Shown here in pieces: positions 1 through 64,000 of a DNA stretch of 64,000 nt. Under the pieces are notes generated by a model. The model was not told the origin of the DNA and did no database searches. It worked only from the letters and a program-made list of their open reading frames with translations. Made by a program: the position numbers and the translations under genes. Source of the stretch: Synechococcus sp. GTDB lineage: Bacteria; Cyanobacteriota; Cyanobacteriia; Thermostichales; PCC-7336. Location of the stretch: assembly GCA_051439425.1 (NCBI GenBank), contig JBFRWD010000075.1, forward strand, positions 1 to 64,000. The letters are read 5' to 3'. Positions within the stretch are counted from its first letter, which is position 1, and each line of letters opens with the position of its first letter.

Positions 1-64
1 GGGACGCGGCGGCTGTAGGTCTTCCAAAGACGGTCCCACAGTTGCAGGGCGATCTGAACTTGGC

Positions 65-1396
65 TCATGAGAGATCCGTAATTGCTTCAGCTAGTAATTT
101 CAGGGCCATCTCGATCCGATCGCTTTCAATAGTCAGAGGGGGACAGAATCGAATGGCAGCCTTGCCGCAACCGAGCAATAACAGGCCTCGATGGAAGGCT
201 CGCTCGATAATGCGATCGCGCAGCTCTGCATCGAGATTGCCATCCCGATCCAACACATCCACCGCTACCATCAATCCCTTGCCTCGCGGTAACGAAATGC
301 AATCAAACCGATCGGCCAGTCGGGCCAACCCAGTCTGTAAATGCTCGCCCATATGCCGAGCATTCTCCATCAAGCGCGCTTCCAGCAATCTCAGTGTGAC
401 AGTCGCCGCCGCACAGGCAATCGGATTCCCCCCAAACGTGGTGGCGTGAGATCCCGCCGGCCAGGTCATCAACTGCGGCCGCGACAAAATCGCCCCCAAC
501 GGCAACCCGCTAGCAATCCCTTTCGCCAGCGTGACGACATCCGGTTGCACCCCCCAATGTTCGATCGCAAACAGCCGTCCCGTGCGTCCCATCCCCGCCT
601 GAATTTCATCCACCACCATCAAAATGCCGTAGAGATCGCAGATATCGCGAATCCGCTGCAAAAATCCGTCTTCCGGGACGATATAGCCCCCTTCCCCTTG
701 AATGGGTTCCACCACAATCGCCGCAATCTCATTCGGCGGTAATAGGGCGGGAAACAGATCCTGTTCTAGGCGATCGAGGCTGGCAAGGGTGCCGTAGGGA
801 ATATGGCTAACATCGGGAAGTAAGGGACCGAATCCCTGGCGCTGCACCGCTTTCGAGGCCGTCAGAGACATCGAACCGTACGTTCGGCCGTGGAATCCCC
901 CCTCGAAGGCAAGAATTCGCGATCGCTTCGTATAGTAGCGGGCTAGCTTGATCGCCCCCTCGATCGCCTCGGTCCCGGAGTTGGTGAAAAATACCCGTGC
1001 CCTGGCTCCCCTCTGGGGTACTGGGAAGGGAGCCCGCGCAGCCAGTGCCTCCGCTAACTCCACCATAGGTTCGTAGTAAAAATCCGTTCCCGACATGTGC
1101 AGGAAGCGCGCGGCCTGCTGTTGAATAGCCCCTACCACTTGGGGGTGGGCATGCCCCGTTGCTGTCACCGCAATTCCGGCCGTCATGTCTAAGAAGACAT
1201 TGCCATCCACATCCTCAACAGAGCAGTCTTGGGCGCGAGCGATGACGAGTGGATAGGCCCGGGTATAGGAGGGAGAGGACACAGCGCGATCGCGCGCGAT
1301 CGTCTCCCGAGCCCGTGGCCCAGGCAATGGCGTTACCAAGCGCGGCATGCGTGGCAGGGTGGAGTTCGGCATGACATCCAACATGACAATCCTCAA
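65..1396 (-). CDS. Class-III PLP aminotransferase (4-aminobutyrate/ornithine/lysine omega-aminotransferase type)
   Basis: Motifs DVDGNVFLD, NSGTEAIEGAIK, FHGRT, EPIQGEGG, DEIQAGMGRTG, LAKGIA (PLP lysine), TTFGGNP; true start may be a few codons downstream. Confidence 0.9.
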   Translation of the reverse strand: MRIVMLDVMPNSTLPRMPRLVTPLPGPRARETIARDRAVSSPSYTRAYPLVIARAQDCSVEDVDGNVFLDMTAGIAVTATGHAHPQVVGAIQQQAARFLHMSGTDFYYEPMVELAEALAARAPFPVPQRGARARVFFTNSGTEAIEGAIKLARYYTKRSRILAFEGGFHGRTYGSMSLTASKAVQRQGFGPLLPDVSHIPYGTLASLDRLEQDLFPALLPPNEIAAIVVEPIQGEGGYIVPEDGFLQRIRDICDLYGILMVVDEIQAGMGRTGRLFAIEHWGVQPDVVTLAKGIASGLPLGAILSRPQLMTWPAGSHATTFGGNPIACAAATVTLRLLEARLMENARHMGEHLQTGLARLADRFDCISLPRGKGLMVAVDVLDRDGNLDAELRDRIIERAFHRGLLLLGCGKAAIRFCPPLTIESDRIEMALKLLAEAITDLS

Positions 1397-2946
1397 CGGT
1401 TATCGATTTGCGCCCGTTGCAATTGACCGGAATAGTCCACGTACACGGTCTTCCAGTCCGAAAACACATCCAGGGCGGTACTTCCGGCTTCCCGGTGACC
1501 GTTGCCGGTCTGCTTCACCCCTCCAAACGGCAGGTGGACTTCCGCGCCGATAGTGGGGCCATTGATGTAGGTGATACCGGCTTCGATATCTCGGATGGCC
1601 TGAAAGGCACGGCTGACATCGCGGGTGTAAATCGAGGAGGAGAGACCGTAGGGAGTACGGTTAAGTACTGCGATCGCTTCTTCTAACGAATTCACTTCTA
1701 GGACAGCTAAAACCGGCCCGAAAATTTCTTCTTGGGCTACTCTCATGTCGGGCGTCACCCCATCCAAAATCGTGGGCTGGAAAAAGAAGCCGTGCTGTAA
1801 TTCCCCTTCCACTGCTATGGCGCCACCAATCGCGACCCGTGCCCCCTCCTGTCGGGCAATGTCGAGCTACCGGACGACGCGATCTCGCTGAGTTGCGTTT
1901 ATCAGGGGGCCAATATCCGTATTGGAGTCGAGGCCGGAGCCCAGCCGCAGCGATCGAACCTGGTCGATCAGCTTGCTCAGAAACTCAGCCTTAACGTCGC
2001 GATGCAGAATCAAGCGACTGGTGGCCGTGCAGCGTTGCCCCGTCGTTCCAAACGCCCCCCATAAAGCCCCATCCAGAGCCACGTCAATATCTGCATCCTC
2101 CATCACGATCTGGGCATTTTTTCCGCCCATTTCCAGACACAGCCGCTTATGGGTGCGGCCACAGATAGCCCCCACGTCCGCCCCCGTTTGCGACGATCCG
2201 GTGAACGACACCAGGTCTACATCGGGATGCTCTGTCAGAGCCCGTCCGACTTCCTCGCCGCTACCGTGAACCAAATTGACAACCCCAGCCGGTAGCCCTG
2301 CCGCCTCAAAAATCTGCGTCAGCATGGTGGCGCAGGCAGGAGTATCGGTGGCCGGTTTGAAGACAATAGTATTACCGCATACCAGCGCGGGTAATGACTT
2401 CCAGCAGGGAATGGCAATGGGGAAATTCCAAGGGGTAATGAGGGCGCAGACCCCAACCGGCACCCGCACCGTCATGGCAAACTTATTGCCCAATTCCGAT
2501 GGGGTCGTTTGACCGAACAACCGCCGTCCTTCTCCGGCGTAGTAAAAGGCACAATCAATGCCCTCTTGCACATCCCCTCTCGTTTCTTCCAGCGGCTTGC
2601 CCATCTCCCGCGTCATCATATGGGCCAGTTCCTCTTTGCGCTCTCGCAGCAATTCCCCCACGCGCAGGACGTATTCCGCCCTCTCCGGAGCGGGAACCAG
2701 TCGCCAGTGACGATAGGCCTGGCGGGCAACTGCCACAGCAGCATCCACATCAGCACTTCCGGAGCGAGGGGCGGTAGCCACCACCTCCCTCCAGTCAGCC
2801 GGGTTGCGACAGTCCGAAGTCGCTTCCGAAACGGCCGCAACCCAGCGACCGTCTATGAAATTGAGGCACTGCATTACAGCCGATGGTATTGCAGCCGTTG
2901 GTATTGCAGGCATAGTTGGGCCGGCCTCCAAACAACAAAACACCAC
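1393..2946 (-). pseudogene. NAD(P)-dependent aldehyde dehydrogenase interrupted by a single in-frame TAG at 1867-1869
   Basis: ORFs 1867-2946 and 1393-1812 are in the same frame; reading through gives ...RDRVVR*LDIARQEGARVAIGG...; motifs ITPWNFP, SFTGS, LEMGGKN, GQRCT, EEIFGP, PFGG are all intact. Confidence 0.85.
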
Positions 2947-3216
2947 CCTTTGTGAGTCCGCTCCACTAGCGCATCCGGGCAGAATGCAACCCAGTCAGAC
3001 GCGGACTCCCAAAAACCGCGTATTCGGAAAAGCAACACCGGGGAGCTGTGCCACTAGTACTCTGTCAGCAGAGATGTGACAGGCAAGGACTCTCCCTCAG
3101 GCTTGCGGCAAAGTATTCGTGCCTCGCTCGCACCTCCTATAGCGAGCCTGACAAACGACTAGAGCCTCGCTCTCCGACGCCGTTACGCAGGTTTATCGAG
3201 AGTGGGGAAACGCAAC

Positions 3217-3306
3217 TCATACGAGCGCAATAATAATTGCACCCAAAATCACGAAGCCAACAATTGCTCCAAGAACTTCGACTGCTTCTATTCGGGTATC
3301 GTTCAT
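3217..3306 (-). CDS. 29-aa single-TM small protein (MNDTRIEAVEVLGAIVGFVILGAIIIALV)
   Basis: ATG at 3306 with AAGGAG upstream, TGA at 3217-3219, one continuous hydrophobic stretch. Confidence 0.5.
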   Translation of the reverse strand: MNDTRIEAVEVLGAIVGFVILGAIIIALV

Positions 3307-3719
3307 GACGGGTCTCCTTCTTCCATATCTTCTCTACTTAAATTGTGGCTTATTCGTTCGCCATTCATCGATTTTGTTATACAAATATCTACACACAAAT
3401 CTGACATTATCTAAAAGAAATACTAGAATAGATGCTAAGGAATTCTGATAAAACCCCTATTCTAAAGGGGGAATTGTTTCTCTATAGCCTTGCTCTCCGA
3501 TGGCAGGCGAAAATTTTTGGCATGCCTCTCCCAAGCGGCCATACGTCTTTTCTATAAGTCTTTATGAAGAGGCAGATGGTAATTCCTGTCGATATGTCAG
3601 TGAATTTTTATTGCACTTTCGATGCTTTGATTCTGGATTGAATGGTTCGTACAGATTTCAATCAAAGACAAGTTTTCGGCTGAAAACTCATGCAAAACGA
3701 TCGATAAAGTGGGATAGGA

Positions 3720-4730
3720 GTGGTGCGTAGCAGAACAACGATTTTAGTGACGGGAGCCAAGGGACAGATCGGGAGCGATCTGACTCTTGCCTTGCGCGAT
3801 CGCTACGGGACTGGGCGGGTAATTGAAAGCAGCCTCAGACCCTCCAAGACCAACACCCATCTGCGCCCATACGAAGTGTTAGACGTTACGGATAGAGGTC
3901 GCCTACAAGAACTGGTGAAGCAGTACCACGTCGGTACCATCTACCACTTGGCAGGAATCCTGTCCGCCAAAGGAGAAGAGCGCCCCGATCGCTGTTGGTC
4001 GGTGAATATTGACGGCCTCAGAAATGTGTTGGATGTGGCTAAATCCCAGCACATTAAAGTCTTCTGGCCCAGTTCTATTGCCGTCTTCGGTCCCCAAACC
4101 CTCAAGATCGACACCCCACAGGTTGCAGTGGAAGATCCATCGACGATGTACGGCATTACAAAAGCCGCCGGAGAGATGCTCTGCCAGTACTATGTCGATC
4201 GCTATGGGGTGGATGTTCGCAGTTTGCGTTTGCCCGGAATCATCAGTCACACCACATTGCCGGGGGGCGGAACCACAGATTTTGCTGTTGAAATGTTTTA
4301 CGACGCTCTCAAATACCGCGCGTATACCTGTTTTGTGCGGCCGCATACCCGGCTACCCATGATGTACATGCCGGACACGATTGCCGCTATGCTCGCCCTC
4401 ATGCATGCAGACCCCGACTGCATTACCGTACGCTCCAGCTACAACATTGCCGCTGTCAGTTTCTCCGCTGCCGAACTGGCTGCCGAAATTCAGCAATACC
4501 TGCCCGACTTTACCTGCCGCTACGCCCCAGATTTTCGTCAAGCGATCGCCGATTCGTGGCCGTCTGTCATTGACGATTCGCAGGCACGTCAGGATTGGGG
4601 CTGGCATCACTGCTACGACTTACCGGCGATCGTGGCTGACATGCTTGTACGACTGTCGGAACAGCTTGGCTGGGACGGGATTTCATCTCGATCCGAACGG
4701 CAACCGGTGTCAGGCCGGGTATCGATCTAG
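3720..4730 (+). CDS. tdh: L-threonine 3-dehydrogenase, SDR/NAD-epimerase type
   Basis: [60 protein letters not shown]; directly upstream of kbl. Confidence 0.85.
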
Positions 4731-4765
4731 GCTTCGAATCGATAGCAATCCAAGGAGAAATCCCG

Positions 4766-5989
4766 ATGGCTAAAACTGCAACCCCCATCTTTCAGGCCAT
4801 CTTGGACGAGATTCAGCAGTCCGGCTTGCGTAAAGGAGAACGTCTTCTGGCGACACCGCAGGGGGCAGAGATTGCCGTAGCGGGGGGCCGGGAGGCGATT
4901 AACTTTTGTGCCAACAACTATCTGGGGTTATCTAATAATCCTGAGTTGATAGCTGCTGCCCGAGAAGGATTGACTCAATACGGTTTCGGACTGTCATCGG
5001 TGCGCTTTATCTGCGGCACCCAAACTATTCACAAAGAGTTGGAAGCCAAACTGTCGCAGTTTCTCGGTACGGAAGACACGATCCTCTACAGTTCTTGCTT
5101 CGACGCCAATGGTGGATTGTTCGAAACCCTCTTGGATGAGAATTGTGCTGTCTTTAGCGATGCCCTCAACCACGCCAGCATTATCGACGGCATTCGGCTG
5201 TGCAAAGCCAAGCGCTACCGCTTCGCCCACAGCGATATGGAGGAATTGGAACGAGCGTTGCAGGAGGCGCAGTCTGCCAAAATCCGTCTGATTGCCACCG
5301 ATGGTGTGTTCAGTATGGATGGCGATATCGCTCGGTTGGAGAAAATCTGCGATTTGGCCGATCGCTACGATGCGTTGGTGATGGTGGATGACAGTCACGC
5401 TACCGGATTTTTCGGCCCAACGGGGCGCGGTTCCATCGAACATTGCGGAGTTATGGGTCGGGTGGACATTGTCACCAGCACTCTCGGCAAAGCCTTGGGA
5501 GGGGCGTCGGGAGGTTTCACTTCAGGTCGCAAAGTCATTATTGACCTCCTACGCCAGCGATCACGCCCTTACCTGTTCTCCAATAGTCTCGCCCCCGTCA
5601 TTGTCTACACCAGTCTGAAGGTGTTGGAGATGCTGGATCGGAGTACCGAGCTGCGCGATCGGCTAATGAACAACACTCGCTACTTCCGCCAACGCCTAAC
5701 GGCTCTTGGTTTCGACATCAAACCCGGCATTCATCCGATCGTGCCGATAATGCTCTACGAGGCACAGCTAGCCCAGTACATCTCTCGCGACCTCCTGGAA
5801 GAGGGGATTTACGCCATCGGGTTTAGTTATCCGGTGGTACCCAAAGGTCAGGCTCGCATTCGCGTGCAAATCTCTGCCGCCCACAGTCGCGAGCATCTCG
5901 ATCGCTGCATCGACGCACTGTCTCGCATTGGCCAGAAGTACGACGTTATCGCCAAGGCAAGTCAGGTCACCTCGATCTCTACTGGCTAA
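4766..5989 (+). CDS. kbl: Glycine C-acetyltransferase (2-amino-3-ketobutyrate CoA ligase)
   Basis: [82 protein letters not shown]. Confidence 0.95.
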
Positions 5990-6000
5990 GGAGGCGAACA

Positions 6001-7290
6001 ATGGCCGTCAGCCTACAGGACATTCGTACTGCTGCCGAGATCGTGTGCGATCGCATCTGCAATACCCCCTGTCGCCAGTCGAGATCGCTGTCGGGCACCA
6101 TTGGGGCCAATATTGTCCTCAAGTTTGAAAACCTACAATTCACTGGCTCGTTCAAAGAGCGCGGCGCTCTAGTCAAGCTGCTCTCTCTGACTCCTGCCCA
6201 GCGAGAACAAGGCATTATTGCCATGTCGGCGGGCAATCACGCTCAAGCGGTGGCCTATCAGGCTCAGCAGTTGGGCATTCCAGCCACCATCGTCATGCCG
6301 CAGTTCACTCCCAACATCAAAGTGGAGCGCACCCGCGCCTTTGGGGCCGAGGTGATTTTCCACGGGGAGACGCTGGACGACTCAATTGCCTTGGGGCAAG
6401 AATTGGCCCGCGAACGCGGTCTGCAGACGGTCCATCCCTACGATGACAAGGGCATCATTGCCGGACAGGGAACCATCGCCTTGGAAATGTTGGCTGCCTA
6501 CCCCGATTTGGATGCGATCGTAGTGCCGGTGGGCGGGGGCGGCTTGATTGCGGGGAACGCGATCGCTGCCAAGAGTCTGCGCCCCAACATTGAGATCGTT
6601 GGCGTCCAAACGAAGCGCTTTCCCTCCACGTTTCAGGCACTGCAGGGAGAGCCTGACAACTGCGGCAGCTCGACGATTGCGGAGGGGATTGCTGTCAAGT
6701 CTCCCGGTCAACTGACGTTGCCAATTGTGCGGGAGTGGGTGGACGAGATTCTACTGGTGGATGAAGGTGAGATTGAGGCAGCCGTCGGGCTGTTGTTGGA
6801 GCGGGAAAAAACGGTGGTGGAGGGCGCGGGGGCGGTTGGCGTGGCAGCCGTGATGAACTACCGCGAACGCTTTGCCGGTCGGTCGGTCGGTGTCATTCTC
6901 AGTGGTGGCAACATTGACTTGCCTATCCTCTCCAGAATTGTGCAGCGAGGATTGGTGCGTTCCGGTCGGCTGATTCGGTTGGATGTCGATGTTAGAGATC
7001 TGCCCGGTGGGCTGGCCGACGCAGCCCGCTGTATTGGGGATGCTGGAGCCAATATTGTCGAAGTGCAGCACCAACGAGCATTCACTAGCTTGCCGTTACA
7101 GTCAGTCAGCATTCAGTTTATTCTGCAAACGCGGGGACTGGAACACGTGGATAGCATTGTGGTAGCGCTGACCGAGAAGGGGTACGCGATACACATTCCC
7201 CAACAAGCTGACTTGCAACGGTTCGAGACCGCTAGTTTGCATCCCCACGTCCTATCCGGTTTGCCATACATCAGTAGATCGAAAACTTAG
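6001..7290 (+). CDS. ilvA: Threonine ammonia-lyase with C-terminal ACT domain
   Basis: KFENLQFTGSFKERGA, SAGNHAQ, HPYDD, VPVGGGGL, SGGNID, ACT-like DLPGGLA; AAGGAGG RBS. Confidence 0.88.
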   Translation: MAVSLQDIRTAAEIVCDRICNTPCRQSRSLSGTIGANIVLKFENLQFTGSFKERGALVKLLSLTPAQREQGIIAMSAGNHAQAVAYQAQQLGIPATIVMPQFTPNIKVERTRAFGAEVIFHGETLDDSIALGQELARERGLQTVHPYDDKGIIAGQGTIALEMLAAYPDLDAIVVPVGGGGLIAGNAIAAKSLRPNIEIVGVQTKRFPSTFQALQGEPDNCGSSTIAEGIAVKSPGQLTLPIVREWVDEILLVDEGEIEAAVGLLLEREKTVVEGAGAVGVAAVMNYRERFAGRSVGVILSGGNIDLPILSRIVQRGLVRSGRLIRLDVDVRDLPGGLADAARCIGDAGANIVEVQHQRAFTSLPLQSVSIQFILQTRGLEHVDSIVVALTEKGYAIHIPQQADLQRFETASLHPHVLSGLPYISRSKT

Positions 7291-7435
7291 GGTGTGGCAA
7301 GCAAACAAATCGACGAACAAAGCGGAAAGGGCATCGTCAACCATGTGGCTCTGTCAAACGGATGTAGAACAGCGTCCCCAAGCTCCTTACTCTTTAGTTG
7401 GAAGATAGGATGAGAAAAGCATTATTCGATACGTT

Positions 7436-8587
7436 ATGACTGACACGCCATTCCTGCGGACGATAGCAGTGGTGAAATCGGCAACCTTCGCAGCTTTCTC
7501 CCTTTGGCGAACGGTAAAACCGGTGAGATTTGGCTTGGCAGCGACACTGCTTATCACAGCCTGTAGTAGCCCTAATTCTGGAGAGGCACGTACCCCCGGA
7601 TCGGAGTCTTCCAACAATTCCAGCTCATCCGAACCCCTTACGCTTGAAACACCTCCAGAGCCCTCTGATTCTGATGAGCTCGAACCGGCCGCTCCTGAAA
7701 CCAGTAGTTCTGACATAGAGGACTCATTCGCAAGTGATAGTAGCTTTGATTTGTTGCCGGGATTCTATCCCGATCCCGCAACAGACACGGGGGTTATCAG
7801 CGGCACTGTGGAAGCGAGCAGCCTAACGGGGACTGACTCCACACCTGCTGGAGGCTGCGAAGGCTTCATCAACGAGGCCCCCGATCACCAAGTGAATTTG
7901 AGGGTAGATTTTAGCTATTTGGCTTTGGAAGTTGAAAGTGCCAGCCCTGCATCCCTGGTAATCGTGGGGGAGAACGGCGATCGCTGGTGCACTGCTGGCG
8001 ATCGCCCACGGATAGAACAGGAGGCTTGGTCGCAAGGACGTTACGACATTTACGTGGGCAATCCCGAGACTCCTGCCTCAGGAGATCGATACGAGCTGAG
8101 TATTTCAGAATTCAACCCGAATCAGTCCAGTCAATTTGGTTCCGCCCCATCCCAGGAAGGACCTCTCGAACAGGCCCCCCCTGGCAGCGCGTTTGCAGGG
8201 GAGGACTATCAGCCCATTAGTGTTGCACCTGGATTCGAACCCGATCCAGCGATTGGGACGGGAGAAGTAGGCGGTCCATTACTGGCCACCGATGTCACAG
8301 GGGTGGCAGACACTGAAACGGGGGAATGCAAAGGATATATCGATACCACCGCCGATCATTTCCTGACCCTAGAACAACCGTTCCGCTACTTAAAAGTACA
8401 AGCCGAATCCACCAGCCCAACATCGCTCGTTATTGTGGGACCACAAGGAGAAGCATGGTGCTACACGGGGAATAATCCATACATTGAAGGGGTGTGGGAT
8501 GCAGGAGAATACGAGGTTTATTTGGCGAATCTAGATGAAGCCGGTGTTGGCGATCGCTACGAATTATTGGTGACCGAACTTGAATAA
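7436..8587 (+). CDS. Putative lipoprotein with two tandem copies of a PGFxPDP...CxGxI...DH...SLVIVG...WC domain
   Basis: Lipobox LITAC, S/P/E-rich linker, clear internal duplication. Confidence 0.7.
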   Translation: MTDTPFLRTIAVVKSATFAAFSLWRTVKPVRFGLAATLLITACSSPNSGEARTPGSESSNNSSSSEPLTLETPPEPSDSDELEPAAPETSSSDIEDSFASDSSFDLLPGFYPDPATDTGVISGTVEASSLTGTDSTPAGGCEGFINEAPDHQVNLRVDFSYLALEVESASPASLVIVGENGDRWCTAGDRPRIEQEAWSQGRYDIYVGNPETPASGDRYELSISEFNPNQSSQFGSAPSQEGPLEQAPPGSAFAGEDYQPISVAPGFEPDPAIGTGEVGGPLLATDVTGVADTETGECKGYIDTTADHFLTLEQPFRYLKVQAESTSPTSLVIVGPQGEAWCYTGNNPYIEGVWDAGEYEVYLANLDEAGVGDRYELLVTELE

Positions 8588-8799
8588 GTTTGTCTTCTCA
8601 TTTGCCCGAACAGCTGCTATCATAAACTCATACCGACTACGGGTTGGCTCCTCGCCCCAGCCATTTGACGTAACAAGTCGTTATTTCACGTGACGGTTTA
8701 CTCGTTAGGTTTGATGGGGTAAAGAGTGGTTATGCAGTAATGACAACGCTGTCCTTACTTGAATTAGATACCAATTGCGATATGGAGGCTGGTTTAGCC

Positions 8800-9300
8800 A
8801 TGGTGACAGCAACATCCGCGCACATGTATTCATCAAGCATTGATATCCCGGCAGACAGCCGGGCCAACTTGGTCGCTCTGCTTAACCAAACACTGGCAGA
8901 CACCTTGGACCTCAAAACTCAAGTCAAGCAAGCCCATTGGAATGTTAAGGGAATGCAATTCATTGCGCTGCACGAAATGTTTGATGGCTTCTCTACCATT
9001 TTGGAGGGATACATCGATATGGTGGCCGAGCGCGTTACCGCACTAGGGGGCGTGGCAATGGGAACCGCTCGCACCGCTGCCCGCGAGTCTAACTTATCCG
9101 AATACGACCTTGATGCTGTATCTGGCGAGGCTCACGTCCGAGCGCTGGCTCACCAGTATGGGGCCTATGCCTCTGCGGTGCGGGCTGCGATCTCCACAGC
9201 GGAAGCTAACGACGATGCCGATACCGCAGATCTCTACACCGAAATCTCTCGCCAAATTGATAAGGATCTATGGTTCTTAGAGGCTCACTTACAAGGCTAG
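8800..9300 (+). CDS. dps: Dps DNA starvation/stationary-phase protection protein
   Basis: KQAHWNVKGMQFIALHEMFD, DMVAER, DTADLYTEISR, DKDLWFLEAH; ATG 8800 with GGAGG upstream. Confidence 0.95.
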   Translation: MVTATSAHMYSSSIDIPADSRANLVALLNQTLADTLDLKTQVKQAHWNVKGMQFIALHEMFDGFSTILEGYIDMVAERVTALGGVAMGTARTAARESNLSEYDLDAVSGEAHVRALAHQYGAYASAVRAAISTAEANDDADTADLYTEISRQIDKDLWFLEAHLQG

Positions 9301-9463
9301 TGCTCGGACAGGCCAAAGAATGGAGGCTATTGCCGAAAGTCCCCTTTGCAAGAGACTGCATTGTGGGCGGTGCACTGGCACCTACTAACCCCGAGAGGCT
9401 AGAACGTAACTTAGCGGGTAGCCTCTCATTTAAGCAGTTTTGCTCGCCAGCAGTTGATTTAGA

Positions 9464-10471
9464 GTGGGGACAGACTGCCTTCTTTGGGTCAGCGCCACGT
9501 CTATGTCTCTAGTCTCAGAATCCTTTGGCGGTTATGTCGAACGCCGTCGTGCGGAACTATCACGCACTCAGCGCCGCCGCCGCTGGGTGTTTTTGACGTG
9601 TCTTCTAGCGATCTATTTGTGGCCGTTCTACCTGTTAGGGGTTGCTGTTTTTCCCGCTCCGCTAACCAGCTTGGGAATTGCACTGTCCGGCCTAAGCCTG
9701 TATGTGGGGGGCAGCTACCTCGTATCTGACAGCAGCTCCACCGCCCAACCTCTAGCGAGCCTTGCATCCATCAGAGCAGGGGCCGTTTGGCGATTTACCA
9801 AGCAGATGGTGTCGGTGCCGCACCTGGTGATTGTTGTGTCGATTTGGCTGGGATTGGCGCTTTGGGGAGAGGTTTTAGTCCCTGTATTTAGTCGACAAGT
9901 TCCACAATTAATGGCCGGAATTGTTCTCAGCTCGGTGTTGGCGGGAGGGCATTTTTGGCGCACATTACAGCTGTGGCCGCTGGAAGGCTCGCAGCTTTGG
10001 CACGATTACTTGGCCGATTTGAGAGGGGTTTTGGGCTCTTACTACCAGCAGTTAGAAGACTCCAGGCAATCGCTGCATCGGTACACCGGTCTGAATGACG
10101 ATCTGCAGCTAGAAGCAATGGAAGCTAAGCAGCTGTTACGAGAATTCACAGGACCTTTAGGGCTGGACTCCATCGCAGATACGATGACAACCTACGTGCG
10201 TAGACTGGAAGATTCTCAGCACAGCTTGTCGCAATTGCTCCACCAACTGGAGACTGGGTCCCTAGTCCTGGAGTCAGCTCTGATGCAGGTGGAGAGTTAT
10301 TTAGATATTCAGTCTGAAACAGCCATTCACCTGGAATCTATCGAATGTCTGGGAGATCTGTATTTAGAACCCGTTATCCAGCTTGGTGGAGAGTTGGCGG
10401 AGGTTGCTGAAAACATTGCAGGAGTGGCTGAAGAGCTGGAGGGGTTGCAGCACTCCATCAGTCTCACCTAG
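9464..10471 (+). CDS. Hypothetical membrane protein, about 4 TM helices plus a C-terminal coiled coil
   Basis: Long ORF with hydrophobic segments followed by an L/E/Q-rich helical region. Confidence 0.6.
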   Translation: MGTDCLLWVSATSMSLVSESFGGYVERRRAELSRTQRRRRWVFLTCLLAIYLWPFYLLGVAVFPAPLTSLGIALSGLSLYVGGSYLVSDSSSTAQPLASLASIRAGAVWRFTKQMVSVPHLVIVVSIWLGLALWGEVLVPVFSRQVPQLMAGIVLSSVLAGGHFWRTLQLWPLEGSQLWHDYLADLRGVLGSYYQQLEDSRQSLHRYTGLNDDLQLEAMEAKQLLREFTGPLGLDSIADTMTTYVRRLEDSQHSLSQLLHQLETGSLVLESALMQVESYLDIQSETAIHLESIECLGDLYLEPVIQLGGELAEVAENIAGVAEELEGLQHSISLT

Positions 10472-10576
10472 TTTGCGCGATCGCGCTGGCAATCTCTGAG
10501 GATTGCGAGCCGCGACATTAGATTTTCCATACACTGCCGGTTGGGATGCCCGTGCATAGGGGATCTCTAGCGAACG

Positions 10577-12133
10577 ATGCCGAAGGTGTGGCGGTCAATC
10601 TTGAAAATCCTGTACGTTCCATTGGATGAGCGACCCTGTAACTACGACTATCCGCAATACATTGCTCGGTTGCAGCCTCAGTTGCAGTTAGTGGTTCCTC
10701 CCCTCTCGCTATTGGGTCAGAAAAAGCAGGCGGCTGATGTCGATCGCCTCTGGCGGTGGCTGATGGATTCAGTCCAAGGTTGCGACTGCGCCATTTTGTC
10801 GCTGGAAATGTTGGTTTACGGCGGCCTATTGCCCTCGCGGTTGCACCCATTATCGCTTGATGAACTGCACGGACGTTTGCACCACATTCGTGGAATTGCC
10901 AACCTCTGGCCGAGCATCCGCCTGATGGCCAGCAATTTGATTATGAGAGCCCCGCAATACAGCAGTAGTGAAGAAGAACCCGATTACTACCAGACCTATG
11001 GGGAACAGCTGTTTCAGTGGGGATGGTTACACGATCGATCGCAGAGATTGGAGCGTTCGCTAGAAGAACGTTCGGCAAAAGACCAACTGCAGCTGGAGTC
11101 GCTCTCTGCCACAATCCCTCCGCAGCATTTACAGGACTATCGGGAACGTCGTCGCAAAAATTTAGAGGTCAATCTGGCCGCAATTGACTTGGTGGCCGAC
11201 GGTGTCTTGGAGTTTTTGGCAATCCCTCAGGACGATTGTGCAGAGTTTGGGTTTACGGCCAGCGATCGCCGACAAATTTACGACTGCATTGAAGCGCGGG
11301 GCCTACACGATCGCATTCACGTCTATCCCGGTGCCGATGAAGCGGGATGTTCGCTGCTTGCGAGGGCGTACACCCAGCAATTGGATCGAAGCACCAAGAT
11401 TTATCCCCTTTACAGTTCGCATCGCGGATCCCAGGTCATTCCACTCTACGAAGATCGTCCGATTGCCGAAACGACTCAATTGCATATTCGCGCCGCAGGA
11501 GCAGACGTCACGGACTCACTTTCAGACGCCGATCTCGTTTTAGCGGTTCGTGTTCCCGATCGATATTCTCTAGAAGCTAAAGACCAAGTCTTAGAAGAGA
11601 ACACTCAACTTTTGCCACCCGAATTTATCGGACAAATCCAACAGCTATTAGCGAAGGGGAATCCCTTGGCCGTTGCTGACGTGGCGTTCGTGAATGGAGG
11701 AGATACTGCCCTGATCGAACAACTCGATGCCAGCGATTGTTGGGATGCCGTGCTGGCCTACGGAGGCTGGAACACTTGCGGTAATAGTTTGGGCAGCACG
11801 ATTTCTACTGCCATTGTGGGATTGGAGTGTGAGGCACCAGAGGCGATCGCCTTCAATACTATCTATCATTTGCTGGAAGGCTGGGGCTATCAGGCAATTG
11901 TCCGGTGGGAGTTGATGGGCTCTTGGATTGAAGATTTAGGGGCAACCTACTTCGACCTCGATGGCCACAGTGAAGCCGTGGAGGCCGAAATTGGCCGCAG
12001 GCTTGAAGCCGTCTGGGCTTCTAACCTACAGCATTCGTTCCAAAATTGGACTATTGAATCTCTAGACGTTCGGTCTCCGTGGCAGAGGATGTTTGAAATC
12101 GGTATAGCACTGCAGATTGAGCACCTCTCTTAG
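10577..12133 (+). CDS. DUF4127 family protein
   Basis: KILYVPLDERPCN, LVYGGLLPSR, YPGADE, ADVAFVNGGD, YGGWNTCGNSLG, PWQRMFEI; likely start at TTG 10601. Confidence 0.8.
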   Translation: MPKVWRSILKILYVPLDERPCNYDYPQYIARLQPQLQLVVPPLSLLGQKKQAADVDRLWRWLMDSVQGCDCAILSLEMLVYGGLLPSRLHPLSLDELHGRLHHIRGIANLWPSIRLMASNLIMRAPQYSSSEEEPDYYQTYGEQLFQWGWLHDRSQRLERSLEERSAKDQLQLESLSATIPPQHLQDYRERRRKNLEVNLAAIDLVADGVLEFLAIPQDDCAEFGFTASDRRQIYDCIEARGLHDRIHVYPGADEAGCSLLARAYTQQLDRSTKIYPLYSSHRGSQVIPLYEDRPIAETTQLHIRAAGADVTDSLSDADLVLAVRVPDRYSLEAKDQVLEENTQLLPPEFIGQIQQLLAKGNPLAVADVAFVNGGDTALIEQLDASDCWDAVLAYGGWNTCGNSLGSTISTAIVGLECEAPEAIAFNTIYHLLEGWGYQAIVRWELMGSWIEDLGATYFDLDGHSEAVEAEIGRRLEAVWASNLQHSFQNWTIESLDVRSPWQRMFEIGIALQIEHLS

Positions 12134-12337
12134 ACTGAACACTATTGAGAATGCCAACTTGATGTTTACGCTGACCAACTCGCGCTTTCGACCCCTATCT
12201 CAGTCGTTAGCGTTCTGTAGTGGCTTTGTCTTGACTGAATACTCATTCAAAATATTGCGATATTGAAATAGTGGGATGGGCTACTGTCCAGTGCAGAGCC
12301 CCATCTCTGCTTTTGCTAGAAATTGGACTGACTACGT

Positions 12338-14608
12338 ATGTCTTGGTGGAAGAGATTGGTAATAGACACCCGCTCAAATACCGAACCTCCAGCAACGCAG
12401 CCAATCAACACGATAACAACCCTGACTGCACCCACAACTCCCAAGCTCTACAACACATTCGAGGGAGTCTTCAAACCCACATTACTGACGATCCTCGGGG
12501 CCATCATGTATCTCAGGGTGGGCTGGGTAGTCGGCAACGCAGGCCTATTGGGGGGATTGCTCGTTGTCGGACTGGCGATCTCAATCACCTTGGCTACCGG
12601 ATTGTCGATCGCCTCCATTGCGACCAACACTCGCCTCGGAGTCGGCGGCCCCTACGCCACCATTGCCAAATCGCTAGGACTTGAAGTGGGGGCTGCCGTC
12701 GGCATTCCCCTATTTTTGTCCCAATCACTAGCCGTCACCCTCTATATCTTTGGTTTTCGCGAAGGCTGGCACTACATCTATCCCAATCACCCTGCCATTC
12801 TTGTCGACCTCGGGGTTTTCGCGGCCGTCTCCGTCGTTGCCTTCATCAGCGCAGGGTTGGCGTTTCGCTTGCAATACGCGGTCATGGTGGCGATCGCCGC
12901 TTCCCTCGTCGCTATCTTTGGCAGCTACTTCACCTTCGACACCTCCATCCCCGTTTGGTGGGGCAGCTTTCCCGGAAGTCCGGAAACCGGATTTCAAGGC
13001 ACCACGTTTTGGGGAATATTCGCTGTATTCTTTCCGGCAGTCACCGGCATCTTATCAGGAGTTAACTTATCGGGGGAGTTAGAAAATAGCCGTCGCAGCA
13101 TACCCGTCGGCACGCTTGGGGCAATCGCCGTCAGCTCTGCAATCTACGTTGCCATGTGCTGCTGGATGGCCCAAGCCGGAAGCCCCAATCGACTGGTGGA
13201 AGACTACACCATCGCGATCGATCGCTCCCTCTGGCCTCCAGCGGTGCTGCTCGGATTGCTGGCTGCCACTTTTTCGGCGGCACTGTCATCGCTGGTGGGA
13301 GCCCCCCGCATCCTGTTGGCCCTGAGTCGAGATCGCGCTATCCCCGGTTATCGTTGGTTATCCGAAATCTCCCGCAATGGTGAACCCCGACGCTCGCTGG
13401 CGGTGGCGGGTGCAATTGCATTTCTGGCATTGCTTTTACGGGATTTAAACGCGATTGCCCCGTTTATTACGCTGTTCTTCCTGATAACCTACGCCACTGT
13501 TAATTTTGTGGTGCTGCTTGAAACCTGCTTGGGATTGATGAACTTTCGACCCACATTGCGGTTACCCGTCGTGGTGCCGCTGTTTGGGGTGGTGGGCTGC
13601 TTTGTGGCCATGCTGGCGATCGATGTGGGGCTGAGTTTAGTGGCCTTATCCGTCGCCATTGCTATCTCATTGCGGCTAGCAACCCGCACCCCCATTCGGC
13701 GGACGGGAGGGGCTCGCAGTGGTTTGTTTGAGGCGATCGCTCAATGGGCTGCTACCAAAACAATGGAGCTGGAAGTTGCCAGTTCTCGAGCCTGGAAGCC
13801 GACAATGCTAGTTCCAGTCGAAGACCGTTCGCAACTGTTGGGGGAATACCGCTTGTTGCTCGATCTCTCTCAACCTGAAGGAGGCATCAACCTTTTGGGG
13901 CTGGCGACCCAGTCTTGCGTTGATGAACTTTCGCCACGCATCGCCGATCTCAGCGCGTCCCTGCGGCGACGGGGAATTTTCACTACGTTCTCCGTCGTTG
14001 CCACCAGTACACCCGCCACGGGCATGTTGGGGGCAATGCAGTCGTTGCAAAGTGCTTTTTTCCGTCCCAACGTTTTATTCTTGCGCAGCCCGAACGAACG
14101 AACGAGGTGGGAGGAAATGTTACCGGTAGTGGCCGAGGCCCGTCGTCTCAAAATGGGAGTAGTTTTGCTGGGCTTGCATTCAGTCGCTGGACTCGGCCGA
14201 GCGGAGATCGTCAACCTGTGGATACGGCCACAATCAGAAACATTGCCACTATCAGAGCGACTTCAGAAAGGCAGTAGCAATCTTGGGATTTTGATGGCGC
14301 TACGGCTAACGCGAGCCTGGAATGCCCAGCTTAATCTGATTGCAGCGGTGTCTGACGATTGCGACCCCAAAGAAGCTAGACATTATATGGAGGAATTACG
14401 CGATTACTGCCGCGTTCCCATCCAGGCCCGCACGATTGTGATGGCGGGCAGTTTTGAGGACTGTCTATCGAAAGCTCCTCAATCGGATATGGACTTTATG
14501 GGATTGCAAACGGTGCCGGATTTCGAGTTCGTCCAAAAAGCGCTATCTCTGACAGGCTCTTCCTGCATTTTTACCAGTGATTCGGGCATAGAAAGTGCTT
14601 TAGCTTAG
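12338..14608 (+). CDS. Cation-chloride cotransporter (SLC12-like)/APC-family permease with cytoplasmic C-terminal domain
   Basis: GVFKPTLLTILGAIMYLRVGW, SIASIATN, GGPY, FFPAVTGILSGVNLSGEL, SIPVGTL, APRILLAL, LNAIAP, WKP. Confidence 0.85.
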   Translation: MSWWKRLVIDTRSNTEPPATQPINTITTLTAPTTPKLYNTFEGVFKPTLLTILGAIMYLRVGWVVGNAGLLGGLLVVGLAISITLATGLSIASIATNTRLGVGGPYATIAKSLGLEVGAAVGIPLFLSQSLAVTLYIFGFREGWHYIYPNHPAILVDLGVFAAVSVVAFISAGLAFRLQYAVMVAIAASLVAIFGSYFTFDTSIPVWWGSFPGSPETGFQGTTFWGIFAVFFPAVTGILSGVNLSGELENSRRSIPVGTLGAIAVSSAIYVAMCCWMAQAGSPNRLVEDYTIAIDRSLWPPAVLLGLLAATFSAALSSLVGAPRILLALSRDRAIPGYRWLSEISRNGEPRRSLAVAGAIAFLALLLRDLNAIAPFITLFFLITYATVNFVVLLETCLGLMNFRPTLRLPVVVPLFGVVGCFVAMLAIDVGLSLVALSVAIAISLRLATRTPIRRTGGARSGLFEAIAQWAATKTMELEVASSRAWKPTMLVPVEDRSQLLGEYRLLLDLSQPEGGINLLGLATQSCVDELSPRIADLSASLRRRGIFTTFSVVATSTPATGMLGAMQSLQSAFFRPNVLFLRSPNERTRWEEMLPVVAEARRLKMGVVLLGLHSVAGLGRAEIVNLWIRPQSETLPLSERLQKGSSNLGILMALRLTRAWNAQLNLIAAVSDDCDPKEARHYMEELRDYCRVPIQARTIVMAGSFEDCLSKAPQSDMDFMGLQTVPDFEFVQKALSLTGSSCIFTSDSGIESALA

Positions 14609-14968
14609 GGCTGGCTTTTCTCGTATTGAATTAAGAGCCCAACGGAAGATGGCGGATTGGGTATTGAGTAACTGATAAGCACACCTGCACCCGACCCGAC
14701 TCTGCGTTTTAGTGATCGCGTCGAACACTACATCCGCTATCGTCTCAACGATTCTTGAGCCGTCCTCAACATCGTGCACTAAACAACCAACCTCACCCCC
14801 TCCGCGATCTCAGACATCGGCTTCAGCACTTACTTCTGCTTCGGCACCTACTTCTACTGCTAAGGCTCTACAGCGTGAAGGTTTTTGCAGTCTCGCGCCA
14901 GACGATCGCGCACACCGGTAAGATACTGCAGGTATTACAAGACCCAGACTTTAAAGATCCATACAGTA

Positions 14969-15292
14969 ATGAGCCAGACCTACTACTACCTTGCAGCTAG
15001 CAAAGCCTTCTTCGATTCGGAACCTTTTGATGAGGTACTGGCCGAGCGTCGACGCAACTATGCCGAGCGCAACAAGCCGATTGACTTTGAATACATCGAA
15101 AATCCAGCCTTCCTGCAGGCCCCTGAGTTCGCCGATCTACGTGGCAAACTCGATGCTCCTGCCGCTGCATTGGTGTCGACCGATCCGAAGCTCGTGCGCT
15201 GGTTGAAATTGCGGTTAGAATTCGTCGAAATGGGTGAGTTTGCTGCCCCCAGCGACACCATCCCCGATGCTATGGCTGCCCAGCCGGAGTAG
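14969..15292 (+). CDS. ycf54: Ycf54, auxiliary protein of the Mg-protoporphyrin monomethyl ester cyclase
   Basis: TYYYLAASKAF, EPFDEVLAERRRNY, PAFL, AALVSTD, WLKLRLEFV. Confidence 0.92.
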   Translation: MSQTYYYLAASKAFFDSEPFDEVLAERRRNYAERNKPIDFEYIENPAFLQAPEFADLRGKLDAPAAALVSTDPKLVRWLKLRLEFVEMGEFAAPSDTIPDAMAAQPE

Positions 15293-15297
15293 ATGCT

Positions 15298-15867
15298 TTG
15301 GGCTATACCTGCCCCCGCTGCCACGATACGTTTCTGTTCCAACCCGACCAATGCCCCACCTGCGCTGCTGACAGTTCTCGCAAGCAGCGTAGCAGTCGTG
15401 CGCGCGAGCGACGAGCCAGTTACGACACGCAGGGCAAGATTTCTGAATCGGAGTTCTGGCAACTGTTAAGGCTATATCCTTGCTGTCCGAGTTGTGGGGA
15501 ACCGTGGGAGCGGACAGAGGGGGCAATCGCCCGCGACCACATTATTCCCATTAGCCGAGGGGGCCCCAATACGTCTGCCAATATTCAACCGTTGTGCCAG
15601 ACTTGCAACTTATGGAAGTCCGATCGTCTGATTTACTTCGATCGCGCTCTTCCCGGTCGCGTGACTGCCTTACCTGCTGTGCTGCGGCCAATTTTTGCAG
15701 CGATTGACGACTATCAGCCGCAAACCAACCAACAGCAGCTTTCGTTTATCTCTCAGTCGGATGAAGTGGCCTATCCTAATGCCACACCGGAAGCATTAGA
15801 GCGGCAGACTATTTCACAAACTTGGCAGGCGATCGAAGCTGAGAGGCCAACGACATACCGCCTTTAA
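15298..15867 (+). CDS. HNH endonuclease with N-terminal Zn-ribbon
   Basis: CPRC...CPTC; CPSC...DHIIPISRGGPNTSANIQPLCQTCN. Confidence 0.85.
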   Translation: MGYTCPRCHDTFLFQPDQCPTCAADSSRKQRSSRARERRASYDTQGKISESEFWQLLRLYPCCPSCGEPWERTEGAIARDHIIPISRGGPNTSANIQPLCQTCNLWKSDRLIYFDRALPGRVTALPAVLRPIFAAIDDYQPQTNQQQLSFISQSDEVAYPNATPEALERQTISQTWQAIEAERPTTYRL

Positions 15868-16042
15868 TGGGTGTTTCAACAGCTTGTAGACAAATTCTAA
15901 GTAACGTAGCGAAATATCAAAATCAGACAGTCATGCCCTAGGGGGGCATGTCCGCAGCCTGGATCTTGTGTCACTATCGCCTGTAACTCTTGCCCAATAA
16001 CTGTTCTGGATGATTTAGAGGAATTAAGAGACAAGGGGGATT

Positions 16043-16651
16043 ATGACGAGAAGGTGGCTGGTGAACATTTGCCATTGGACATACAACTCGCTGTGCGGAC
16101 TGAGTTTGGGGGTCGGGATATTTGCCATATCCCCAGCTTCATGGGCTCATGGTGTTAACGTCACTCACGATGCCGGTGAAGCCGTGAGAGTGCAGGCGTC
16201 GTATGACTCCGGCGAGCCGATGGCTGCGGCGCAGGTATCGGTATTTGCTCCGGGCAATGTGGAGACGCCGTGGATAACCGGCACCACCGATCCGACTGGA
16301 AATTTCGCCTTCGTGCCCGATTTCACACAAACGGGTCGCTGGGAAGTGCAAGTGCGCTTGGCCGGTCACGGGGATATCGTGTACGTGCCAGTCGAAGACG
16401 TCTCCACTGCCGCAGAACTATCGAGCAATGCATCTCAGAACACAGAAGAATCAGAATCATTAGCGCCTCCAGCGACTCGATCTCCGTCGCGAGCCGTTGC
16501 ATCCCCTCCGCGATCGCCTGTAGGTCTATCCATTGGTCAAAAGCTTGTGATGGGAGCCGTGTTTTCCTGGGGATGTGTGGGCACCGCACTGTATGTCAAG
16601 CGGAAGACTATCAAGCCGAGTAACCCTGCCAAACAAGGGGGCCTTCTCTAA
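16043..16651 (+). CDS. Exported accessory subunit of a Ni/Co ECF transporter (CbiL/NikL-like)
   Basis: Signal ending ASWA-HG, YDSGEPMAAAQVSVFAP, GTTD, GHG, C-terminal TM; stop overlaps cbiM start (TAATG). Confidence 0.7.
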   Translation: MTRRWLVNICHWTYNSLCGLSLGVGIFAISPASWAHGVNVTHDAGEAVRVQASYDSGEPMAAAQVSVFAPGNVETPWITGTTDPTGNFAFVPDFTQTGRWEVQVRLAGHGDIVYVPVEDVSTAAELSSNASQNTEESESLAPPATRSPSRAVASPPRSPVGLSIGQKLVMGAVFSWGCVGTALYVKRKTIKPSNPAKQGGLL

Positions 16652-17385
16652 TGCATATCCCCGATGGTTTCTTGCCGACGCCACTGTGGTTGGGAGGCTA
16701 CGCCATTTCAGGGACCGCTCTGTGGTTTTCCCTGCGTCAGATCGATCGCCTACCCAATCCGCAAGCAGGCGTGCCGAAAGCTTCTCTACTAACCGCAGCC
16801 TTTTTTGTAGCCTCCTGGATTCATATCCCGGTTCCGGTTCCAGGCGCTAGCGTCCATCTAATGCTGAATGGATTGTTGGGGGTATTGTTGGGGCCATTTG
16901 CCTTTCCGGCTATTGCCATCGGATTGTTTTTTCAAGCGGTTCTGTTTCAACACGGTGGACTCTCCACGTTAGGGGTTAATGCTGCAGTGTTGGGAATTCC
17001 GGCCATGCTGGCATCGCAGCTCTATCGATTGAGATGGCGGTTGTCTTCAACTCATAATTCTTCAACTCATAATTCTTCAACGCATAAATCTTTAACGCAT
17101 AAGTCTTCAACACATCTGGATTCAAATAAATGGATGTCGGAGCGGTGGGTGACCGGTGCCTTTGCTGCAGTGGCTGGCGCGGGAGGTTTGTTGCTATCGG
17201 CAGTCGTGTTTTGCGCGCTGTTAATCGCTGTCATTCCAGCCTCGTTTGACGTACAGGCCGAGCGAATAGCGATCGCCTCCTTGACTGTGGCTCACCTGCC
17301 GCTAGCCCTGCTGGAAGGCGCCATGACGGCAGCTGTTGTGCTGTTTTTGGAGCGGGTCAAGCCTACTTTGCTGCAACAGCTATGA
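16651..17385 (+). CDS. cbiM: CbiM/NikM substrate-binding component of a Co/Ni ECF transporter
   Basis: N-terminal MHIPDGFL, SVHLMLNGLLG, HGGLSTLGVN, LEG. Confidence 0.92.
   Translation: MHIPDGFLPTPLWLGGYAISGTALWFSLRQIDRLPNPQAGVPKASLLTAAFFVASWIHIPVPVPGASVHLMLNGLLGVLLGPFAFPAIAIGLFFQAVLFQHGGLSTLGVNAAVLGIPAMLASQLYRLRWRLSSTHNSSTHNSSTHKSLTHKSSTHLDSNKWMSERWVTGAFAAVAGAGGLLLSAVVFCALLIAVIPASFDVQAERIAIASLTVAHLPLALLEGAMTAAVVLFLERVKPTLLQQL
17044..17115 (+). repeat. 15-bp tandem repeat (TCTTCAACTCATAAT-like, about 4.8 copies) inside cbiM, encoding SSTHN/SSTHK
   Basis: Read directly from the sequence. Confidence 0.9.
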
Positions 17386-17423
17386 GCCGGGTTTAACTAG
17401 ACTGGCACTAACAGGGGTCTGGA

Positions 17424-18206
17424 ATGAAATCAATTGCGATCGATACCTACAGTCATTTGGACTCCCCCCTGCACCGGTGGGATGCGCGCGCCAAGTTGAT
17501 TGGGTTGTTTGCCATCATGCTGGCCTTTGCCAGTATTCAGCAGTTGGTGTTGTTGCCGCTGCTGATGCTGCTCAGCGGTTTGGCGTATTGGCTGTCAAAG
17601 TTGCCCTATCACTTCTGGCGCGATCGCTTGCGCTGGCCGGGTCGCTTGCTATTTATGCTGGCGCTGGTGTTGCCATTTGCAGGGGGACAGGTGGAGTGGC
17701 TGCGATTGGGGCCGATTGCTATTTACCAAGATGGGGTAATGACCTTATTGCAGGTAACGACTCGCGCCATCTCGATTCTGACAGTAGGGTTAGTGTTGTT
17801 CGGAACCACTCCATTCCCCACTCTGATCTCTGCGACGCGATCGTTGGGGCTTCCCGCCATCTTGGCTGACATGGGGTTGCTCACCTACCGCTACCTCTAC
17901 GACTTGGGCAGCACCCTCGACACCATGCAAACCGCCCTCCGTTTGAGAGGACTGCGGATAACTCGACTGCAGCGGTCTCAGGTTCCAGTGGTGGCATCGC
18001 TAATCGGGTCTTTATTAGTGCGCAGTTACGACCAATCCGAGCGCATTTACTGTGCAATGCGGCTGCGGGGGTATGGCGATATTCCTCAACCCCAAACTCG
18101 CCTCTGGCCCTCACGCCGTCACCTATGGGGAACGGGAATAGCGCTAGCGATCGCGCTCGGCTTGCTATCCGCTGAGGGGGGGTGGAGCCTGCTGCCGCTG
18201 ACGTGA
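17424..18206 (+). CDS. cbiQ: CbiQ ECF transmembrane component
   Basis: SPLHRWDARAKL, LTYRYL, ALRLRG, LLVRSYDQSERIYCAMRLRGY. Confidence 0.9.
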   Translation: MKSIAIDTYSHLDSPLHRWDARAKLIGLFAIMLAFASIQQLVLLPLLMLLSGLAYWLSKLPYHFWRDRLRWPGRLLFMLALVLPFAGGQVEWLRLGPIAIYQDGVMTLLQVTTRAISILTVGLVLFGTTPFPTLISATRSLGLPAILADMGLLTYRYLYDLGSTLDTMQTALRLRGLRITRLQRSQVPVVASLIGSLLVRSYDQSERIYCAMRLRGYGDIPQPQTRLWPSRRHLWGTGIALAIALGLLSAEGGWSLLPLT

Positions 18207-18291
18207 CAGCCGTGCATTTTTCAGGCTGGCCGAACTCGCTCAACGAACCCCTTCCTTATCCGCGTGCCCTCTCTTCTCCATCCTCTGTCCT

Positions 18292-19185
18292 TTGCCTTTG
18301 CTTGCCATGACCGCCCTTTCTCCTCGTCCCCAATCCGATCTCGCCCAGTCTGCCCATGACATTACTTTGTCTGAGGTTGTTGCCGGCCTGGATAGTCGAG
18401 GGGCTCGCCCGATCGCCCTTTCGGTGCGGGATGTGTGTTTTGACTATGACGCAGGTGCGGGGATTAATAAAACTCCTGTTCTTCAGCATTTAGATTTGAC
18501 GGTATATGCTGGCGATCGCGTCGGCGTCATTGGCTGCAATGGAGTGGGCAAGACGACGCTATTTCACTCTATTTGCGGAGTGCTGACACCTGCATCCGGA
18601 GACATTGAGTTATTCGAGCGGCTCGTGCAGCCCGGTCATTTTTTGCCAGATGTGGGGCTAGTGTTTCAAGATCCGAACGATCAGCTTTTTTCCTCGCGAG
18701 TGTGGGATGACATTGCCTTTGGGCCGCAAAATATGGGGCTGACTGATGATGACGTTCATCGCAGGGTAGAGCAGGCAATGCAGGTGACGGGGACGCAGTC
18801 GCTGGCCGATCGCCCTCCCCACCAACTGTCGGGGGGGCAGAAGCGAATGGTGGCGATCGCGAGCATTTTGGCCATGCAGCCCAAGTTGACCATTTTTGAT
18901 GAACCCAGCGCTAACTTAGACTGCCGCTCTCGTCGCCGCTTGATTCATTTCTTACAAGAGATGTCTCACACGATTCTGTTGGCGTCTCACGACCTCGAAT
19001 TAGTGCTGGAGGTATGCGATCGGGTGGTGATTTTGGATGGCGGACAGGTGGTGGCTGATGGTCCTGTTCGGCAGGTGATGGCCAATCGCGACATCATGGA
19101 GTATCACGGCCTGGAATGCCCGCACTCGTTGACCCACACCCACACATATCCTGCGCAGAACGCTTCGCAAAATGCCGTACACTGA
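18292..19185 (+). CDS. cbiO: CbiO ECF ATPase
   Basis: Walker A GCNGVGKTT, VFQDPNDQLF, LSGGQ, DEPSANLD, SHD; His-containing tail; start uncertain. Confidence 0.9.
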   Translation: MPLLAMTALSPRPQSDLAQSAHDITLSEVVAGLDSRGARPIALSVRDVCFDYDAGAGINKTPVLQHLDLTVYAGDRVGVIGCNGVGKTTLFHSICGVLTPASGDIELFERLVQPGHFLPDVGLVFQDPNDQLFSSRVWDDIAFGPQNMGLTDDDVHRRVEQAMQVTGTQSLADRPPHQLSGGQKRMVAIASILAMQPKLTIFDEPSANLDCRSRRRLIHFLQEMSHTILLASHDLELVLEVCDRVVILDGGQVVADGPVRQVMANRDIMEYHGLECPHSLTHTHTYPAQNASQNAVH

Positions 19186-19215
19186 ATTCGTCTGACGCAT
19201 CGGTTTAATACATCT

Positions 19216-19305
19216 ATGGATATCGTTACCCTCGGCTGGGCTGCCGTTCTAGCATTTTTTGTGTTCTCCATTTCCTTCGTTGTGTGGGGGCGCGGCGGCA
19301 TGTAA
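19216..19305 (+). CDS. petN: Cytochrome b6f subunit PetN ([29 protein letters not shown])
   Basis: Hand-translated 29-aa ORF matching the PetN pattern MDIxxLGW...SxxxVVWGRxG. Confidence 0.93.
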
Positions 19306-19567
19306 TGCCCCCTGCTTGTCGTTGCCCGATTGAGTTGCGGTCTACATCAGTGCTTGCAGTACTGGCGGCACTCCGAGCCACCTGACTCGGGCACATCTTA
19401 ATTGGGGCTAGATGCCACGTTTGGCATGACCAACATGACCAGCGTCATGAATCCGCGATCGCTTAATCCCCAGATTGCAATTATCTAATCCCAGATTTCA
19501 ATCTTCTATTTCTGAAGTTGAGGATCGGTCCTGGTGACGATCGAGCCCCACTGTTGAGGACGAGCAC

Positions 19568-19723
19568 ATGTTTCTTGAATCCACCTCTGCGCTGGTACAG
19601 CAGTTTGCCTTTGGCCTACTGATTTTATTGTTGGGTGGAGTGACGCTGGGTGTGGGATACCTGACAGTATCTGACTGGCGCGATCGCAAGCGCCGTAAAC
19701 AGTCGTCCCCTTCGCGGAAGTAA
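19568..19723 (+). CDS. 51-aa single-TM protein with a YLTxxxWRDR motif
   Basis: MFLESTSALVQQFAFGLLILLLGGVTLGVGYLTVSDWRDRKRRKQSSPSRK; TM helix plus basic tail; resembles a small conserved cyanobacterial protein (from recall). Confidence 0.7.
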   Translation: MFLESTSALVQQFAFGLLILLLGGVTLGVGYLTVSDWRDRKRRKQSSPSRK

Positions 19724-19982
19724 AGGTTTGCGGACATAAGGTTTGTTGTTCCCCGATTCGCGTCCCCCATTTGGTGGGAAATGCTGAGTCCATTGGCTTA
19801 AATGTTTTACTCGGATTTGTGTCGATTTCAGTTTGAGAGTTGCGTTCGAGCGGCTGTAGTTTAGGCAGGGGAAAGGCTTGGAGCTCTGTCGATACCTTGG
19901 CTGCAAAATGTCACTCTCTGATACGATCTGGGTGATGCTGTTTTAAGTTATGCAAACAGTCAAACGCTGCGAGGTATAGCGG

Positions 19983-21059
19983 GTGCGCATTGCCGTTGAC
20001 GCCATGGGAGGCGATTACGCCCCTGCCGAAATTGTGAAAGGAGCCCTGCTGGCTCGCGACGAATACGCTATTGAAATATTGTTGGTGGGTCGCCCTGACG
20101 CTATCCGCCCTCACCTGCCGCAGTCGCTACCGCGTGGTATCGAGATTGTTGAGGCGGAAGACGAGATTGGCATGAGCGAAGAGCCAGCTGTGGCGATTCG
20201 CCGCAAACGGAAGGCCTCGATTCGCATCACTATGGATATGGTGCGCAAGGGTCGGGCAGATGCCGCTGTGGCCGCTGGTAATACCGGGGCTGCGATGGCA
20301 GCGGCTCTACTACGGTTGGGTCGCATTCCTGGAATTGACCGTCCGGCGATCGCTGCGTTAATGCCCACATTGCTACAAAAGCCAGTCATGTTGCTGGATG
20401 TGGGCGCCAATGTTGATGCCAAGCCGAAGTACTTAGAACATTTCGCGATTATGGGCTCCATCTACAGCCAGTACGTGCTGGGTGTGAGGGAGCCGCGAGT
20501 CGGATTGCTCAATATTGGTGAAGAATCCAGCAAGGGTAACGATCAGGTGATTACTGCTTACCAGCATTTGTCGAGTGTGAGCCACATTAACTTTGCTGGC
20601 AACGCTGAAGGTCGTGACGTGCTGACTGGCGATTTTGACGTTGTTGTGTGCGATGGATTTGTTGGCAACATCCTGCTGAAATTTGCTGAAAGTGTGGGCA
20701 TGGTGGCCACCCAAATTTTGCGAGAAGAACTGCCGAGAGGCTGGCACGGAAAGTTGGGGGCGACGATTTTGAAGCCCAACCTCAAGAGTGTGAAGCGACG
20801 GATGGATTACGCCGAGTATGGTGGCGGATTGTTGTTGGGGGTGAATGGGGTTTGCATTATTACCCACGGCAGCTCGAAGGCTCCGATGGTGTCGAATGCC
20901 ATTCGCTTGGCCAAAGAAGCGGTAGAAGCGGATGTGATCGAGCGCGTCCATACTGAGGTAATTGCTGCGCAAGAGGATATTGATCGCAGCGAGGAGAAAA
21001 AAAAATTGACCCCCCTAGAGCCGGTCGCGTCTGCGAAAGCTTCTGATGCTTCTAGATGA
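19983..21059 (+). CDS. plsX: Phosphate acyltransferase PlsX
   Basis: RIAVDAMGGDYAP, AGNTGA, IDRPAI, LDVGANVD, NIGEESSKG, DGFVGN, HGSS. Confidence 0.97.
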   Translation: MRIAVDAMGGDYAPAEIVKGALLARDEYAIEILLVGRPDAIRPHLPQSLPRGIEIVEAEDEIGMSEEPAVAIRRKRKASIRITMDMVRKGRADAAVAAGNTGAAMAAALLRLGRIPGIDRPAIAALMPTLLQKPVMLLDVGANVDAKPKYLEHFAIMGSIYSQYVLGVREPRVGLLNIGEESSKGNDQVITAYQHLSSVSHINFAGNAEGRDVLTGDFDVVVCDGFVGNILLKFAESVGMVATQILREELPRGWHGKLGATILKPNLKSVKRRMDYAEYGGGLLLGVNGVCIITHGSSKAPMVSNAIRLAKEAVEADVIERVHTEVIAAQEDIDRSEEKKKLTPLEPVASAKASDASR

Positions 21060-21146
21060 TGCCTTCGCAAGACTGTCCTCGTAACCCTTGCATCGAAGAC
21101 CCGCTTGCCTTTTGCCCGTGCTGCTTATCTGTAACTGCGAACCACT

Positions 21147-22172
21147 GTGACTGTCGATTCTCCTGCCTCCAATTCTCTCAACTCGGTACAACTAGTTAGT
21201 GTGGCGACGGCTGTTCCTGAGACAGTTTTGACGAATGACGAGCTGGGACAGATTGTCGATACCTCCGACGAATGGATTCGCCCCCGCACCGGAATTCGCG
21301 AACGTCGCATCTTAGAGCCGAGTCGCACTTTGGTCGATCTTGGTGCGGAAGCCGGTCGGTTGGCGATCGCGCAGGCTGGCCTTGAGCCGATGGACATTGA
21401 CCTAATTGTGTTGGCGACATCTACCAGTAGCGAACGATTTGGGGCGGCTGGTGCCATTCAAGGACAGTTGGGAGCCAAGCGAGCGGTGGCGTTTGACCTA
21501 ACGGCGGCTTGCACTGGGTTTGTGTATGCGGTGGCGACGGCGGCGCAGTTTTTGCAGACGGGGGTGTATCGGCGGGCATTGATTGTGGCGGCAGATGTGT
21601 TGTCGCGCACAGTGGATTGGAGCGATCGCCGTACCTGCGTTCTATTTGGTGATGGTGCCGGAGCGGTTGTATTGGAAACTGGTTCGACTCAGGGATTGCT
21701 GGGGATGGAGTTGCGTACGGATGGTACGGGCAGCGATTTGCTGACGTTAGAGAATAAGTCGGAATCGGTGGAGCTGACTGACTCCATTTCTGTAGGGCAG
21801 TATCGCAATCAGTTCATTGCCATGAATGGGCGCGAGGTTTACAAGTTTGCGGTGCGAGAAGTGCCGGAGGTCGTGGAGAAGACGCTGTTTCGGGCGGGTC
21901 TGGATGCGGCGGATGTGGATGGATATTTCATGCATCAGGCGAATCAGCGGATTTTGGATGCGATCGCCAAACGCCTGAAAGTAGACAATGACCGGTTTGC
22001 GAGCGTTCTCGATCGCTACGGCAATACCTCAGCGGCGTCGATTCCGTTGGCGCTGGCGGATTGGGTGGAGTCGGGCAAGTTGAAGACCGGACAGACGGCG
22101 CTGGCGGCAGGGTTTGGTGCAGGACTGACTTGGGGGGCGATCGCTTTTAAGTGGGGGCGATTGGACGGTTAG
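21147..22172 (+). CDS. fabH: 3-oxoacyl-ACP synthase III
   Basis: DTSDEWIRPRTGI, AACTGF, FGDGAGA, MNGREV, HQANQRI, GNTSAAS, GFGAGLTWG. Confidence 0.97.
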   Translation: MTVDSPASNSLNSVQLVSVATAVPETVLTNDELGQIVDTSDEWIRPRTGIRERRILEPSRTLVDLGAEAGRLAIAQAGLEPMDIDLIVLATSTSSERFGAAGAIQGQLGAKRAVAFDLTAACTGFVYAVATAAQFLQTGVYRRALIVAADVLSRTVDWSDRRTCVLFGDGAGAVVLETGSTQGLLGMELRTDGTGSDLLTLENKSESVELTDSISVGQYRNQFIAMNGREVYKFAVREVPEVVEKTLFRAGLDAADVDGYFMHQANQRILDAIAKRLKVDNDRFASVLDRYGNTSAASIPLALADWVESGKLKTGQTALAAGFGAGLTWGAIAFKWGRLDG

Positions 22173-24934
22173 TCGCTCTTCTGATTTTCTTGGATGTTTT
22201 CGGAGAGAGCTTTTTGGCGATCGTGAATGCGTTTAGCTATGTCTTGAGCAACCTCGGTGATCTCTTGCGCTTGGCGTGGGTTTTCTCCTTGAAAGAGTTT
22301 GATTCCTATAATTAGGGGCTCTAGTTTGGACGCTATTGGGCAGTTGGTGAGAACTCGTACCGTTTCTAGGGTGTTACCTCGGACAACAGCTTCGACGAAG
22401 AAACTCGTAATTGGTCCAATGAAATTAGATGCGTTTTTGAGAGTCAATAGTTTTGCAAAGGCTGTAAACGCCTCGTCGTAGAGCTCCAAATGCTCGTGCA
22501 GTAACTGTCCTAGTCTTACCCAAAGCTCTGCGTTATCTGGTTTGAGCTCGATAGCTTTGCGATAAGCTTCCTTTGCCTCACCATAGTTCTTCAAACATTC
22601 ATGCAATAACTTTCCTCGAAATAGCCATAGTATCCATTCATAATTTGGAGGAACGAGTTCGATGGCTTTGCGGTAGGCTTCTTCAGCCTCGTCGTAGCGT
22701 TCCAAACGCACGTGTAGTAGTTTCCCAAAGTGAGCCCAAAAGTTCCATGCTTGACTGGACTTGATAGAGATTCCTTTACAATAAGCTGCTTCAGCTTCGT
22801 CGAACCGCTCCAAATGCTCGTACAGTAACCCTAGTTGTCCCCAAGCCCATTCGTAATCGGGTTCGAGCTCGATAGTCTTGCGATAAGTCTGTTCAGCCTC
22901 GTCGTAACGCTCCAAACACTCGTGCAGTAACTGTCCAAGTTGTCCCAAAGCCCATGCGTCATCGGGTTTGAGCTCGATGGCCTTGCGATAAGTCTGCTCA
23001 GCCTCGTCGTAACGCTCCAAGCGCTCGTGCAGTAATTGTCCGAGTTGTGCCCAATCCCATGCGTCATCGGGTTCGAGCTCGATGGCTTTGCGATAAGCCT
23101 GCTCAGCCTCATCGTAACGCTCCAAACGCTCGTGTAGTAATTGTCCTAGTTTTGCCCAATCCCATGCGTCATCGGGTTTGAGCTCGATGGCTTTGCGATA
23201 AGCCTGCTCAGCTTCGTTGTAACGCTCCAAACGCTCGTGCAGTAATTGCCCTAGTTTTGCCCAATCCCATGCGTCATCGGGTTTGAGCTCGGTAGCCTTG
23301 CGATAAGCCTGCTCAGCCTCGTCGTAACGCTCCAAACGCTCGTGCAGTAACTGTCCTAGTTTTGCCCAAGCCCATTCGTAATCGGATTTGAGCTCTATGG
23401 CCTTGCGATAAGCTTCCTCAGCCTCGTCGTAGCGCTCCAAATGCTCGTGCAGTAATTGCCCTAGTTGTGTCCATGCTTTATGGTCATGTGGATTTATCTC
23501 GATGCGCTTGCGAAGCTCTTTTTCAGACTCTATCGGCGATAACGAGACAGCAGATTCTGAGGTGTCTGTAAGTGCGTTTGAAAGCTGTTTCAACTCTTCA
23601 GGAAGATCGAAAGCGGTAAAAAAGTCTTCTGGAGTTGCCTTTAATATTTCCGTCTTGAGTGATTTGGTGATTCCTTTATGATTGACAATTTCGCCATATG
23701 CACAATACAAATCTTGCCGGAAATCTTGATTGATCCCACCAATTTCCTTCGCCAATTTTGTAGTTGCAAGTACAAGATCTTGCTCTTGATAATATTGCAC
23801 CATAAAATCGACAGCCGCTCTTACCCGACTGGCGGCTGTGCTGCGGCGTCGCATCAAATAGTAAATGTTGTAAAGCCTTTCAGTTGCCTGATAGTACTTC
23901 CTACGTCCTTCTTTTTCAACAACTTCTACTGCCCCTCGATTTACCAAACGATTCAATACAGAGCTCGCTTTGTTAATGTCTAACCGTGCTTTTTGTGAAA
24001 CTTCTTTTGCTGTCGCAGGATCCCAGATCTCCAGCAATGCAACAAAAATCTTCCGTTCCTGGGCTGGCAGACTTTCAAGTTGGCCTTTAAAATAATCCGT
24101 GTGCTCATCAATTAATCGAGTCAGATTAGTCATTAAGTCTTGAAATGACAATTGCGCAGCAAACTCCGCCAAAATTCTAACGAGCCGAGGATTTCCTCCA
24201 GTCAATATTCTGACGGGATGTAATTGCTGTTCTGAAATTTCTTGTCCTGTGATTTTGTTCCAAAGCGGTTGACAATCTGCTGTACTTAAAGGTTTTAATT
24301 CAATCTGCTCAAATAGCTCGAACCAAGCTTTATCGATGTTTGAAATCTCATCAAAACTGGCTGTTGCCGTTCCCAATAGCATTGCACGCGGCTCGTTCAT
24401 TAACGTATGGCGCAACGTCCAATCATCATCGCTACCAAGCTGTTCCTCCAACAACATGTTCAGATTTTCAACAACCAGTAGTAGCTTCCCCCCCCGTTCA
24501 TCCACAAAATCCATTAGCTGCGCTAACGCCCTTGCCGCCAGCCGCTGGTCGTCCATCTCCGATTCCAGCTCGTCGTATACCAATTGCCACCGACCGTCTT
24601 TCGTTTGTTCCCCTAAATAAAACAACGCTTCCCGCCAAAATTCCCCCGGACTTGTAACCGAATAGACCTCTTCACCAAACACCAGCGGATACCAATCCGC
24701 ATCCAACTCTTTGCTCCGACGAATCTCCGCAGCTACTCGTCGCACCAGCGTTGTCTTTCCAGTCCCTCGCGCCCCAATCAACAACACGTGCTGGTTGCTT
24801 TCCGCCTCCACGTTGTCCCGGATCCGTTCTATCGTCAGGTCGAGATACTCATTGCGCACCACAAACTGTTTGATGACCTCGTCATCGCTGCTAAACCCCG
24901 GATTGTATTTGGGAGCTGACAGAACCACCATCAC
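22169..24934 (-). CDS. STAND-like P-loop NTPase + winged helix + TPR array
   Basis: Walker A GARGTGKTT, atypical Walker B LLVVEN, TGGNPR, wHTH-like segment (ATAKEVSQKARL...LNRLVNRG), about 10 TPRs; GTGA overlap with the upstream ATPase. Confidence 0.85.
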   Translation of the reverse strand: MMVVLSAPKYNPGFSSDDEVIKQFVVRNEYLDLTIERIRDNVEAESNQHVLLIGARGTGKTTLVRRVAAEIRRSKELDADWYPLVFGEEVYSVTSPGEFWREALFYLGEQTKDGRWQLVYDELESEMDDQRLAARALAQLMDFVDERGGKLLLVVENLNMLLEEQLGSDDDWTLRHTLMNEPRAMLLGTATASFDEISNIDKAWFELFEQIELKPLSTADCQPLWNKITGQEISEQQLHPVRILTGGNPRLVRILAEFAAQLSFQDLMTNLTRLIDEHTDYFKGQLESLPAQERKIFVALLEIWDPATAKEVSQKARLDINKASSVLNRLVNRGAVEVVEKEGRRKYYQATERLYNIYYLMRRRSTAASRVRAAVDFMVQYYQEQDLVLATTKLAKEIGGINQDFRQDLYCAYGEIVNHKGITKSLKTEILKATPEDFFTAFDLPEELKQLSNALTDTSESAVSLSPIESEKELRKRIEINPHDHKAWTQLGQLLHEHLERYDEAEEAYRKAIELKSDYEWAWAKLGQLLHERLERYDEAEQAYRKATELKPDDAWDWAKLGQLLHERLERYNEAEQAYRKAIELKPDDAWDWAKLGQLLHERLERYDEAEQAYRKAIELEPDDAWDWAQLGQLLHERLERYDEAEQTYRKAIELKPDDAWALGQLGQLLHECLERYDEAEQTYRKTIELEPDYEWAWGQLGLLYEHLERFDEAEAAYCKGISIKSSQAWNFWAHFGKLLHVRLERYDEAEEAYRKAIELVPPNYEWILWLFRGKLLHECLKNYGEAKEAYRKAIELKPDNAELWVRLGQLLHEHLELYDEAFTAFAKLLTLKNASNFIGPITSFFVEAVVRGNTLETVRVLTNCPIASKLEPLIIGIKLFQGENPRQAQEITEVAQDIAKRIHDRQKALSENIQENQKSD
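22465..23490 (-). repeat. About 105-bp (35-aa) tandem TPR-coding repeats; central units nearly identical at DNA level
   Basis: Recurrent WAKLGQLLHERLERYDEAEQAYRKAIELKPDD; boundaries approximate. Confidence 0.9.
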
Positions 24935-26175
24935 CCATCCCCCCGATCGCTAGCAGACACGTAGCTAAAACCGTAATGGTTTTTCCACCAATCCCTCAAT
25001 AAATTCGATTCAAATTCATAACAGGCATCCCGTTGAATCAAATACCCGTCGTGCTTCAAGATCCCCAAAATCTCTATCAGCGAACTGTCTTCTCCAACCT
25101 CTCCGTAGTCTTGGCAAATCATCTGTGCTGCTGCTGGAGTTAACTGCCCAACAACTGCCGCTTCAGTCAATAGCTCTAACGTCAGTGGATGTTGTTTCAC
25201 ACTCAACACCATCTTGATGCGCTCTTCTAAGTGACTCAGATCGGCATGTCCCCTTACTCCCAACATGTCTTGCTGGTAAATACGCTCGGCTAGATCGAGA
25301 GAAATCGTTTCAAGGCTATTCTTCCTGCAATGTTGGTAGAGGTGGCTAAAGAACATCTGGACGTGGTACGGAATGCAAACCCCTAGTAACGCCGCCATCC
25401 GCTGCTGCACATCATCTTCAAACGTGAGCTGAACCTCATTTGCTAAGGCATCCCAACAGGCACAAGCAACGTTTACCGACCATGCCTTCAAATCAAATGG
25501 TGTCAGATGATTGATCGTGGCACTTAACCCCGCCTTTCGTAACAGCGGCTCTAACCCAATCGACCCCGTTACCACAAACCTCAACGTCCCCTGGTGTTGC
25601 AAGCAATTCCTTCTCAGCCAAGACATCCATAGCTCGGCTTCCTCCTTACGCTCATTGGTCATGCTGTAGTCCGAGCCTTTCAGCATCCGACTCACTAGAA
25701 TCGGCACTTCATCGCAGAAAATCGCCACTGGTTGTTCCGAACTGGCCAATATATCCAAGAGACGATTGCCCTTACTCTGCCAATCACCTGGTGAGAGTCC
25801 CCCACGTAGTTTGATCTTCAACTCGCTGACTTGGATACTCCCTACACTTTGAGCTAGGCCATCCAATGTATTGGCAAACAAGTCCTGAGTTTTGATCCAC
25901 AAGGGTTTATGCTCGCGTGTTGCTACGCTCAACTCGGCGATCGCGTCTGCAGCGTCCTTTGCATCTTGCAAGTCGATATGCAAACAGATGTATCGATCGG
26001 AAATCCGCCGCGACACCTCGTGCATCAAACTTGTTTTTCCCATCCGCCGCTGTGCCACCAACAGCAGATGGTCGCCGCTATCCAACGACTCTTCAAATAG
26101 CTCTAGCTCTGCTTCTCGCCCAAAGAACCGATTGCCCGTTACGTAGTTGCCGACCGTACGCTTGAGCTTGTCCAC
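24931..26175 (-). CDS. P-loop ATPase (AAA/STAND-like) without a sensor domain
   Basis: FFGREAEL, Walker A AQRRMGKTS, Walker B IFCDE, VVTGSIGL, PYHVQ; start placed at GTG 26175 (AAGAGG upstream) rather than 26319. Confidence 0.82.
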   Translation of the reverse strand: MDKLKRTVGNYVTGNRFFGREAELELFEESLDSGDHLLLVAQRRMGKTSLMHEVSRRISDRYICLHIDLQDAKDAADAIAELSVATREHKPLWIKTQDLFANTLDGLAQSVGSIQVSELKIKLRGGLSPGDWQSKGNRLLDILASSEQPVAIFCDEVPILVSRMLKGSDYSMTNERKEEAELWMSWLRRNCLQHQGTLRFVVTGSIGLEPLLRKAGLSATINHLTPFDLKAWSVNVACACWDALANEVQLTFEDDVQQRMAALLGVCIPYHVQMFFSHLYQHCRKNSLETISLDLAERIYQQDMLGVRGHADLSHLEERIKMVLSVKQHPLTLELLTEAAVVGQLTPAAAQMICQDYGEVGEDSSLIEILGILKHDGYLIQRDACYEFESNLLRDWWKNHYGFSYVSASDRGDG

Positions 26176-26191
26176 AGCCAAATGCCTCTTT

Positions 26192-26267
26192 TCAACAATT
26201 CCATTGCCAACAAATTTGTTGGCAAGGTTAATATATCCAACAATTCTGTTGCCAACAAATCCGTTGG
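26192..26267. promoter_or_regulatory. 15-bp-period array of CAAC-N6-GTTG palindromes, including a perfect 22-bp palindrome TTGCCAACAAATTTGTTGGCAA (26204-26225)
   Basis: Units TCAACAATTCCATTG, CCAACAAATTTGTTG, (degenerate), CCAACAATTCTGTTG, CCAACAAATCCGTTG; regulatory role is inferred. Confidence 0.45.
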
Positions 26268-26359
26268 GGATATTCAGAAAGAGAAAAGCCCCCATTGAGA
26301 ACTGCTCAATAGAGGCCAAGGTTATTGAATTACCTCTGTCTTCAGGGATCTGAAGGTGT

Positions 26360-27541
26360 CTATCCCTTCACGCACACCACCTGTTTGAGGGTGGCGACAA
26401 CTTCTACCAAGTCGGTTTGGCTGGCCATCACCTCCTCAATTGGTTTGTAAGCACCGGGAATTTCATCCAGAATCCCTTTGTCTTTGCGGCATTCGACACC
26501 GGCGGTTTGCTCGATTAGGTCATCGAGTGTGTAGGCTTTCTTTGCTTTGGTGCGGGACATGCGGCGTCCGGCTCCGTGGCTGCAAGAACAGTAACTGGCG
26601 TGGTTACCTTTGCCTTTAACGATGTAGGACTTGGCGCCCATCGAGCCGGGGATGATGCCGTAGTCGGTGGTGCGGGCGCGGACGGCTCCCTTGCGGGTGA
26701 CGTATACGTCTTCGCCGAAGTGGTTTTCTTGCTCGGCGTAGTTGTGGTGGCAGTTGACGGCCAGCAGGGGCTTGGTGGGTTTGCCTCCGGCAAGATGCTT
26801 CTCAACGATGTGCTTGAAGCGGGCCATCATGACGTCGCGGTTGAAGCGGGCGTAGTCTTGCGCCCATTGCAGGTCGTGCCAGTAGGCAGCGAACTCGGGG
26901 GTGCCTTTGACGAAGTGGGCCAGGTCGGGATCGGGTAGGGTTTCGTCAGCTAGTTGAGCGAGCCCTTTTGCCGTTTTGATGTGGTTTTGGGCCAGTTTGT
27001 TGCCGATGTTGCGGGAGCCAGAGTGCAGCATCAGCCAGACGGTGTTGTCGGTGTCGAGGCAGAGCTCGATGAAGTGGTTGCCGCCGCCAAGGGAGCCCAT
27101 TTGGTGGAGAGATTTGGATTCTAGTTTTTGGACACCTTTGTGCAGGTTTTTGAACGAGCGCCAGCCGTTCCAGTTGTAGGCGTCTTTTTCGACGTCCTTG
27201 TTTTGGTTGAATCCGGTGGGGATAGCGGCTTCGATGTCTAGGCGAATTTTCTTGAGTTTGCCCTCTAGCATGTCGCCCGTAAATGGGGTTTTGATGGCGC
27301 ACATCCCGCAGCCAATATCCACGCCGACAGCAGCGGGGATGATGGAATCTTTGGTGGCGATGACGGAACCGACTAGGGCTCCTTTGCCCAGGTGGACGTC
27401 GGGCATGAGGGCGACGTGTTTGTAGACGAAGGGGAGGTTGGCGACGTTTTTGGCCATCCGGTATTCGTCGGAGCTAAGCTCGTGGTTTGCCCAAGAGTAA
27501 ACGGGCTTATCGGTAGGTAGATTTAGATCTTTCTGTGACAT
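26360..27541 (-). CDS. rtcB: RtcB RNA ligase (3'-phosphate/5'-OH)
   Basis: MPDVHLGKG, VGVDIGCGM, GSLGGGNHFIE, LHSGSRN, CHHNY, RKGA, IPGSMG, SCSHGAGR, DEIPGAYK, VKG; start at ATG 27541. Confidence 0.96.
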   Translation of the reverse strand: MSQKDLNLPTDKPVYSWANHELSSDEYRMAKNVANLPFVYKHVALMPDVHLGKGALVGSVIATKDSIIPAAVGVDIGCGMCAIKTPFTGDMLEGKLKKIRLDIEAAIPTGFNQNKDVEKDAYNWNGWRSFKNLHKGVQKLESKSLHQMGSLGGGNHFIELCLDTDNTVWLMLHSGSRNIGNKLAQNHIKTAKGLAQLADETLPDPDLAHFVKGTPEFAAYWHDLQWAQDYARFNRDVMMARFKHIVEKHLAGGKPTKPLLAVNCHHNYAEQENHFGEDVYVTRKGAVRARTTDYGIIPGSMGAKSYIVKGKGNHASYCSCSHGAGRRMSRTKAKKAYTLDDLIEQTAGVECRKDKGILDEIPGAYKPIEEVMASQTDLVEVVATLKQVVCVKG

Positions 27542-27712
27542 GGTTATTTCTCTCTTTCTTCTTCTTGGTCGGTGTTTTGGGTCGAATTTGTAGCGAGCAG
27601 CTACGACAATTGATGGAATTTGTTGCTGGTGGCAGGCAAGTAAGAATTGCTTTTTGGCAAAAGTGTAGATAAGCCTCATGCTCACATAGCAGAGGAGGCT
27701 TGAGGAGCATTC

Positions 27713-29314
27713 CTACAAATCTCCGTTGGCAATCATCTGAATGGCCCGAGGGGCACCGGGGTCAAACCCAGCGAAATCCCACGACAACGGATCTTGAGGA
27801 TCGACCAAAGAGATGCGGTACGGAGCCAGCGAAACGTAAACCGCTTTCGCATCGGGATTCACCTTACGGCGATACTCTGCCAACGCCTGTGCGGGATGTC
27901 GCTTGCCTGCCCACGACTCGCAATCTGTCCAGAAGCAAAACACATCCGTCCAGACCCGCTTGGCGATCGCCCAGTCATACGCCACCGACGCATCCGTCCC
28001 CCCAAACGTTTGTCGCGTCGTCTTCTGCAACGCAGACGAGAAACAATCCCGAGCCGTAATCCCCAAGTCTTTGAAGGTAGTCGAGAATCCGCGAATAACA
28101 TAGTTTTTCTCGGCTTTCGCCGTTACCAACGCCATCGTTGTCGCAATCTCGCTACAAGACAGATTCATAGACCCGCCAGAGTAACAAGACATAGACCCCG
28201 AAACATCGACCGCATGCAAGAACGTCTTGCCCGTAGGCTTCACGGTCTCAAACGAACGCTCCAGAGCTTTCTCTAAAATGTCGCAAATGCGAGGAATCGG
28301 TTCCCACGTCTTCTTGCTGCGACCGGATCGACCCCCAGATCGATAAGTCTTCAGCGCCTTCAACACGTCAATCGGATGAATCCGTCCCTTGCGCAAGCGA
28401 TCGCGACTGGTCAACACCTTCGCCACCCGCCTCAAGTTCTTAGACTTGTGAACTTGCAACACCCCAATTTCAGTCAAAGACCCCAAGTTGCGCAACAGCG
28501 CCCCAATCGGCATGTCTTCAAACAGTAACTGCCAAGCGTTGGCATCCATCTTGGCGATCGGAGCCACCATCTCGTGGGTCAATCGCCCCTCGGAGATCGC
28601 CATGCAGGTACTGTCAGGATTGCGCTTCAACCACTCGTACCACCACACCTGAGCAATCGGTCCATTGGGCACCCGATCGGGCAATGTCTCCCACCCATTT
28701 ACCACCCAGTCGTAGAGAGCCTGGTGCCCTTCTGTCTCAGGCTTAACGTGGAATAAACGCAAGGCATCGCGATTGCTAAACCCATGCCGTTGTCGGTACT
28801 TCAACAACTGATAAGTCAACCACTTCACATCAGGATTCGACAACCACCCCTTACCGCATTCCCGCACCACCTTACCCAAACCACGCACGGACTTGGTGTA
28901 GTTCAACCACTCGTAAAAATGACTGCCGGTGCGCACCACCTTAGGGAAAATCTCCATAAATGCCTGTTTTGCAGCATGGGAATCCCCCATAGACAGCAAC
29001 ACCAAGGCGTAGATGGGGGCGCTGTTGTTGATGGAACGACCGTCGCTAGCCGAGACAATCTCGCTCGCGGTGCGGGCTGGGTCTTTGTCCACACAAGCCA
29101 AGACCGTATCGGTAAAGTCACCGGTTAAATCGTGTTTGTCGGCGTAATAGGTGCTTTGCGCCGTGCCGATCAGCAAGCAGCGGGTCAGCATGGTCCAGGG
29201 GCCGGGGTCAAACATGTAACCGCCAGACCGACCACGTACCATCTCCTGTTCACGTCCGGGAATCGGTTGATGTTGAGGAGTTTTAGTAGTCGAGGTGAAA
29301 AATTTATATGACAT
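27713..29314 (-). CDS. rsr: Ro60/TROVE-domain RNA-binding protein with C-terminal vWA domain
   Basis: SGGYMF, LLIGT...TYY, VRTGSH, KYRQRHG...RDALRLFH, MPIGALLRNLG, RIHP, AVDVSGSM (MIDAS), GGTD, WTD, GFD; start at ATG 29314 with GGAG upstream. Confidence 0.93.
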   Translation of the reverse strand: MSYKFFTSTTKTPQHQPIPGREQEMVRGRSGGYMFDPGPWTMLTRCLLIGTAQSTYYADKHDLTGDFTDTVLACVDKDPARTASEIVSASDGRSINNSAPIYALVLLSMGDSHAAKQAFMEIFPKVVRTGSHFYEWLNYTKSVRGLGKVVRECGKGWLSNPDVKWLTYQLLKYRQRHGFSNRDALRLFHVKPETEGHQALYDWVVNGWETLPDRVPNGPIAQVWWYEWLKRNPDSTCMAISEGRLTHEMVAPIAKMDANAWQLLFEDMPIGALLRNLGSLTEIGVLQVHKSKNLRRVAKVLTSRDRLRKGRIHPIDVLKALKTYRSGGRSGRSKKTWEPIPRICDILEKALERSFETVKPTGKTFLHAVDVSGSMSCYSGGSMNLSCSEIATTMALVTAKAEKNYVIRGFSTTFKDLGITARDCFSSALQKTTRQTFGGTDASVAYDWAIAKRVWTDVFCFWTDCESWAGKRHPAQALAEYRRKVNPDAKAVYVSLAPYRISLVDPQDPLSWDFAGFDPGAPRAIQMIANGDL

Positions 29315-29368
29315 CTTTTCTTCTCCGTCCCTGATGGGATAAACGAACGGTGTCCCCAAATGGGGAAG

Positions 29369-29493
29369 GGAGACGGACGGGAATCGAACCCGTATCTCGG
29401 CGGACAAAAGGGGGGATCGTTAACAGCGATAACCTTGAGTCCTTCAGCCCTTGCGGGCAATCAGTGCGCTCTACCGTTTGAGCTACCGACTCC
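29369..29493 (-). ncRNA. Y-RNA-like tRNA mimic, unit D (module in permuted order)
   Basis: Acceptor GGAGTCGG/CCGTCTCC, D arm GCTCAAACGGTAGAGC, T arm ACGGG-TTCGATT-CCCGT; anticodon arm replaced by GCCC-GCAA-GGGC-TGAA-GGACTCAAGG-TTATCG...CCTTTTGTCC. Confidence 0.8.
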
Positions 29494-29515
29494 ATATAGG
29501 TTTTGGGAAAAACAT

Positions 29516-29620
29516 TGGTGGACGGGAAGAGATTCGAACTCCTGACCGATAACCCTCGCTCGACGACCTATGAGGTAAAGAGTGAACGAGGGGTTGCTCT
29601 ACCATTTGAGCTACCCGCCC
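29516..29620 (-). ncRNA. Y-RNA-like tRNA mimic, unit C (encoded CCA; G3:U70, A73)
   Basis: GGGCGGG-TA-GCTCAAATGGTAGAGC-A...CCCTCGTTC-ACTCTTT-ACCT-CAT-AGGT-CGTC-GAGCGAGGG-TTATCGGTC-AGGAG-TTCGAAT-CTCTT-CCCGTCC-A-CCA. Confidence 0.88.
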
Positions 29621-29653
29621 ATATTGAGTTTTGAGAATGAGAGGGGATTTGTT

Positions 29654-29756
29654 CGCGAAGCGTCTCCGTCAGGAGATACCCCGCCTTCCAGCTACCGATA
29701 ACCTTCATCCGGCGTCCCTTTCGGGTCAGTGGTGAATAAAGAGGAAGACTCGCCCG
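29654..29756 (-). ncRNA. Y-RNA-like unit B (shared module, no canonical D or T arm)
   Basis: CTTCC...CTTTATTC-ACCACTG-ACCC-GAAA-GGGA-CGCC-GGATGAAG-GTTATCG...GGAAG, then hairpin TCTCC-TGAC-GGAGA; ends approximate. Confidence 0.6.
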
Positions 29757-29765
29757 TATTGAGGT

Positions 29766-29896
29766 TGTAGTGGAGGAGGACTCGAACCTCCAGATGACGC
29801 AGTTCCCTACGATAACCCTCACTCTTCGACCCAATGGGTAAGAAATTGAATAAGGTAACTCGACTGCCGCCTTTACCAATTTGGCCACCCACTACA
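29766..29896 (-). ncRNA. Y-RNA-like tRNA mimic, unit A
   Basis: Acceptor TGTAGTGGG/TCCACTACA, D arm GCCAAATTGGTAAAGGC, stem GCAGT/ACTGC enclosing CCTTATTC-AATTTCTT-ACCC-ATT-GGGT-CGAA-GAGTGAGG-GTTATCG, T arm GGAGG-TTCGAGT-CCTCC. Confidence 0.85.
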
Positions 29897-30040
29897 GGTG
29901 TTTGACTTGATAGTGGTGCGATGAAGTGTGTTTGGCTTGCGCCGCCCGTCCCTCATCGACATCCCAAGACTAAGAGCCACTTGCCCCCCTATTCGAATGC
30001 AGCTCAAAACCCGGCCAACGCAGACTGGATAAGAGATGGG

Positions 30041-30080
30041 AGTTAGGGGGGAGGTGTGAAGTTGGGGGGCCCCCCTAACT
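30041..30080. terminator. Inverted repeat AGTTAGGGGGG/CCCCCCTAACT just after the diguanylate cyclase stop
   Basis: 11-bp perfect arms; would separate the DGC transcript from the ncRNA array. Confidence 0.5.
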
Positions 30081-30083
30081 TTG

Positions 30084-33000
30084 TTAGTGGAATTGCTGTT
30101 GGGATATTGGAGACTGAGCGACTCGATCTTGCGGGCGGGCAAATCGGTGCTTGGTGCGATCGTAGATTTCGTAGCGATTGCGGCCGCCTGTTTTTGCTGC
30201 GTACATGGCGGCATCTGCGTCGCGCAAAATCTCGGCTGGCGAGTTATACCTCGGATTACCGAGCGCTATGCCAATGCTGGTGCTGGTGGAAAGTTGGCGA
30301 TCGCCAATCACGACGGGTTGCATCACTGCCGTGAGAATGCGCTCGGCGGTTTGCTGGATGCCGACAGTACTCTCCAAGTCATCCAGCAAAATTGTAAACT
30401 CGTCTCCCCCCAACCGAGAGACTGTATCCCCCGTGCGTACGCACTGCTGCAAGCGCTGAGCAATGGTGCGCAACAGCCGGTCTCCTGCGGCGTGACCGAG
30501 GGTATCGTTCACCGATTTAAATCGATCCAGGTCGAGGAACAGAACGGCGTATTGTTCGCTGAGACGGCGTTTGCTCCGTTCGATCGCCTGTCCCAGCCGA
30601 TCGTTAAAGAGCGATCGATTGGGCAATCCGGTTAAGGGATCGTGGAAGGCGTGGAACCGTAGCTCTTGCTCCATCACCTTGCGAGTTGTGATGTCTTCCA
30701 CCGTGCCGACATAGTACAAAAGCTGACCGGAACTATCCTGCACAGCCCGCCAATTTTCACTCACCCAAAATGTGTTGCCGTCGCGGTGGCGCACCTCAGA
30801 TTCGTAAGCTTCCACTGCAAAATCTGTTGCCAATTGCTGCAGCAATTGCTGGCGCTGTTGAGAGTCAACGTAGAGCAGCTGGTGAACGTTTGCCACCGAT
30901 GCCATCATTTGGGCTGGACTTTCGTAGCCGTACATGGCGGCCAGTGCAGGATTTGCCCCGATCAACTGCCCGTCTGGGGCGACTTGGAAGATTCCCTCTA
31001 GTGCTTGCTCGAAAATGCTGCGATATTTGGCTTCTGCTTGTTGCAGGGCGTCCTGGGCCTGCTGTCGCTCGGTGATGTCGTTGCCCACGTACAGTACGCA
31101 CAACTCACCGGACAATTCAATCAAATTCGCTGACAGCAATAGAGTGCGGGTATTGCCAGAATGTTGCTTGAACTCCACCTCCAGATTGCGGACAACACCA
31201 TCTGTTTTCAGCCGTCTAAAAATCTCCCTTCGGGTCAGATCGCGGTGCCACAAGCCCAATTCTTTAGCGGTGCGCCCGATCGCCGCCTCCCGCTCTAATT
31301 TGCAGATGCTGAGGAAGCTGTCGTTAACCTCCAACAATTTGCCGGAGCGTACTGCCACAATGGCCACCGGACTGGAGCTGGATTTAAAGGCGGCGGCGAA
31401 CTTTTCTTCCGATTGTCGTAGGGCTATTTCCGCATGCTTGCGCTCGGTGGTATCGCGAGCGACTAACAGGGCTGTGGTGGCTCCAGCAGGTGAAATTCGT
31501 CCGGAAAAGCATCTCTTTTGCCCGTTAATCTCCAACTGGTATTCCAGATCGGTGGTTTCGTTGCGATCGATCGCGGCTTGAATCGCCGTCAAACAGCGAT
31601 TGCTATCATCGTCACTAATCAGATGTTGGAGGTGAATGCGCAATAGCTCTTCGGAAGGGGAGATGGGAGAGGAGGGATCGCTGGAGGTGATGTGGGTGTA
31701 GCGACCGACGCGATCGAACATCAGAATCACTTCGGTCATGGCGGAGAACACCACCCGCATGTGTCGTTCGGCGGCTTCCAGAGTAGCGGTGCGCTGCTGT
31801 ACCCGATGCTCTAGTTCTACGTTGGTGGTGGCGAGGCGATCGATCGTGCCGCGCAATTGTGTGGCCAGTCCTTTGACAGAGGTGGAGAGAATTTCAAGCT
31901 CCGAGATCGTGCTGTGGGGAACAGCTAAGTCCAAAGCATTTGGGCCACCGGCCGCCATTTTTCGCGCCACCGAGCTGAGTTCGTGGATGGAGCGAGCCAT
32001 CCACCGGGCCGTCGCATTGCCGAACACGATGGCTAGTAACAGGGCGACTAAATACAGTGCTAGGGTGTCCCGCATGCTGCGACTGAGAGTACCGATTAGA
32101 TCGGAGCTGGGGATGGCCACGATCATGAGCCAATCCAATCCCAGATCTCCTTTCATGGAGTCAACCTGAACGTAATAGGTTTCTCCGGCTGGGTCGCGAA
32201 CCAATCCTTGAAAGGCGTCAACGGCTGCGTAGCTGCCAAATTCGTTGAGGAGGTGTTGCTCCACCGCTTGCATGTAGCTGTTGCTGCTGTCCGATACTGT
32301 GAACGGAGTTGGGGTTTCGCCCTCCGCGATCTGAGGAAACGTGTCTGCTTGGGAGCTGGCGACCACCGAGCCGCTGCGCTCTAGGATGATGGCCTCGCCC
32401 CGCTCGCCAATTTGCAATTCAGTTAGGAAGTCATCCAGTTGCGACAGAGTGATGTCCACCGCCAGGACCCCATCAAGTTGATTGTTGCTGTCGCGGATGG
32501 GGATAGTGGGGGTAACGCCTCGCACCGGCTGGGCCGCAAAGTAGTAGATCGGAGACCAGGTGGGGCCGTTACTTTCCCTGGCAGACTCGTACCATGGCCG
32601 GATTCGCGGATCGTAACTATCCGTTCTCAGAAGAGTTTCTGGCTCGCCGTTGCTATCTAACTGATAAATTTCGCGGGTGGGGGCGATGTCGGATGTGACG
32701 CGGTAGGAGAGGGGCTCGTCTTCACTTTGAGTGACGAGTATAAACTGGCCGGATTCATCACCGTAGTACATCGTACGGACAGATTCTTCTAACCGTACGA
32801 CTTGATAGAAGTAGCGTTGTAGGTCCTCGAAATTACTGGGATCGATTTGGCCGGTGGAGATGGCCGCTTGCGTGATTTGCAAAAAGGTGTGGGGCTGCTT
32901 GGCAAAATCAATCAGGTGATGTTCGATATGTTCGGTTGCTTCGGAACTCAGCTCGAAGGCGAGCGATCGCACGGCTCGCTGGCCGTTATAGAACGATAGG

Positions 33001-33113
33001 GCACCGGTAAAACCAGTGACCAGGACGATTTGTAGCAGGAAGGGTGCTACCAGCGCTTGCTGGAGAGAGAGCCTGGACAACCTACGTTTGATGGGATGGT
33101 CGTTCGCCATCAT
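30084..33113 (-). CDS. Membrane diguanylate cyclase: TM-Cache-TM-HAMP-PAS x3-GGDEF
   Basis: YDPRIRPWY and WSPIY (Cache), PAS ends DTTERK/DITERQ/DITTRK, HDPLTGLPNR, DLDRFKSVNDTLGHAAGD, RTGD I-site, SRLGGDEF. Confidence 0.92.
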   Translation of the reverse strand: MMANDHPIKRRLSRLSLQQALVAPFLLQIVLVTGFTGALSFYNGQRAVRSLAFELSSEATEHIEHHLIDFAKQPHTFLQITQAAISTGQIDPSNFEDLQRYFYQVVRLEESVRTMYYGDESGQFILVTQSEDEPLSYRVTSDIAPTREIYQLDSNGEPETLLRTDSYDPRIRPWYESARESNGPTWSPIYYFAAQPVRGVTPTIPIRDSNNQLDGVLAVDITLSQLDDFLTELQIGERGEAIILERSGSVVASSQADTFPQIAEGETPTPFTVSDSSNSYMQAVEQHLLNEFGSYAAVDAFQGLVRDPAGETYYVQVDSMKGDLGLDWLMIVAIPSSDLIGTLSRSMRDTLALYLVALLLAIVFGNATARWMARSIHELSSVARKMAAGGPNALDLAVPHSTISELEILSTSVKGLATQLRGTIDRLATTNVELEHRVQQRTATLEAAERHMRVVFSAMTEVILMFDRVGRYTHITSSDPSSPISPSEELLRIHLQHLISDDDSNRCLTAIQAAIDRNETTDLEYQLEINGQKRCFSGRISPAGATTALLVARDTTERKHAEIALRQSEEKFAAAFKSSSSPVAIVAVRSGKLLEVNDSFLSICKLEREAAIGRTAKELGLWHRDLTRREIFRRLKTDGVVRNLEVEFKQHSGNTRTLLLSANLIELSGELCVLYVGNDITERQQAQDALQQAEAKYRSIFEQALEGIFQVAPDGQLIGANPALAAMYGYESPAQMMASVANVHQLLYVDSQQRQQLLQQLATDFAVEAYESEVRHRDGNTFWVSENWRAVQDSSGQLLYYVGTVEDITTRKVMEQELRFHAFHDPLTGLPNRSLFNDRLGQAIERSKRRLSEQYAVLFLDLDRFKSVNDTLGHAAGDRLLRTIAQRLQQCVRTGDTVSRLGGDEFTILLDDLESTVGIQQTAERILTAVMQPVVIGDRQLSTSTSIGIALGNPRYNSPAEILRDADAAMYAAKTGGRNRYEIYDRTKHRFARPQDRVAQSPISQQQFH

Positions 33114-33440
33114 GGAGTTCGAATGGTGAGGTAGAGACAGTTAATCCCCTTGGGGAAAATCGGAAGGTTCAACGAATGAGACTGATAATCATTTGCAAAT
33201 GCACCTGCGTCCACATGTAATCGGTGAAATCGAGTCAACCGAGCCCAATAGTAGAAGTCTAATGACTAGCCAGCGCACCAGACCTGCTGGAAACATCTGT
33301 TCCGTGTTGGCCTTGGTTTATCACCTGTCGCGATACGACCTGGAAAACCTCCGGATGGATAACTAACCTGCAAGTCAGCGATCGAGAAAAAGACGCCAAG
33401 AACACGTATCTGACTGAAGACCGAAGCCCATCCCTACTCC

Positions 33441-34184
33441 TCATACTAAATACGGCAACATAAAATCCAATGTCTGTTGCTTGAGGTAGTGATGGGCTAC
33501 AGCCAGTTCACCAAACCGGATGGAGCAAATTCGTTGAGTCGATAAAACCCTAGAGATCTGCTCTTCTGTGAGCAACTTGGCTGCTTTGAAATACTGACCA
33601 ATTGGTTGACGTTCGACTTCTGCGGCGATTTGATACAGAGTTTCTGCAAAAAAGTCAGCTGTGCCCTGGTCGATCCAACCTCTTAAGGCCAGGATTTCAC
33701 CGAATTTGAGATCGGTGCGATCCCGAGCATCCCTCAAGGCTACTTCCACATGGTGAGCGTTAATCAACCCCGCACGAACCAAGCTTTCTCCTAGTAATAA
33801 CTTATCCGGTTGCAGTTGCGCGCGCGCTGATGCAGAGGCCGGTTGGGGGGCAATGTAAACGGGGAGGGTATCCGACTGGTCAGAATTTGACTGCAACCTG
33901 CGGGTCATATGGGAACCTCGTTCGCTTGCATGAGAGCAAGATTGAGTCCGAAGATCACTAGATGCCTGCAAAGAAGCATCCCACTGCTTGAGTACGGTTT
34001 TAGCAATGAAGGGGCTGATACCCTCCACTTTGTTTAGGCGTCGTTTGGCAACCTTATATCTGATGGTGTGGGGAATGTCCGTTCGCGTTTTGTAGAAGGT
34101 TTCAATTTCGCCGAGGGGATCTCTGATTGTCTCACACCAATCAGAACGCCTCGATGATAGGAACCAGGAGAAGAGTGACAACAT
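33441..34184 (-). CDS. Hypothetical protein with C-terminal tandem MshEN-like motifs
   Basis: LLGESLVRAGLINAHHVEVALRD, KFGEILALRGWI, PIGQYFKAAKLLTEEQISRVLSTQ, RFGELAV. Confidence 0.65.
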   Translation of the reverse strand: MLSLFSWFLSSRRSDWCETIRDPLGEIETFYKTRTDIPHTIRYKVAKRRLNKVEGISPFIAKTVLKQWDASLQASSDLRTQSCSHASERGSHMTRRLQSNSDQSDTLPVYIAPQPASASARAQLQPDKLLLGESLVRAGLINAHHVEVALRDARDRTDLKFGEILALRGWIDQGTADFFAETLYQIAAEVERQPIGQYFKAAKLLTEEQISRVLSTQRICSIRFGELAVAHHYLKQQTLDFMLPYLV

Positions 34185-34459
34185 GTTCCTTCAGCTCGAA
34201 AAGCCTTCAGGCGACACCTCACACACACTTACACCATATGAAATTTATTTTTTGGATGCCTGTTAATATTCATTGAGTTACCGCTATTCGTTGTCATGAA
34301 TGACGGTCGCGATTGTGGTTCTCCGTCCAAGATCGACGAGAATGCCGATGAAATTGTTTGATAAGACACTGGCTTTGAAACAGGCTTATATTGTTCTGTT
34401 GTAGTCAAGTCTTCAAAAAATAGGTATTCACCTGCAATTCTTGCGAGTGGAGATGAGAA

Positions 34460-35413
34460 CTAGCTGACCAAATATGCGTGCAAGCCGTGCTGTTGCTGGC
34501 GTAACTTTTTGAGGGCTGCCCGTTCGATCTGGCGGACGCGTTCGGGGCTGAGGTCGAGGATGGCGGCGATTTTTCTTAGGGTGAGGCCTTTGCTGCCGCT
34601 ATCGAGGCCGTAGCGCAAGGAGAGAACCGTTTGCTCGTTGGGGTTGAGCTTGTCCATCAGGGCGGTGATGTCGGCTTTGAGGCTGCGCTGCAGCACGTAG
34701 TCTTCGGCGGAAGTACGGGTGTCTTCTAGCAGGTCGCCGAGTTCGGTGTCGCCGCTGTCGCCAACGCGCACATCTAAGGAAATGGGCAGGCGGGAGTAAC
34801 GTAGGTAGCTACGGACGTCTTCGGGCTTGAGTTTGGTCTCGGCTGCTAGTTCTTCGACATTGGCGGCGCGGCCCAGCTTCTGGCCCAGTGTACGCTGGGC
34901 TTTTTTGAGCTTGTTGAGCTTCTCGACGATGTGGACGGGGAGGCGGATGGTGCGGCTGGTTTGGGAAATGGAGCGGGTAATGGCTTGGCGAATCCACCAG
35001 TAGGCGTAGGTGGAGAAACGGTAGCCTTTGCCGGGATCGAATTTTTCGACACCCCGTTGCAGGCCGATATTGCCTTCTTGGATCAGGTCGAGGAAATCGA
35101 CACCGCGATTCAGATATTTTTTCGCGACAGAGACCACCAGGCGCAGGTTGGCTTCTACCATGCGGTTTTTGGCGCGATCGCCCCGCTTAAGTGTTTGCTT
35201 GAGCTCGAGAACTTCCATACCCGCTTTAGTAGCCCACTCTGAATGGGTGGGTTGGCGATCGAGGGTGTCTGCTAGCTCAGCTTTTAGTGCTTCCAACTGC
35301 ATGAGCTGCTGGACTTGATTGCCGTATTGGATTTCTTGTTCGTGGGTCAGCATGGGGATGCGGCCCATGGCTTGGAGGTAGTCTCTGACGGTATCTGCTT
35401 TGAGGGGTTTCAT
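34460..35413 (-). CDS. Group-2 sigma-70 factor (SigB/SigD-like)
   Basis: DTVRDYL..MGRIPMLTHEQEI, ANLRLVVSVAKKY, DLIQEGNIGL, FSTYAYWWIRQ, RTIRLP, ERVRQIE; no region 1.1. Confidence 0.92.
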   Translation of the reverse strand: MKPLKADTVRDYLQAMGRIPMLTHEQEIQYGNQVQQLMQLEALKAELADTLDRQPTHSEWATKAGMEVLELKQTLKRGDRAKNRMVEANLRLVVSVAKKYLNRGVDFLDLIQEGNIGLQRGVEKFDPGKGYRFSTYAYWWIRQAITRSISQTSRTIRLPVHIVEKLNKLKKAQRTLGQKLGRAANVEELAAETKLKPEDVRSYLRYSRLPISLDVRVGDSGDTELGDLLEDTRTSAEDYVLQRSLKADITALMDKLNPNEQTVLSLRYGLDSGSKGLTLRKIAAILDLSPERVRQIERAALKKLRQQQHGLHAYLVS

Positions 35414-35578
35414 GTGAAGACTTGAAAAGAGGGTTGAGGGAGCAGCGAAACCGAAATCGCAATGTTAATGAAAGGGTATTATGTGATGCCGATGTTACCG
35501 AATGTTGGGAGTGCTTGTTGTATCGGTTGTGGCGGGTTTGTAGTAACTAATACCCAAGAATGTGTTTGAGGACCTCCT

Positions 35579-36235
35579 TCAAACGAGAGGCTCTAGGGTG
35601 GCGGCGATGACTTGGTGGTCGGGATCTTTGCGCAGGGTGGCGAGGGAGGCTTTGGCGGCTGGGGTATCGAAGTGGGCTAGGGAACGGGCAGCGTTGGCGC
35701 GGGTTTCGGCATCCTTCGATTCTGCTGCTTGGAGAAGGATAGTTTGGGCGCTTTCCTCGTATTGTGTGCCGCTGAGGCGTTTGAGGGATTGGTAGGCAAT
35801 TTGTCGAACGACGGGGTCGGGGTCTTGGGTGCCGGTGCGGCAGAGTCTGGAGAGAACGTCTAGGTTATCGAAGTCTTCGAGGGCGGCGAAGATGCTTTGG
35901 CGGACGAGCCAGTGGGGATGTTGATTAAAGATGATTTCGAGGTGGGGGAGGGATCGCTCTCCGAATTTGGCGAGGGCGTTGGCGGCTTCGGCGATGACGT
36001 TGCTGTCGGTTTCGCGGGCAACGATTTCTAGGAGGGCTTCGTAGCCTTCTTCGGGTTGCGTGTGGCCGAGGCCCATGGCGACGCAGGAGCGGATGAGGAA
36101 TTCTTTGTCGTACATCCGTTTGACGAGCAGGGGGACGGCGTCTTCGGGCTCGTGGTGGCGCAGTTCGGTGATGCCTTTCATGCGCTGCTGGGGATCGGAG
36201 CTGTCGAGGAGGGTGGCGATTTGCTGCAAGTACAT
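35579..36235 (-). CDS. HEAT-repeat (PBS lyase-like) protein
   Basis: Repeated D...V(R/I)..AA..L HEAT units. Confidence 0.85.
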   Translation of the reverse strand: MYLQQIATLLDSSDPQQRMKGITELRHHEPEDAVPLLVKRMYDKEFLIRSCVAMGLGHTQPEEGYEALLEIVARETDSNVIAEAANALAKFGERSLPHLEIIFNQHPHWLVRQSIFAALEDFDNLDVLSRLCRTGTQDPDPVVRQIAYQSLKRLSGTQYEESAQTILLQAAESKDAETRANAARSLAHFDTPAAKASLATLRKDPDHQVIAATLEPLV

Positions 36236-36361
36236 GAGGAGTGATGGCTAGTTCACTCATTTATTTTACATAAGTTTACATAAATAGGCCAATCAGTAAT
36301 TTTGATGGATGTATTGCTGGGGTTGGGGAATTGCTGTTGGCGATGAGTCTTGAGGGGGAGT

Positions 36362-39300
36362 TTATGAGCTGTGATCTATTGCTCCGAGGGATAGTAGGTT
36401 ATCTCGTTGGGCGTCGGTGAGACCTTTTACTGCGGTTATGTTGGCTCCAGCGCAGGGGCGATGGTCAATTGTCGAGACGCAGGCTCCAGTACGCAAATCC
36501 CAAAGCTTTACAGTCTCATCGAGACTGCAACTCGCTAGGATGCCGCTAGAGGCATCGAAACAGAGTTCACGAACGCCGCCTGAATGCCCTGTCAACGAAT
36601 CAATATGCCTTCCGTCGACTATGTTCCATAGCTTTATGGTCTTGTCATTGCTGGCAGTCGCTATTACGTTGTTGCCAACAAAACAAATCGAATTTACATA
36701 GCTACTATGGCCGTGAATGTGTCTTTCAAAAAGAATGTGCTGGTCAGGATTTGGCCTGATGCTCCATATTTTTATTGAGTTGTCTTCGCTGCCTGTTGCG
36801 ATCAAACCTCCCTCTCTAGAGAAAGCTAGACAAGAAACTCTTTGATCGTGAATGTCAGAAACAATTAAAGGCTTTAATTCTGTTCTCAAAAACCTCAACA
36901 CCAATTTCTTGTCTTCCCCTACGCTGGCTAATATTCGGCTGCAAGGACTAAATACAACTGCTCTAACTGTTTTGTCATGCTCTTTAAATGTTTCAACGCA
37001 TTTCCAAGTGTCTATATCCCAGAGTTTGACTGACTTGTCGTTGCTTCCACTTGCTAGATAGTTTCCATCTGAACTGAAAGCAACGCTTCTAATCCAGTTG
37101 GAATGCTCATCTAAAGATATTTCTTTTTTACCCGTTTCTACATTCCAGATGGTGATGTCTCCTCCATCACATCCGCTGGCTAATAACACTGAATTTGGAT
37201 GAAAATCAGTGGTTCTCACCGATCCTTGATGGCCGGTAAAAGACTTAATGCATTGGCCAGTATTTATATCCCAATATCTAATTACTTTGTCTTCTGTCGC
37301 ACTTACAAATCTATTTTTCCTAAAGGCAATCGACCATACCCAGCTTGTGTGTCCCTGGAGAGTAGTGTGACAGGTCAAAGAATTCAAATCACATACCTTG
37401 ACGGATTTATCTTCACTGCCACTAGCAAGAAGAGAGTTGCTCGGATTGAGAGCAACAGACCTTACCCAGTTATTGTGTTTGAGAAGAGTTTGCTCGCACC
37501 TATTCAGCTCTACATCCCACTTTCTAACCGTTCTGTCTTCACTCCCACTTATAATGTATTTCCCATCTGAACTAATTGTAATTGACCAAATAGGCATGGA
37601 GTGTCCAATGAGCAGTGAAGTGCATTCCCAATTATCGATATTCCATACTCTTATTGATGTATCTTCGCCTCCACTGGCGAGAATTCTTCTTCTTGGCGAG
37701 TATGCAAGTGCTAGGATTGAACCCGAATGCTCTCTTAAGGTTTTCTTGCATTCACAACGGCTTAAATCCCAGATTTTAATTGTTCCATCTTGACTTCCAC
37801 TAGCCAAATACTGACCATCTGCGATAAATGCAACCGATCTAACAGGATGTTCATGTCCATTTAGAAGAGTTATGTTGTCCCAGTTGCTAACGTCCCACAA
37901 ACGAATTCTCCCATCATCTCCACTGCTTGCTAATTGTTGTCCGTCTGGACTAAATGAGAGCGCCCTAATTGTTCCCTGATGTCTACTTAATTTCTTTAAA
38001 CATTCCCCAGTATAGGCATCCCATATTCTTATGTCGTGGTCGTAGCTACCGCTTGCCAGCAACTGCTGTTTTTCTGGGGAGAATGCAATTGTTCGAACCC
38101 AGTCTTCATGGCCTTTTAGCACTGTTTCTTGCACTATGCCAGATATATCTGTTTCTTCTTCGATTTTCCACAGACAGATCTCGTCCCCTTCTGCAGTTGC
38201 GAGTAGGCTACCATCACAATTAAATTCAACTTTGATCACTGGAGCAGAAAATTTTCCGACGTTACAGTCCTGAATCGTGGCACCGTGAAAGTTCACATCA
38301 CGTAAGCTTGCATCTGTAAAATCTGCTTTCACGATAAGGCAGTTACTTAAATTCTTTCCCTCAAGTACATAAGGATCTAACTTGACTAAAAGATTGACCG
38401 CATTACCTCCTGAATATTGACCTATATTCGGTTTCTCAACCTTGGTTTCATTCAAGATGGATAGCAACTTAGATTTGATATTCTTGTCAGAAGTTACCAT
38501 TGGGATAACTAAATCAAAGACTGCTTGAGTTAAAGGAATTGTGCCTAGAGACCTGTGGAGTAACTCCATATTCTCTAGGATGAATGTTTTCAATGGAGGG
38601 ATTGATAAAACTTTACTTTCAGAATCCACTTGTCTCTGGAAGTAAGCAGACCACCTGTAATCAATTTCTTTCAAATTTTTGTTTATGTATGACTGTGATT
38701 TAGAGATATCCAACAAATCACCATTCAGTGCACCGAGTAAAGCCGCCAATCTATATGCAACAAAAAACTCAAGAAGAGATCGGTGGCCAGGCATATAGTC
38801 ACCGGATGCGTTCCGAATTAGCATTGAATTTCCGGCCATATCATAACGCCAGTAATCTAGTTCCTTTGGTTTCACCAATATTGGGCCAAATAGGTTTAGT
38901 AGTCGTTCTGGAAACTCCCTGTAGTTCAAGCTCAAACGATTTGTGGAAAGCATTTCCCAAGCTACTTCACACAAGAAAAATAACTTATCAGGCAAGGAAG
39001 TGAAGGTTCTTTTTGTGGCAATATCTCGTTCCATTTTCCGTCGTGTTGCATACAAGTAAACACGAGTAATATCAACAATCTTTCCTGCCTCAATTTCTGG
39101 CAATGCTTCTAGCACTAATTCCACCATTACCGGCCTTCGTAACAAGTCCAGCAGTTGTTCATTTCTCATTATCTCGCTGATGTATTGTGATTTAGTTCGT
39201 TTGTCCAATACATTTCTGATCTGATCATCATCAAATTTTAATAGTTCCAGTACCTCGAAATATGGTGGATCTTGGCGATCCATCTCAAATGAAGGATCTA

Positions 39301-40555
39301 CTTTCCCTGACAAGACCTCATTTGCAGTTTCTGCATCACGAAAGAGTTCTGGCCTACAGGTCAGCACTGCTTTTGCTCCAGGAACGACTACTTTGGCTAT
39401 CTCCCAAAAATTATCGACTATCTCTTGATAGTCGACTTTCATAGCCATCTCATCAAAGCCATCAAAGACCAAAAGCAGCTTGCCCATTACATTGAGCTTG
39501 TAGAATGCTTGACTATTGAGGCGGATGTTGTGTTTTGTGAAGAAGAAATTTGCTAATACACTTTCTACATTGAGTGACTTTGTATATTCCCTTAATTGAA
39601 TCACTAACGGAAGTCTAGGCCTTGCTACACCTCTATTTTTTGCATCTAAATACTGCTTCATCTTTGTCCATGCGTAGTGCAGTACCAGCCAAGTTTTACC
39701 ACTCCCAAACTCTCCCATTATCGAGATGTGCCCCTTGGATGGATCGCTCAACCAGGTGTCTAGATATCTCTCTGTATTGGTGTACTCACTTACAGCTAAT
39801 ATCCGATGAGTTTTCTGCTCTACCTCTTCTTTTTTGCAACCCAATGGAACATATAATTTTTCTAATTTCTTGCTGCGAATCTCTGTTTCTAGCCACTCCA
39901 TATACGGTGTAAAATCCGCCGTTTCGTCTATAAATTCATCAAATGTGTAACAAAGTAGCGTTTCGCCCGCCTCTCCCAACGTCTCCGCCTCTGCCCGGGC
40001 TGCTCGACTTACCCGCCGCACAGCAATTAGCCATCCCTCATCCGCCCGCCATTCCTTTACCCCATCCCGCAACCGGCTCAAATCCTTCAACTCCGCTTCT
40101 CCATACACCCCTCGCACCAAAACTCGACTAAACCCGCGCCGCTCTCTCACCCGCAATACAAACTCAAACCACCGCTCGGTTTGCTCTAAACGCCGTTCTA
40201 CTTCGTAACTCAACGTCTCGAACCACCCTTCCAATTGCACCTCAAACGGATCAATCCCCAGTTCTCCGGATTCTGTAGTCGGTACCTCGGGCTCGGCCTG
40301 AGCAATTTTGATCGCGATCGCCTTAAACCCTTTCTTCGTAACCCGTCGCCCTAATACCTCTGACAACGCTGACCACAACTTGGCCCCCTCATCCTTTATG
40401 TGCCCGAGGGAATACCCAGTCTCATCCGCGATTGCCTGATACGACAGCCCAGATAAACTGCTGAGAGCGATCGTCGCTTGCAATTCTGTTAATTCCGACT
40501 GCCCGGCTTCAAGCAACAGTCGGTTTACCCAGTCCAGATCGGTGTGCAATGACAT
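36362..40555 (-). CDS. NLR-like protein: HTH + REase-like domain + NACHT + pentapeptide + about 14 WD40 repeats
   Basis: YQAIADETGYSLGHIKDEGAKLW (HTH), GEFGSGKT, LLVFDGFDEM, LTCR, HRSLLEFFVA, ADFTDASLRDVNF, many GH...W(D/N) repeats. Confidence 0.9.
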   Translation of the reverse strand: MSLHTDLDWVNRLLLEAGQSELTELQATIALSSLSGLSYQAIADETGYSLGHIKDEGAKLWSALSEVLGRRVTKKGFKAIAIKIAQAEPEVPTTESGELGIDPFEVQLEGWFETLSYEVERRLEQTERWFEFVLRVRERRGFSRVLVRGVYGEAELKDLSRLRDGVKEWRADEGWLIAVRRVSRAARAEAETLGEAGETLLCYTFDEFIDETADFTPYMEWLETEIRSKKLEKLYVPLGCKKEEVEQKTHRILAVSEYTNTERYLDTWLSDPSKGHISIMGEFGSGKTWLVLHYAWTKMKQYLDAKNRGVARPRLPLVIQLREYTKSLNVESVLANFFFTKHNIRLNSQAFYKLNVMGKLLLVFDGFDEMAMKVDYQEIVDNFWEIAKVVVPGAKAVLTCRPELFRDAETANEVLSGKVDPSFEMDRQDPPYFEVLELLKFDDDQIRNVLDKRTKSQYISEIMRNEQLLDLLRRPVMVELVLEALPEIEAGKIVDITRVYLYATRRKMERDIATKRTFTSLPDKLFFLCEVAWEMLSTNRLSLNYREFPERLLNLFGPILVKPKELDYWRYDMAGNSMLIRNASGDYMPGHRSLLEFFVAYRLAALLGALNGDLLDISKSQSYINKNLKEIDYRWSAYFQRQVDSESKVLSIPPLKTFILENMELLHRSLGTIPLTQAVFDLVIPMVTSDKNIKSKLLSILNETKVEKPNIGQYSGGNAVNLLVKLDPYVLEGKNLSNCLIVKADFTDASLRDVNFHGATIQDCNVGKFSAPVIKVEFNCDGSLLATAEGDEICLWKIEEETDISGIVQETVLKGHEDWVRTIAFSPEKQQLLASGSYDHDIRIWDAYTGECLKKLSRHQGTIRALSFSPDGQQLASSGDDGRIRLWDVSNWDNITLLNGHEHPVRSVAFIADGQYLASGSQDGTIKIWDLSRCECKKTLREHSGSILALAYSPRRRILASGGEDTSIRVWNIDNWECTSLLIGHSMPIWSITISSDGKYIISGSEDRTVRKWDVELNRCEQTLLKHNNWVRSVALNPSNSLLASGSEDKSVKVCDLNSLTCHTTLQGHTSWVWSIAFRKNRFVSATEDKVIRYWDINTGQCIKSFTGHQGSVRTTDFHPNSVLLASGCDGGDITIWNVETGKKEISLDEHSNWIRSVAFSSDGNYLASGSNDKSVKLWDIDTWKCVETFKEHDKTVRAVVFSPCSRILASVGEDKKLVLRFLRTELKPLIVSDIHDQRVSCLAFSREGGLIATGSEDNSIKIWSIRPNPDQHILFERHIHGHSSYVNSICFVGNNVIATASNDKTIKLWNIVDGRHIDSLTGHSGGVRELCFDASSGILASCSLDETVKLWDLRTGACVSTIDHRPCAGANITAVKGLTDAQRDNLLSLGAIDHSS

Positions 40556-40747
40556 AGTGGAGACAGTTTGGCTGCAGACTACCCCCCCCTTTTACTCCGA
40601 GTATATCCAGTCAGACAGCCACGATCTGACTTAAAATCCGACTTTTCCGACTTTCTGTTACTTCGATAGTAAATCTTTCCGACTGAAATTTTTCAGGCAA
40701 ACGGGTCAAGCTGAACTTGGAAAAGTCTACTCAACCAAAAGGTCGGT

Positions 40748-41005
40748 ATGGCATTTGCCCCTGTCTCCAACAATCGGCTAACGAAGTCCGACATGAAACA
40801 GGCGCTTGCCCGCGATACGACCGGCGAGCTGGAAACATTGCTTGCCCGATTGGTTGTGCTTATGGGTGAAGCAGAGTCTCGAGCTTGGTTAGTTACTCCC
40901 AACGTTCATTTAGACGACGAAACTCCTTGGTCGTTCATCGCCAAAGGTGATTTGAATGTTTTAGGATTCTTTGTCGAGGCGATTGAATCCGGTCAGCCTG
41001 GATAG
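40748..41005 (+). CDS. Xre/MbcA/ParS-type antitoxin (C-terminal domain only)
   Basis: G...SRAWLVTPNVHLDDETP...I..G; directly upstream of a RES gene. Confidence 0.75.
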   Translation: MAFAPVSNNRLTKSDMKQALARDTTGELETLLARLVVLMGEAESRAWLVTPNVHLDDETPWSFIAKGDLNVLGFFVEAIESGQPG

Positions 41006-41055
41006 GGTGTGTTTGGGGACTGTTCTAGCTAAGTGGCAAAAATTTAAGAGCGGCC

Positions 41056-41679
41056 TTGCAGGGACTGTCTCCCTCGTTTGAAACTGGTTACGCGTTTCGC
41101 ATCTCTAGCATCAAATATCTGAAAACACCTCTGTCTGCAATCGGCTCTTTACGGGGAGGAGGACGCTACAACATTGGCAAACGCGAATCTTGCTCGGACT
41201 TTCAGTCAAAAGCCTTCGCCGCATTGTATCTGTGTGACAATCCCGTCACAGGCTTTTTGGAAGTTCAGTGTTTGACCAATGCAAGAGGGCGACTGATGGC
41301 TCATCTGGCCGTGCCCCAAGTGTCATTCACCATCGAATACAAACTTAAATCCGTTCTAGACATTACGGACGACTCTGTGATGGCCACCTTAGAGACCAGC
41401 TTCATGGAACTCACCGGGAAGTGGACGCGCTATCTGGCAGACTCTAGCGGCATTGCACCAACCCAGGAACTGGCGTGTTATGCCTATCACGACACCCCCA
41501 TCCAAGCGCTCAAAGTACCGACTCAGTACGTTTCCGAGACATCAAAACACAACTGGGTCATTTTTCCAGACAAAGTACAGGCAGATTCGGATTGCTCGCT
41601 TAACGTTGTGTTCCCCAATGACTGTTTGGACGCTATTGACGGGCTCAAATCGGGAGATATTGACCTTCAGCTCTCGTAG
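41056..41679 (+). CDS. RES-domain toxin (putative NAD+ phosphorylase)
   Basis: AFRI (R), LSAIGSLRGGGRYN, ALYL...E, VLDIT, PTQELA, ALKVPT (S site as T), NWVIFP; start codon uncertain. Confidence 0.8.
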   Translation: MQGLSPSFETGYAFRISSIKYLKTPLSAIGSLRGGGRYNIGKRESCSDFQSKAFAALYLCDNPVTGFLEVQCLTNARGRLMAHLAVPQVSFTIEYKLKSVLDITDDSVMATLETSFMELTGKWTRYLADSSGIAPTQELACYAYHDTPIQALKVPTQYVSETSKHNWVIFPDKVQADSDCSLNVVFPNDCLDAIDGLKSGDIDLQLS

Positions 41680-41730
41680 TCAAATAGCCATTTCAAAAAG
41701 CATCTTTGTTTCTAGAGAATGAAACAAATC

Positions 41731-41772
41731 TAGCTCTAGTCTTTTAGCTCTAATCTTTTAGCTCTAATCTTT
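41731..41772 (+). repeat. 14-bp tandem repeat TAGCTCTA(A/G)TCTTT x3
   Basis: Read directly from the sequence. Confidence 0.9.
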
Positions 41773-41932
41773 TCAAGGCGATCGTTGTCAGACTTGTCAG
41801 CCCGACTTTGCGGCAGACCTTTCATACGCTGCTGTCGGTCTTGAGCCTCCGACTTGTTTCCCGAGCTTTCTGGCTGTATCTGCGATAGAACTTTCCGAGG
41901 ATTGAGTCAAGTTAATCCAAGGACATATTGCA

Positions 41933-42085
41933 GTGAAACTCAATCGTCGAACTCTTCAGAAATGGGTGTTGATTTTCTCTCTACTTGCCAATACCTCGAC
42001 TGCAGCCTTCAACGGAATTCGAATGTATGACTACTTCCACAGTGCCGATGAAATCGAGGTTTGTTGCGAGCAGTACGAGGTTTAA
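41933..42085 (+). CDS. 50-aa small hypothetical protein with a signal-like N-terminus
   Basis: GTG start with AAGGA upstream; MKLNRRTLQKWVLIFSLLANTSTAAFNGIRMYDYFHSADEIEVCCEQYEV. Confidence 0.4.
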   Translation: MKLNRRTLQKWVLIFSLLANTSTAAFNGIRMYDYFHSADEIEVCCEQYEV

Positions 42086-42351
42086 GTTCGCTTCGGACAA
42101 CTATGCTGTGTCAGCAACTTGTCACGAGATTTTTCCTGTCTATCTTGTGAGTTTCTGACAACTTTATACAGCTATGCTGCGCTACTACTCATTGCCCAAT
42201 TCCCACACCAACACAGCATGTATACCTCGACCCGATTCCATCATTTCCCCTGAAAATAACTGAACTTTTTCTAAGTCGTTCTCGCAATACTGAGCCTATC
42301 CACGCAAGGGTTCATTCCTTGCAAACAGCTACTTAACTAGAGAGCGACACT

Positions 42352-42528
42352 ATGATGACTCAACTGACCTATCGCGGATTACCCATTAACTTCTCTGCCC
42401 ATACCAGAGTCGAAACCCCCGAGTCCGCGCGCTTCTTTGGCCGCACCGCCCCCCTCGACCGCTCCGTCCAGCCCACATCTCTACCCGCCGACCTGCAGTT
42501 CTTCGGTCGTAAAACCACCGCATCTTAG
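42352..42528 (+). CDS. DUF4278-like small protein (58 aa)
   Basis: MMTQLTYRG...RFFGR...LQFFGRK, a three-fold YRG/FFG pattern resembling DUF4278. Confidence 0.65.
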   Translation: MMTQLTYRGLPINFSAHTRVETPESARFFGRTAPLDRSVQPTSLPADLQFFGRKTTAS

Positions 42529-42854
42529 TGGGGTGCCAGGCTTACTTGGAGAGATACCATTCCTCGGCCAACACATTGCAGTAAGCCTGGCCCCAGAGAA
42601 ATGCCCCGATCGTTACATCACCCAAACTACGTTCAGGGCATCGAATTTTCTAACAAAAGAGCATCACTTGTAAAAATGATGCACCGTTAAGCGACATCAT
42701 GAACGTTCCTACCAATAATCAGTCCTCTCGCCAACCTTCAGCCGTCAAAATCCAGCTACTGGAATTAGAGACCATACAATTTGGCGATCGCGGAGAAGAC
42801 ATCGGAGAAAGATGCGTCCCCTACGGGCTCGCACATGCTAGAGCCAACTGGTCC

Positions 42855-44174
42855 TCACAATAGCTGCGCCGCCCTTTCCGCCAACTCCGATCGCTCCCCT
42901 TTCTTCAGCAAAATATGTCCTGCCAGCGGCTCATCCCGAAACTTCTCGATCACGTAAGTCAAGCCATTACTGGCCGCATCCACATAGGGGTTGTCGATCT
43001 GCTCCAAATCTCCGGTCAGAACGATCTTGGTGCCCTCTCCAGCCCGCGTCAAAATCGTCTTCACCTCGTGTGGCGTTAAATTCTGCGCCTCATCCACGAT
43101 TAAATACTGCTTCGGAATTGTCCGTCCGCGAATGTAGGTCAGCGGCTCGATTTGCAACAGCCCCCGCTCCATCAATTCCTCGTGACCGTGCTTCCAATGT
43201 TCGGGGCGATCGATGATATCCTGCGTGCCAAAAATTAAATCGAAATTGTCATACAGCGGCTGCATCCACGGAGCTAGCTTCTCCGTCACATCTCCAGGCA
43301 AATAACCAATATCGTTTCCCATCGGCACCACCGGGCGGGAAATCAATAACCGATTGTACACGTTCGTATCGGCCACCTGGTGCAATCCGGCGGCGATCGC
43401 CAGCAACGTTTTTCCCGTCCCAGCTTTACCCACCAACGTCACCAGCTGGATGGCAGGTCGCAACAGTAACTCAAACGCCAATTTTTGCTCGCGATTGCGG
43501 GGGCGAATACGAGAGACCGACGTGCCCAACACCTCCAGACGGGTGGCGCTGCTGTTGCCTGTAGCAATGGCCAGCGCCGTATGGGAGGGGTTGCTGTTGT
43601 CCACCAGCGTCAGCGCTTGGTTGGCTGGATAGTGGTTGGGTAATGCGGTCTTACCTTCTGCATACAAAACGTTAATGGTGGCAGCATCCACCGTTACTTC
43701 GTTTGTCCCCGCATACAGCTCGTCTACGTCTACCTTGTCGGTTTCGTAATCCTCTGCATCCAGCCCCAACGCATCTGCTTTAATGCGCAGGTTGGTGTCT
43801 TTGCTGACTAACACTACCGGACATTGGCAATTTCCCTTTAGATCCAGCGCCACTGCCAAAATTGCGTTGTCGTTTTTGTCCCCTTCCAACTCGGGAGGCA
43901 GCGACTTGAGAATCTCAGCATTCGACAGCTCCACCCGCAACTGTCCCCCTTTGCCCAGATCGATGCCCTCGAACAAATGTCCTTTGGCACGCATTTCATC
44001 CAAAATCCTGGACACCATTCGGGCATTGCGGCCAATATTCGACGCCTGTTTCTTGAACCGATCCAACTCCTCAATGATGGTGATGGGCAGAACGATGTCG
44101 TTCTCCTGAAATTGATGGATGGACATCGGATCGTGCAGCAGCACGTTGGTATCAAGAACGTAGGCTTTTTTCAT
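42855..44174 (-). CDS. PIN-PhoH (PhoH2) RNase/ATPase
   Basis: YVLDTNVLLHDP, EELD, NDNAIL, VSKDTNLRIKA, GKAGTGKT, IGYLPG, IRGR, DEAQN, GDLEQID. Confidence 0.93.
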   Translation of the reverse strand: MKKAYVLDTNVLLHDPMSIHQFQENDIVLPITIIEELDRFKKQASNIGRNARMVSRILDEMRAKGHLFEGIDLGKGGQLRVELSNAEILKSLPPELEGDKNDNAILAVALDLKGNCQCPVVLVSKDTNLRIKADALGLDAEDYETDKVDVDELYAGTNEVTVDAATINVLYAEGKTALPNHYPANQALTLVDNSNPSHTALAIATGNSSATRLEVLGTSVSRIRPRNREQKLAFELLLRPAIQLVTLVGKAGTGKTLLAIAAGLHQVADTNVYNRLLISRPVVPMGNDIGYLPGDVTEKLAPWMQPLYDNFDLIFGTQDIIDRPEHWKHGHEELMERGLLQIEPLTYIRGRTIPKQYLIVDEAQNLTPHEVKTILTRAGEGTKIVLTGDLEQIDNPYVDAASNGLTYVIEKFRDEPLAGHILLKKGERSELAERAAQLL

Positions 44175-44453
44175 TCAAGTCCTTCTTCATTCAATGAGGG
44201 GAGCCAGAGGGTGTGGCAAACGTTGTAAGGTCGAACGGGATATGCCAAGCCTGGAAAAGTAGCAGTGGCCATACCAATGCGGACATTTCAGCTCCGTTCA
44301 ACCCTGACTGCGATCGGAACCTGTGTCCTAACTGAAATGGCAAACGCTATATCTAGGCGCTGATGGAGTGTAACCGTGATGGTAACGGGCGGCATGCAAT
44401 CTTTCCCTGCATTCTAAGGAAAATACAATCTTCCCAGCAGGCGATCGCCTTCT

Positions 44454-45185
44454 GTGCGAACAAGGGGCACGGCTACTCGCGCAATGACGGATGTCCCCAC
44501 AGCACTTCTGGCCCGGAATAATAAAGTGCAAGCTCCCGATCGTTGTCTGTTCATCCGCCCTCTAATGCCTAAACTGCCCCCCAAAGACTACATACAAGCT
44601 GTCGAATTCCCCACCTCTGTTAGCCTGACCCCCATCGGCAGAGTGCGATCGCCCTACACCGAACGCCACGGTACTCCTCGCCAGTCCCAACTGCATAACC
44701 AGCCCCAGAACTACCAGCCTGCTAGCGCTACTATCGAACTGTTTGAGGAGGTCGTTCCGGCGATCGCCCTCAAAGATCTGGAGGGATTCGACTGGATTTG
44801 GGTGATTGCCTGGTTGCACCTCAATCACCATTGGAACCCGACGGTCGTCCCTCCCCGTGGCCCGCGCGTGCGCCGAGGAACTTTAGCCACCCGTGCCCCC
44901 CACCGTCCCAATCCCATTGGTCTCAGTGCAGTTAGGTTGTTGAAGATAGAAGGCCCCATTCTGCACGTGGAAGGCATCGACTTGCTCGATCGCACCCCCA
45001 TCCTCGATATCAAACCCTATGTCAGTTACTGCGACGCTTTCCCCGACGCATATTGTGGATACGTCAGCGAGATGGAGCAGCAGGGGGAGCGTGAAACCGA
45101 TATTTTTGGCGATCGGGGGCACCCACTGCGAGCTCGCCCCGCTGCCCACAGCAGAGATTCAAACACAGGCATCCGCGATACATAA
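44454..45185 (+). CDS. trmO: tRNA (N6-threonylcarbamoyladenosine(37)-N6)-methyltransferase TrmO/TsaA family
   Basis: PIGRVRSPY, GTPRQ, ATRAPHRPNPIGLS, GIDLLDRTPILDIKPY; likely start at 44484 or 44565. Confidence 0.88.
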   Translation: MRTRGTATRAMTDVPTALLARNNKVQAPDRCLFIRPLMPKLPPKDYIQAVEFPTSVSLTPIGRVRSPYTERHGTPRQSQLHNQPQNYQPASATIELFEEVVPAIALKDLEGFDWIWVIAWLHLNHHWNPTVVPPRGPRVRRGTLATRAPHRPNPIGLSAVRLLKIEGPILHVEGIDLLDRTPILDIKPYVSYCDAFPDAYCGYVSEMEQQGERETDIFGDRGHPLRARPAAHSRDSNTGIRDT

Positions 45186-45235
45186 CTCAGCCACTGAGGC
45201 CCTATCAATTGCCGAGTCCCTGAACAGTTAGCCAA

Positions 45236-46381
45236 TTAGTAGTAGGTGCTTGCCACATTTTGAGAAGGGCTGGAGCCATTCAACACCGTTAGAGGGTTGA
45301 TGGCATAACCATTCTGGCGCACTTCGAAATGGAGGTGAGGACCGGTAGAACGTCCAGTATTTCCCATTGCCATGATGGGTTGCCCCTGCTTCACTTGTTC
45401 CCCAACAGAAACGTACAGGCGACTGGCATGGGCGTAGCGGGTTACGGTGCCATTGGCATGCTCGATATCCACCATGTACCCATAGGCGTAATACCAGCCA
45501 GAGTAGATCACCCGCCCCGACAGAGCGGCTACCACTGGTGTTCCCTCTGGCCCCGCAATATCGATACCTGCGTGGATGCGACCCCACCGCCATCCGTACC
45601 TCGACGTTATGAGACCATTTGTCGGCCAAATCATGACATCTTCCACCGGGATCGTATCCAAGCGGGCAAGTTGAAAGGCTTCGTGATTGGCAGTTGAAAA
45701 GTCCTCGTGGCCCAATACGGTGGGCACCCAGGGGAGTTGAATAATATCTCCCTCGCTCATCTCAGTGAGGGACTCTGCTTCATTGGCCGCCAAAATCGAT
45801 TGCTCAGATAGCGCAAACCGATTAGCCAGACTATCCACGGACTCGCCGGTTTTGAGTCTGTACGGTACGGTGCGGGTCCGATCGGAGGTTGATTCGGGTG
45901 CAAGTTCGAGGTTGTCTGCAGTTGTTTCAGGCTCGGTTGCAGTGCCTAAGTTAGTTTGAGGACTGGGGTTGGCTGGGGGGCTAGAACCGGTTTGAGGAAT
46001 GGTGTCAGTTGAGGAAATGTCCTCAGTCGGTCCTCCGATAGATTCATCGAGTCCATAAGGTAGCCTAAAACTCGATACTGGCTGGTGAAGATCGTGCGAT
46101 CCGTTTAAAAGCTGGGGGGACAGCAGAGGAGTCCCAGGAGCGGGTTCTAGGTTCGTGAGGTCCAGTAATTCATCGGGTAAAGACTTGTCCGAGCTTGACA
46201 AAGAGCTACTAAGTTCGGGCTTCTCCAGCTCATTCAACGGCTTAGTTGTGGTCGTCGATGGACCGTATGCCATCTCGAAAAAGGACGATGCTGCCCCCGC
46301 CGATCCCTGAATGGTTAAGCCGCCGATCGCCACCAGCCCAGCAGATATCAGCAATGTTGTAGCGCTAATGCACAGTCTCAA
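45236..46381 (-). CDS. LysM + M23 peptidoglycan endopeptidase
   Basis: YRLKTGESVDSLANRF (LysM), HAGIDIA, TRYAH, STGPHLHFEV. Confidence 0.9.
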   Translation of the reverse strand: MRLCISATTLLISAGLVAIGGLTIQGSAGAASSFFEMAYGPSTTTTKPLNELEKPELSSSLSSSDKSLPDELLDLTNLEPAPGTPLLSPQLLNGSHDLHQPVSSFRLPYGLDESIGGPTEDISSTDTIPQTGSSPPANPSPQTNLGTATEPETTADNLELAPESTSDRTRTVPYRLKTGESVDSLANRFALSEQSILAANEAESLTEMSEGDIIQLPWVPTVLGHEDFSTANHEAFQLARLDTIPVEDVMIWPTNGLITSRYGWRWGRIHAGIDIAGPEGTPVVAALSGRVIYSGWYYAYGYMVDIEHANGTVTRYAHASRLYVSVGEQVKQGQPIMAMGNTGRSTGPHLHFEVRQNGYAINPLTVLNGSSPSQNVASTYY

Positions 46382-46936
46382 CTGTCGAACCTCTCACACC
46401 TTGCGAGTACTTTTACTTAGAAAGGTTCTCCTGGCAAGCGCTGCAGGCTAGCGTCAATCCGGACAACTGGTTTAACTATTTATGTTTAAAAATCGCTAGA
46501 CCGGCCTGGTTGTAACCGATGTGGCGCAGTGGGTGTTGCTAAATTTCTAGGTGACACACATGTAGAGGTGTGCGCTGGCTAGCAAAATATTGCGAATTCG
46601 CGTAGGTTGGCAGGACAGTATGCGTACCTCGAACGAACAGTTTGTTTGCATGTCATTGCGTGGTTTGGGATGCGTTTTTTGCTCCTGAACTCCTGGTGAA
46701 GTAGTGTCCGGACTGACGTCATCCGGTGGACGCGATTCCCATGACGAGAGCCCCATCGCGCAATTCCCAGATCCCCATCACCGGATTGCTGACAACTTGC
46801 TTCCGATCGCCGCAACGAGCTTTATCCTCGTCTATGGAATTTATGCCCTATGGGCTGACAAACTTTAGTAGCGTCAATATGCACCAACAAACACTCGCGT
46901 TACCATCAACTCAGCGACCCATCACGAAAGCAAACC

Positions 46937-48406
46937 ATGTCCACCACCGTTGCACAACCAAACTGGTCTGTAGTGATTCGCGAATTCGAGCAAGCGGTCG
47001 GTCAACGTCAGGTGGTGAAACATCGAGAAGAATTGCTGGTTTATGAATGCGATGGGTTGACTAGCTATCGTCAACCGCCAGAAGCCGTGGTGTTCCCACG
47101 GACAACTGAAGAAGTGGCGGCTGTTGTTCGGATTTGCGATCGCCACGGCATCCCCTTCATTGCTCGGGGGTCCGGCACAGGCTTGTCAGGTGGGGCCCTT
47201 CCCACAGAAGGGAGTGTATTGATTTCCACTGCCCGCATGCGGCAGATTCTCGATATTGACTTAGCAAACCACCGAATCGTGGTTCAACCGGGAGCGATTA
47301 ACAATTGGGTCACCCAAGCGGTCAGCGGCGATGGATTCTACTACGCCCCCGATCCCTCCAGTCAGATCATTTGTTCTATCGGCGGAAACGTGGCCGAGAA
47401 TTCCGGAGGAGTTCACTGCTTAAAATACGGCGTTACGACCAACCATGTCCTCGGTCTCAAGCTGGTACTGCCAACCGGAGACATCGTAGAAACCGGAGGA
47501 GCAGTTGCGGAAAGCCCTGGCTACGACTTGACTGGAGTGTTTGTCGGTTCGGAAGGGACCTTGGGCATTGCCACCGAGATTACCCTGCGCATTCTCAAAC
47601 GACCGGAATCCATTCGGGTATTGCTCGCCGACTTTTCTAGTGTGGAAGCCGCGGGGGGGGCCGTTTCGGACATTATTGGTGCGGGGATTGTTCCTGGCGG
47701 CATGGAAATGATGGATAACTTCAGCATCAATGCGGTTGAAGATGTTGTTAAAACCGATTGCTATCCCCGAGATGCCGCTGCCATTTTATTGGTGGAACTG
47801 GATGGTTTGGAGGTTGAGGTGGATGTTAACAGCGATCGCGTTGCTGACATTTGTCGCCAGAACGGAGCCCGCAATGTGACCTCAGCCACCGATCCAGAAG
47901 AGCGCTTGCGCTTATGGAAAGGTCGGAAGGCTGCCTTTGCGGCAATGGGAAAATTAAGCCCGGACTACTACGTTCAGGATGGAGTGATTCCTCGGACAAA
48001 ACTTCCCTACGTTCTCAAAGAAATTGAAGCCCTGAGCCAAAAGCACGGCTATCCGGTCGCCAATGTTTTTCATGCGGGAGACGGCAACCTCCACCCCCTA
48101 ATTCTCTACAACAACTCCGAACCCGGAGCCCTAGAGGCGGTTGAGACCTTGGGGGGCGAAATCCTCAAGCTGTGCGTCTCGGTCGGCGGCAGCATTTCTG
48201 GTGAACATGGCATTGGGGCAGACAAGCGATGCTACATGCCCGAAATGTTCTCCCCTGCAGATCTAGACACCATGCAATGGATTCGAAGTGCATTTAACCC
48301 GAAGGGTCTCTCGAACCCCGAGAAAATCTTTCCCACCCCCCGCACCTGTGGGGAGAGTGCTCGCATGCATAACGTCGAATCCCTGAAAGGGGCAGAGGTC
48401 TTTTAG
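46937..48406 (+). CDS. glcD: Glycolate dehydrogenase FAD subunit GlcD
   Basis: YECDGL, RGSGTGLSGG, PDPSSQIICSIGGNVAENSGGVHCLKYG, HAGDGNLHP, GEHGIG. Confidence 0.93.
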   Translation: MSTTVAQPNWSVVIREFEQAVGQRQVVKHREELLVYECDGLTSYRQPPEAVVFPRTTEEVAAVVRICDRHGIPFIARGSGTGLSGGALPTEGSVLISTARMRQILDIDLANHRIVVQPGAINNWVTQAVSGDGFYYAPDPSSQIICSIGGNVAENSGGVHCLKYGVTTNHVLGLKLVLPTGDIVETGGAVAESPGYDLTGVFVGSEGTLGIATEITLRILKRPESIRVLLADFSSVEAAGGAVSDIIGAGIVPGGMEMMDNFSINAVEDVVKTDCYPRDAAAILLVELDGLEVEVDVNSDRVADICRQNGARNVTSATDPEERLRLWKGRKAAFAAMGKLSPDYYVQDGVIPRTKLPYVLKEIEALSQKHGYPVANVFHAGDGNLHPLILYNNSEPGALEAVETLGGEILKLCVSVGGSISGEHGIGADKRCYMPEMFSPADLDTMQWIRSAFNPKGLSNPEKIFPTPRTCGESARMHNVESLKGAEVF

Positions 48407-48480
48407 CCTGCGGGACAGGAAGACACGATTAGCGATCTAAGTGATTTGCCATTTTCTCGATACCAGCAAGCAACAGACAC

Positions 48481-48810
48481 ATGGCAAACTCAAAGCCTCT
48501 GTACGACAAGATTTACGCTACGGTTCGCCGAATTCCATATGGCAAAGTGGCCACCTACGGCCAGGTGGCCCGATGGTCTGGCTATCCGGGATATGCTCGC
48601 CAGGTCGGGTATGCATTATTCCGGCTGGACAAAGATACTGACGTCCCTTGGCAGCGAGTGATCAATGCCAAGGGGGAAATCTCTTCGTCCCCAATGCGGT
48701 ATGGCAGTGATGACTTGCAACAACAAATCCTGATGGATGAGGGGGTGACTTTCAAACGCAACAAAATAGACCTGGTTACCTTCGGTTGGGAAGGAGAACC
48801 AGATCGGTAA
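48481..48810 (+). CDS. Alkyltransferase-like (ATL/MGMT family) protein
   Basis: IPYGKVATYGQVA, ARQVG, VPWQRVIN (Trp in place of the catalytic Cys). Confidence 0.9.
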   Translation: MANSKPLYDKIYATVRRIPYGKVATYGQVARWSGYPGYARQVGYALFRLDKDTDVPWQRVINAKGEISSSPMRYGSDDLQQQILMDEGVTFKRNKIDLVTFGWEGEPDR

Positions 48811-48865
48811 AATAGCGTTTGCTTGAATGCTCTAGCCGTAAACCAGTGAGACAAACACTAGAAAA

Positions 48866-49228
48866 TTAGGTGGCAGAAGCTGCTGCTGTGGCAGTTTCTC
48901 CAGGAGTGAAGGACGTACCGCAACCACAGGTATTCACTGCGTTGGGGTTTTCGAAGCGGAAGCCGCCACCCAATAAGTCTTCGCTGAAATCAACTGTCAT
49001 GCCGTCAATAATTGATAGGCTCAGCGGATCGATAACGACCTTGCAATCGCCAAACTCAAATACTTCGTCAGCATCCTTAGGCTCGGATTCGAACGCCATT
49101 GTATAGGACATGCCCGAACAACCGCTGGGCTTTACCCCCAGACGTAGGTGCATATTGGGGTCGTCATATTTCGCACGCAACCGCTTAACTTCGCGAACTG
49201 CTGAATCCGTGAGGTTGATGTTGAACAT
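48866..49228 (-). CDS. iscA: IscA/SufA (HesB) Fe-S assembly protein
   Basis: GCSGMSY, GFRFENPNA, CGCGTSF. Confidence 0.9.
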   Translation of the reverse strand: MFNINLTDSAVREVKRLRAKYDDPNMHLRLGVKPSGCSGMSYTMAFESEPKDADEVFEFGDCKVVIDPLSLSIIDGMTVDFSEDLLGGGFRFENPNAVNTCGCGTSFTPGETATAAASAT

Positions 49229-49351
49229 AGAGCACTATACAATCAACGATTTTGCTTAATTCCAGGCTACACCAACTTTCCTTAGAGCTCGTCTCAGAGT
49301 ATCGCTGGACGTCAATATATAGAGCCACAGCCCAAAATCGTCAAAAGAGGG

Positions 49352-49819
49352 TTACCGCAATCGACTAGGAGGGCTGTTGTTGGCTCGGTTCAGCGGCAGG
49401 GTTTGTGGGGAAGGAGGCAGGTTGGGGGAAGTCAGCGGTCGTTCCTGGCCCGCCCCAAATCGTTCGAGCTGATAGGCAACGCGATCGCGAAACTCCGGGT
49501 CTTGATTGGCCAGGTTCATTAATTGGCTATAGAGACCAACTGTTAGCCCTTCTTGCTGCACGATATCGGCTGCGGTTTCGACAAACTGGCGTTCGATCGC
49601 CTGTTCTTCAACCGGAGACTGAGCTAACTGCAGTTCTCGACTGGCGGTTTCTAGCAGTGGTTGGATGCTCAATAGCGATCGCACCAATCCTTCCACCTGC
49701 TGCGGCGCCACCTGTTCGCTGGTTAAGGTTGCGGTTTGGGCTTGCAAGGAAGAGGTTCCTGCAACGACTGTACCTGCCAGTAAGGCTCCGATGAACCCAG
49801 GAATCCAACGAACGTTCAT
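49352..49819 (-). CDS. Secreted DUF4168-like protein
   Basis: Signal peptide; IVQQEGLTV..Y...NQDPEFR pattern. Confidence 0.7.
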   Translation of the reverse strand: MNVRWIPGFIGALLAGTVVAGTSSLQAQTATLTSEQVAPQQVEGLVRSLLSIQPLLETASRELQLAQSPVEEQAIERQFVETAADIVQQEGLTVGLYSQLMNLANQDPEFRDRVAYQLERFGAGQERPLTSPNLPPSPQTLPLNRANNSPPSRLR

Positions 49820-50468
49820 CTACCACAACCCATGTCTTCAGTATTTCTTTTACTCGAAAGTGACTGCCTTGGCTCCAAATCCTGTTCCGAGGTGTATGAA
49901 CTATTTGCCTCCCAGTTGTTACAAGCTCGATATAGCAAGTCCACGAAAGCCTAAGCCAAAAAATTCTATCGATTGGCAGTATCGCCTACTCCGACGACGC
50001 TTGATATTTTCTATACATTCCGGCCAAAAATAAACGGCTAGTACTATACCCCTGGCCAACAAATAGTTAAATGGCTGTAATGCTGCTTTGCCAACAAAGA
50101 TCCCGAAGACAAATACAGAAAAATCGTCCATTTACCCGAGGATTCTGATTAAGAGAAGCTATGTTTTCTAGCCGGTTGCTCTTTTGATTTCGTTTACAAA
50201 ATGCACTGCTGCTGGAAAACAAATGAATCCCTCCAATACCAGTCTAGAAGTGGTTTGAGGCGCTGATAGCCAGGATGTTGATGGCTTTGGCAAGCCCAGC
50301 AGAATAATGTGTGATGTTCTGCAGGTGGGTATTAGCACCCAAACAATTTTCAACATCCATCACTCTTGTCTTGACAGACCTAGATGAAAGCCCTAGAAAT
50401 AGGATGATAATTTTGCCTATAGGATTACGGTTGCGGTCGCCAACCAATAGTTTCGGGGACTATTCAAA

Positions 50469-51278
50469 ATGGATGGAATTGTAGAATTTATAACCACAAA
50501 AGGTGTCAGTATCGCAGGCAATATTGCATTTGCGCTCATCATCTTAATTGCTGGCTTGTGGGGAGCAGGTATAGCCCGTAGACTCGCCAAGCGACTCATG
50601 GTCAATGCCAAAGTGGACCCGACCTTGGTTGGCTTCCTTAGCAACATGGTTTACTACGCTATTGCGGCATTCATTGTGTTGGCAGCACTGAGTCGCATTG
50701 GCATCCAGACTGCATCCTTGGTTGCCATCTTTGGTGCGGCTGGTTTGGCTGTAGGTCTAGCGTTGCAAGGGTCTCTGTCCAACTTTGCAGCAGGTGTGTT
50801 AATCCTGATCTTCCGCCCCTTCAAGCTCGGAGACTTAATTGAGGGGGGTGGAACGACGGGGTTTGTTGAAGAAATTCAATTGTTCACCACCATTCTTGTC
50901 ACGCCTGACAACAAGTATGTGATCGTGCCCAACGCAAAAATTGGCGGAGACAATATCGTCAACTACTCCACCAAGCCCTATATTCGATTGGATATGGTAT
51001 TTGGGATTGGATACGAAGCCGATATCGATCGCGCCAAAGCAATTGTCCAAGATATTCTGGCTGGCGATGAGCGAGTATTCAAAGATCCGGCTCCAACCGT
51101 TGCCGTTACCGAGCTAGCCGATAGTAGCGTCAACCTCGCAGTTCGCCCCAATGTCACAGTGGCCGATTACTGGGGGGTCTACTTCGATACTCACGAGCGA
51201 ATCAAGAAACGTTTCGACCAAGAGGGCATCAGCATTCCCTTCCCTCAACGGGATGTTCACATGTTCAGTGCCAACTAA
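50469..51278 (+). CDS. mscS: Small-conductance mechanosensitive channel
   Basis: GAAGLAVGLALQGSLSNFAAG, FRPFKLGD, VPN, IPFPQRDVH. Confidence 0.95.
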   Translation: MDGIVEFITTKGVSIAGNIAFALIILIAGLWGAGIARRLAKRLMVNAKVDPTLVGFLSNMVYYAIAAFIVLAALSRIGIQTASLVAIFGAAGLAVGLALQGSLSNFAAGVLILIFRPFKLGDLIEGGGTTGFVEEIQLFTTILVTPDNKYVIVPNAKIGGDNIVNYSTKPYIRLDMVFGIGYEADIDRAKAIVQDILAGDERVFKDPAPTVAVTELADSSVNLAVRPNVTVADYWGVYFDTHERIKKRFDQEGISIPFPQRDVHMFSAN

Positions 51279-51377
51279 CGCAGCACCGAATTTTTAGTCA
51301 AAGTCTACGTTTATTGTGTTGTACGGGCTCTTGCGCGGTCTCCGCTGAGAGCTTTTCTGTTGGTTACCTCAAGTTCT

Positions 51378-51974
51378 CTAGTCACCAGAACCGGTCGCTG
51401 GGCTTGCTGGCGATCTCACCATAGTGGATGCTAAGGCGATCGCTTCCGGATAAATCCGATGTTCTTCCACTTGGATGCGAGCTTGCAAGGTATCTTCTGT
51501 GTCGTCAGGGTGTACCGGGACGACTGCCTGATGCACAATCGGGCCGCTATCGACCTCAAGTTCTACCCAGTGGACGGTGCAACCGGAAAACTTGACGCCA
51601 TAATCGATGGCCTGTCGGACTGCGTGTAGTCCTGGAAAGCTGGGCAGCAGGCTGGGGTGGATATTTAGCATTCGACGAGGGAAGGCGTCAATTAATTCTT
51701 GGGTGACGCGCCGCATCCAGCCTGCCATTACAACCAGCTCGACATTATGCCGAGTAAGTTCGGTGGCAATTTCGAGATCGACGTCTTCTCTCGACGCATA
51801 CTTACGATGATCGATCAATACAGCAGGCACCCCAAATTCGCGGGCTTTATTCGCGACTCCGGCCCCTGGATTGTTATAAATCACAATCTCTACTGAAGCG
51901 TCCAATTGGCCGCGGTGAATAGCCTCCGAGATTGCCACGTAATTACTGCCCTTCCCAGACGCTAAGACCCCCAA
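51378..51974 (-). CDS. purN: Phosphoribosylglycinamide formyltransferase
   Basis: GVLASGKGSN, AGWMR, NIHPSLLP, GCTVH, DSGPI, EHRIYP; TTG start. Confidence 0.95.
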   Translation of the reverse strand: MGVLASGKGSNYVAISEAIHRGQLDASVEIVIYNNPGAGVANKAREFGVPAVLIDHRKYASREDVDLEIATELTRHNVELVVMAGWMRRVTQELIDAFPRRMLNIHPSLLPSFPGLHAVRQAIDYGVKFSGCTVHWVELEVDSGPIVHQAVVPVHPDDTEDTLQARIQVEEHRIYPEAIALASTMVRSPASPATGSGD

Positions 51975-52369
51975 TCTTAAGGGGCTGCCTGAGAGAGACG
52001 ATTGAACAATTGCCGGGTGGACAGCAGAAATAATGACAATAGGGAGTGCAAGCAGGGCGATGATACCTCATCTATTGTGGGTTCATGTCTGTCCTGACTG
52101 GTAACGCGCCTGGTGTAAAGTGACATCGCAAAATTGATGGCTCCGTATTTTCCCCGCATATATTCGCACGCCCGACATACAGAATAGGCATTATCACTTA
52201 CAAGACGCCCTGTCTCGATGTGTAGGATTTCTACAATCCAATCAACGAATTGACTCTGATTGTGTCGATACGCAACATCACATCAATCCTGGTGACAGAC
52301 TGAGCGTAGGACCCCAAAGGTTTCTAGATTGGAATTTGAGAACTATTCTGCTGGTTGAGGTTATCCCCC

Positions 52370-52546
52370 ATGCACGCCCTCAAAGTTCGCCGCCGTGTTT
52401 ATACTGCCGGAACTGATGCAACTCAACAGGCTGCGAGCGATCGCCGTGAGATGCAAGTAACTACTGCCGTACAAATCCTAACGATAGGTCTACTGTCGGG
52501 TCTGTGCTGCTTTACCGGTTCTCTGCTTTTTCTGCAGGTTCTGTAA
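52370..52546 (+). CDS. Small hypothetical protein with a C-terminal TM helix
   Basis: Short ORF ending in hydrophobic VQILTIGLLSGLCCFTGSLLFLQVL. Confidence 0.35.
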   Translation: MHALKVRRRVYTAGTDATQQAASDRREMQVTTAVQILTIGLLSGLCCFTGSLLFLQVL

Positions 52547-52933
52547 CGGCAGTTTCTACCAACCGAATCGATCTGAATTGTCGGGCTGGATATTCAGAAT
52601 ATTCGGGTGGCTTTGGCCGTACCTTCATAAACTGGCTCTGTCAGATTGGTGTTGATGGCGGCTAAAATTGGTATTCTTTACGAGCTTTTCTGCAAACACC
52701 TGAGTTCAGGTGTTGAATGGCTGCAATTATAGTCACCGACAACGATTGCAAGTCTTGTTGGCTAGAGGCAAGCAGGAGTTTGAGAGTATTAATCGTACTG
52801 GCATTTCTATCATGAGTCAGTCGGCAAATTCCTCTACTTCAGTGGTTCTGAATAGCTGTGACGCTTTGCCGTTTTGTCGGTGGCATAATAATCTCTGGAC
52901 TTCGCCCAGACGTTTTGTGAATAGAGGCTACTC

Positions 52934-53266
52934 ATGGCAGGATTTGGACCCTTTGGCAAGATTCAAGAAGCCCTTAAGAAGGCTCAGGAAGTAAAAGAAG
53001 GGGCTCAGAAGCTTCAGGTAGAGCTGGATGAGATGGAAATTGTCGGCGAAGCTGGCGATGGTCTTGTCAAAGTCACTGTTAGTGGCAACCAAGAGCCCAG
53101 AAGTGTCACGCTAGCGCCTGCTGCGATGGAAAAGTCGGCAGAAGATTTGCAGGCTCTGGTGTTTGAAGCCATGCAGAAAGCTTACGGCGAATCCACTGAA
53201 ACGATGCGCACCCGCATGGAAGAGTTGACCGGTGGATTGGGCAATCTTCCTGGTTTGGGCTTCTAG
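52934..53266 (+). CDS. ybaB: YbaB/EbfC nucleoid-associated protein
   Basis: KKAQ..QKLQ.EL, GDGLVKVTVSGNQEP, MEELTGGL. Confidence 0.92.
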   Translation: MAGFGPFGKIQEALKKAQEVKEGAQKLQVELDEMEIVGEAGDGLVKVTVSGNQEPRSVTLAPAAMEKSAEDLQALVFEAMQKAYGESTETMRTRMEELTGGLGNLPGLGF

Positions 53267-53292
53267 CAAACCGATCGCTATCATCTGCCTAC

Positions 53293-53321
53293 AAACTCTT
53301 CGTCTGTCTGGCGGAGAGTTT
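53293..53321 (+). terminator. Probable intrinsic terminator after ybaB
   Basis: Hairpin AAACTCTTCG...CGGAGAGTTT. Confidence 0.5.
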
Positions 53322-53415
53322 ATGTATTGGTTCTCTGTTGGCCCAGATTAAGGCCGTATTAGGAAAGTGTACTGTTGACATCTAGCCGTTCGACCCTTCT
53401 GCGAATCGTTGTTCG

Positions 53416-53463
53416 ACTGTCCTTCTTGGGTACTGTCCTTCTTGGGTACTGTCCTTCTTGGGT
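53416..53463 (+). repeat. 16-bp tandem repeat ACTGTCCTTCTTGGGT x3
   Basis: Three exact copies, intergenic. Confidence 0.92.
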
Positions 53464-53578
53464 ATTGTTCAACCCTCCCGTGTTCCAGAGCCAATTTAAG
53501 TTTTTCCCCGCTAATTGTCGCCGTTGCTCCCAAACAAATGAGATAGACTGACTTCGGCGTTATTCGCATGTGGAAGCC

Positions 53579-53716
53579 GTGGCAAATTTCAACCGAGGCA
53601 TCATGAAGTTTCGCGGAGCCGATAGTCCGCTCGCCATTTTGCTCTCAACCATCGTCGTTGGCGGGCTAGTCGGCACCTTAATTTGGTGGGCGGTCAATTA
53701 TGCTTATGCTTTTTAA
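53579..53716 (+). CDS. ndhQ: NDH-1 subunit NdhQ (MANFNRGIMKFRGADSPLAILLSTIVVGGLVGTLIWWAVNYAYAF)
   Basis: Hand-translated 45-aa ORF; FNRGIMKFxGADSP...LIWWA...AY matches the NdhQ pattern. Confidence 0.88.
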   Translation: MANFNRGIMKFRGADSPLAILLSTIVVGGLVGTLIWWAVNYAYAF

Positions 53717-54042
53717 AGTCAAAACCTCCTCATTGGACCTGGCCTAAGCAAATCGGGAAGAGGTCTTCTCGCTCTGAATGCACTCCCTGTTGTAGACAAT
53801 GGGGCTTGGTTTTTACTGACTGCCTATTTTGCGTTTTGACTGCGTCCAACGGTGTCCTTCAGTTTTGAGCAGAGATTGCGCAGCGCAACATAAGAAGCGC
53901 AGGTGTGGATGGTTGTGATAATCCAGCTTCAACGACCGGAACATCGCACTACAAGTCCACATCTGCGCAGATAAAAACAGTACCGATGATTTGGAACTGA
54001 GACCAGTCAGGCGATCTCAGGACAAGGAACTCCAAACTCCGG

Positions 54043-54342
54043 CTACAGCTCGAATAAAGCGTCTTCCTGCTCGGTGTAAATGACGCAATCGGAGCTGGGG
54101 GATGCCATACAGGTGAGAACGAAGCCAGCGTCTACTTCACTGTCTTTCAGGAAGTCATGGTCTTGCTTGACAGCACCACTTTTCACTCTGGCAACGCACG
54201 AAATGCACTTTCCGGCCCGGCAAGAGTAAGGGATGTCGATGCCGGTTTCTTCAGCAATATCTAAGATGTATTCCCCTTCGGGAACCGCAATAGTTTTATC
54301 CAGCCCAGTTTCGGCATTAATCAGTCTGACGCTATAGCTCAC
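54043..54342 (-). CDS. Plant-type [2Fe-2S] ferredoxin
   Basis: PYSCRAGKCISC...VLTC. Confidence 0.93.
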   Translation of the reverse strand: MSYSVRLINAETGLDKTIAVPEGEYILDIAEETGIDIPYSCRAGKCISCVARVKSGAVKQDHDFLKDSEVDAGFVLTCMASPSSDCVIYTEQEDALFEL

Positions 54343-54923
54343 GGAATCTCCTTTGTGGAATCAGCCAAACAATCGGTAATAAGGGTGAGTTCTTGAAAAA
54401 CTCGCGATCGCTGATACGACGACTGCGCTGAGAGGGCACCTTACTTTCCGTCAGGAAGAGAGTAACGGAGTAAGGGTCAATCCTTTGCAATTCAAATGTT
54501 TCAGTGACCTTGTTTAGAATTGTAACAAATGTTTGCAATTTTGTGTAGCCATTCTATCCAATTAGTCTGGATCTTGAGTTATACAAGATACATAGTTGCC
54601 TAGACCTCCCCCAAAAGTAGTGCCTCCACCCGATCTAGAGCGTTCCCGGAGTTGGGGGCAAGCAATACAAGTACATGAAATGTGAAGCTGTCTATGTATG
54701 TTTGTTGTGTAGTTGGCCTGTATTGAGTGGTCGCGGCAAGCAGTTGTCAGGTCGGAACGTCGTTTCTTGGGGCCAACATGGCAAACCTCTTTGTTTTGGG
54801 TAATAGTTCCTAGGGGCTAATGCTGAGGAGAAGGAGGGTCTTTAGAGAAAGGATGTCGCGCCGACGTCATTCTGAGAACTCGTTACAATCTTGCAAGTTG
54901 TGACCTTGCACCGAGAACGAAGC

Positions 54924-56105
54924 ATGCAATATCGCCGCTTTGGCCGAACCGAACTGCAAATGCCGGTCTTTAGCTGTGGTGGAATGCGCTATCAGCATAA
55001 ATGGCAGGATATTCGTCCTGAGGAAGTGCCTGAAGAGGGTCAAAAGAACTTAGAAGCAACTATCCACAGGGCCTTGGAACTGGGTATTAACCATATCGAG
55101 ACGGCGCGAGGATACGGATCCTCCGAAATGCAACTGGGCTATGTGCTGCCCAAGCTGCCGCGCCAAGAGCTGATCGTTCAGACTAAAGTGGGTCCGTCTG
55201 CGGATTCGAAGCAGTTCAGGCGGACATTTGAACAGTCCCTGAGTTACCTGCAGCTCGATTACGTCGATCTACTCGGTATCCACGGCATTAACACTCCCGA
55301 ACACGTCGAGCAAACGTTGCGGCCCGGTGGCTGTATGGATGTGGCTCGCAAGCTGGTGAGTGAGGGGAAGGTGCGCTTCGTGGGATTCTCCACTCACGGC
55401 CCCTGCGAGGTAATTGTGAAAGCGATTAACTCGGGTCGCTTTGATTATGTCAATTTGCATTGGTATTACATTAACCAAGCCAATTGGCCGGCGATCGCCG
55501 CTGCCACCGAGCAAGACATGGGGGTATTCATTATTAGTCCCTCCGACAAGGGAGGACGGTTGTACGAGCCCCCGCAGCGTCTGATGGATCTCTGCCGTCC
55601 CCTCAGTCCGATGGTGTTTAACGACTTGTTTTGCCTTTCTTACCCACAAGTACACACCCTCAGCCTGGGGGCCGCCCGTCCTGGTGATTTTGACGAGCAT
55701 ATGAAAGCCCTGCCCTTGTTGGAGCAAGCCTCTGAGATTTTGCCCGACATCATCTCTCGGCTAGAGCAGCGCATGGTGGACACGTTTGGGGAGGAATGGG
55801 CGAAAACTTGGCATGTGGGGTTACCCACTCACGATCGCACCCCCGGCGGCATTAATATTCCGACGATTTTGTGGTTGCGCAATCTAGTGTTGGCCTATGA
55901 CATGGTGGAGTACGGCAAGGCCCGCTACAACTTGCTCACGAATGCGGGTCACTGGTTTCCAGGAGGGAAGGCGGAACATGTATCGGCTAGCAAGCTAGCG
56001 GACTGTTTGGCCAATAGCCCCCACCGCGATCGCATTCCTGACTATCTCAAAGAAGCTCACGAGTTGTTGAAGGGGGCAGCCGTCAAGCGGCTTTCTCAAA
56101 GTTGA
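54924..56105 (+). CDS. Aldo/keto reductase family protein
   Basis: MQYRRFGRTEL, GINHIETARGYG, QTK, GFSTHG. Confidence 0.9.
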   Translation: MQYRRFGRTELQMPVFSCGGMRYQHKWQDIRPEEVPEEGQKNLEATIHRALELGINHIETARGYGSSEMQLGYVLPKLPRQELIVQTKVGPSADSKQFRRTFEQSLSYLQLDYVDLLGIHGINTPEHVEQTLRPGGCMDVARKLVSEGKVRFVGFSTHGPCEVIVKAINSGRFDYVNLHWYYINQANWPAIAAATEQDMGVFIISPSDKGGRLYEPPQRLMDLCRPLSPMVFNDLFCLSYPQVHTLSLGAARPGDFDEHMKALPLLEQASEILPDIISRLEQRMVDTFGEEWAKTWHVGLPTHDRTPGGINIPTILWLRNLVLAYDMVEYGKARYNLLTNAGHWFPGGKAEHVSASKLADCLANSPHRDRIPDYLKEAHELLKGAAVKRLSQS

Positions 56106-56276
56106 TGGATATTGACAATACAGTATCTGGTGAAGTTTCCAATGGGTGATTGCCCAATTACCATCCAGCATCCACAGATTCGCGAGGGAAATGCTACTAC
56201 AGCCTGGGCAGCAGGATTATGCCAAAGTTGTGATGGATAAATTGCCGACAAAAAAAACTAACTCCCTAGGTCATTT

Positions 56277-58754
56277 CTAACTTTGCCCAAACAGGACAGC
56301 TCGCACTAGGCGAATCTCTTCGAAACTAAATGATTCTCCTAATAGCTCGCGGATGGGGGTGAGGCTGGAGTAGCTACCGACATCGTAAATGGCGCGAAAG
56401 ATTTGTCGCTGGCGCGCGGGAGTAACGATCGCATCAATATGCACTTCTTCTCCTGCAGCCAGCAACTGAGCCAAATGGGTCATGATGGTCTTTGGCTTGA
56501 GCTGGCGTGATTCGGCAATCTCATTCACAGATAGTCCCTGGCGATGCAAGTCTAATGTTTCTTGCTGCGTCGCACTCAGAGTAATAAATTGCGATATCGG
56601 AATCGGAGTTTCCGAGACGTCTGGAGCGGGTTTAGATTGGGCAGGTTTGGATTGAGTGGAAGCGATCGCCTTCTCCTCAACTGCCACAGCCCCAGTGGTT
56701 GTTCCGGGGTCGTAGACAGGATAAAGGGAGAAATTCTGAGGCGTTAGTAAGTTGTCTTCCTCATTTTCTGAACGTTCGTCAGAGGCGCTGTCTGCTAATG
56801 GCCTAATGTCGAACGTAGCGGTATCTTCATCGTCGACAACGGGATTAGTCTCTGCATCCAGCGGCAAATCCCCCAAATTGTTCTCCTCAACCTCTATTCC
56901 AATTTCAGGTTCCACCACCAGAGCAGCCCCAGGACTGGCCCCTAAAAAATCATCCAAAGCATTCAAAAAAATCTCGCCATACTGGTTCAGTTTCTTTTGC
57001 CCCACCCCCACCAATTGACCAAACTCCTCCAACGTTTCCGGCTGCTCCTGCGCCATCGCCTTCAGAGTGCGGTCGGAAAAAATGATGTACGGAGGCACCG
57101 ACTGTTGGTCTGCCAACCGCTTGCGTAGCTTGCGTAAATGCTGAAATAACTCCTCATCGGCAGCCGATAACTCCTCCACCTCCCGACGCTGCACCACCGC
57201 CACATCTTGGCCGTTGCGCAACTGCGGTACCGACACCTCCAACTGTCGCTTCAGCACCTGAAACCCGCGATCGCCAATCGACAGAGTGCCGTACCCGTCC
57301 GTGCTCTCCTCCATAAAATCTTGATGCAGCAGTGCCTGACCCAATTCCTGCCACTGCTTAATCGTCAGTTCTCCTCCAATCCCATAGGTGGACAGCGTAT
57401 CGTGACCGTTGCGTCGAATGCGATCGTCCGACTTCCCCTTCAGTACATCGATGATGTAGCGCATGCCAAACCGCTGATCGCAGCGATACACGCAGGATAA
57501 AAACTTCTGGGTCTCGATCGTGCGATCCTCCATCGGAACCGGATTGAGACAGTTATCGCAGTTGCCGCAATCTTTGGCCAACGTCTCGCCAAAATAGCCC
57601 ACCAATACCCGCTGGCGACATAGGAATGATGACCCATAGTCGATGGTTTGGCGTAATTGCTGGCGGGCAATCCGCTGCTCGTCCGGGTCGGACTTTTGTT
57701 TGATTAAAAACTCAATTTTGCTGCGATCTCCGTAGCTAAACAGCAACACGCAATCGGCAGGCAATCCATCCCGACCCGCTCGCCCAGATTCTTGATAGTA
57801 GCTTTCCAAATTGCGGGGCAGATCGGCGTGAACCACCAGTCGCACATCCGGCTTATCGATGCCCATACCAAATGCGATCGTGGCCACCATCACTTGGGCA
57901 TCATCTCGCACAAACGCGGTCTGGTTCTCCTCCCGCGACTCCGAACTCATGCCCGCGTGGTAAGGCAACGCCGAAATTCCGGCACTCTGCAACGCCGCCG
58001 CCAACTTGTCTACAGAAGCACGGCTTTGGCAGTAGACGATCGCCGAACCGTCTTTGAGGTCTCGCACCATCCGAACAAGTTCTAGCGGCAATTGCTTGGG
58101 TTTGGGTCGCACGGTGTAATGCAGGTTTGTGCGATGGAAGCTGGCTACGTGGGTGAATGGCTCTGACAGCTCTAGCTGGCGAGCAATATCCTCTCGCACT
58201 CGTTCCGTGGCGGTGGCTGTTAATGCCGTAACGGGAACCGATGGAAAGCGCTGGCGCAGACTGCGCAGTTGGCGATATTCCGGGCGAAAATCGTGTCCCC
58301 ATTCGGAGACGCAATGGGCTTCGTCGACAGCAATTCGGGCAATGCCGACATCGTTGGCCAACTCGCTCAGAGTGGATTGAAAACTCTCGCTCAGTAACCG
58401 TTCGGGGGCGACATACAGTAACTTGTATTCGCCATCCAACAAGGAATTCTCGCGGGCTCTGGCTTCTGCCCCCGGCAAGGAACTATTGAGATAGGTAGCG
58501 GCAATGCCGTTATCCAACAGGTGAGCCACCTGATCTTGCATGAGAGCGATCAGAGGGGACACCACGATCGTGACACCAGGCGTCAGCAATGCAGGCAGTT
58601 GATAGCACAGGGATTTGCCGCCCCCAGTGGGCATTAGCACGAGTAGGTCTTCGCGGGCGATCGCACGGTCGATAATTTCCGCCTGCCCCGGTCGAAACTG
58701 GTCGTAACCAAAGTACTGTTTCAGAGCCTCTGCAGGGGAGGGGGCGATCGTCAT
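56277..58754 (-). CDS. recQ: RecQ DNA helicase (RQC, HRDC, C-terminal HTH)
   Basis: MPTGGGKSLCYQ, DEAHCVSEWGHDFRPEY, ATIAFGMGIDK, QESGRAGRDG, CGNCDNC, HRDC PPYIIFSD; start at ATG 58754. Confidence 0.96.
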   Translation of the reverse strand: MTIAPSPAEALKQYFGYDQFRPGQAEIIDRAIAREDLLVLMPTGGGKSLCYQLPALLTPGVTIVVSPLIALMQDQVAHLLDNGIAATYLNSSLPGAEARARENSLLDGEYKLLYVAPERLLSESFQSTLSELANDVGIARIAVDEAHCVSEWGHDFRPEYRQLRSLRQRFPSVPVTALTATATERVREDIARQLELSEPFTHVASFHRTNLHYTVRPKPKQLPLELVRMVRDLKDGSAIVYCQSRASVDKLAAALQSAGISALPYHAGMSSESREENQTAFVRDDAQVMVATIAFGMGIDKPDVRLVVHADLPRNLESYYQESGRAGRDGLPADCVLLFSYGDRSKIEFLIKQKSDPDEQRIARQQLRQTIDYGSSFLCRQRVLVGYFGETLAKDCGNCDNCLNPVPMEDRTIETQKFLSCVYRCDQRFGMRYIIDVLKGKSDDRIRRNGHDTLSTYGIGGELTIKQWQELGQALLHQDFMEESTDGYGTLSIGDRGFQVLKRQLEVSVPQLRNGQDVAVVQRREVEELSAADEELFQHLRKLRKRLADQQSVPPYIIFSDRTLKAMAQEQPETLEEFGQLVGVGQKKLNQYGEIFLNALDDFLGASPGAALVVEPEIGIEVEENNLGDLPLDAETNPVVDDEDTATFDIRPLADSASDERSENEEDNLLTPQNFSLYPVYDPGTTTGAVAVEEKAIASTQSKPAQSKPAPDVSETPIPISQFITLSATQQETLDLHRQGLSVNEIAESRQLKPKTIMTHLAQLLAAGEEVHIDAIVTPARQRQIFRAIYDVGSYSSLTPIRELLGESFSFEEIRLVRAVLFGQS

Positions 58755-58946
58755 TACAGTCCCGTAAAGACAGCGTCCGATCAGTATAGATGCTCCCTCG
58801 GACTTCATCCTTGCATCAACATGACCATCTTTATAGTGTTTGCCATTGTCGTGAGGACATGTGGCAAAGTGCCCTCAAGTAGGGGACTCGGAAGCCTCTT
58901 TACTTGACGTATTCAACAAGGTTCGAATAATCTGAGCGCTTTGCTC

Positions 58947-59135
58947 GGCATCGTCAAATCAATTCATCGGCGCTGTAAGCCTTTCAGTGTGAGGCTTTGA
59001 GAAATGAGCATCAGTTACAATCATCATCGCTTTCCCGCAGAGATCGTCTCGGACTGCGTCTGACTACAAGACAGTTTTTCCCAAGCTATCGAGATATCAA
59101 GACGCTGACGATCTATCGCAGCATCAGCTTGATTT
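58947..59135 (+). mobile_element. IS6-family relic (left end plus disrupted transposase 5' part)
   Basis: GGCATCGTCAAATCAA IR-like end; MSISYNHHRFPAEIVSDCV*...SYRDI resembles the IS6 N-terminus, with stop and frameshift. Confidence 0.75.
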
Positions 59136-59769
59136 AGGGCCTTCTGCAATCAGCGGTGGAGAATCCCCTCGCCAATTTTTGTAGGACTTAGGGCTTGAGC
59201 TGTCCTCGCACTCCGGATCTTTCAGCCAATTGCCACACGAAACAATCCGCCACTGGTGACTTGAGTTACGTCAGGCCTAGGAAACAAACTTCGTTACCGA
59301 AGTCAAAAGTCTAGACAGACATAAAACATACACCAATTCCCTTCTTATCAGACAACTGTTACTTTAAAACATGCGCCAAAGGGATGGTTCTCCTTGAGGC
59401 ATAGAAAGAACTTACATCTGATAGTTGATAAACTCTACCAGAGGTAGAGTTTTCATCATGTATTGCCTAACTGCAGGTGTCCATACAGACGGTGGTACTC
59501 AGCTTTAGAGATTTCTTTGCTGCGAGAATCTTTTAAGGACGGTAGTTTGTTGAAAACCTTCGACTTTTGAGCAAGTAAACATAACTTGCAATTTGGTTCC
59601 ATACAGCTACTTAAGCAGTGAGGATAGTCGTTCATCGTCGTAGTTTGTAACCTTTATATACCTTAACTCTCCACGGGGTTTTCTTTTTCAGGGTGACAGG
59701 TATTGTTACATAAAGTCGTCATCAAAAAAACGACGAGTCTGTTTATAGCTAAACTGCGACTTTACTCTG

Positions 59770-59975
59770 CTGCAGACATACGTACGATCTCTTGCTCACG
59801 TGTAAGTTGATGAGACGCCACCGTCCGATTGTTCAGGTCTTGGTGTTGTTGACACCCCACATTCGACCTCATTTCTCGATGAACTGCTCTATAGCGTCTT
59901 CGGTTATTCGTCAGACACAAATCCTGGTCCCAGGAGTAAACGTCGGACAAATCTCTTTGCAACCCACCTAGGGGG
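59770..59975 (-). mobile_element. IS6-family transposase relic (C-terminal DDE part, frameshifted)
   Basis: AKRFVRRLL.GPGFV, then LTNNRRRYRAVHREM..NV..QQHQDLNNRTVASHQLTREQE, resembling IS6 TDKLRSY...LNNRAENSHQPTR. Confidence 0.65.
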
Positions 59976-60161
59976 TATGCCCATCCCCATCAGCACAAAC
60001 TCGCGGAACACAATATCGAGAAATAATGAGTCAGCGCTTCGAGATCTGGCAGGGTGCGATGCGCAAGAAAACAGTGTCGATTTTCGCTGATTCTCAGGTG
60101 GCTTGACGATTCCCCTTGTTAACTGCCATGGCGTTAGTTTGCCAAATGCTTGCAAAATCCG

Positions 60162-60194
60162 AATACGCTGCCAAGCGTAACTTTGGCAGCGTAT
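60162..60194. terminator. Hairpin AATACGCTGCCAA/TTGGCAGCGTATT, likely terminator of 60296-60604
   Basis: 13-bp perfect arms with T-rich flanks. Confidence 0.6.
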
Positions 60195-60295
60195 TTTATC
60201 GTTGCCTATCGGCTAACGTTGGTTGGGTTTACGTTTGCAGAAGAATAACGATTCAAGAATTTTCTGCATTAGATGCCAATCTCAGCAACGAGAAC

Positions 60296-60604
60296 TTAAT
60301 ACACAATTCCTTGTCTGGGACTAGTACTTCTTAAGTCATGCAATCGATCGAAAATCGCGCTGTTCGGAGTGCCATCATCGACCCGAGTTGAGACGGCACT
60401 GGGCTCGCCTGCCATTTCAACCCCTTCAAGACTGCGATCTTGGCGGATTAAGGGGTTGGTCACTTGATTTTCGCGTGAGCCCCTTTGATCTTGTAAATCA
60501 GCTAGACGATTGAGAATCCCCGAGGCATTAGCCGAGGATGCAAACAAGGCAGTAGAACCAGCGATTACGGCTGCAGTCACTGCTAAATTTCGCAAAATAG
60601 TCAT
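60296..60604 (-). CDS. Secreted hypothetical protein with an internal repeat
   Basis: GGAGG RBS, signal peptide ending ANA, repeats SGILNRLADL and SAIFDRLHDL. Confidence 0.7.
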   Translation of the reverse strand: MTILRNLAVTAAVIAGSTALFASSANASGILNRLADLQDQRGSRENQVTNPLIRQDRSLEGVEMAGEPSAVSTRVDDGTPNSAIFDRLHDLRSTSPRQGIVY

Positions 60605-61203
60605 AACTTATTTTCCTCCGAAGAGAATCGATTGAATGAGTATCGACAGCTCAAGGCGGAATCGACAACATAAAATTTTATTAACCCACTAAGATATCAA
60701 ATACCGCCAGGGAAAAATGTAATTCCCGATACATACATAATACGCCATTGCGTGTGAGAGAGATCTGGGTGTGTTGCTGTCAGGAGGTGAAAAAGGCATT
60801 AGAAGTCCCTCATATTCTCGTAAGACTTTCTTAAGATTAAGTGGCCTGCGAGTTCCGCTACCTGTTAAGAGATTCAACGGTTCCAAACTAGCCAGTCTGG
60901 CCTATGGCGACCTCAAAGCAGTCGAGAGTATTTCCACTCGATGCCATATCGGTATGTCGTTCGGTTTTCTGAATTACTTTTGCTAGTTGGTTTACTAATT
61001 TCAATGGGCATGTGCAGAGCGTAAGAGCTTGTCTGCTGACTGGGCGAGCCAAACGTTGTAATTGGTGTTTCATGGGGTGCGCACCGCCATTCAAGCAGTG
61101 GCATTAAAGTGTCGTTCTCTCAGCGAGAGTCCAGGCCAATGAAGCTCGGGCTTTCATATGTCATCTTGGAGGTTAGCTGCTTGTGCAGGGAGCCTCTCTA
61201 TTC

Positions 61204-62637
61204 GTGAATTTGCATCAATATCTGGAGAACTTACCGATTGACGCCGACTGGGTGGGACTGCGCCTAATGTCCGAAACCACCACTATGCGGTCGGTGCGCG
61301 ATGGAAAACCGCAGGGAAATCGCCGCCGCCGCGATCGCGGCCTGATGGTGGAAGTGTTGGCCAACGGTCAATTTGGCTATGCCTCCACCAATAATCTCTC
61401 CCCTGACAGCATCCAAGCTGCCGCCACTCGCGCCCACCAACAAGCCGTTGCCGCATCCCAATGGGCCGTTCATTCCTTCACTAGCGATGCCCGCCCCAAA
61501 GCCGTCGGTCATTACCAATCCCCTCAGCAACAACCATTAGGAGCTATGTCTGTCAAAGACCTAGTCGGGCTCCTGCAGCAATCCTGCGAACACTTGAAAG
61601 CCTCCGACCAGATCGTCAAAACAGCAGCGATGGCACAGACGGTTGAGGTGGAGCAGCAGTTTGTCAGCAGCAACGGTTCCGACATTTCCCAGCAGTTTGC
61701 GATCGTCAATACCCACTTCACGGCTACAGCTCAGGACGGAACTGTCACCCAGCAGCGGTCGGACAATGGAGACATTTCCCACTGCTACCAGGCCGGTATG
61801 GAAGTGTTTGCGGAAGCTGATGTATTGAACCGGGCTCGGCGGATTGGGGAACAGGCGATCGAGCTGCTGGAGGCGGAGGATTGCCCCGATACGCGCACTA
61901 CTCTTGTGCTGGCCCCCGACCAGATGATGCTGCAGATTCACGAGAGCATCGGTCATCCGCTAGAACTCGATCGCATTTTGGGAGACGAGCGCAACTACGC
62001 CGGATCTAGCTTTGTGAAGCTATCTGACTTCGGTTCGTTGGTGTACGGTTCGCCGTTGATGAACATCACCTTCGACCCCACCATGCCGGGAGAGTTGGCT
62101 AGCTATGCCTTTGACGATGTGGGGATACCGGCTCAGCGGGAGTATTTGATTCTGGACGGTGTGTTGCTGCGAGGGTTGGGCAGTATCGAAAGCCAACTGC
62201 GGTCTGGAGTGCCGGGGGTGGCCAATTCCCGTGCCTGTTCGTGGAATCGCCCGCCGATCGATCGCATGGCAAACCTAAACCTAGAGCCGGGAGATACCAG
62301 CTTCGATGACATCATTAGCTCGATCGAACATGGCGTGTATATGGAATCCAATCGCTCTTGGTCGATTGATGACTATCGCAATAAGTTTCAGTTTGGCTGC
62401 GAATACGCCAAGCTAATCGAGAATGGCAAATTGACCAAGACGCTGCGGAATCCCAACTATCGCGGCATCAGCAATCCCTTCTGGCGCAGTTTGTCTAAAG
62501 TGGGCGATCGCAGCACGTTCGAGATGTTTGGCACGCCGTTTTGCGGCAAGGGAGAGCCCAATCAATGTATTCGCGTCGGTCATGCATCTCCGGTCTGTGC
62601 ATTCGACAATATTGAAGTGTTTGGAGGTGCGGCATGA
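61204..62637 (+). CDS. tldD: TldD metalloprotease subunit
   Basis: HESIGHPLELDR, GSPLMNITFDPT, PIDRMAN, FCGKGEPNQ; likely start at GTG 61204. Confidence 0.9.
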   Translation: MNLHQYLENLPIDADWVGLRLMSETTTMRSVRDGKPQGNRRRRDRGLMVEVLANGQFGYASTNNLSPDSIQAAATRAHQQAVAASQWAVHSFTSDARPKAVGHYQSPQQQPLGAMSVKDLVGLLQQSCEHLKASDQIVKTAAMAQTVEVEQQFVSSNGSDISQQFAIVNTHFTATAQDGTVTQQRSDNGDISHCYQAGMEVFAEADVLNRARRIGEQAIELLEAEDCPDTRTTLVLAPDQMMLQIHESIGHPLELDRILGDERNYAGSSFVKLSDFGSLVYGSPLMNITFDPTMPGELASYAFDDVGIPAQREYLILDGVLLRGLGSIESQLRSGVPGVANSRACSWNRPPIDRMANLNLEPGDTSFDDIISSIEHGVYMESNRSWSIDDYRNKFQFGCEYAKLIENGKLTKTLRNPNYRGISNPFWRSLSKVGDRSTFEMFGTPFCGKGEPNQCIRVGHASPVCAFDNIEVFGGAA

Positions 62638-63977
62638 GTTTGGGGGAGATTGGAGCTTGGGAATCGAGTTTTGGTTCGTTGTGTGACGACGCCATCTCGG
62701 CACTGCAGGGAGACGAGCAGCTGGCGATCGAGCTAAGTGGTGAAGCCAGTCATTTCATGCGGCTCAATAACGGTCGAGTGCGCCAGACGGGAACGGTCAC
62801 GGATGGGGCGGTGACGCTTCAACTCATGCATCGCGATCACACCGCATCGGCTACGGTTCCGTTTACGGGTGATACCGACAGCGATCGCGCCGAAGCTTTG
62901 GAGAATCTGGAGTACTTGCGCCAAGAACTCCGGCAACTGCCTGAAGATCCGTACATTGTCTTACCCGAAAATTCCGGTAGCAGTCGCGAAGTCTTTCACG
63001 GTCAGCTATTGCCTCCCGAGCAAGTGGCGGCGGAAATTCTGCCATCCGTCCAGGGGATTGATTTCACCGGCATCTATGCGTCTGGAGCCGTAGTGAGAGC
63101 GACGGGCAACTCTGCCGGTCAGCGCCATTGGTTTGCGACCGAGACGTTTAATTTGGATTATTCGGCGATCGCCCCATCCGAAAAAGCCGTCAAATCGACG
63201 CTGGCAGGACAAGTGTGGGATCGGGACAAGTTTGAAGCGCAGATTCAGCGATCGCGCACTCAGCTAGAGGTGATGGATCGTCAGCCCCATCAGGTGCAAC
63301 CGGGACAGTACCGCACCTATTTCGCGCCGGCCGCAACTGCAGAGCTGGTAGGGATGTTGTCATGGGGAGCAGTGAGTGAAGCGTCAATGCGCCAGGGGGC
63401 AAGTGCGTTGGCCAAATTACGGGAAGGCAAATCGCTGTCGTCTAAATTCACCTTGGTGGAGGATTTTAGTCAGGGGACGGTGCCCCGCTTTAACCAACTG
63501 GGCGAAGTGACGGCGGAAGAGGTGCCGATCGTTGTGGATGGGGAGTTGAAGAATACTCTGGTGAGTACCCGTACAGCGAAGGAGTATGGGGTAAAGGGCA
63601 ATGCGGCAGGTGGCCGAGAAGGGATGCGGGCTCCCCGGATGGCAGTAGGGTCTTTGGCTCAGGATGATGTGTTGACAGCGATCGATCGCGGCTTGTATCT
63701 CTCAAATTTGCACTATCTCAATTGGAGCGATCGCACGGGGGGACGGGTGACGGGGATGACTCGCTATGCCTGTTTCTGGGTGGAGGATGGCGAGATTCAA
63801 GCGCCGATTCAGGATTTGAGATTTGATGACAGTCTTTACTCGTTTTGGGGAGAGAACTTAGTCGATTTGACGACGGTGGCTGAGTTTGTACCGGAGGTGG
63901 GGACCTACGAACGGCGATCGCTGGGGGGGTCGATGGTGCCGGGGATGTTGGTGAAAGACTTCACGTTTACGCTGTGA
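62634..63977 (+). CDS. tldE: TldE/PmbA subunit
   Basis: ATGA overlap with tldD; PGQYRTYFAP, NLHYLN, TGMTRYACF, LRFDDS; no HExxxH motif. Confidence 0.85.
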   Translation: MSLGEIGAWESSFGSLCDDAISALQGDEQLAIELSGEASHFMRLNNGRVRQTGTVTDGAVTLQLMHRDHTASATVPFTGDTDSDRAEALENLEYLRQELRQLPEDPYIVLPENSGSSREVFHGQLLPPEQVAAEILPSVQGIDFTGIYASGAVVRATGNSAGQRHWFATETFNLDYSAIAPSEKAVKSTLAGQVWDRDKFEAQIQRSRTQLEVMDRQPHQVQPGQYRTYFAPAATAELVGMLSWGAVSEASMRQGASALAKLREGKSLSSKFTLVEDFSQGTVPRFNQLGEVTAEEVPIVVDGELKNTLVSTRTAKEYGVKGNAAGGREGMRAPRMAVGSLAQDDVLTAIDRGLYLSNLHYLNWSDRTGGRVTGMTRYACFWVEDGEIQAPIQDLRFDDSLYSFWGENLVDLTTVAEFVPEVGTYERRSLGGSMVPGMLVKDFTFTL

Positions 63978-64000
63978 TTGCCCAAACAGCGGCAGGTGAC

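Follow-up and report, generated by a model that had tools for sequence, protein, structure and literature searches.

The DNA analysed here is a 64,000-nt stretch from Synechococcus sp. (the window). It harbors on its minus strand rsr, encoding a Ro60 orthologue, the RNA ligase gene rtcB and, directly upstream of both, an array of four RNA units, A to D, that lie 54-580 nt before the rsr ATG (Table 1). The window Rsr shares 60-94% identity with 39 cyanobacterial loci. The start codon of rtcB is uncertain, since the Pfam domain starts at residue 78 of the ORF. A tblastn search with the window RtcB found no RtcB within the 39 related loci, while the Rsr control gave 42 hits; an rsr-rtcB operon is therefore not general among these loci. 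A 462-aa protein encoded downstream had no tblastn match in the same 39 loci either. The linkage of rsr and rtcB is thus either particular to this lineage or hidden in truncated close relatives. A motif scan around the array returned no sigma-70-like promoter sites and five terminator-like sites versus 3.4 expected, none of which was convincing or meaningfully placed.

Table 1. Features of the array and the adjoining genes, with the evidence for each
Feature	Positions	Strand	Evidence
Unit A: tRNA-shaped Y RNA, type 1	29767..29895	minus	Sequence; cloverleaf minimum-energy fold; model R1, 75.7 bits over 29767-29894
Unit B: decayed unit, no D arm	29634..29755	minus	Orthologue alignment; module fold; no R1 match at E<=0.01
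Unit C: tRNA-shaped Y RNA, type 1, 102 nt	29516..29620	minus	Rfam tRNA, 42.9 bits; R1, 88.7 bits; fold z = -3.28
Unit D: tRNA-shaped Y RNA, type 2	29369..29492	minus	Rfam tRNA, 39.3 bits; R1, 52.4 bits; fold; type-2 alignment
rsr leader element	29320..29340	minus	Alignment of 8 leaders; motif counts in rsr leaders
rsr (Ro60 orthologue), 533 aa from ATG at 29314	27713..29314	minus	Pfam vWA_Ro60, 1.8e-38; TROVE, 6.5e-16
rtcB, RNA ligase gene, directly downstream of rsr	26360..27685	minus	Pfam RtcB, 2e-124

Bacterial Y RNAs have been described as circularly permuted tRNA mimics that lack a free CCA end, and we know of no partner for their tRNA-like domain. The preliminary description of this DNA reported four copies of GGTTATCG on the minus strand upstream of rsr. 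They were found at 29427, 29547, 29696 and 29810; the window as a whole contains seven copies versus 1.5 expected, a count reached in 0 of 100 shuffles. A Ro60-type helix and GGUUAUCG recur in every unit. In A, B and C a common module runs from a pyrimidine strand and a loop through a short capping hairpin and a bulge of 4 nt to a purine strand, after which comes GGUUAUCG. The helix is CCUUAUUC/GAGUGAGG in A (cap ACCC-AUU-GGGU), CUUUAUUC/GGAUGAAG in B (cap ACCC-GAAA-GGGA) and CCUCGUUC/GAGCGAGG in C (cap ACCU-CAU-AGGU). The three 8-bp helices previously quoted as compensatory are all fully paired, and the difference between A and C is a double compensatory change. The module had been ascribed to all four units, which is correct for A, B and C but not for D. 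In unit D, the D arm is followed by the hairpin GCCC-GCAA-GGGC, UGAA and the purine strand GGACUCAAGG, which pairs with a pyrimidine strand located 3' of it, around the hairpin AUCG-CUGUUAA-CGAU; no pyrimidine strand is present 5' of the module hairpin. An alignment and consensus structure of units of this kind (type 2) also contain compensatory changes.

The proposal that A, C and D are tRNA-shaped with open acceptor stems is borne out by the cloverleaf fold of A and by the Rfam tRNA scores of C and D, which exceed the gathering threshold of 29 bits with 44 and 67 nt, respectively, in the anticodon region. Unit A has an acceptor stem of 8 bp, in which G-1 (29895) pairs with C73 (29767), a D arm and a 5-bp anticodon-like stem. 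As previously noted, it also contains a Ro60-type motif, GGUCGAAG (GUCGAAG), which leads into GGUUAUCG and the T arm; CCA is not encoded. In unit C the helix sits where the anticodon arm would be, and the acceptor stem has G1-C72, G3·U70 and A73 followed by an encoded CCA (29516-29518). Unit D has a T arm and six of seven acceptor pairs plus G-1:C73, again with no CCA. ARAGORN called no tRNAs within the window, and an anticodon hairpin with a 5-bp stem and 7-nt loop is absent in A and C. Unit B had been placed outside the tRNA shape. It has an acceptor 5' strand (GGGCGAG) and an outer stem (CUUCC/GGAAG), an insertion of ~25 nt that splits the T loop, a mutated 3' acceptor strand (6/7 pairs) and no CCA. 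Its orthologues at two related loci (L020:2796-2892 and L002:2947-3045) lack the D arm as well, yet keep the acceptor stem, an intact T arm and A-CCA, which contradicts that placement. The Ro60-type consensus GNCGAAN0-1G is exact only in A within the window, with the variants GACGCCG in B, GUCGUCG in C and GCUGAAG in D, and is exact in 30 of 90 units across the family. The minimum-energy folds of A and C and the module fold of B recover the Ro60-type helices. The fold z-scores of A (-2.66) and D (-2.29), like that of C in Table 1, are modest; the fold of B is not significant (z = 0.21 and 0.56), and the minimum-energy fold of D is not a cloverleaf. Support for the structure is comparative rather than thermodynamic.

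The comparison set consisted of the window and 39 cyanobacterial rsr loci, searched with a covariance model of the units (R1); matches of at least 90 nt are referred to as long. R1 was run within one phylum and on 36 viral loci. It gave 113 matches in the window and the 39 loci, 96 of them long and all on the rsr strand. Of the 33 loci that extend 500 nt or more upstream, 31 contain at least one long unit, the exceptions being L018 (tRNAs only) and L039 (a 21-bit match only). In the genome of the window the only long matches are A, C and D, and the other 29 matches are 71-89 nt. The number of long matches per array ranges from 1 to 5 and is three to five in 23 of the 33 sources with a match (the window and 32 loci). 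Arrays of three to five units are the norm and the array is not new, contrary to the earlier suggestion that its novelty lay in having four members.

Conservation of the structure extends across this family. In the alignment fitted to R1, which also took in 17 short matches, true tRNAs for the most part, and one or more false long ones, such as L022:3138-3312, a pair of tRNAs, 93.5% of cells pair versus 74.5% when shuffled, 32 of 33 pairs vary on both sides, and the covariation score is 0.477 versus 0.180 for shuffled and at most 0.090 for slid alignments. In the acceptor stem of the 96 long matches 642 of 657 cells are paired (97.7%), with 4-6 pair types per position. Compensatory changes keep six helices over several cyanobacterial orders and phages, and U8, G10, A14, G19, A21 and the T-loop GUUC.A..C are invariant in 27 units. 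The Rfam tRNA model also detects nine units in 8 related loci at 35.8-47.2 bits. The module was initially assigned to the anticodon arm. This holds for C-type units, where it replaces the arm; most units retain an anticodon-like hairpin and have the module between that hairpin and the D arm. The module has two topologies, of which unit D represents the second; at least 44 units are type 1 and at least 17 type 2, counts from a crude classifier that left 35 of 96 units unassigned owing to bulges. Some units carry insertions, and some are distant from the usual position: L007:5122-5228 is downstream of rsr, and units in L013 and L017 are up to 2-3 kb away.

The units are homologous to YrlA. YrlA of Salmonella Typhimurium and Mycobacterium smegmatis (RF02553) lies, like the units, beside rsr on the same strand, and has in common with them a GNCGAA-type strand leading into GGUUAYC, a V hairpin (AUCGC, 7-nt loop, GCGGG; Streptosporangium seed row), and T and D arms with tRNA-invariant nucleotides. 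The connectivity of these parts differs. In YrlA the T arm precedes the D arm, the acceptor stem is closed by a loop and the free ends are at the Ro60 stem, whereas the units have the D arm first, an open acceptor stem and a loop that closes the Ro60 stem. Cyanobacterial YrlAs were listed in T-before-D order by Chen et al. 2014 (PMC4201824), and their acceptor stem is described as "longer", with the ends marked undetermined, in the accessible text of that paper and of Wang et al. 2018 (10.1101/312249). The YrlA-II seed of Chen et al. 2014 has rows for Calothrix PCC 7507, Stanieria and Gloeocapsa. These cyanobacterial rows begin with GG(U/C)CGA..GAGGGUUAUCG and continue with the T arm, A/G-CCA and a spacer, the D arm and a pyrimidine strand. 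The YrlA of Lyngbya aestuarii BL J in the same paper (AUZM01000001.1, 108660-108828) corresponds to L030 2974-3142, and runs from the cap loop of the unit at 2918-3042 to the cap loop of the unit at 3087-3229. The seed alignment and the matching coordinates confirm the earlier claim of Y-RNA-type, YrlA-homologous RNAs adjoining rsr. They also indicate that the YrlA published for cyanobacteria, long acceptor stem included, comes from reading this DNA between successive cap loops. The loci and DNA are thus identical and the register differs, a two-unit span as opposed to self-contained units; single-unit loci, type-2 units and units without a D arm fall outside the model of Chen et al. 2014.

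Which register is correct was addressed by locating the D and T arms independently of the acceptor stem. Within units, the acceptor strands pair at 7/7 positions in 40 of 45 units, at 6/7 in 3 and at 3/7 in 2, the last two reflecting a 1-nt shift; between neighbouring units 7/7 pairing occurs in 7 of 28 cases. In the alignment, 824 of 840 acceptor cells pair within units (98.1%) versus 271 of 420 across units (64.5%), and the cross-unit reading is inferior in 49 of 60 neighbour pairs, in agreement with the true-tRNA topology originally proposed. The Ro60-type and cap helices, paired at 91.4% and 99.7% within units and at 85.0% and 95.3% across them, are too conserved to separate the two registers. 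A single long match stands at six loci, in five of which it is a full R1 unit, making a T-before-D RNA impossible at those five. N73-CCA is encoded at the exact 3' end of 26 of 96 units and in 0 of 37 tRNA genes of the window's genome, and at Chamaesiphon loci true tRNA genes are interleaved with the units. An open-ended RNA in true tRNA order, rather than a permuted one, best fits these YrlA-type RNAs, and we consider this reading probable.

The principal alternative is the canonical permuted YrlA, which would start at the purine strand GNCGAAG and proceed through the T arm, a long loop-closed acceptor stem and the next D arm to end with the next pyrimidine strand. The second model of Chen et al. 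2014 uses three such cyanobacterial sequences and gives hits at E = 1e-5 to 1e-30. Full-length alignments to RF02553 occur only across unit borders, as in L016, at subthreshold scores of 37.1 and 31.4 bits. Some arrays could form a long hairpin, given the 7 of 28 neighbouring acceptor strands that pair fully, and the Ro60-type and cap helices are nearly as well paired across units. Nevertheless, the 7/7 cases are neighbours with identical acceptor sequence, and acceptor pairing across units is otherwise far poorer than within them. The window offers no complete permuted RNA: the D arm of B is missing and its T arm is disrupted, and D has no pyrimidine strand on the 5' side. The ends of a permuted RNA would fall within loops of 3-5 nt, the six loci with one long match offer no second unit, and CCA directly follows N73 in more than a quarter of the units. 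None of 151 genomes of the phylum gave an RF02553 match at the cut-off. The YrlA search suggested in the preliminary description gave only a partial match of 20.7 bits (gathering 69), which begins in unit C at the T arm and extends to the D arm of unit D. R1 matched A, C and D. A permuted YrlA is accordingly improbable here. According to the preliminary description, permuted or tRNA-order YrlA had already been noted in some cyanobacteria; Chen et al. 2014 and the accessible text of Wang et al. 2018 give the T-before-D order instead. In the literature covered, which did not extend to two reviews of bacterial Y RNAs (Annual Review, 2020; Microbiology Spectrum, 2018), no paper describes tRNA-order Y RNAs. 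Cyanobacterial YrlA homologues beside rsr were already known; the tRNA-order topology is probably new.

Three other systems resemble the units in part. According to the accessible text of the 2014 paper, a Y RNA opened by RNase P has, like the units, an open 7-bp acceptor stem and a 3' end that receives CCA; its two fragments, of 82 and 65 nt, stay associated through the Ro60 stem. In the units, by contrast, the cap loop makes a single molecule of the two halves, and the CCA is often part of the gene. tmRNA likewise mimics tRNA, with an acceptor stem that is open, G3·U70, A73 and CCA, and its gene order too differs between lineages, some having the one-piece and others the circularly permuted two-piece form. 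Unlike tmRNA, the units have no mRNA-like frame and no pseudoknots, and they have a Ro60-type helix that tmRNA lacks. Rfam tmRNA matches score 7.7-23.1 bits versus a gathering threshold of 47; these weak matches sit on the acceptor and T parts of the units. Identity with tmRNA was rejected on the score of 7.7 bits in the window and because a tag frame does not fit in 102-128 nt. The circularly permuted tRNA genes of red algae and an archaeon, mentioned in the accessible text of Wang et al. 2018, share with the units the use of tRNA parts in two orders, but they decode and pass through a circular intermediate, whereas nothing suggests circularisation or decoding for the units.

The leader of rsr contains a further copy of part of the module. 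At 6-27 nt ahead of the rsr ATG, the hairpin UCCC-AUCA-GGGA followed by CGGAG reproduces the Y-module cap hairpin with its bulge, and it overlaps with the ribosome-binding site. The motif is present in 20 of 32 rsr leaders versus 243 of 3000 control windows; the fold of the element alone is not significant. A glutamine riboswitch match at 29311-29347 (Rfam 20.8 bits, gathering 35) is better read as this hairpin copy. It is possible to regard the whole array as a cis-acting leader of the rsr mRNA, a tRNA-mimicking 5' UTR that sets rsr expression, for example through binding of Rsr or of a factor that recognises tRNA. The distance from the last unit to the rsr ATG is 54 nt, a half-module covers the ribosome-binding site in the majority of leaders, and no promoter-like site separates the array from rsr. 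This explanation has even less to recommend it than a permuted RNA, as units also occur up to 2-3 kb away (L013, L017), downstream of rsr (L007:5122-5228 and the phage record G152), or ~58 kb off in a phage tRNA array, and the encoded CCA and the interleaved tRNAs point to excision. The distant copies are in a 224-kb jumbo-phage record, in which two units lie within a tRNA array ~58 kb from the phage Ro60 gene. As a positive control for canonical YrlA, Rfam at the gathering threshold found only tRNAs in 20 of 36 motif-bearing viral loci, and 29 viral loci had no strong R1 match. A 2021 overview of jumbo phages mentions a TROVE protein "with a tRNA-like partner".

The units could also be intron-like tRNA genes, from which the module would be excised and the halves joined by RtcB to yield decoding tRNAs. 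A Chamaesiphon unit matches the adjacent 72-nt tRNA except for a 53-nt module that separates the D arm from the anticodon stem, U is at position 2 in 27 of 28 seven-nt loops of the retained hairpin, CUNNNAA is present in 17 of the 28, and rtcB follows rsr in the window. However, the module is the best-conserved part of the units and has the YrlA Ro60 motif. The loop triplet differs among orthologues (UCC, GUC and GUU in L002, L020 and L023), with 16 triplets in 28 loops; a strict 4-bp hairpin is present in only 35 of 94 units and C-like units have none; and RtcB was not detected in the 39 related loci. No tRNA-splicing endonuclease is known from bacteria. Intron-like genes are thus very unlikely. 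Decaying tRNA-gene duplicates or repeats without function are no more credible, for although unit B is visibly damaged, some units have insertions and unit number varies from 1 to 5, compensatory changes hold six helices across orders and phages, GGUUAUCG and the module are conserved, and in the window's genome the units are confined to the rsr locus.

Under the favored tRNA order, a complete unit comprises D and T arms, an acceptor stem that is open and 7 or 8 bp long and, between the D arm and the variable region, the predicted YrlA Ro60-binding helix. The purine strand of this helix starts with GNCG(A/N)(A/N)G and leads into GGUUAUCG, and a loop of 3-5 nt closes the helix at the place of the 5' and 3' ends of canonical YrlA. 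The array is presumably transcribed as a precursor, possibly together with rsr. RNase P may cut each 5' end, and trimming or CCA addition would form each 3' end, to give products of ~100-130 nt. Such tRNA-like excision from a precursor is the most economical reading of the arrays. By homology of the motif, Rsr would bind the module helix, and the tRNA-like body, with its elbow and acceptor end, may show the complex to some tRNA-binding partner.

G3·U70 together with A73 is the alanine identity set. The third acceptor pair is G·U in 16 of the 26 CCA units, including C of the window, and all 16 have G1-C72 and A73; the same G·U is found in 3 of 70 units without CCA (Fisher p = 5e-9, a value inflated by the relatedness of the units and by the use of CCA in choosing between the 7- and 8-bp registers). 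The wobble pair is kept while neighbouring pairs change compensatorily, and elsewhere in the window's genome G3·U70 occurs only in tRNA-Ala. This subset, which comprises C and the intact orthologues of B, could conceivably be substrates of alanyl-tRNA synthetase, although we regard this as rather doubtful. If so, Ro60 would be coupled to a charged, CCA-ended tRNA mimic, resembling tmRNA, instead of a passive scaffold.

Finally, if the whole phylum and some phages use the tRNA order, the "much longer acceptor stems" of cyanobacterial YrlA would be a reading-frame artefact. The RNAs would then enter normal tRNA maturation, and aminoacylation and contact with translation factors would become testable options. 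The model in which YrlA arose from a dimeric tRNA transcript, cited in the accessible text of Wang et al. 2018, would gain living, un-permuted examples. Neither RF02553 nor tRNA finders label these genes correctly, which affects their annotation. The same parts would be joined in three ways, as canonical YrlA, type 1 and type 2, and a comparison of the three would reveal which contacts are needed for function.

Units A to D, the four tandem Y-RNA-like units upstream of rsr (the Ro60 gene), are organized around a repeated motif. GGTTATCG, which a preliminary description placed four times in the array, occurs there at 29427, 29547, 29696 and 29810; the whole window holds seven copies against 1.5 expected, a number reached by 0/100 shuffles. 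Units A, B and C share a module of pyrimidine strand, loop, 4-bp hairpin, 4-nt bulge and purine strand leading to GGUUAUCG. The compensatory stem changes also claimed are real, in that the 8-bp helices of A, B and C are all fully paired with compensated differences. The Rfam tRNA model gives 42.9 bits for C and 39.3 bits for D (gathering score 29), the two carrying 44 and 67 additional nucleotides, respectively, and tRNA is the Rfam label that these units receive, when they receive any. ARAGORN detected no tRNA in the window. The best match of the Rfam model for YrlA, the known bacterial Y RNA, reaches 20.7 bits against a gathering score of 69 and spans the border between two units, with the T arm of C at one end and the D arm of D at the other. 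Folding-energy z scores are modest for A (-2.7), C (-3.3) and D (-2.3), and not significant for B. Unit B is a form without a D arm, whose orthologues in L020 and L002, two related loci, comprise acceptor stem, module, T arm and A-CCA; compared with these, the copy in the window has a T-loop insertion and a damaged 3' strand. At the same point of the T loop, 22 nt are inserted in a unit of Lyngbya aestuarii unrelated to B (L030:3183-3205), and the two insertions are alike in their 3' part (GCUUCGC.AA).

Features of the rsr locus and its upstream array
Feature	Position	Strand	Description
GGDEF sensor gene	33113-30084	minus	followed by a 770-nt gap holding units A-D
Unit A	29895-29767	minus	acceptor stem 8 bp
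Insertion in unit B	29651-29675	minus	~25 nt, in the T loop
Unit C	29620-29519	minus	acceptor stem 7 bp, A73, CCA encoded
Unit D	29492-29369	minus	acceptor pairs 6/7 plus G-1:C73
rsr leader element	29320-29340	minus	21 nt at the ribosome-binding site
rsr	ATG at 29314	minus	Pfam vWA_Ro60 1.8e-38, TROVE 6.5e-16
rtcB	26360-27685	minus	directly after rsr; Pfam RtcB 2e-124
462-aa protein gene		minus	after rtcB; sole Pfam match AAA_16, sub-threshold

Related arrays are common upstream of cyanobacterial rsr. Among 39 cyanobacterial loci retrieved by Rsr protein, 33 have upstream sequence, and 26 of these have GGTTATCG at most 1.5 kb upstream of rsr. A MAFFT alignment of 27 units, chosen by a simple arm-and-stem search, revealed a conserved plan: acceptor stem, U8, D arm and short A-rich linker; pyrimidine strand (AUCCUUGUUC), internal loop and cap hairpin GCC-loop-GGC; CGAAG and a purine strand with GGGUUAUCG at its end; and a small hairpin (loop of 7 nt), followed by AGGUC, the T arm, the 3' strand of the acceptor stem and N73. 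From this alignment RNAalifold predicts a cloverleaf plus the module helix; the alignment, with a structure set by hand, was also the source of covariance model R1. R1 has 113 matches in the window and the 39 loci, every one on the rsr strand. Seventeen are short and mostly true tRNAs; 96 are at least 90 nt long, one of them (L022:3138-3312) being two adjacent tRNAs and a few low scorers being doubtful. At least one long unit is present in 31 of the 33 loci having at least 500 nt upstream of rsr. Across the window and 32 loci, one long match is found in six sources, two in four, three in 13, four in seven and five in three. The four-member array, proposed earlier as a possible novelty, is thus not one, since rows of Y RNAs are known and 23/33 sources have three to five long matches. 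In the organism's own genome (assembly 96% complete, 1.1% contaminated), the only long R1 matches are A, C and D, the other 29 being 71-89 nt; in whole genomes sampled evenly from the phylum, 12/150 others reach E <= 1e-13, with matches of 118-153 nt. Outside the window, the own genome also has two tmRNA genes (ARAGORN) with tags ANKIVAFSRKPAAVAVA and ANNIVAFSRKPAAVAVA, one residue apart. Three loci have R1 matches just downstream of rsr: L007:5122-5228, which bears a GGUUAUCG-type anchor, and L025:5151-5259 and L006:5158-5245, which both finish with a run of U and are possibly terminator-like hairpins. One locus, L023, bears the label of a Sphingobacterium MAG, yet its Rsr shares 73% identity with that of the window and its array is cyanobacterial in kind; misbinning of this contig is probable.

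That Y RNAs lie next to rsr, mimic tRNAs and come in rows is already known, and cyanobacterial members were catalogued in 2014. In their account of cyanobacterial YrlAs, Chen et al. (2014, PMC4201824) report that few were found in a first pass and that some have a 'longer acceptor stem', and for these reasons used a second model including cyanobacterial sequences. The cyanobacterial rows of their seed alignment (supplementary text 2), from Calothrix PCC 7507, Stanieria and Gloeocapsa, start with GG(U/C)CGA...GAGGGUUAUCG and the T arm, continue with 7-8 bases, a discriminator, (C/U)CA and a spacer of up to ~100 nt, and end with the D arm and the pyrimidine strand; three acceptor-stem base pairs only are marked. 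Their Table S1 lists the YrlA of Lyngbya aestuarii BL J as AUZM01000001.1, 108660-108828. This RNA corresponds to L030 2974-3142 of the same record, with its start in the cap loop of one unit (2918-3042) and its end in that of another (3087-3229); the published Lyngbya RNA is therefore a circular permutation of the units that straddles two of them. A later preprint, in its remarks on that stem, likewise describes it for certain cyanobacteria as 'predicted to be much longer' (Wang et al. 2018, 10.1101/312249).

Since such RNAs had been described, the central question is whether each unit is read in tRNA order or the RNA spans two neighbours, as published. In one test, D and T arms were located around GGUUAUCG-like anchors without use of the acceptor stem, and both were present at 45/101. 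Acceptor pairing within these 45 units is 7/7 in 40, 6/7 in three and 3/7 in two (L004, L005), the last two reaching 7/7 once shifted by 1 nt. The 3' strand pairs 7/7 with the 5' strand of the next unit in only 7/28 neighbour pairs, all with the same acceptor sequence; for random acceptor pairs across different loci the figure is 459/4826. With the model alignment, acceptor pairing is 824/840 within units versus 271/420 across them, the cross-unit pairing being poorer in 49/60 neighbour pairs, and the true-tRNA topology assigned to the units in the preliminary description is supported. The module helix (91.4% within, 85.0% across) and the cap helix (99.7% and 95.3%) are too conserved to separate the registers. 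An RNA with T arm before D arm is impossible in the six loci with a single long match, and no complete canonical YrlA can be assembled from the units of the window. CCA directly follows the discriminator in 26/96 units, and is encoded in 0/37 tRNA genes of the own genome; genuine tRNA genes (Asp, Met/Ile, Gln, Glu, Lys, Asn) are interspersed among the units of Chamaesiphon loci. The encoded CCA and these tRNA genes are further signs of tRNA-like handling.

The predicted structure is well conserved. Paired cells amount to 93.5% over all R1 matches versus 74.5% when shuffled, changes on both sides occur in 32/33 pairs, and the covariation score is 0.477 versus 0.180 shuffled and at most 0.090 with the partner slid, all from a model-fitted alignment that leans towards the model. 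On the same footing, pairing over the 96 long matches is 98.7% in the T stem, 97.7% in the acceptor stem (642/657 cells, 4-6 pair types per position), 93.3% in the D stem, 91.3% in the module helix, 87.3% in the cap hairpin and 82.8% in the small hairpin. By computation, the units form one RNA family whose structure is conserved and whose parts follow the tRNA order; the family is linked to rsr and homologous to YrlA.

The module occurs in two layouts. In type 1 (A, C and, by a crude rule, at least 44/96 units) the cap hairpin connects a 5' pyrimidine strand to a 3' purine strand, so that the terminal stem of YrlA is here closed by a loop. Type 2, represented by unit D and aligned for 21 units, keeps the hairpin and bulge, and its purine strand pairs with a downstream pyrimidine strand around a small AUCG-loop-CGAU hairpin. 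This pairing is supported by compensatory changes at columns 56:97 (AU in 13 units, GC in five), 57:96 (UA in 13, AU in seven) and 62:91 (GC in 16, AU in five). With canonical YrlA, types 1 and 2 thus make three ways in which the same parts are joined. Many type-2 units (for example L014:2170-2291, L017:185-307 and L019:894-1017) have the T loop UGCAAYU, not UUCGAAU, and a D loop without the usual GG, which may reflect covariation of elbow contacts.

A Chamaesiphon unit aligned with a neighbouring 72-nt tRNA amounts to that tRNA plus a 53-nt module between D arm and anticodon stem; the small hairpin (V in YrlA) matches the anticodon stem-loop. In L010:595-827, L012:2735-2968 and L014:2782-3015, the acceptor stem of the 72-nt tRNA is the same as that of the adjoining unit. 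Two of these loci give this tRNA the anticodon GAU and the third gives it CAU, which is odd for a housekeeping tRNA. The small hairpin is strictly 4 bp in 35/94 units; 28 of their loops are of 7 nt, with U at position 2 in 27 and the sequence CUNNNAA in 17. Sixteen different loop triplets occur, and orthologues differ. Judged from these sequences, the loop keeps the shape of an anticodon loop and not its codon meaning.

Phages carry such units as well. The conserved motif retrieved 36 loci from IMG/VR, seven of which contain 14 full-length R1 matches (72.9-93.5 bits); two pairs among the seven resemble copies of each other. The tRNA-order units are in L077:1426-1686 (phage record G151), L057, L062, L064/L084 and L087. 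A Ro60 homologue (32-42% identity) is encoded in four of the five phage records searched, with units just upstream of its gene in G154 and G155 and just downstream in G152. In G151 (224 kb; 96% complete by CheckV), two A73-CCA units lie within an array of 12 tRNAs in 3 kb, ~58 kb from the Ro60 gene. A unit inside a tRNA array would fit tRNA-type maturation, and anything else is hard to reconcile with it. A literature search found no paper on Y RNAs in un-permuted order, on the pair of module layouts, on an encoded CCA combined with the G3·U70 pattern or on phage copies in tRNA arrays.

The rsr leader element copies the module's cap hairpin and bulge, UCCC-AUCA-GGGA-CGGAG here and UUGCCC-NNNN-GGGC-UGAAGGAGG in many other loci. 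In the 45 nt before rsr compared across L002-L036, the motif is present in 20/32 leaders versus 243/3000 control windows. The element may be an operator through which Rsr autoregulates its own translation. A weak Rfam glutamine-riboswitch match coincides with it. The window has rtcB, but none of the 39 related loci encodes an RtcB. A TROVE-domain gene and an RtcB gene are listed among those most induced in a cyanobacterium in co-culture (2024, PMC11423583).

The third acceptor pair from the end is G·U in 16/26 CCA units (7- or 8-bp form), unit C included, all 16 also having G1-C72 and A73; the same G·U occurs in only 3/70 units without CCA, an association whose statistics are inflated by unit kinship and by register choice. 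Elsewhere in the own genome, G3·U70 is confined to tRNA-Ala. G3·U70 with G1-C72 and A73 is the alanine identity set, used by tmRNA too, and its presence makes the 16 units candidates for charging by AlaRS. Such charging of the CCA/G·U units, C among them, is conceivable but unlikely.

Two observations weigh against the pathway proposed here: a sequence scan around the array revealed no recognisable promoter, and only 30/90 units have the Ro60 motif in its exact form. In that pathway, the array would give a precursor transcript that RNase P would cut at the acceptor 5' end of every unit. Chen et al. (2014, PMC4201824), where they treat processing, present M. smegmatis YrlA as a proven substrate of RNase P and of the enzyme that adds CCA. 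The 3' ends would arise by trimming to the encoded CCA or by CCA addition. Rsr would bind the GNCG..G helix, a binding shown for Yrn1 and YrlA elsewhere, and the tRNA-like body may recruit a tRNA-binding partner.

Follow-up and report, generated by a model that had tools for sequence, protein, structure and literature searches.

A cyanobacterial Y RNA gene with tRNA topology and an alanine-type acceptor end

Judged from its sequence, the gene called here unit C, which lies beside rsr in Synechococcus sp., is a Y RNA of the YrlA kind that combines an unpermuted tRNA topology with a complete alanine acceptor end. AlaRS recognizes its substrates chiefly by G3:U70, and other tRNAs accept alanine once this pair is put into them; the set G1-C72, G2-C71, G3:U70, and A73 is conserved in the tRNA-Ala of chloroplasts and plant mitochondria as well as in that of prokaryotes, archaea, and the eukaryal cytoplasm (PMC9976931). 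In the Y RNA, comparison argues for selection on this alanine set, because all four orthologues of unit C keep it and the same combination recurs in other unit types and in a second stem register. We consider AlaRS recognition the best single explanation of the end, with roughly an even chance of being right, and we predict more tentatively, at somewhat less than an even chance, that the RNA is charged with alanine in vivo.

Unit C and the rsr-rtcB locus

The window, meaning the whole 64,000-nt stretch of DNA that was analyzed, holds an array of tRNA-shaped units in the order A, broken B, C, D, directly upstream of rsr and then rtcB, all on one strand (Table 1). On the same strand, rsr follows 195 nt after the CCA end of unit C, well inside the distance of about 4 kb used for YrlA. 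The first-pass annotation had described a potentially alanylated Y RNA with the full alanine identity set, and the Y RNA type and the identity set were borne out. Unit C is a Y-RNA-type gene adjoining rsr and rtcB, and its minus-strand sequence contains G1-C72, G2-C71, G3:U70, A73, and an encoded CCA. The two acceptor strands form seven of seven pairs, with G3 opposite U70.

Table 1. Coordinates of the Y RNA units, the parts of unit C, and the adjoining genes in the window
Feature	Position	Strand	Basis
Unit A, tRNA-shaped Y RNA, 8-bp acceptor stem (G-1:C73)	29767..29895	-	R1, 86 bits
Unit B remnant, D-arm-less	29633..29755 (about)	-	Alignment with G003 and G001
Unit C, tRNA-shaped Y RNA gene including encoded CCA, 105 nt	29516..29620	-	Rfam tRNA, R1, cloverleaf MFE
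Unit C acceptor 5' strand GGGCGGG (29620-29614), positions 1-7, G3 = 29618	29614..29620	-	Sequence; covariation
Unit C D arm, GCUC / AAAUGGUA / GAGC	29596..29611	-	Rfam tRNA alignment; compensatory change
Unit C 40-nt long arm in place of the anticodon arm; bulged-C helix (Ro60-site homologue) and small tip loop	29553..29592	-	Fold, alignment
Unit C GGGUUAUCG motif	29547..29555	-	Invariant or near-invariant columns of the 34-unit alignment
Unit C T arm, AGGAG / UUCGAAU / CUCUU	29527..29543	-	Rfam tRNA alignment; compensatory change
Unit C acceptor 3' strand CCCGUCC (29526-29520), positions 66-72, U70 = 29522; A73 = 29519; CCA = 29518-29516	29516..29526	-	Sequence
Unit D, tRNA-shaped Y RNA, 8-bp stem (G-1:C73)	29369..29493	-	Rfam tRNA, 39.3 bits; R1, 77.4 bits
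rsr, Ro60 orthologue, 535 aa	27713..29320	-	Pfam vWA_Ro60, 1.5e-38; TROVE, 5.3e-16
rtcB RNA ligase, 441 aa	26360..27685	-	Pfam RtcB, 2e-124

Unit C matches the Rfam tRNA model (RF00005) at 42.9 bits against a cut-off of 29, over positions 29620-29519. In that alignment the D and T arms are canonical, with the conserved loop nucleotides present there and in the invariant columns of our own alignment, and a 44-nt insertion occupies the place of the anticodon arm, so that the 5-bp anticodon stem, the 7-nt loop, and the anticodon are all missing. ARAGORN called no tRNA anywhere in the window. The minimum free energy fold, at -38.4 kcal/mol (z = -3.47), is a cloverleaf in which one arm is long, and none of 200 shuffled sequences was as stable. 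Our own covariance model, R1, scores the unit at 87.8 bits.

In most cyanobacterial units the long arm forms a helix, CUUGCC...GGCCGAAG, in which a C is bulged out and which contains the motif GNCGAAN0-1G. Chen et al. 2014 relate this motif to the GGUCCGA contacted by Ro60 (PMC4201824). It is exact in unit A and in most cyanobacterial units. The unit C of the window reads GUCGUCG, two deviations from GNCGAAG; its counterparts in the same-genus genomes G003 and G001 read GUCGACG and GUCGAAG, respectively.

The third pair is not G:U in unit A and is A-U in unit D, and neither encodes CCA. Unit B has a degraded 3' acceptor strand and a T loop split by a 25-nt insertion (about 29653-29677). G003 and G001 have five units each (A, B, B', C, and D), and B' is absent from the window array. 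Because unit B is broken and B' is missing, this genome retains only unit C as an intact representative of its kind. The array is absent from G002, a complete genome of the same genus.

The insert in unit B is part of a short hairpin repeat that is dispersed in other cyanobacterial genomes, with six matches in G039, two in G027, and one in G040; loci L005-L007, L010, L011, and L013-L016 group with this repeat (window 29653-29677). A scan of 29250-30150 returned no promoter-like and no terminator-like sites, and a query for RNA sequencing runs over 29300-29920 listed none. Just 3' of a GGDEF gene that ends at 30084 lies a near-perfect palindrome, AAGUUAGGGGG-N-CCCCC-N-AACUU (about 30055-30085, minus strand). 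It is kept upstream of the Y RNA array in G000, G003, and G001 and could end transcription of the upstream gene as a hairpin or bind a protein. Upstream of unit A, a block of about 36 nt (about 29935-29973, minus strand) is near-invariant in three same-genus genomes, with two variable columns. It holds a GUCGAUGAGGGA stretch that resembles the Ro60-site region of the units, and candidate roles for the block are leader, promoter element, and additional Ro60-binding RNA lacking a tRNA part.

The flanks of the protein genes also have features of their own. The 5' UTR of rsr (29311-29347, minus strand), overlapping the ribosome-binding site, matches the glutamine riboswitch below threshold (RF01739; 20.8 bits, cut-off 35, E = 0.26), and the hairpin with its GGGACGGAGAA core also precedes rsr in G003, G001, and G032. 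Two proteins are encoded on the 3' side of rtcB (22169-26319, minus strand) and could belong to the same operon as rtcB. One has 462 aa and matches AAA_16 weakly; the other is a STAND-type NTPase of 921 aa in which a TrmB-like HTH is combined with many TPR repeats.

Open acceptor ends and the permuted YrlA reading

How general is the architecture of unit C? We aligned 34 units, wrote a structure for them, and built R1 from that alignment. In this structure 94.3% of cells pair, and 19 of the 28 pairs show compensatory change. The covariation score is 0.472 as against 0.206 for shuffles (0 of 500 reach 0.472) and at most 0.137 for controls with slid partners. All seven acceptor pairs covary within the unit, and compensatory changes are found in three of four D-stem pairs and four of five T-stem pairs. 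The GGGUUAUCG motif is near-invariant and common to all units. In an even sample of 151 cyanobacterial genomes, R1 finds units of 100-150 nt, scoring at least 56 bits, in 26, and tRNA-sized matches in those 26 genomes score at most 55 bits. In rsr loci fetched by protein, units lie upstream or just downstream of rsr and on the rsr strand.

YrlA (RF02553), known from Salmonella Typhimurium and Mycobacterium smegmatis, resembles unit C in adjoining rsr (and rtcB) on the same strand and in having tRNA-like D and T arms and an acceptor helix; its GNCGAA-type Ro60-site motif recurs in most cyanobacterial units and, with two deviations, in unit C. The two differ in which end is free. YrlA ends in the Ro60 stem and closes its acceptor with a loop, and it is said to lack "a free CCA end" (10.1101/312249), whereas the units described here close the Ro60 arm, leave the acceptor open, and encode CCA. 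The Rfam YrlA model aligns weakly over two neighboring half-units, 3' from the first and 5' from the second, which shows that the modules of the units are homologous to those of YrlA but stand in the opposite circular order. The published YrlA of Lyngbya aestuarii BL J (108660-108828) corresponds to positions 1974-2142 of our locus L033, where it spans two adjacent units, and the cyanobacterial rows of the published YrlA seed alignment contain the GAGGGUUAUCG block and GGGUUAUCG.

Cyanobacterial YrlAs have been published as permuted RNAs with a "much longer acceptor stem" (10.1101/312249, PMC4201824). On such a reading the RNA would run from the long arm through the T arm into an "acceptor" stem-loop, formed by the 3' strand of one unit, the spacer, and the 5' strand of the next, and on into the next D arm, and the functional RNA would have neither a free acceptor end nor a CCA terminus. 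Chen et al. 2014 annotate the cyanobacterial RNAs in this way in their Table S1 and seed alignment (PMC4201824), and the Rfam model does align over two adjacent units, at 20.7 bits and as a partial model across units C and D of the window and at 35.7 bits over the full model in the best relative, G003; both scores are far under the cut-off of 69. Strands of neighboring units can pair at six or more of seven positions at 20 of 55 junctions, yet their mean is 5.04 of 7 with 6 of 55 perfect, as against a mean of 6.92 of 7 with 98 of 106 perfect for the two strands of one unit (units with fewer than six pairs left out), and it is the within-unit pairing that covaries at every position. Permutation would also orphan the 5' half of the first unit and the 3' half of the last. 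Single-unit loci exist (L027 and L029), and stable small loops of GNRA-like, UUCG-like, or three-base type cap the long arms. Finally, 38 of 106 units have CCA directly after the discriminator, as against about 1 in 64 by chance, an enrichment that would be meaningless inside a hairpin loop. We regard the permuted reading as improbable. From the better own-strand pairing, the half-units that would otherwise be orphaned, the single-unit loci, and the closed long arms, we conclude that the units are most consistently read as separate, non-permuted tRNA-shaped Y RNAs.

The published cyanobacterial loci with a "long acceptor stem" would thus need to be re-read as arrays of separate, CCA-ended, tRNA-shaped RNAs. 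The tandem arrays also suggest how the permuted YrlA found elsewhere may have originated, namely by a shift of processing sites within a tandem duplicate. The seed row of the delta-proteobacterium Chondromyces apiculatus (PMC4201824, Supplementary Text 2) looks like an open acceptor, with a T arm, a 3' strand, G, and CCA, and the unpermuted architecture may therefore extend beyond cyanobacteria.

Deinococcus radiodurans Yrn1 and the metazoan Y RNAs offer another comparison. As in most cyanobacterial units (CUUGCC ... GGCCGAAG), both strands of their bulged Ro60 helix are recognizable (PMC4201824). Their helix is built from the 5' and 3' termini of the RNA, whereas that of the cyanobacterial units is an internal hairpin closed by a loop.

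The alanine-type end in orthologues, paralogues, and distant units

Among 39 ARAGORN calls in the genome that contains the window, G3:U70 occurs only in tRNA-Ala(GGC) and in two tmRNA genes, and unit C is identical to these at G1-C72, G2-C71, G3:U70, and A73. None of the 37 tRNA genes of this genome is followed by CCA. Descent of unit C from tRNA-Ala was considered and rejected: its acceptor/D and T/acceptor halves best match tRNA-Lys, and tRNA-Ala ranks fourth.

The first-pass annotation had proposed conservation of 3:70 among homologues as a check on alanine identity. Close relatives agree with it. The unit C orthologues of G000, G003, G001, and L026, whose Rsr proteins are 73-94% identical, all have G1-C72, G2-C71, G3:U70, and A73, while other positions change around them: 5:68 goes from G-C to A-U, 50:64 is G:U, G-C, or A-U, and 49:65, 51:63, and 52:62 change as well. 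CCA is encoded in two of the four and is replaced by ACA in G001 and UCC in L026. Likewise, the B and B' units of G003 and G001 all (4/4) have G3:U70 followed by A and CCA, and they show compensatory changes at 2:71, 6:67, and 7:66. The B' orthologues of L026 and L052 have A3-U70 and keep ACCA. Many distant units have G-C or A-U at 3:70, however, and alanine identity would therefore belong to a subset of the units and not to the whole family.

For a wider count, R1 was run over 51 sources and gave 116 matches, of which 106 distinct units were kept. Eight rows were left out because their acceptor columns held gaps or N, they had under six of seven acceptor pairs, or the GGUUAUC-type motif was missing, and two identical duplicates were also dropped. 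Among the rows left out are those of L019 and L020, each with one unit that has an 8-bp stem, G-C as third pair, and G before CCA and that lacks the alanine-like end; the single units of L027 and L029, which were retained, both have it. We defined the stem register by a rule of our own, in which G-C at -1:73 makes an 8-bp stem, and every unit with C73 does have G at -1. The type labels M, D, C, and B come from crude regular expressions that are partly at odds with the tree, and they were not used for any count.

In counts that include related species and are not phylogenetically independent, the third pair from the helix end is G:U in 34 of 106 units, made up of 13 of the 51 with 7-bp stems and 21 of the 55 with 8-bp stems. 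Elsewhere in the stem, G:U occurs zero to two times each at pairs 2 and 4-6 (4-7 in 8-bp stems); at the pair that abuts the T stem it is found in 4 of 51 units with 7-bp and 16 of 55 with 8-bp stems. The wobble goes together with the tail, as 27 of the 36 units with an encoded A-CCA have G:U as third pair and only 7 of the 70 units without it do. A large 8-bp class begins G-C, U-A, G:U and ends in A and CCA; here G:U is third from the end of the helix and sits at tRNA position 2:71. Across 21 such 8-bp units from many families the G:U is invariant, and pairs 2, 5, 7, and 8 vary.

A tree made without the acceptor bases places the alanine-like ends in one large clade drawn from numerous families, and it also shows them in the clades of C, B, and B' and on scattered units. 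The sister clade that lost the G:U, to which unit D of the window belongs, is also without CCA. About 18 alanine-like units form one orthologous clade, and others may stem from recombination between units. Nine units with ACCA have G-C or A-U as third pair, and one unit type (UGGCAGG/CCUG[C/U]CA) alternates between G-C and G:U at 3:70 in the fashion of a neutral wobble. An alanine-like unit is absent from 20 of the 44 loci examined, and some of these 20 are truncated. Scanning metagenomes with Rsr gave five loci at 63-69% identity. Three have the unit coordinates, scores, or acceptor ends of loci already known from the genome scan, L073 is the contig of L030, and the one new locus in this identity range has no alanine-like unit.

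A unit from a Xenococcaceae MAG (L037:1983-2103) has G-1:C73 followed directly by CCA, an end of the histidine-identity type. Other units might therefore mimic other acceptor-defined identities.

Proposed AlaRS recognition, its rivals, and known aminoacylated RNAs

Taken together, the features of unit C can be assembled into a proposed mechanism. The RNA is built on a non-permuted tRNA scaffold in which the 7-bp acceptor stem is open, both the D and the T arm are present, and a 40-nt hairpin with the putative Ro60-binding helix and GGGUUAUCG replaces the anticodon arm. It is probably co-transcribed with units A, B, and D upstream of rsr-rtcB, and it would be released by RNase P at G1 and then trimmed to the encoded CCA. 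Because G1-C72, G2-C71, G3:U70, A73, and CCA make up the anticodon-independent alanine identity set, the mature RNA is predicted to bind AlaRS and most likely to be charged, while Ro60 would sit on the long arm. An alanyl end could protect the 3' terminus from exonucleases or tether AlaRS or EF-Tu to Ro60; we infer the Ro60 binding, the AlaRS recognition, and the use of the alanyl end alike. An 8+5-bp acceptor/T stack, as in tRNA-Sec, would not favor EF-Tu. Extended to the family, the proposal is that Ro60 particles hold an alanyl-Y RNA, that AlaRS charges a subset of the units in vivo, and that selection keeps the third-pair G:U together with ACCA. We hold this family-wide version tentatively, somewhat short of an even chance. 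The same tentative standing applies to its corollary that selection on G:U and ACCA would operate whichever the stem length or unit type.

What else could account for the end of unit C? It is quite possible, with a probability of about one third, that the same tRNA-shaped Y RNA is never aminoacylated and that G:U and ACCA serve another purpose or none. They might shape or stabilize the helix end for RNase P or for 3'-end processing; the end might be read by another binder of tRNA ends, for instance the CCA-adding enzyme, RtcB, DTD, AlaX-type proteins, PNPase, or the Ro60 cavity; or the G:U might be a tolerated wobble that was inherited and spread by recombination between units. Several observations fit such a view. 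Third-pair G:U is missing from 72 of the 106 units and an alanine-like unit from nearly half of the loci, ACCA persists in B' variants with A-U, G-C and G:U replace each other within one unit type, and the frequency of G:U next to the T stem in 8-bp stems indicates that these stems tolerate wobbles. In addition, G3:U70 is a determinant for DTD as well (PMC9976931), and published Y RNAs work as tethers or gates without charging. A Y RNA that is never charged nevertheless leaves three regularities unexplained: the G:U lies third from the end in both registers (3:70 and 2:71), it is tied to the A discriminator and the encoded CCA, and it is invariant in the 8-bp class of many families in which other pairs vary. 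AlaRS recognition would account for these patterns, and we prefer it.

Two further alternatives seem very improbable to us. Unit C might be a decaying tRNA, a functionless pseudo-tRNA with an insertion in its anticodon arm; it does reach an Rfam tRNA score, and its neighbor unit B is degraded by an insertion. Yet it is no closer to tRNA-Ala than to the other tRNAs of the genome, its stems evolve by compensatory change, and the long arm with GGGUUAUCG is conserved across cyanobacterial families, always beside rsr. The other alternative was put forward in the first-pass annotation, which noted that the tip of the long arm reads CUCAUAG, like a Met anticodon loop, and suggested that it could be a bait for anticodon nucleases that RtcB reseals. 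The motif is at the tip and rtcB is in the operon, but the tip differs in all three other C orthologues, where it reads CUCAUGG, CUUUCGG (a UUCG-type loop), and CCCAACGG. It favors a fold in which ACCU/AGGU is closed by a CAU triloop, and overall these tips form loops of 3-5 nt on stems of 3-4 bp where an anticodon arm would have 7 nt and 5 bp. In other units, too, the homologous tips end in short loops, of GNRA type or otherwise. We dropped the bait idea because the CUCAUAG tip is not conserved, and such a function is hardly to be expected of unit C.

Is there a precedent for charging a Y RNA? YrlA of M. smegmatis, the only Y RNA known to acquire CCA, is cut by RNase P and gains this tail in vivo, and Chen et al. 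2014 remark that the cleaved RNA "could potentially be aminoacylated" (PMC4201824). In the published seed alignment, its acceptor begins A1-U72, G2-C71, G3-C70 (PMC4201824). With G3-C70, it sets no precedent for alanine identity in a Y RNA. Full-text searches, in a library short of most subscription journals, found no paper linking Y RNAs or Ro60 to AlaRS or G3:U70.

The closest parallel is tmRNA, which like unit C is a cellular RNA other than a tRNA with G1-C72, G2-C71, G3:U70, and A73, and which is stated in general terms to be charged with alanine and bound by EF-Tu (PMC4201824, 10.1101/312249). In the genome of the window, the tmRNA acceptor reads GGGGCUG/CAGCUCC-A. The D-arm-less B units come closest to the tRNA-like domain of tmRNA, whereas unit C has a full D arm. 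Moreover, tmRNA has an mRNA-like reading frame and pseudoknots, both of which are missing from the units, and its partner is SmpB, whereas the context of the units implies Ro60. The Rfam tmRNA model (RF00023) scores 7.7-17 bits against a cut-off of 47, the match in the window being a partial one of 7.7 bits nearby, and the tmRNA genes called by ARAGORN lie elsewhere in the genome, with none in the window. There are two of them (C135:1423-1811 and C145:10794-11185), and a single residue separates their tag peptides, which suggests strain heterogeneity or duplication; the assembly is rated at 96% completeness and 1.1% contamination.

The 3' tRNA-like structures of viruses (Val in TYMV, Tyr in BMV, and His in the TMV type) resemble unit C as tRNA mimics with a CCA end, and they are charged by host synthetases without normal decoding (10.1101/312249). 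They differ in that they form the ends of viral genomes and that their acceptor arms contain pseudoknots and receive Val, Tyr, or His, whereas unit C is a stand-alone small cellular RNA with a canonical acceptor stem and an alanine-type identity.

Why would a Y RNA carry a tRNA-like module? Y RNAs are described as tethers and gates of Ro60, and the partner of their tRNA-like module is treated as an open question (10.1101/312249, PMC4201824). For one subset of Y RNAs, our analysis offers a concrete prediction: the partner would be AlaRS, and the RNA may be alanylated. If this is true, alanyl-Y RNA would be the second cellular class of aminoacylated non-tRNA RNAs after tmRNA, and RNA surveillance by Ro60 and RtcB would be coupled to the aminoacylation machinery.
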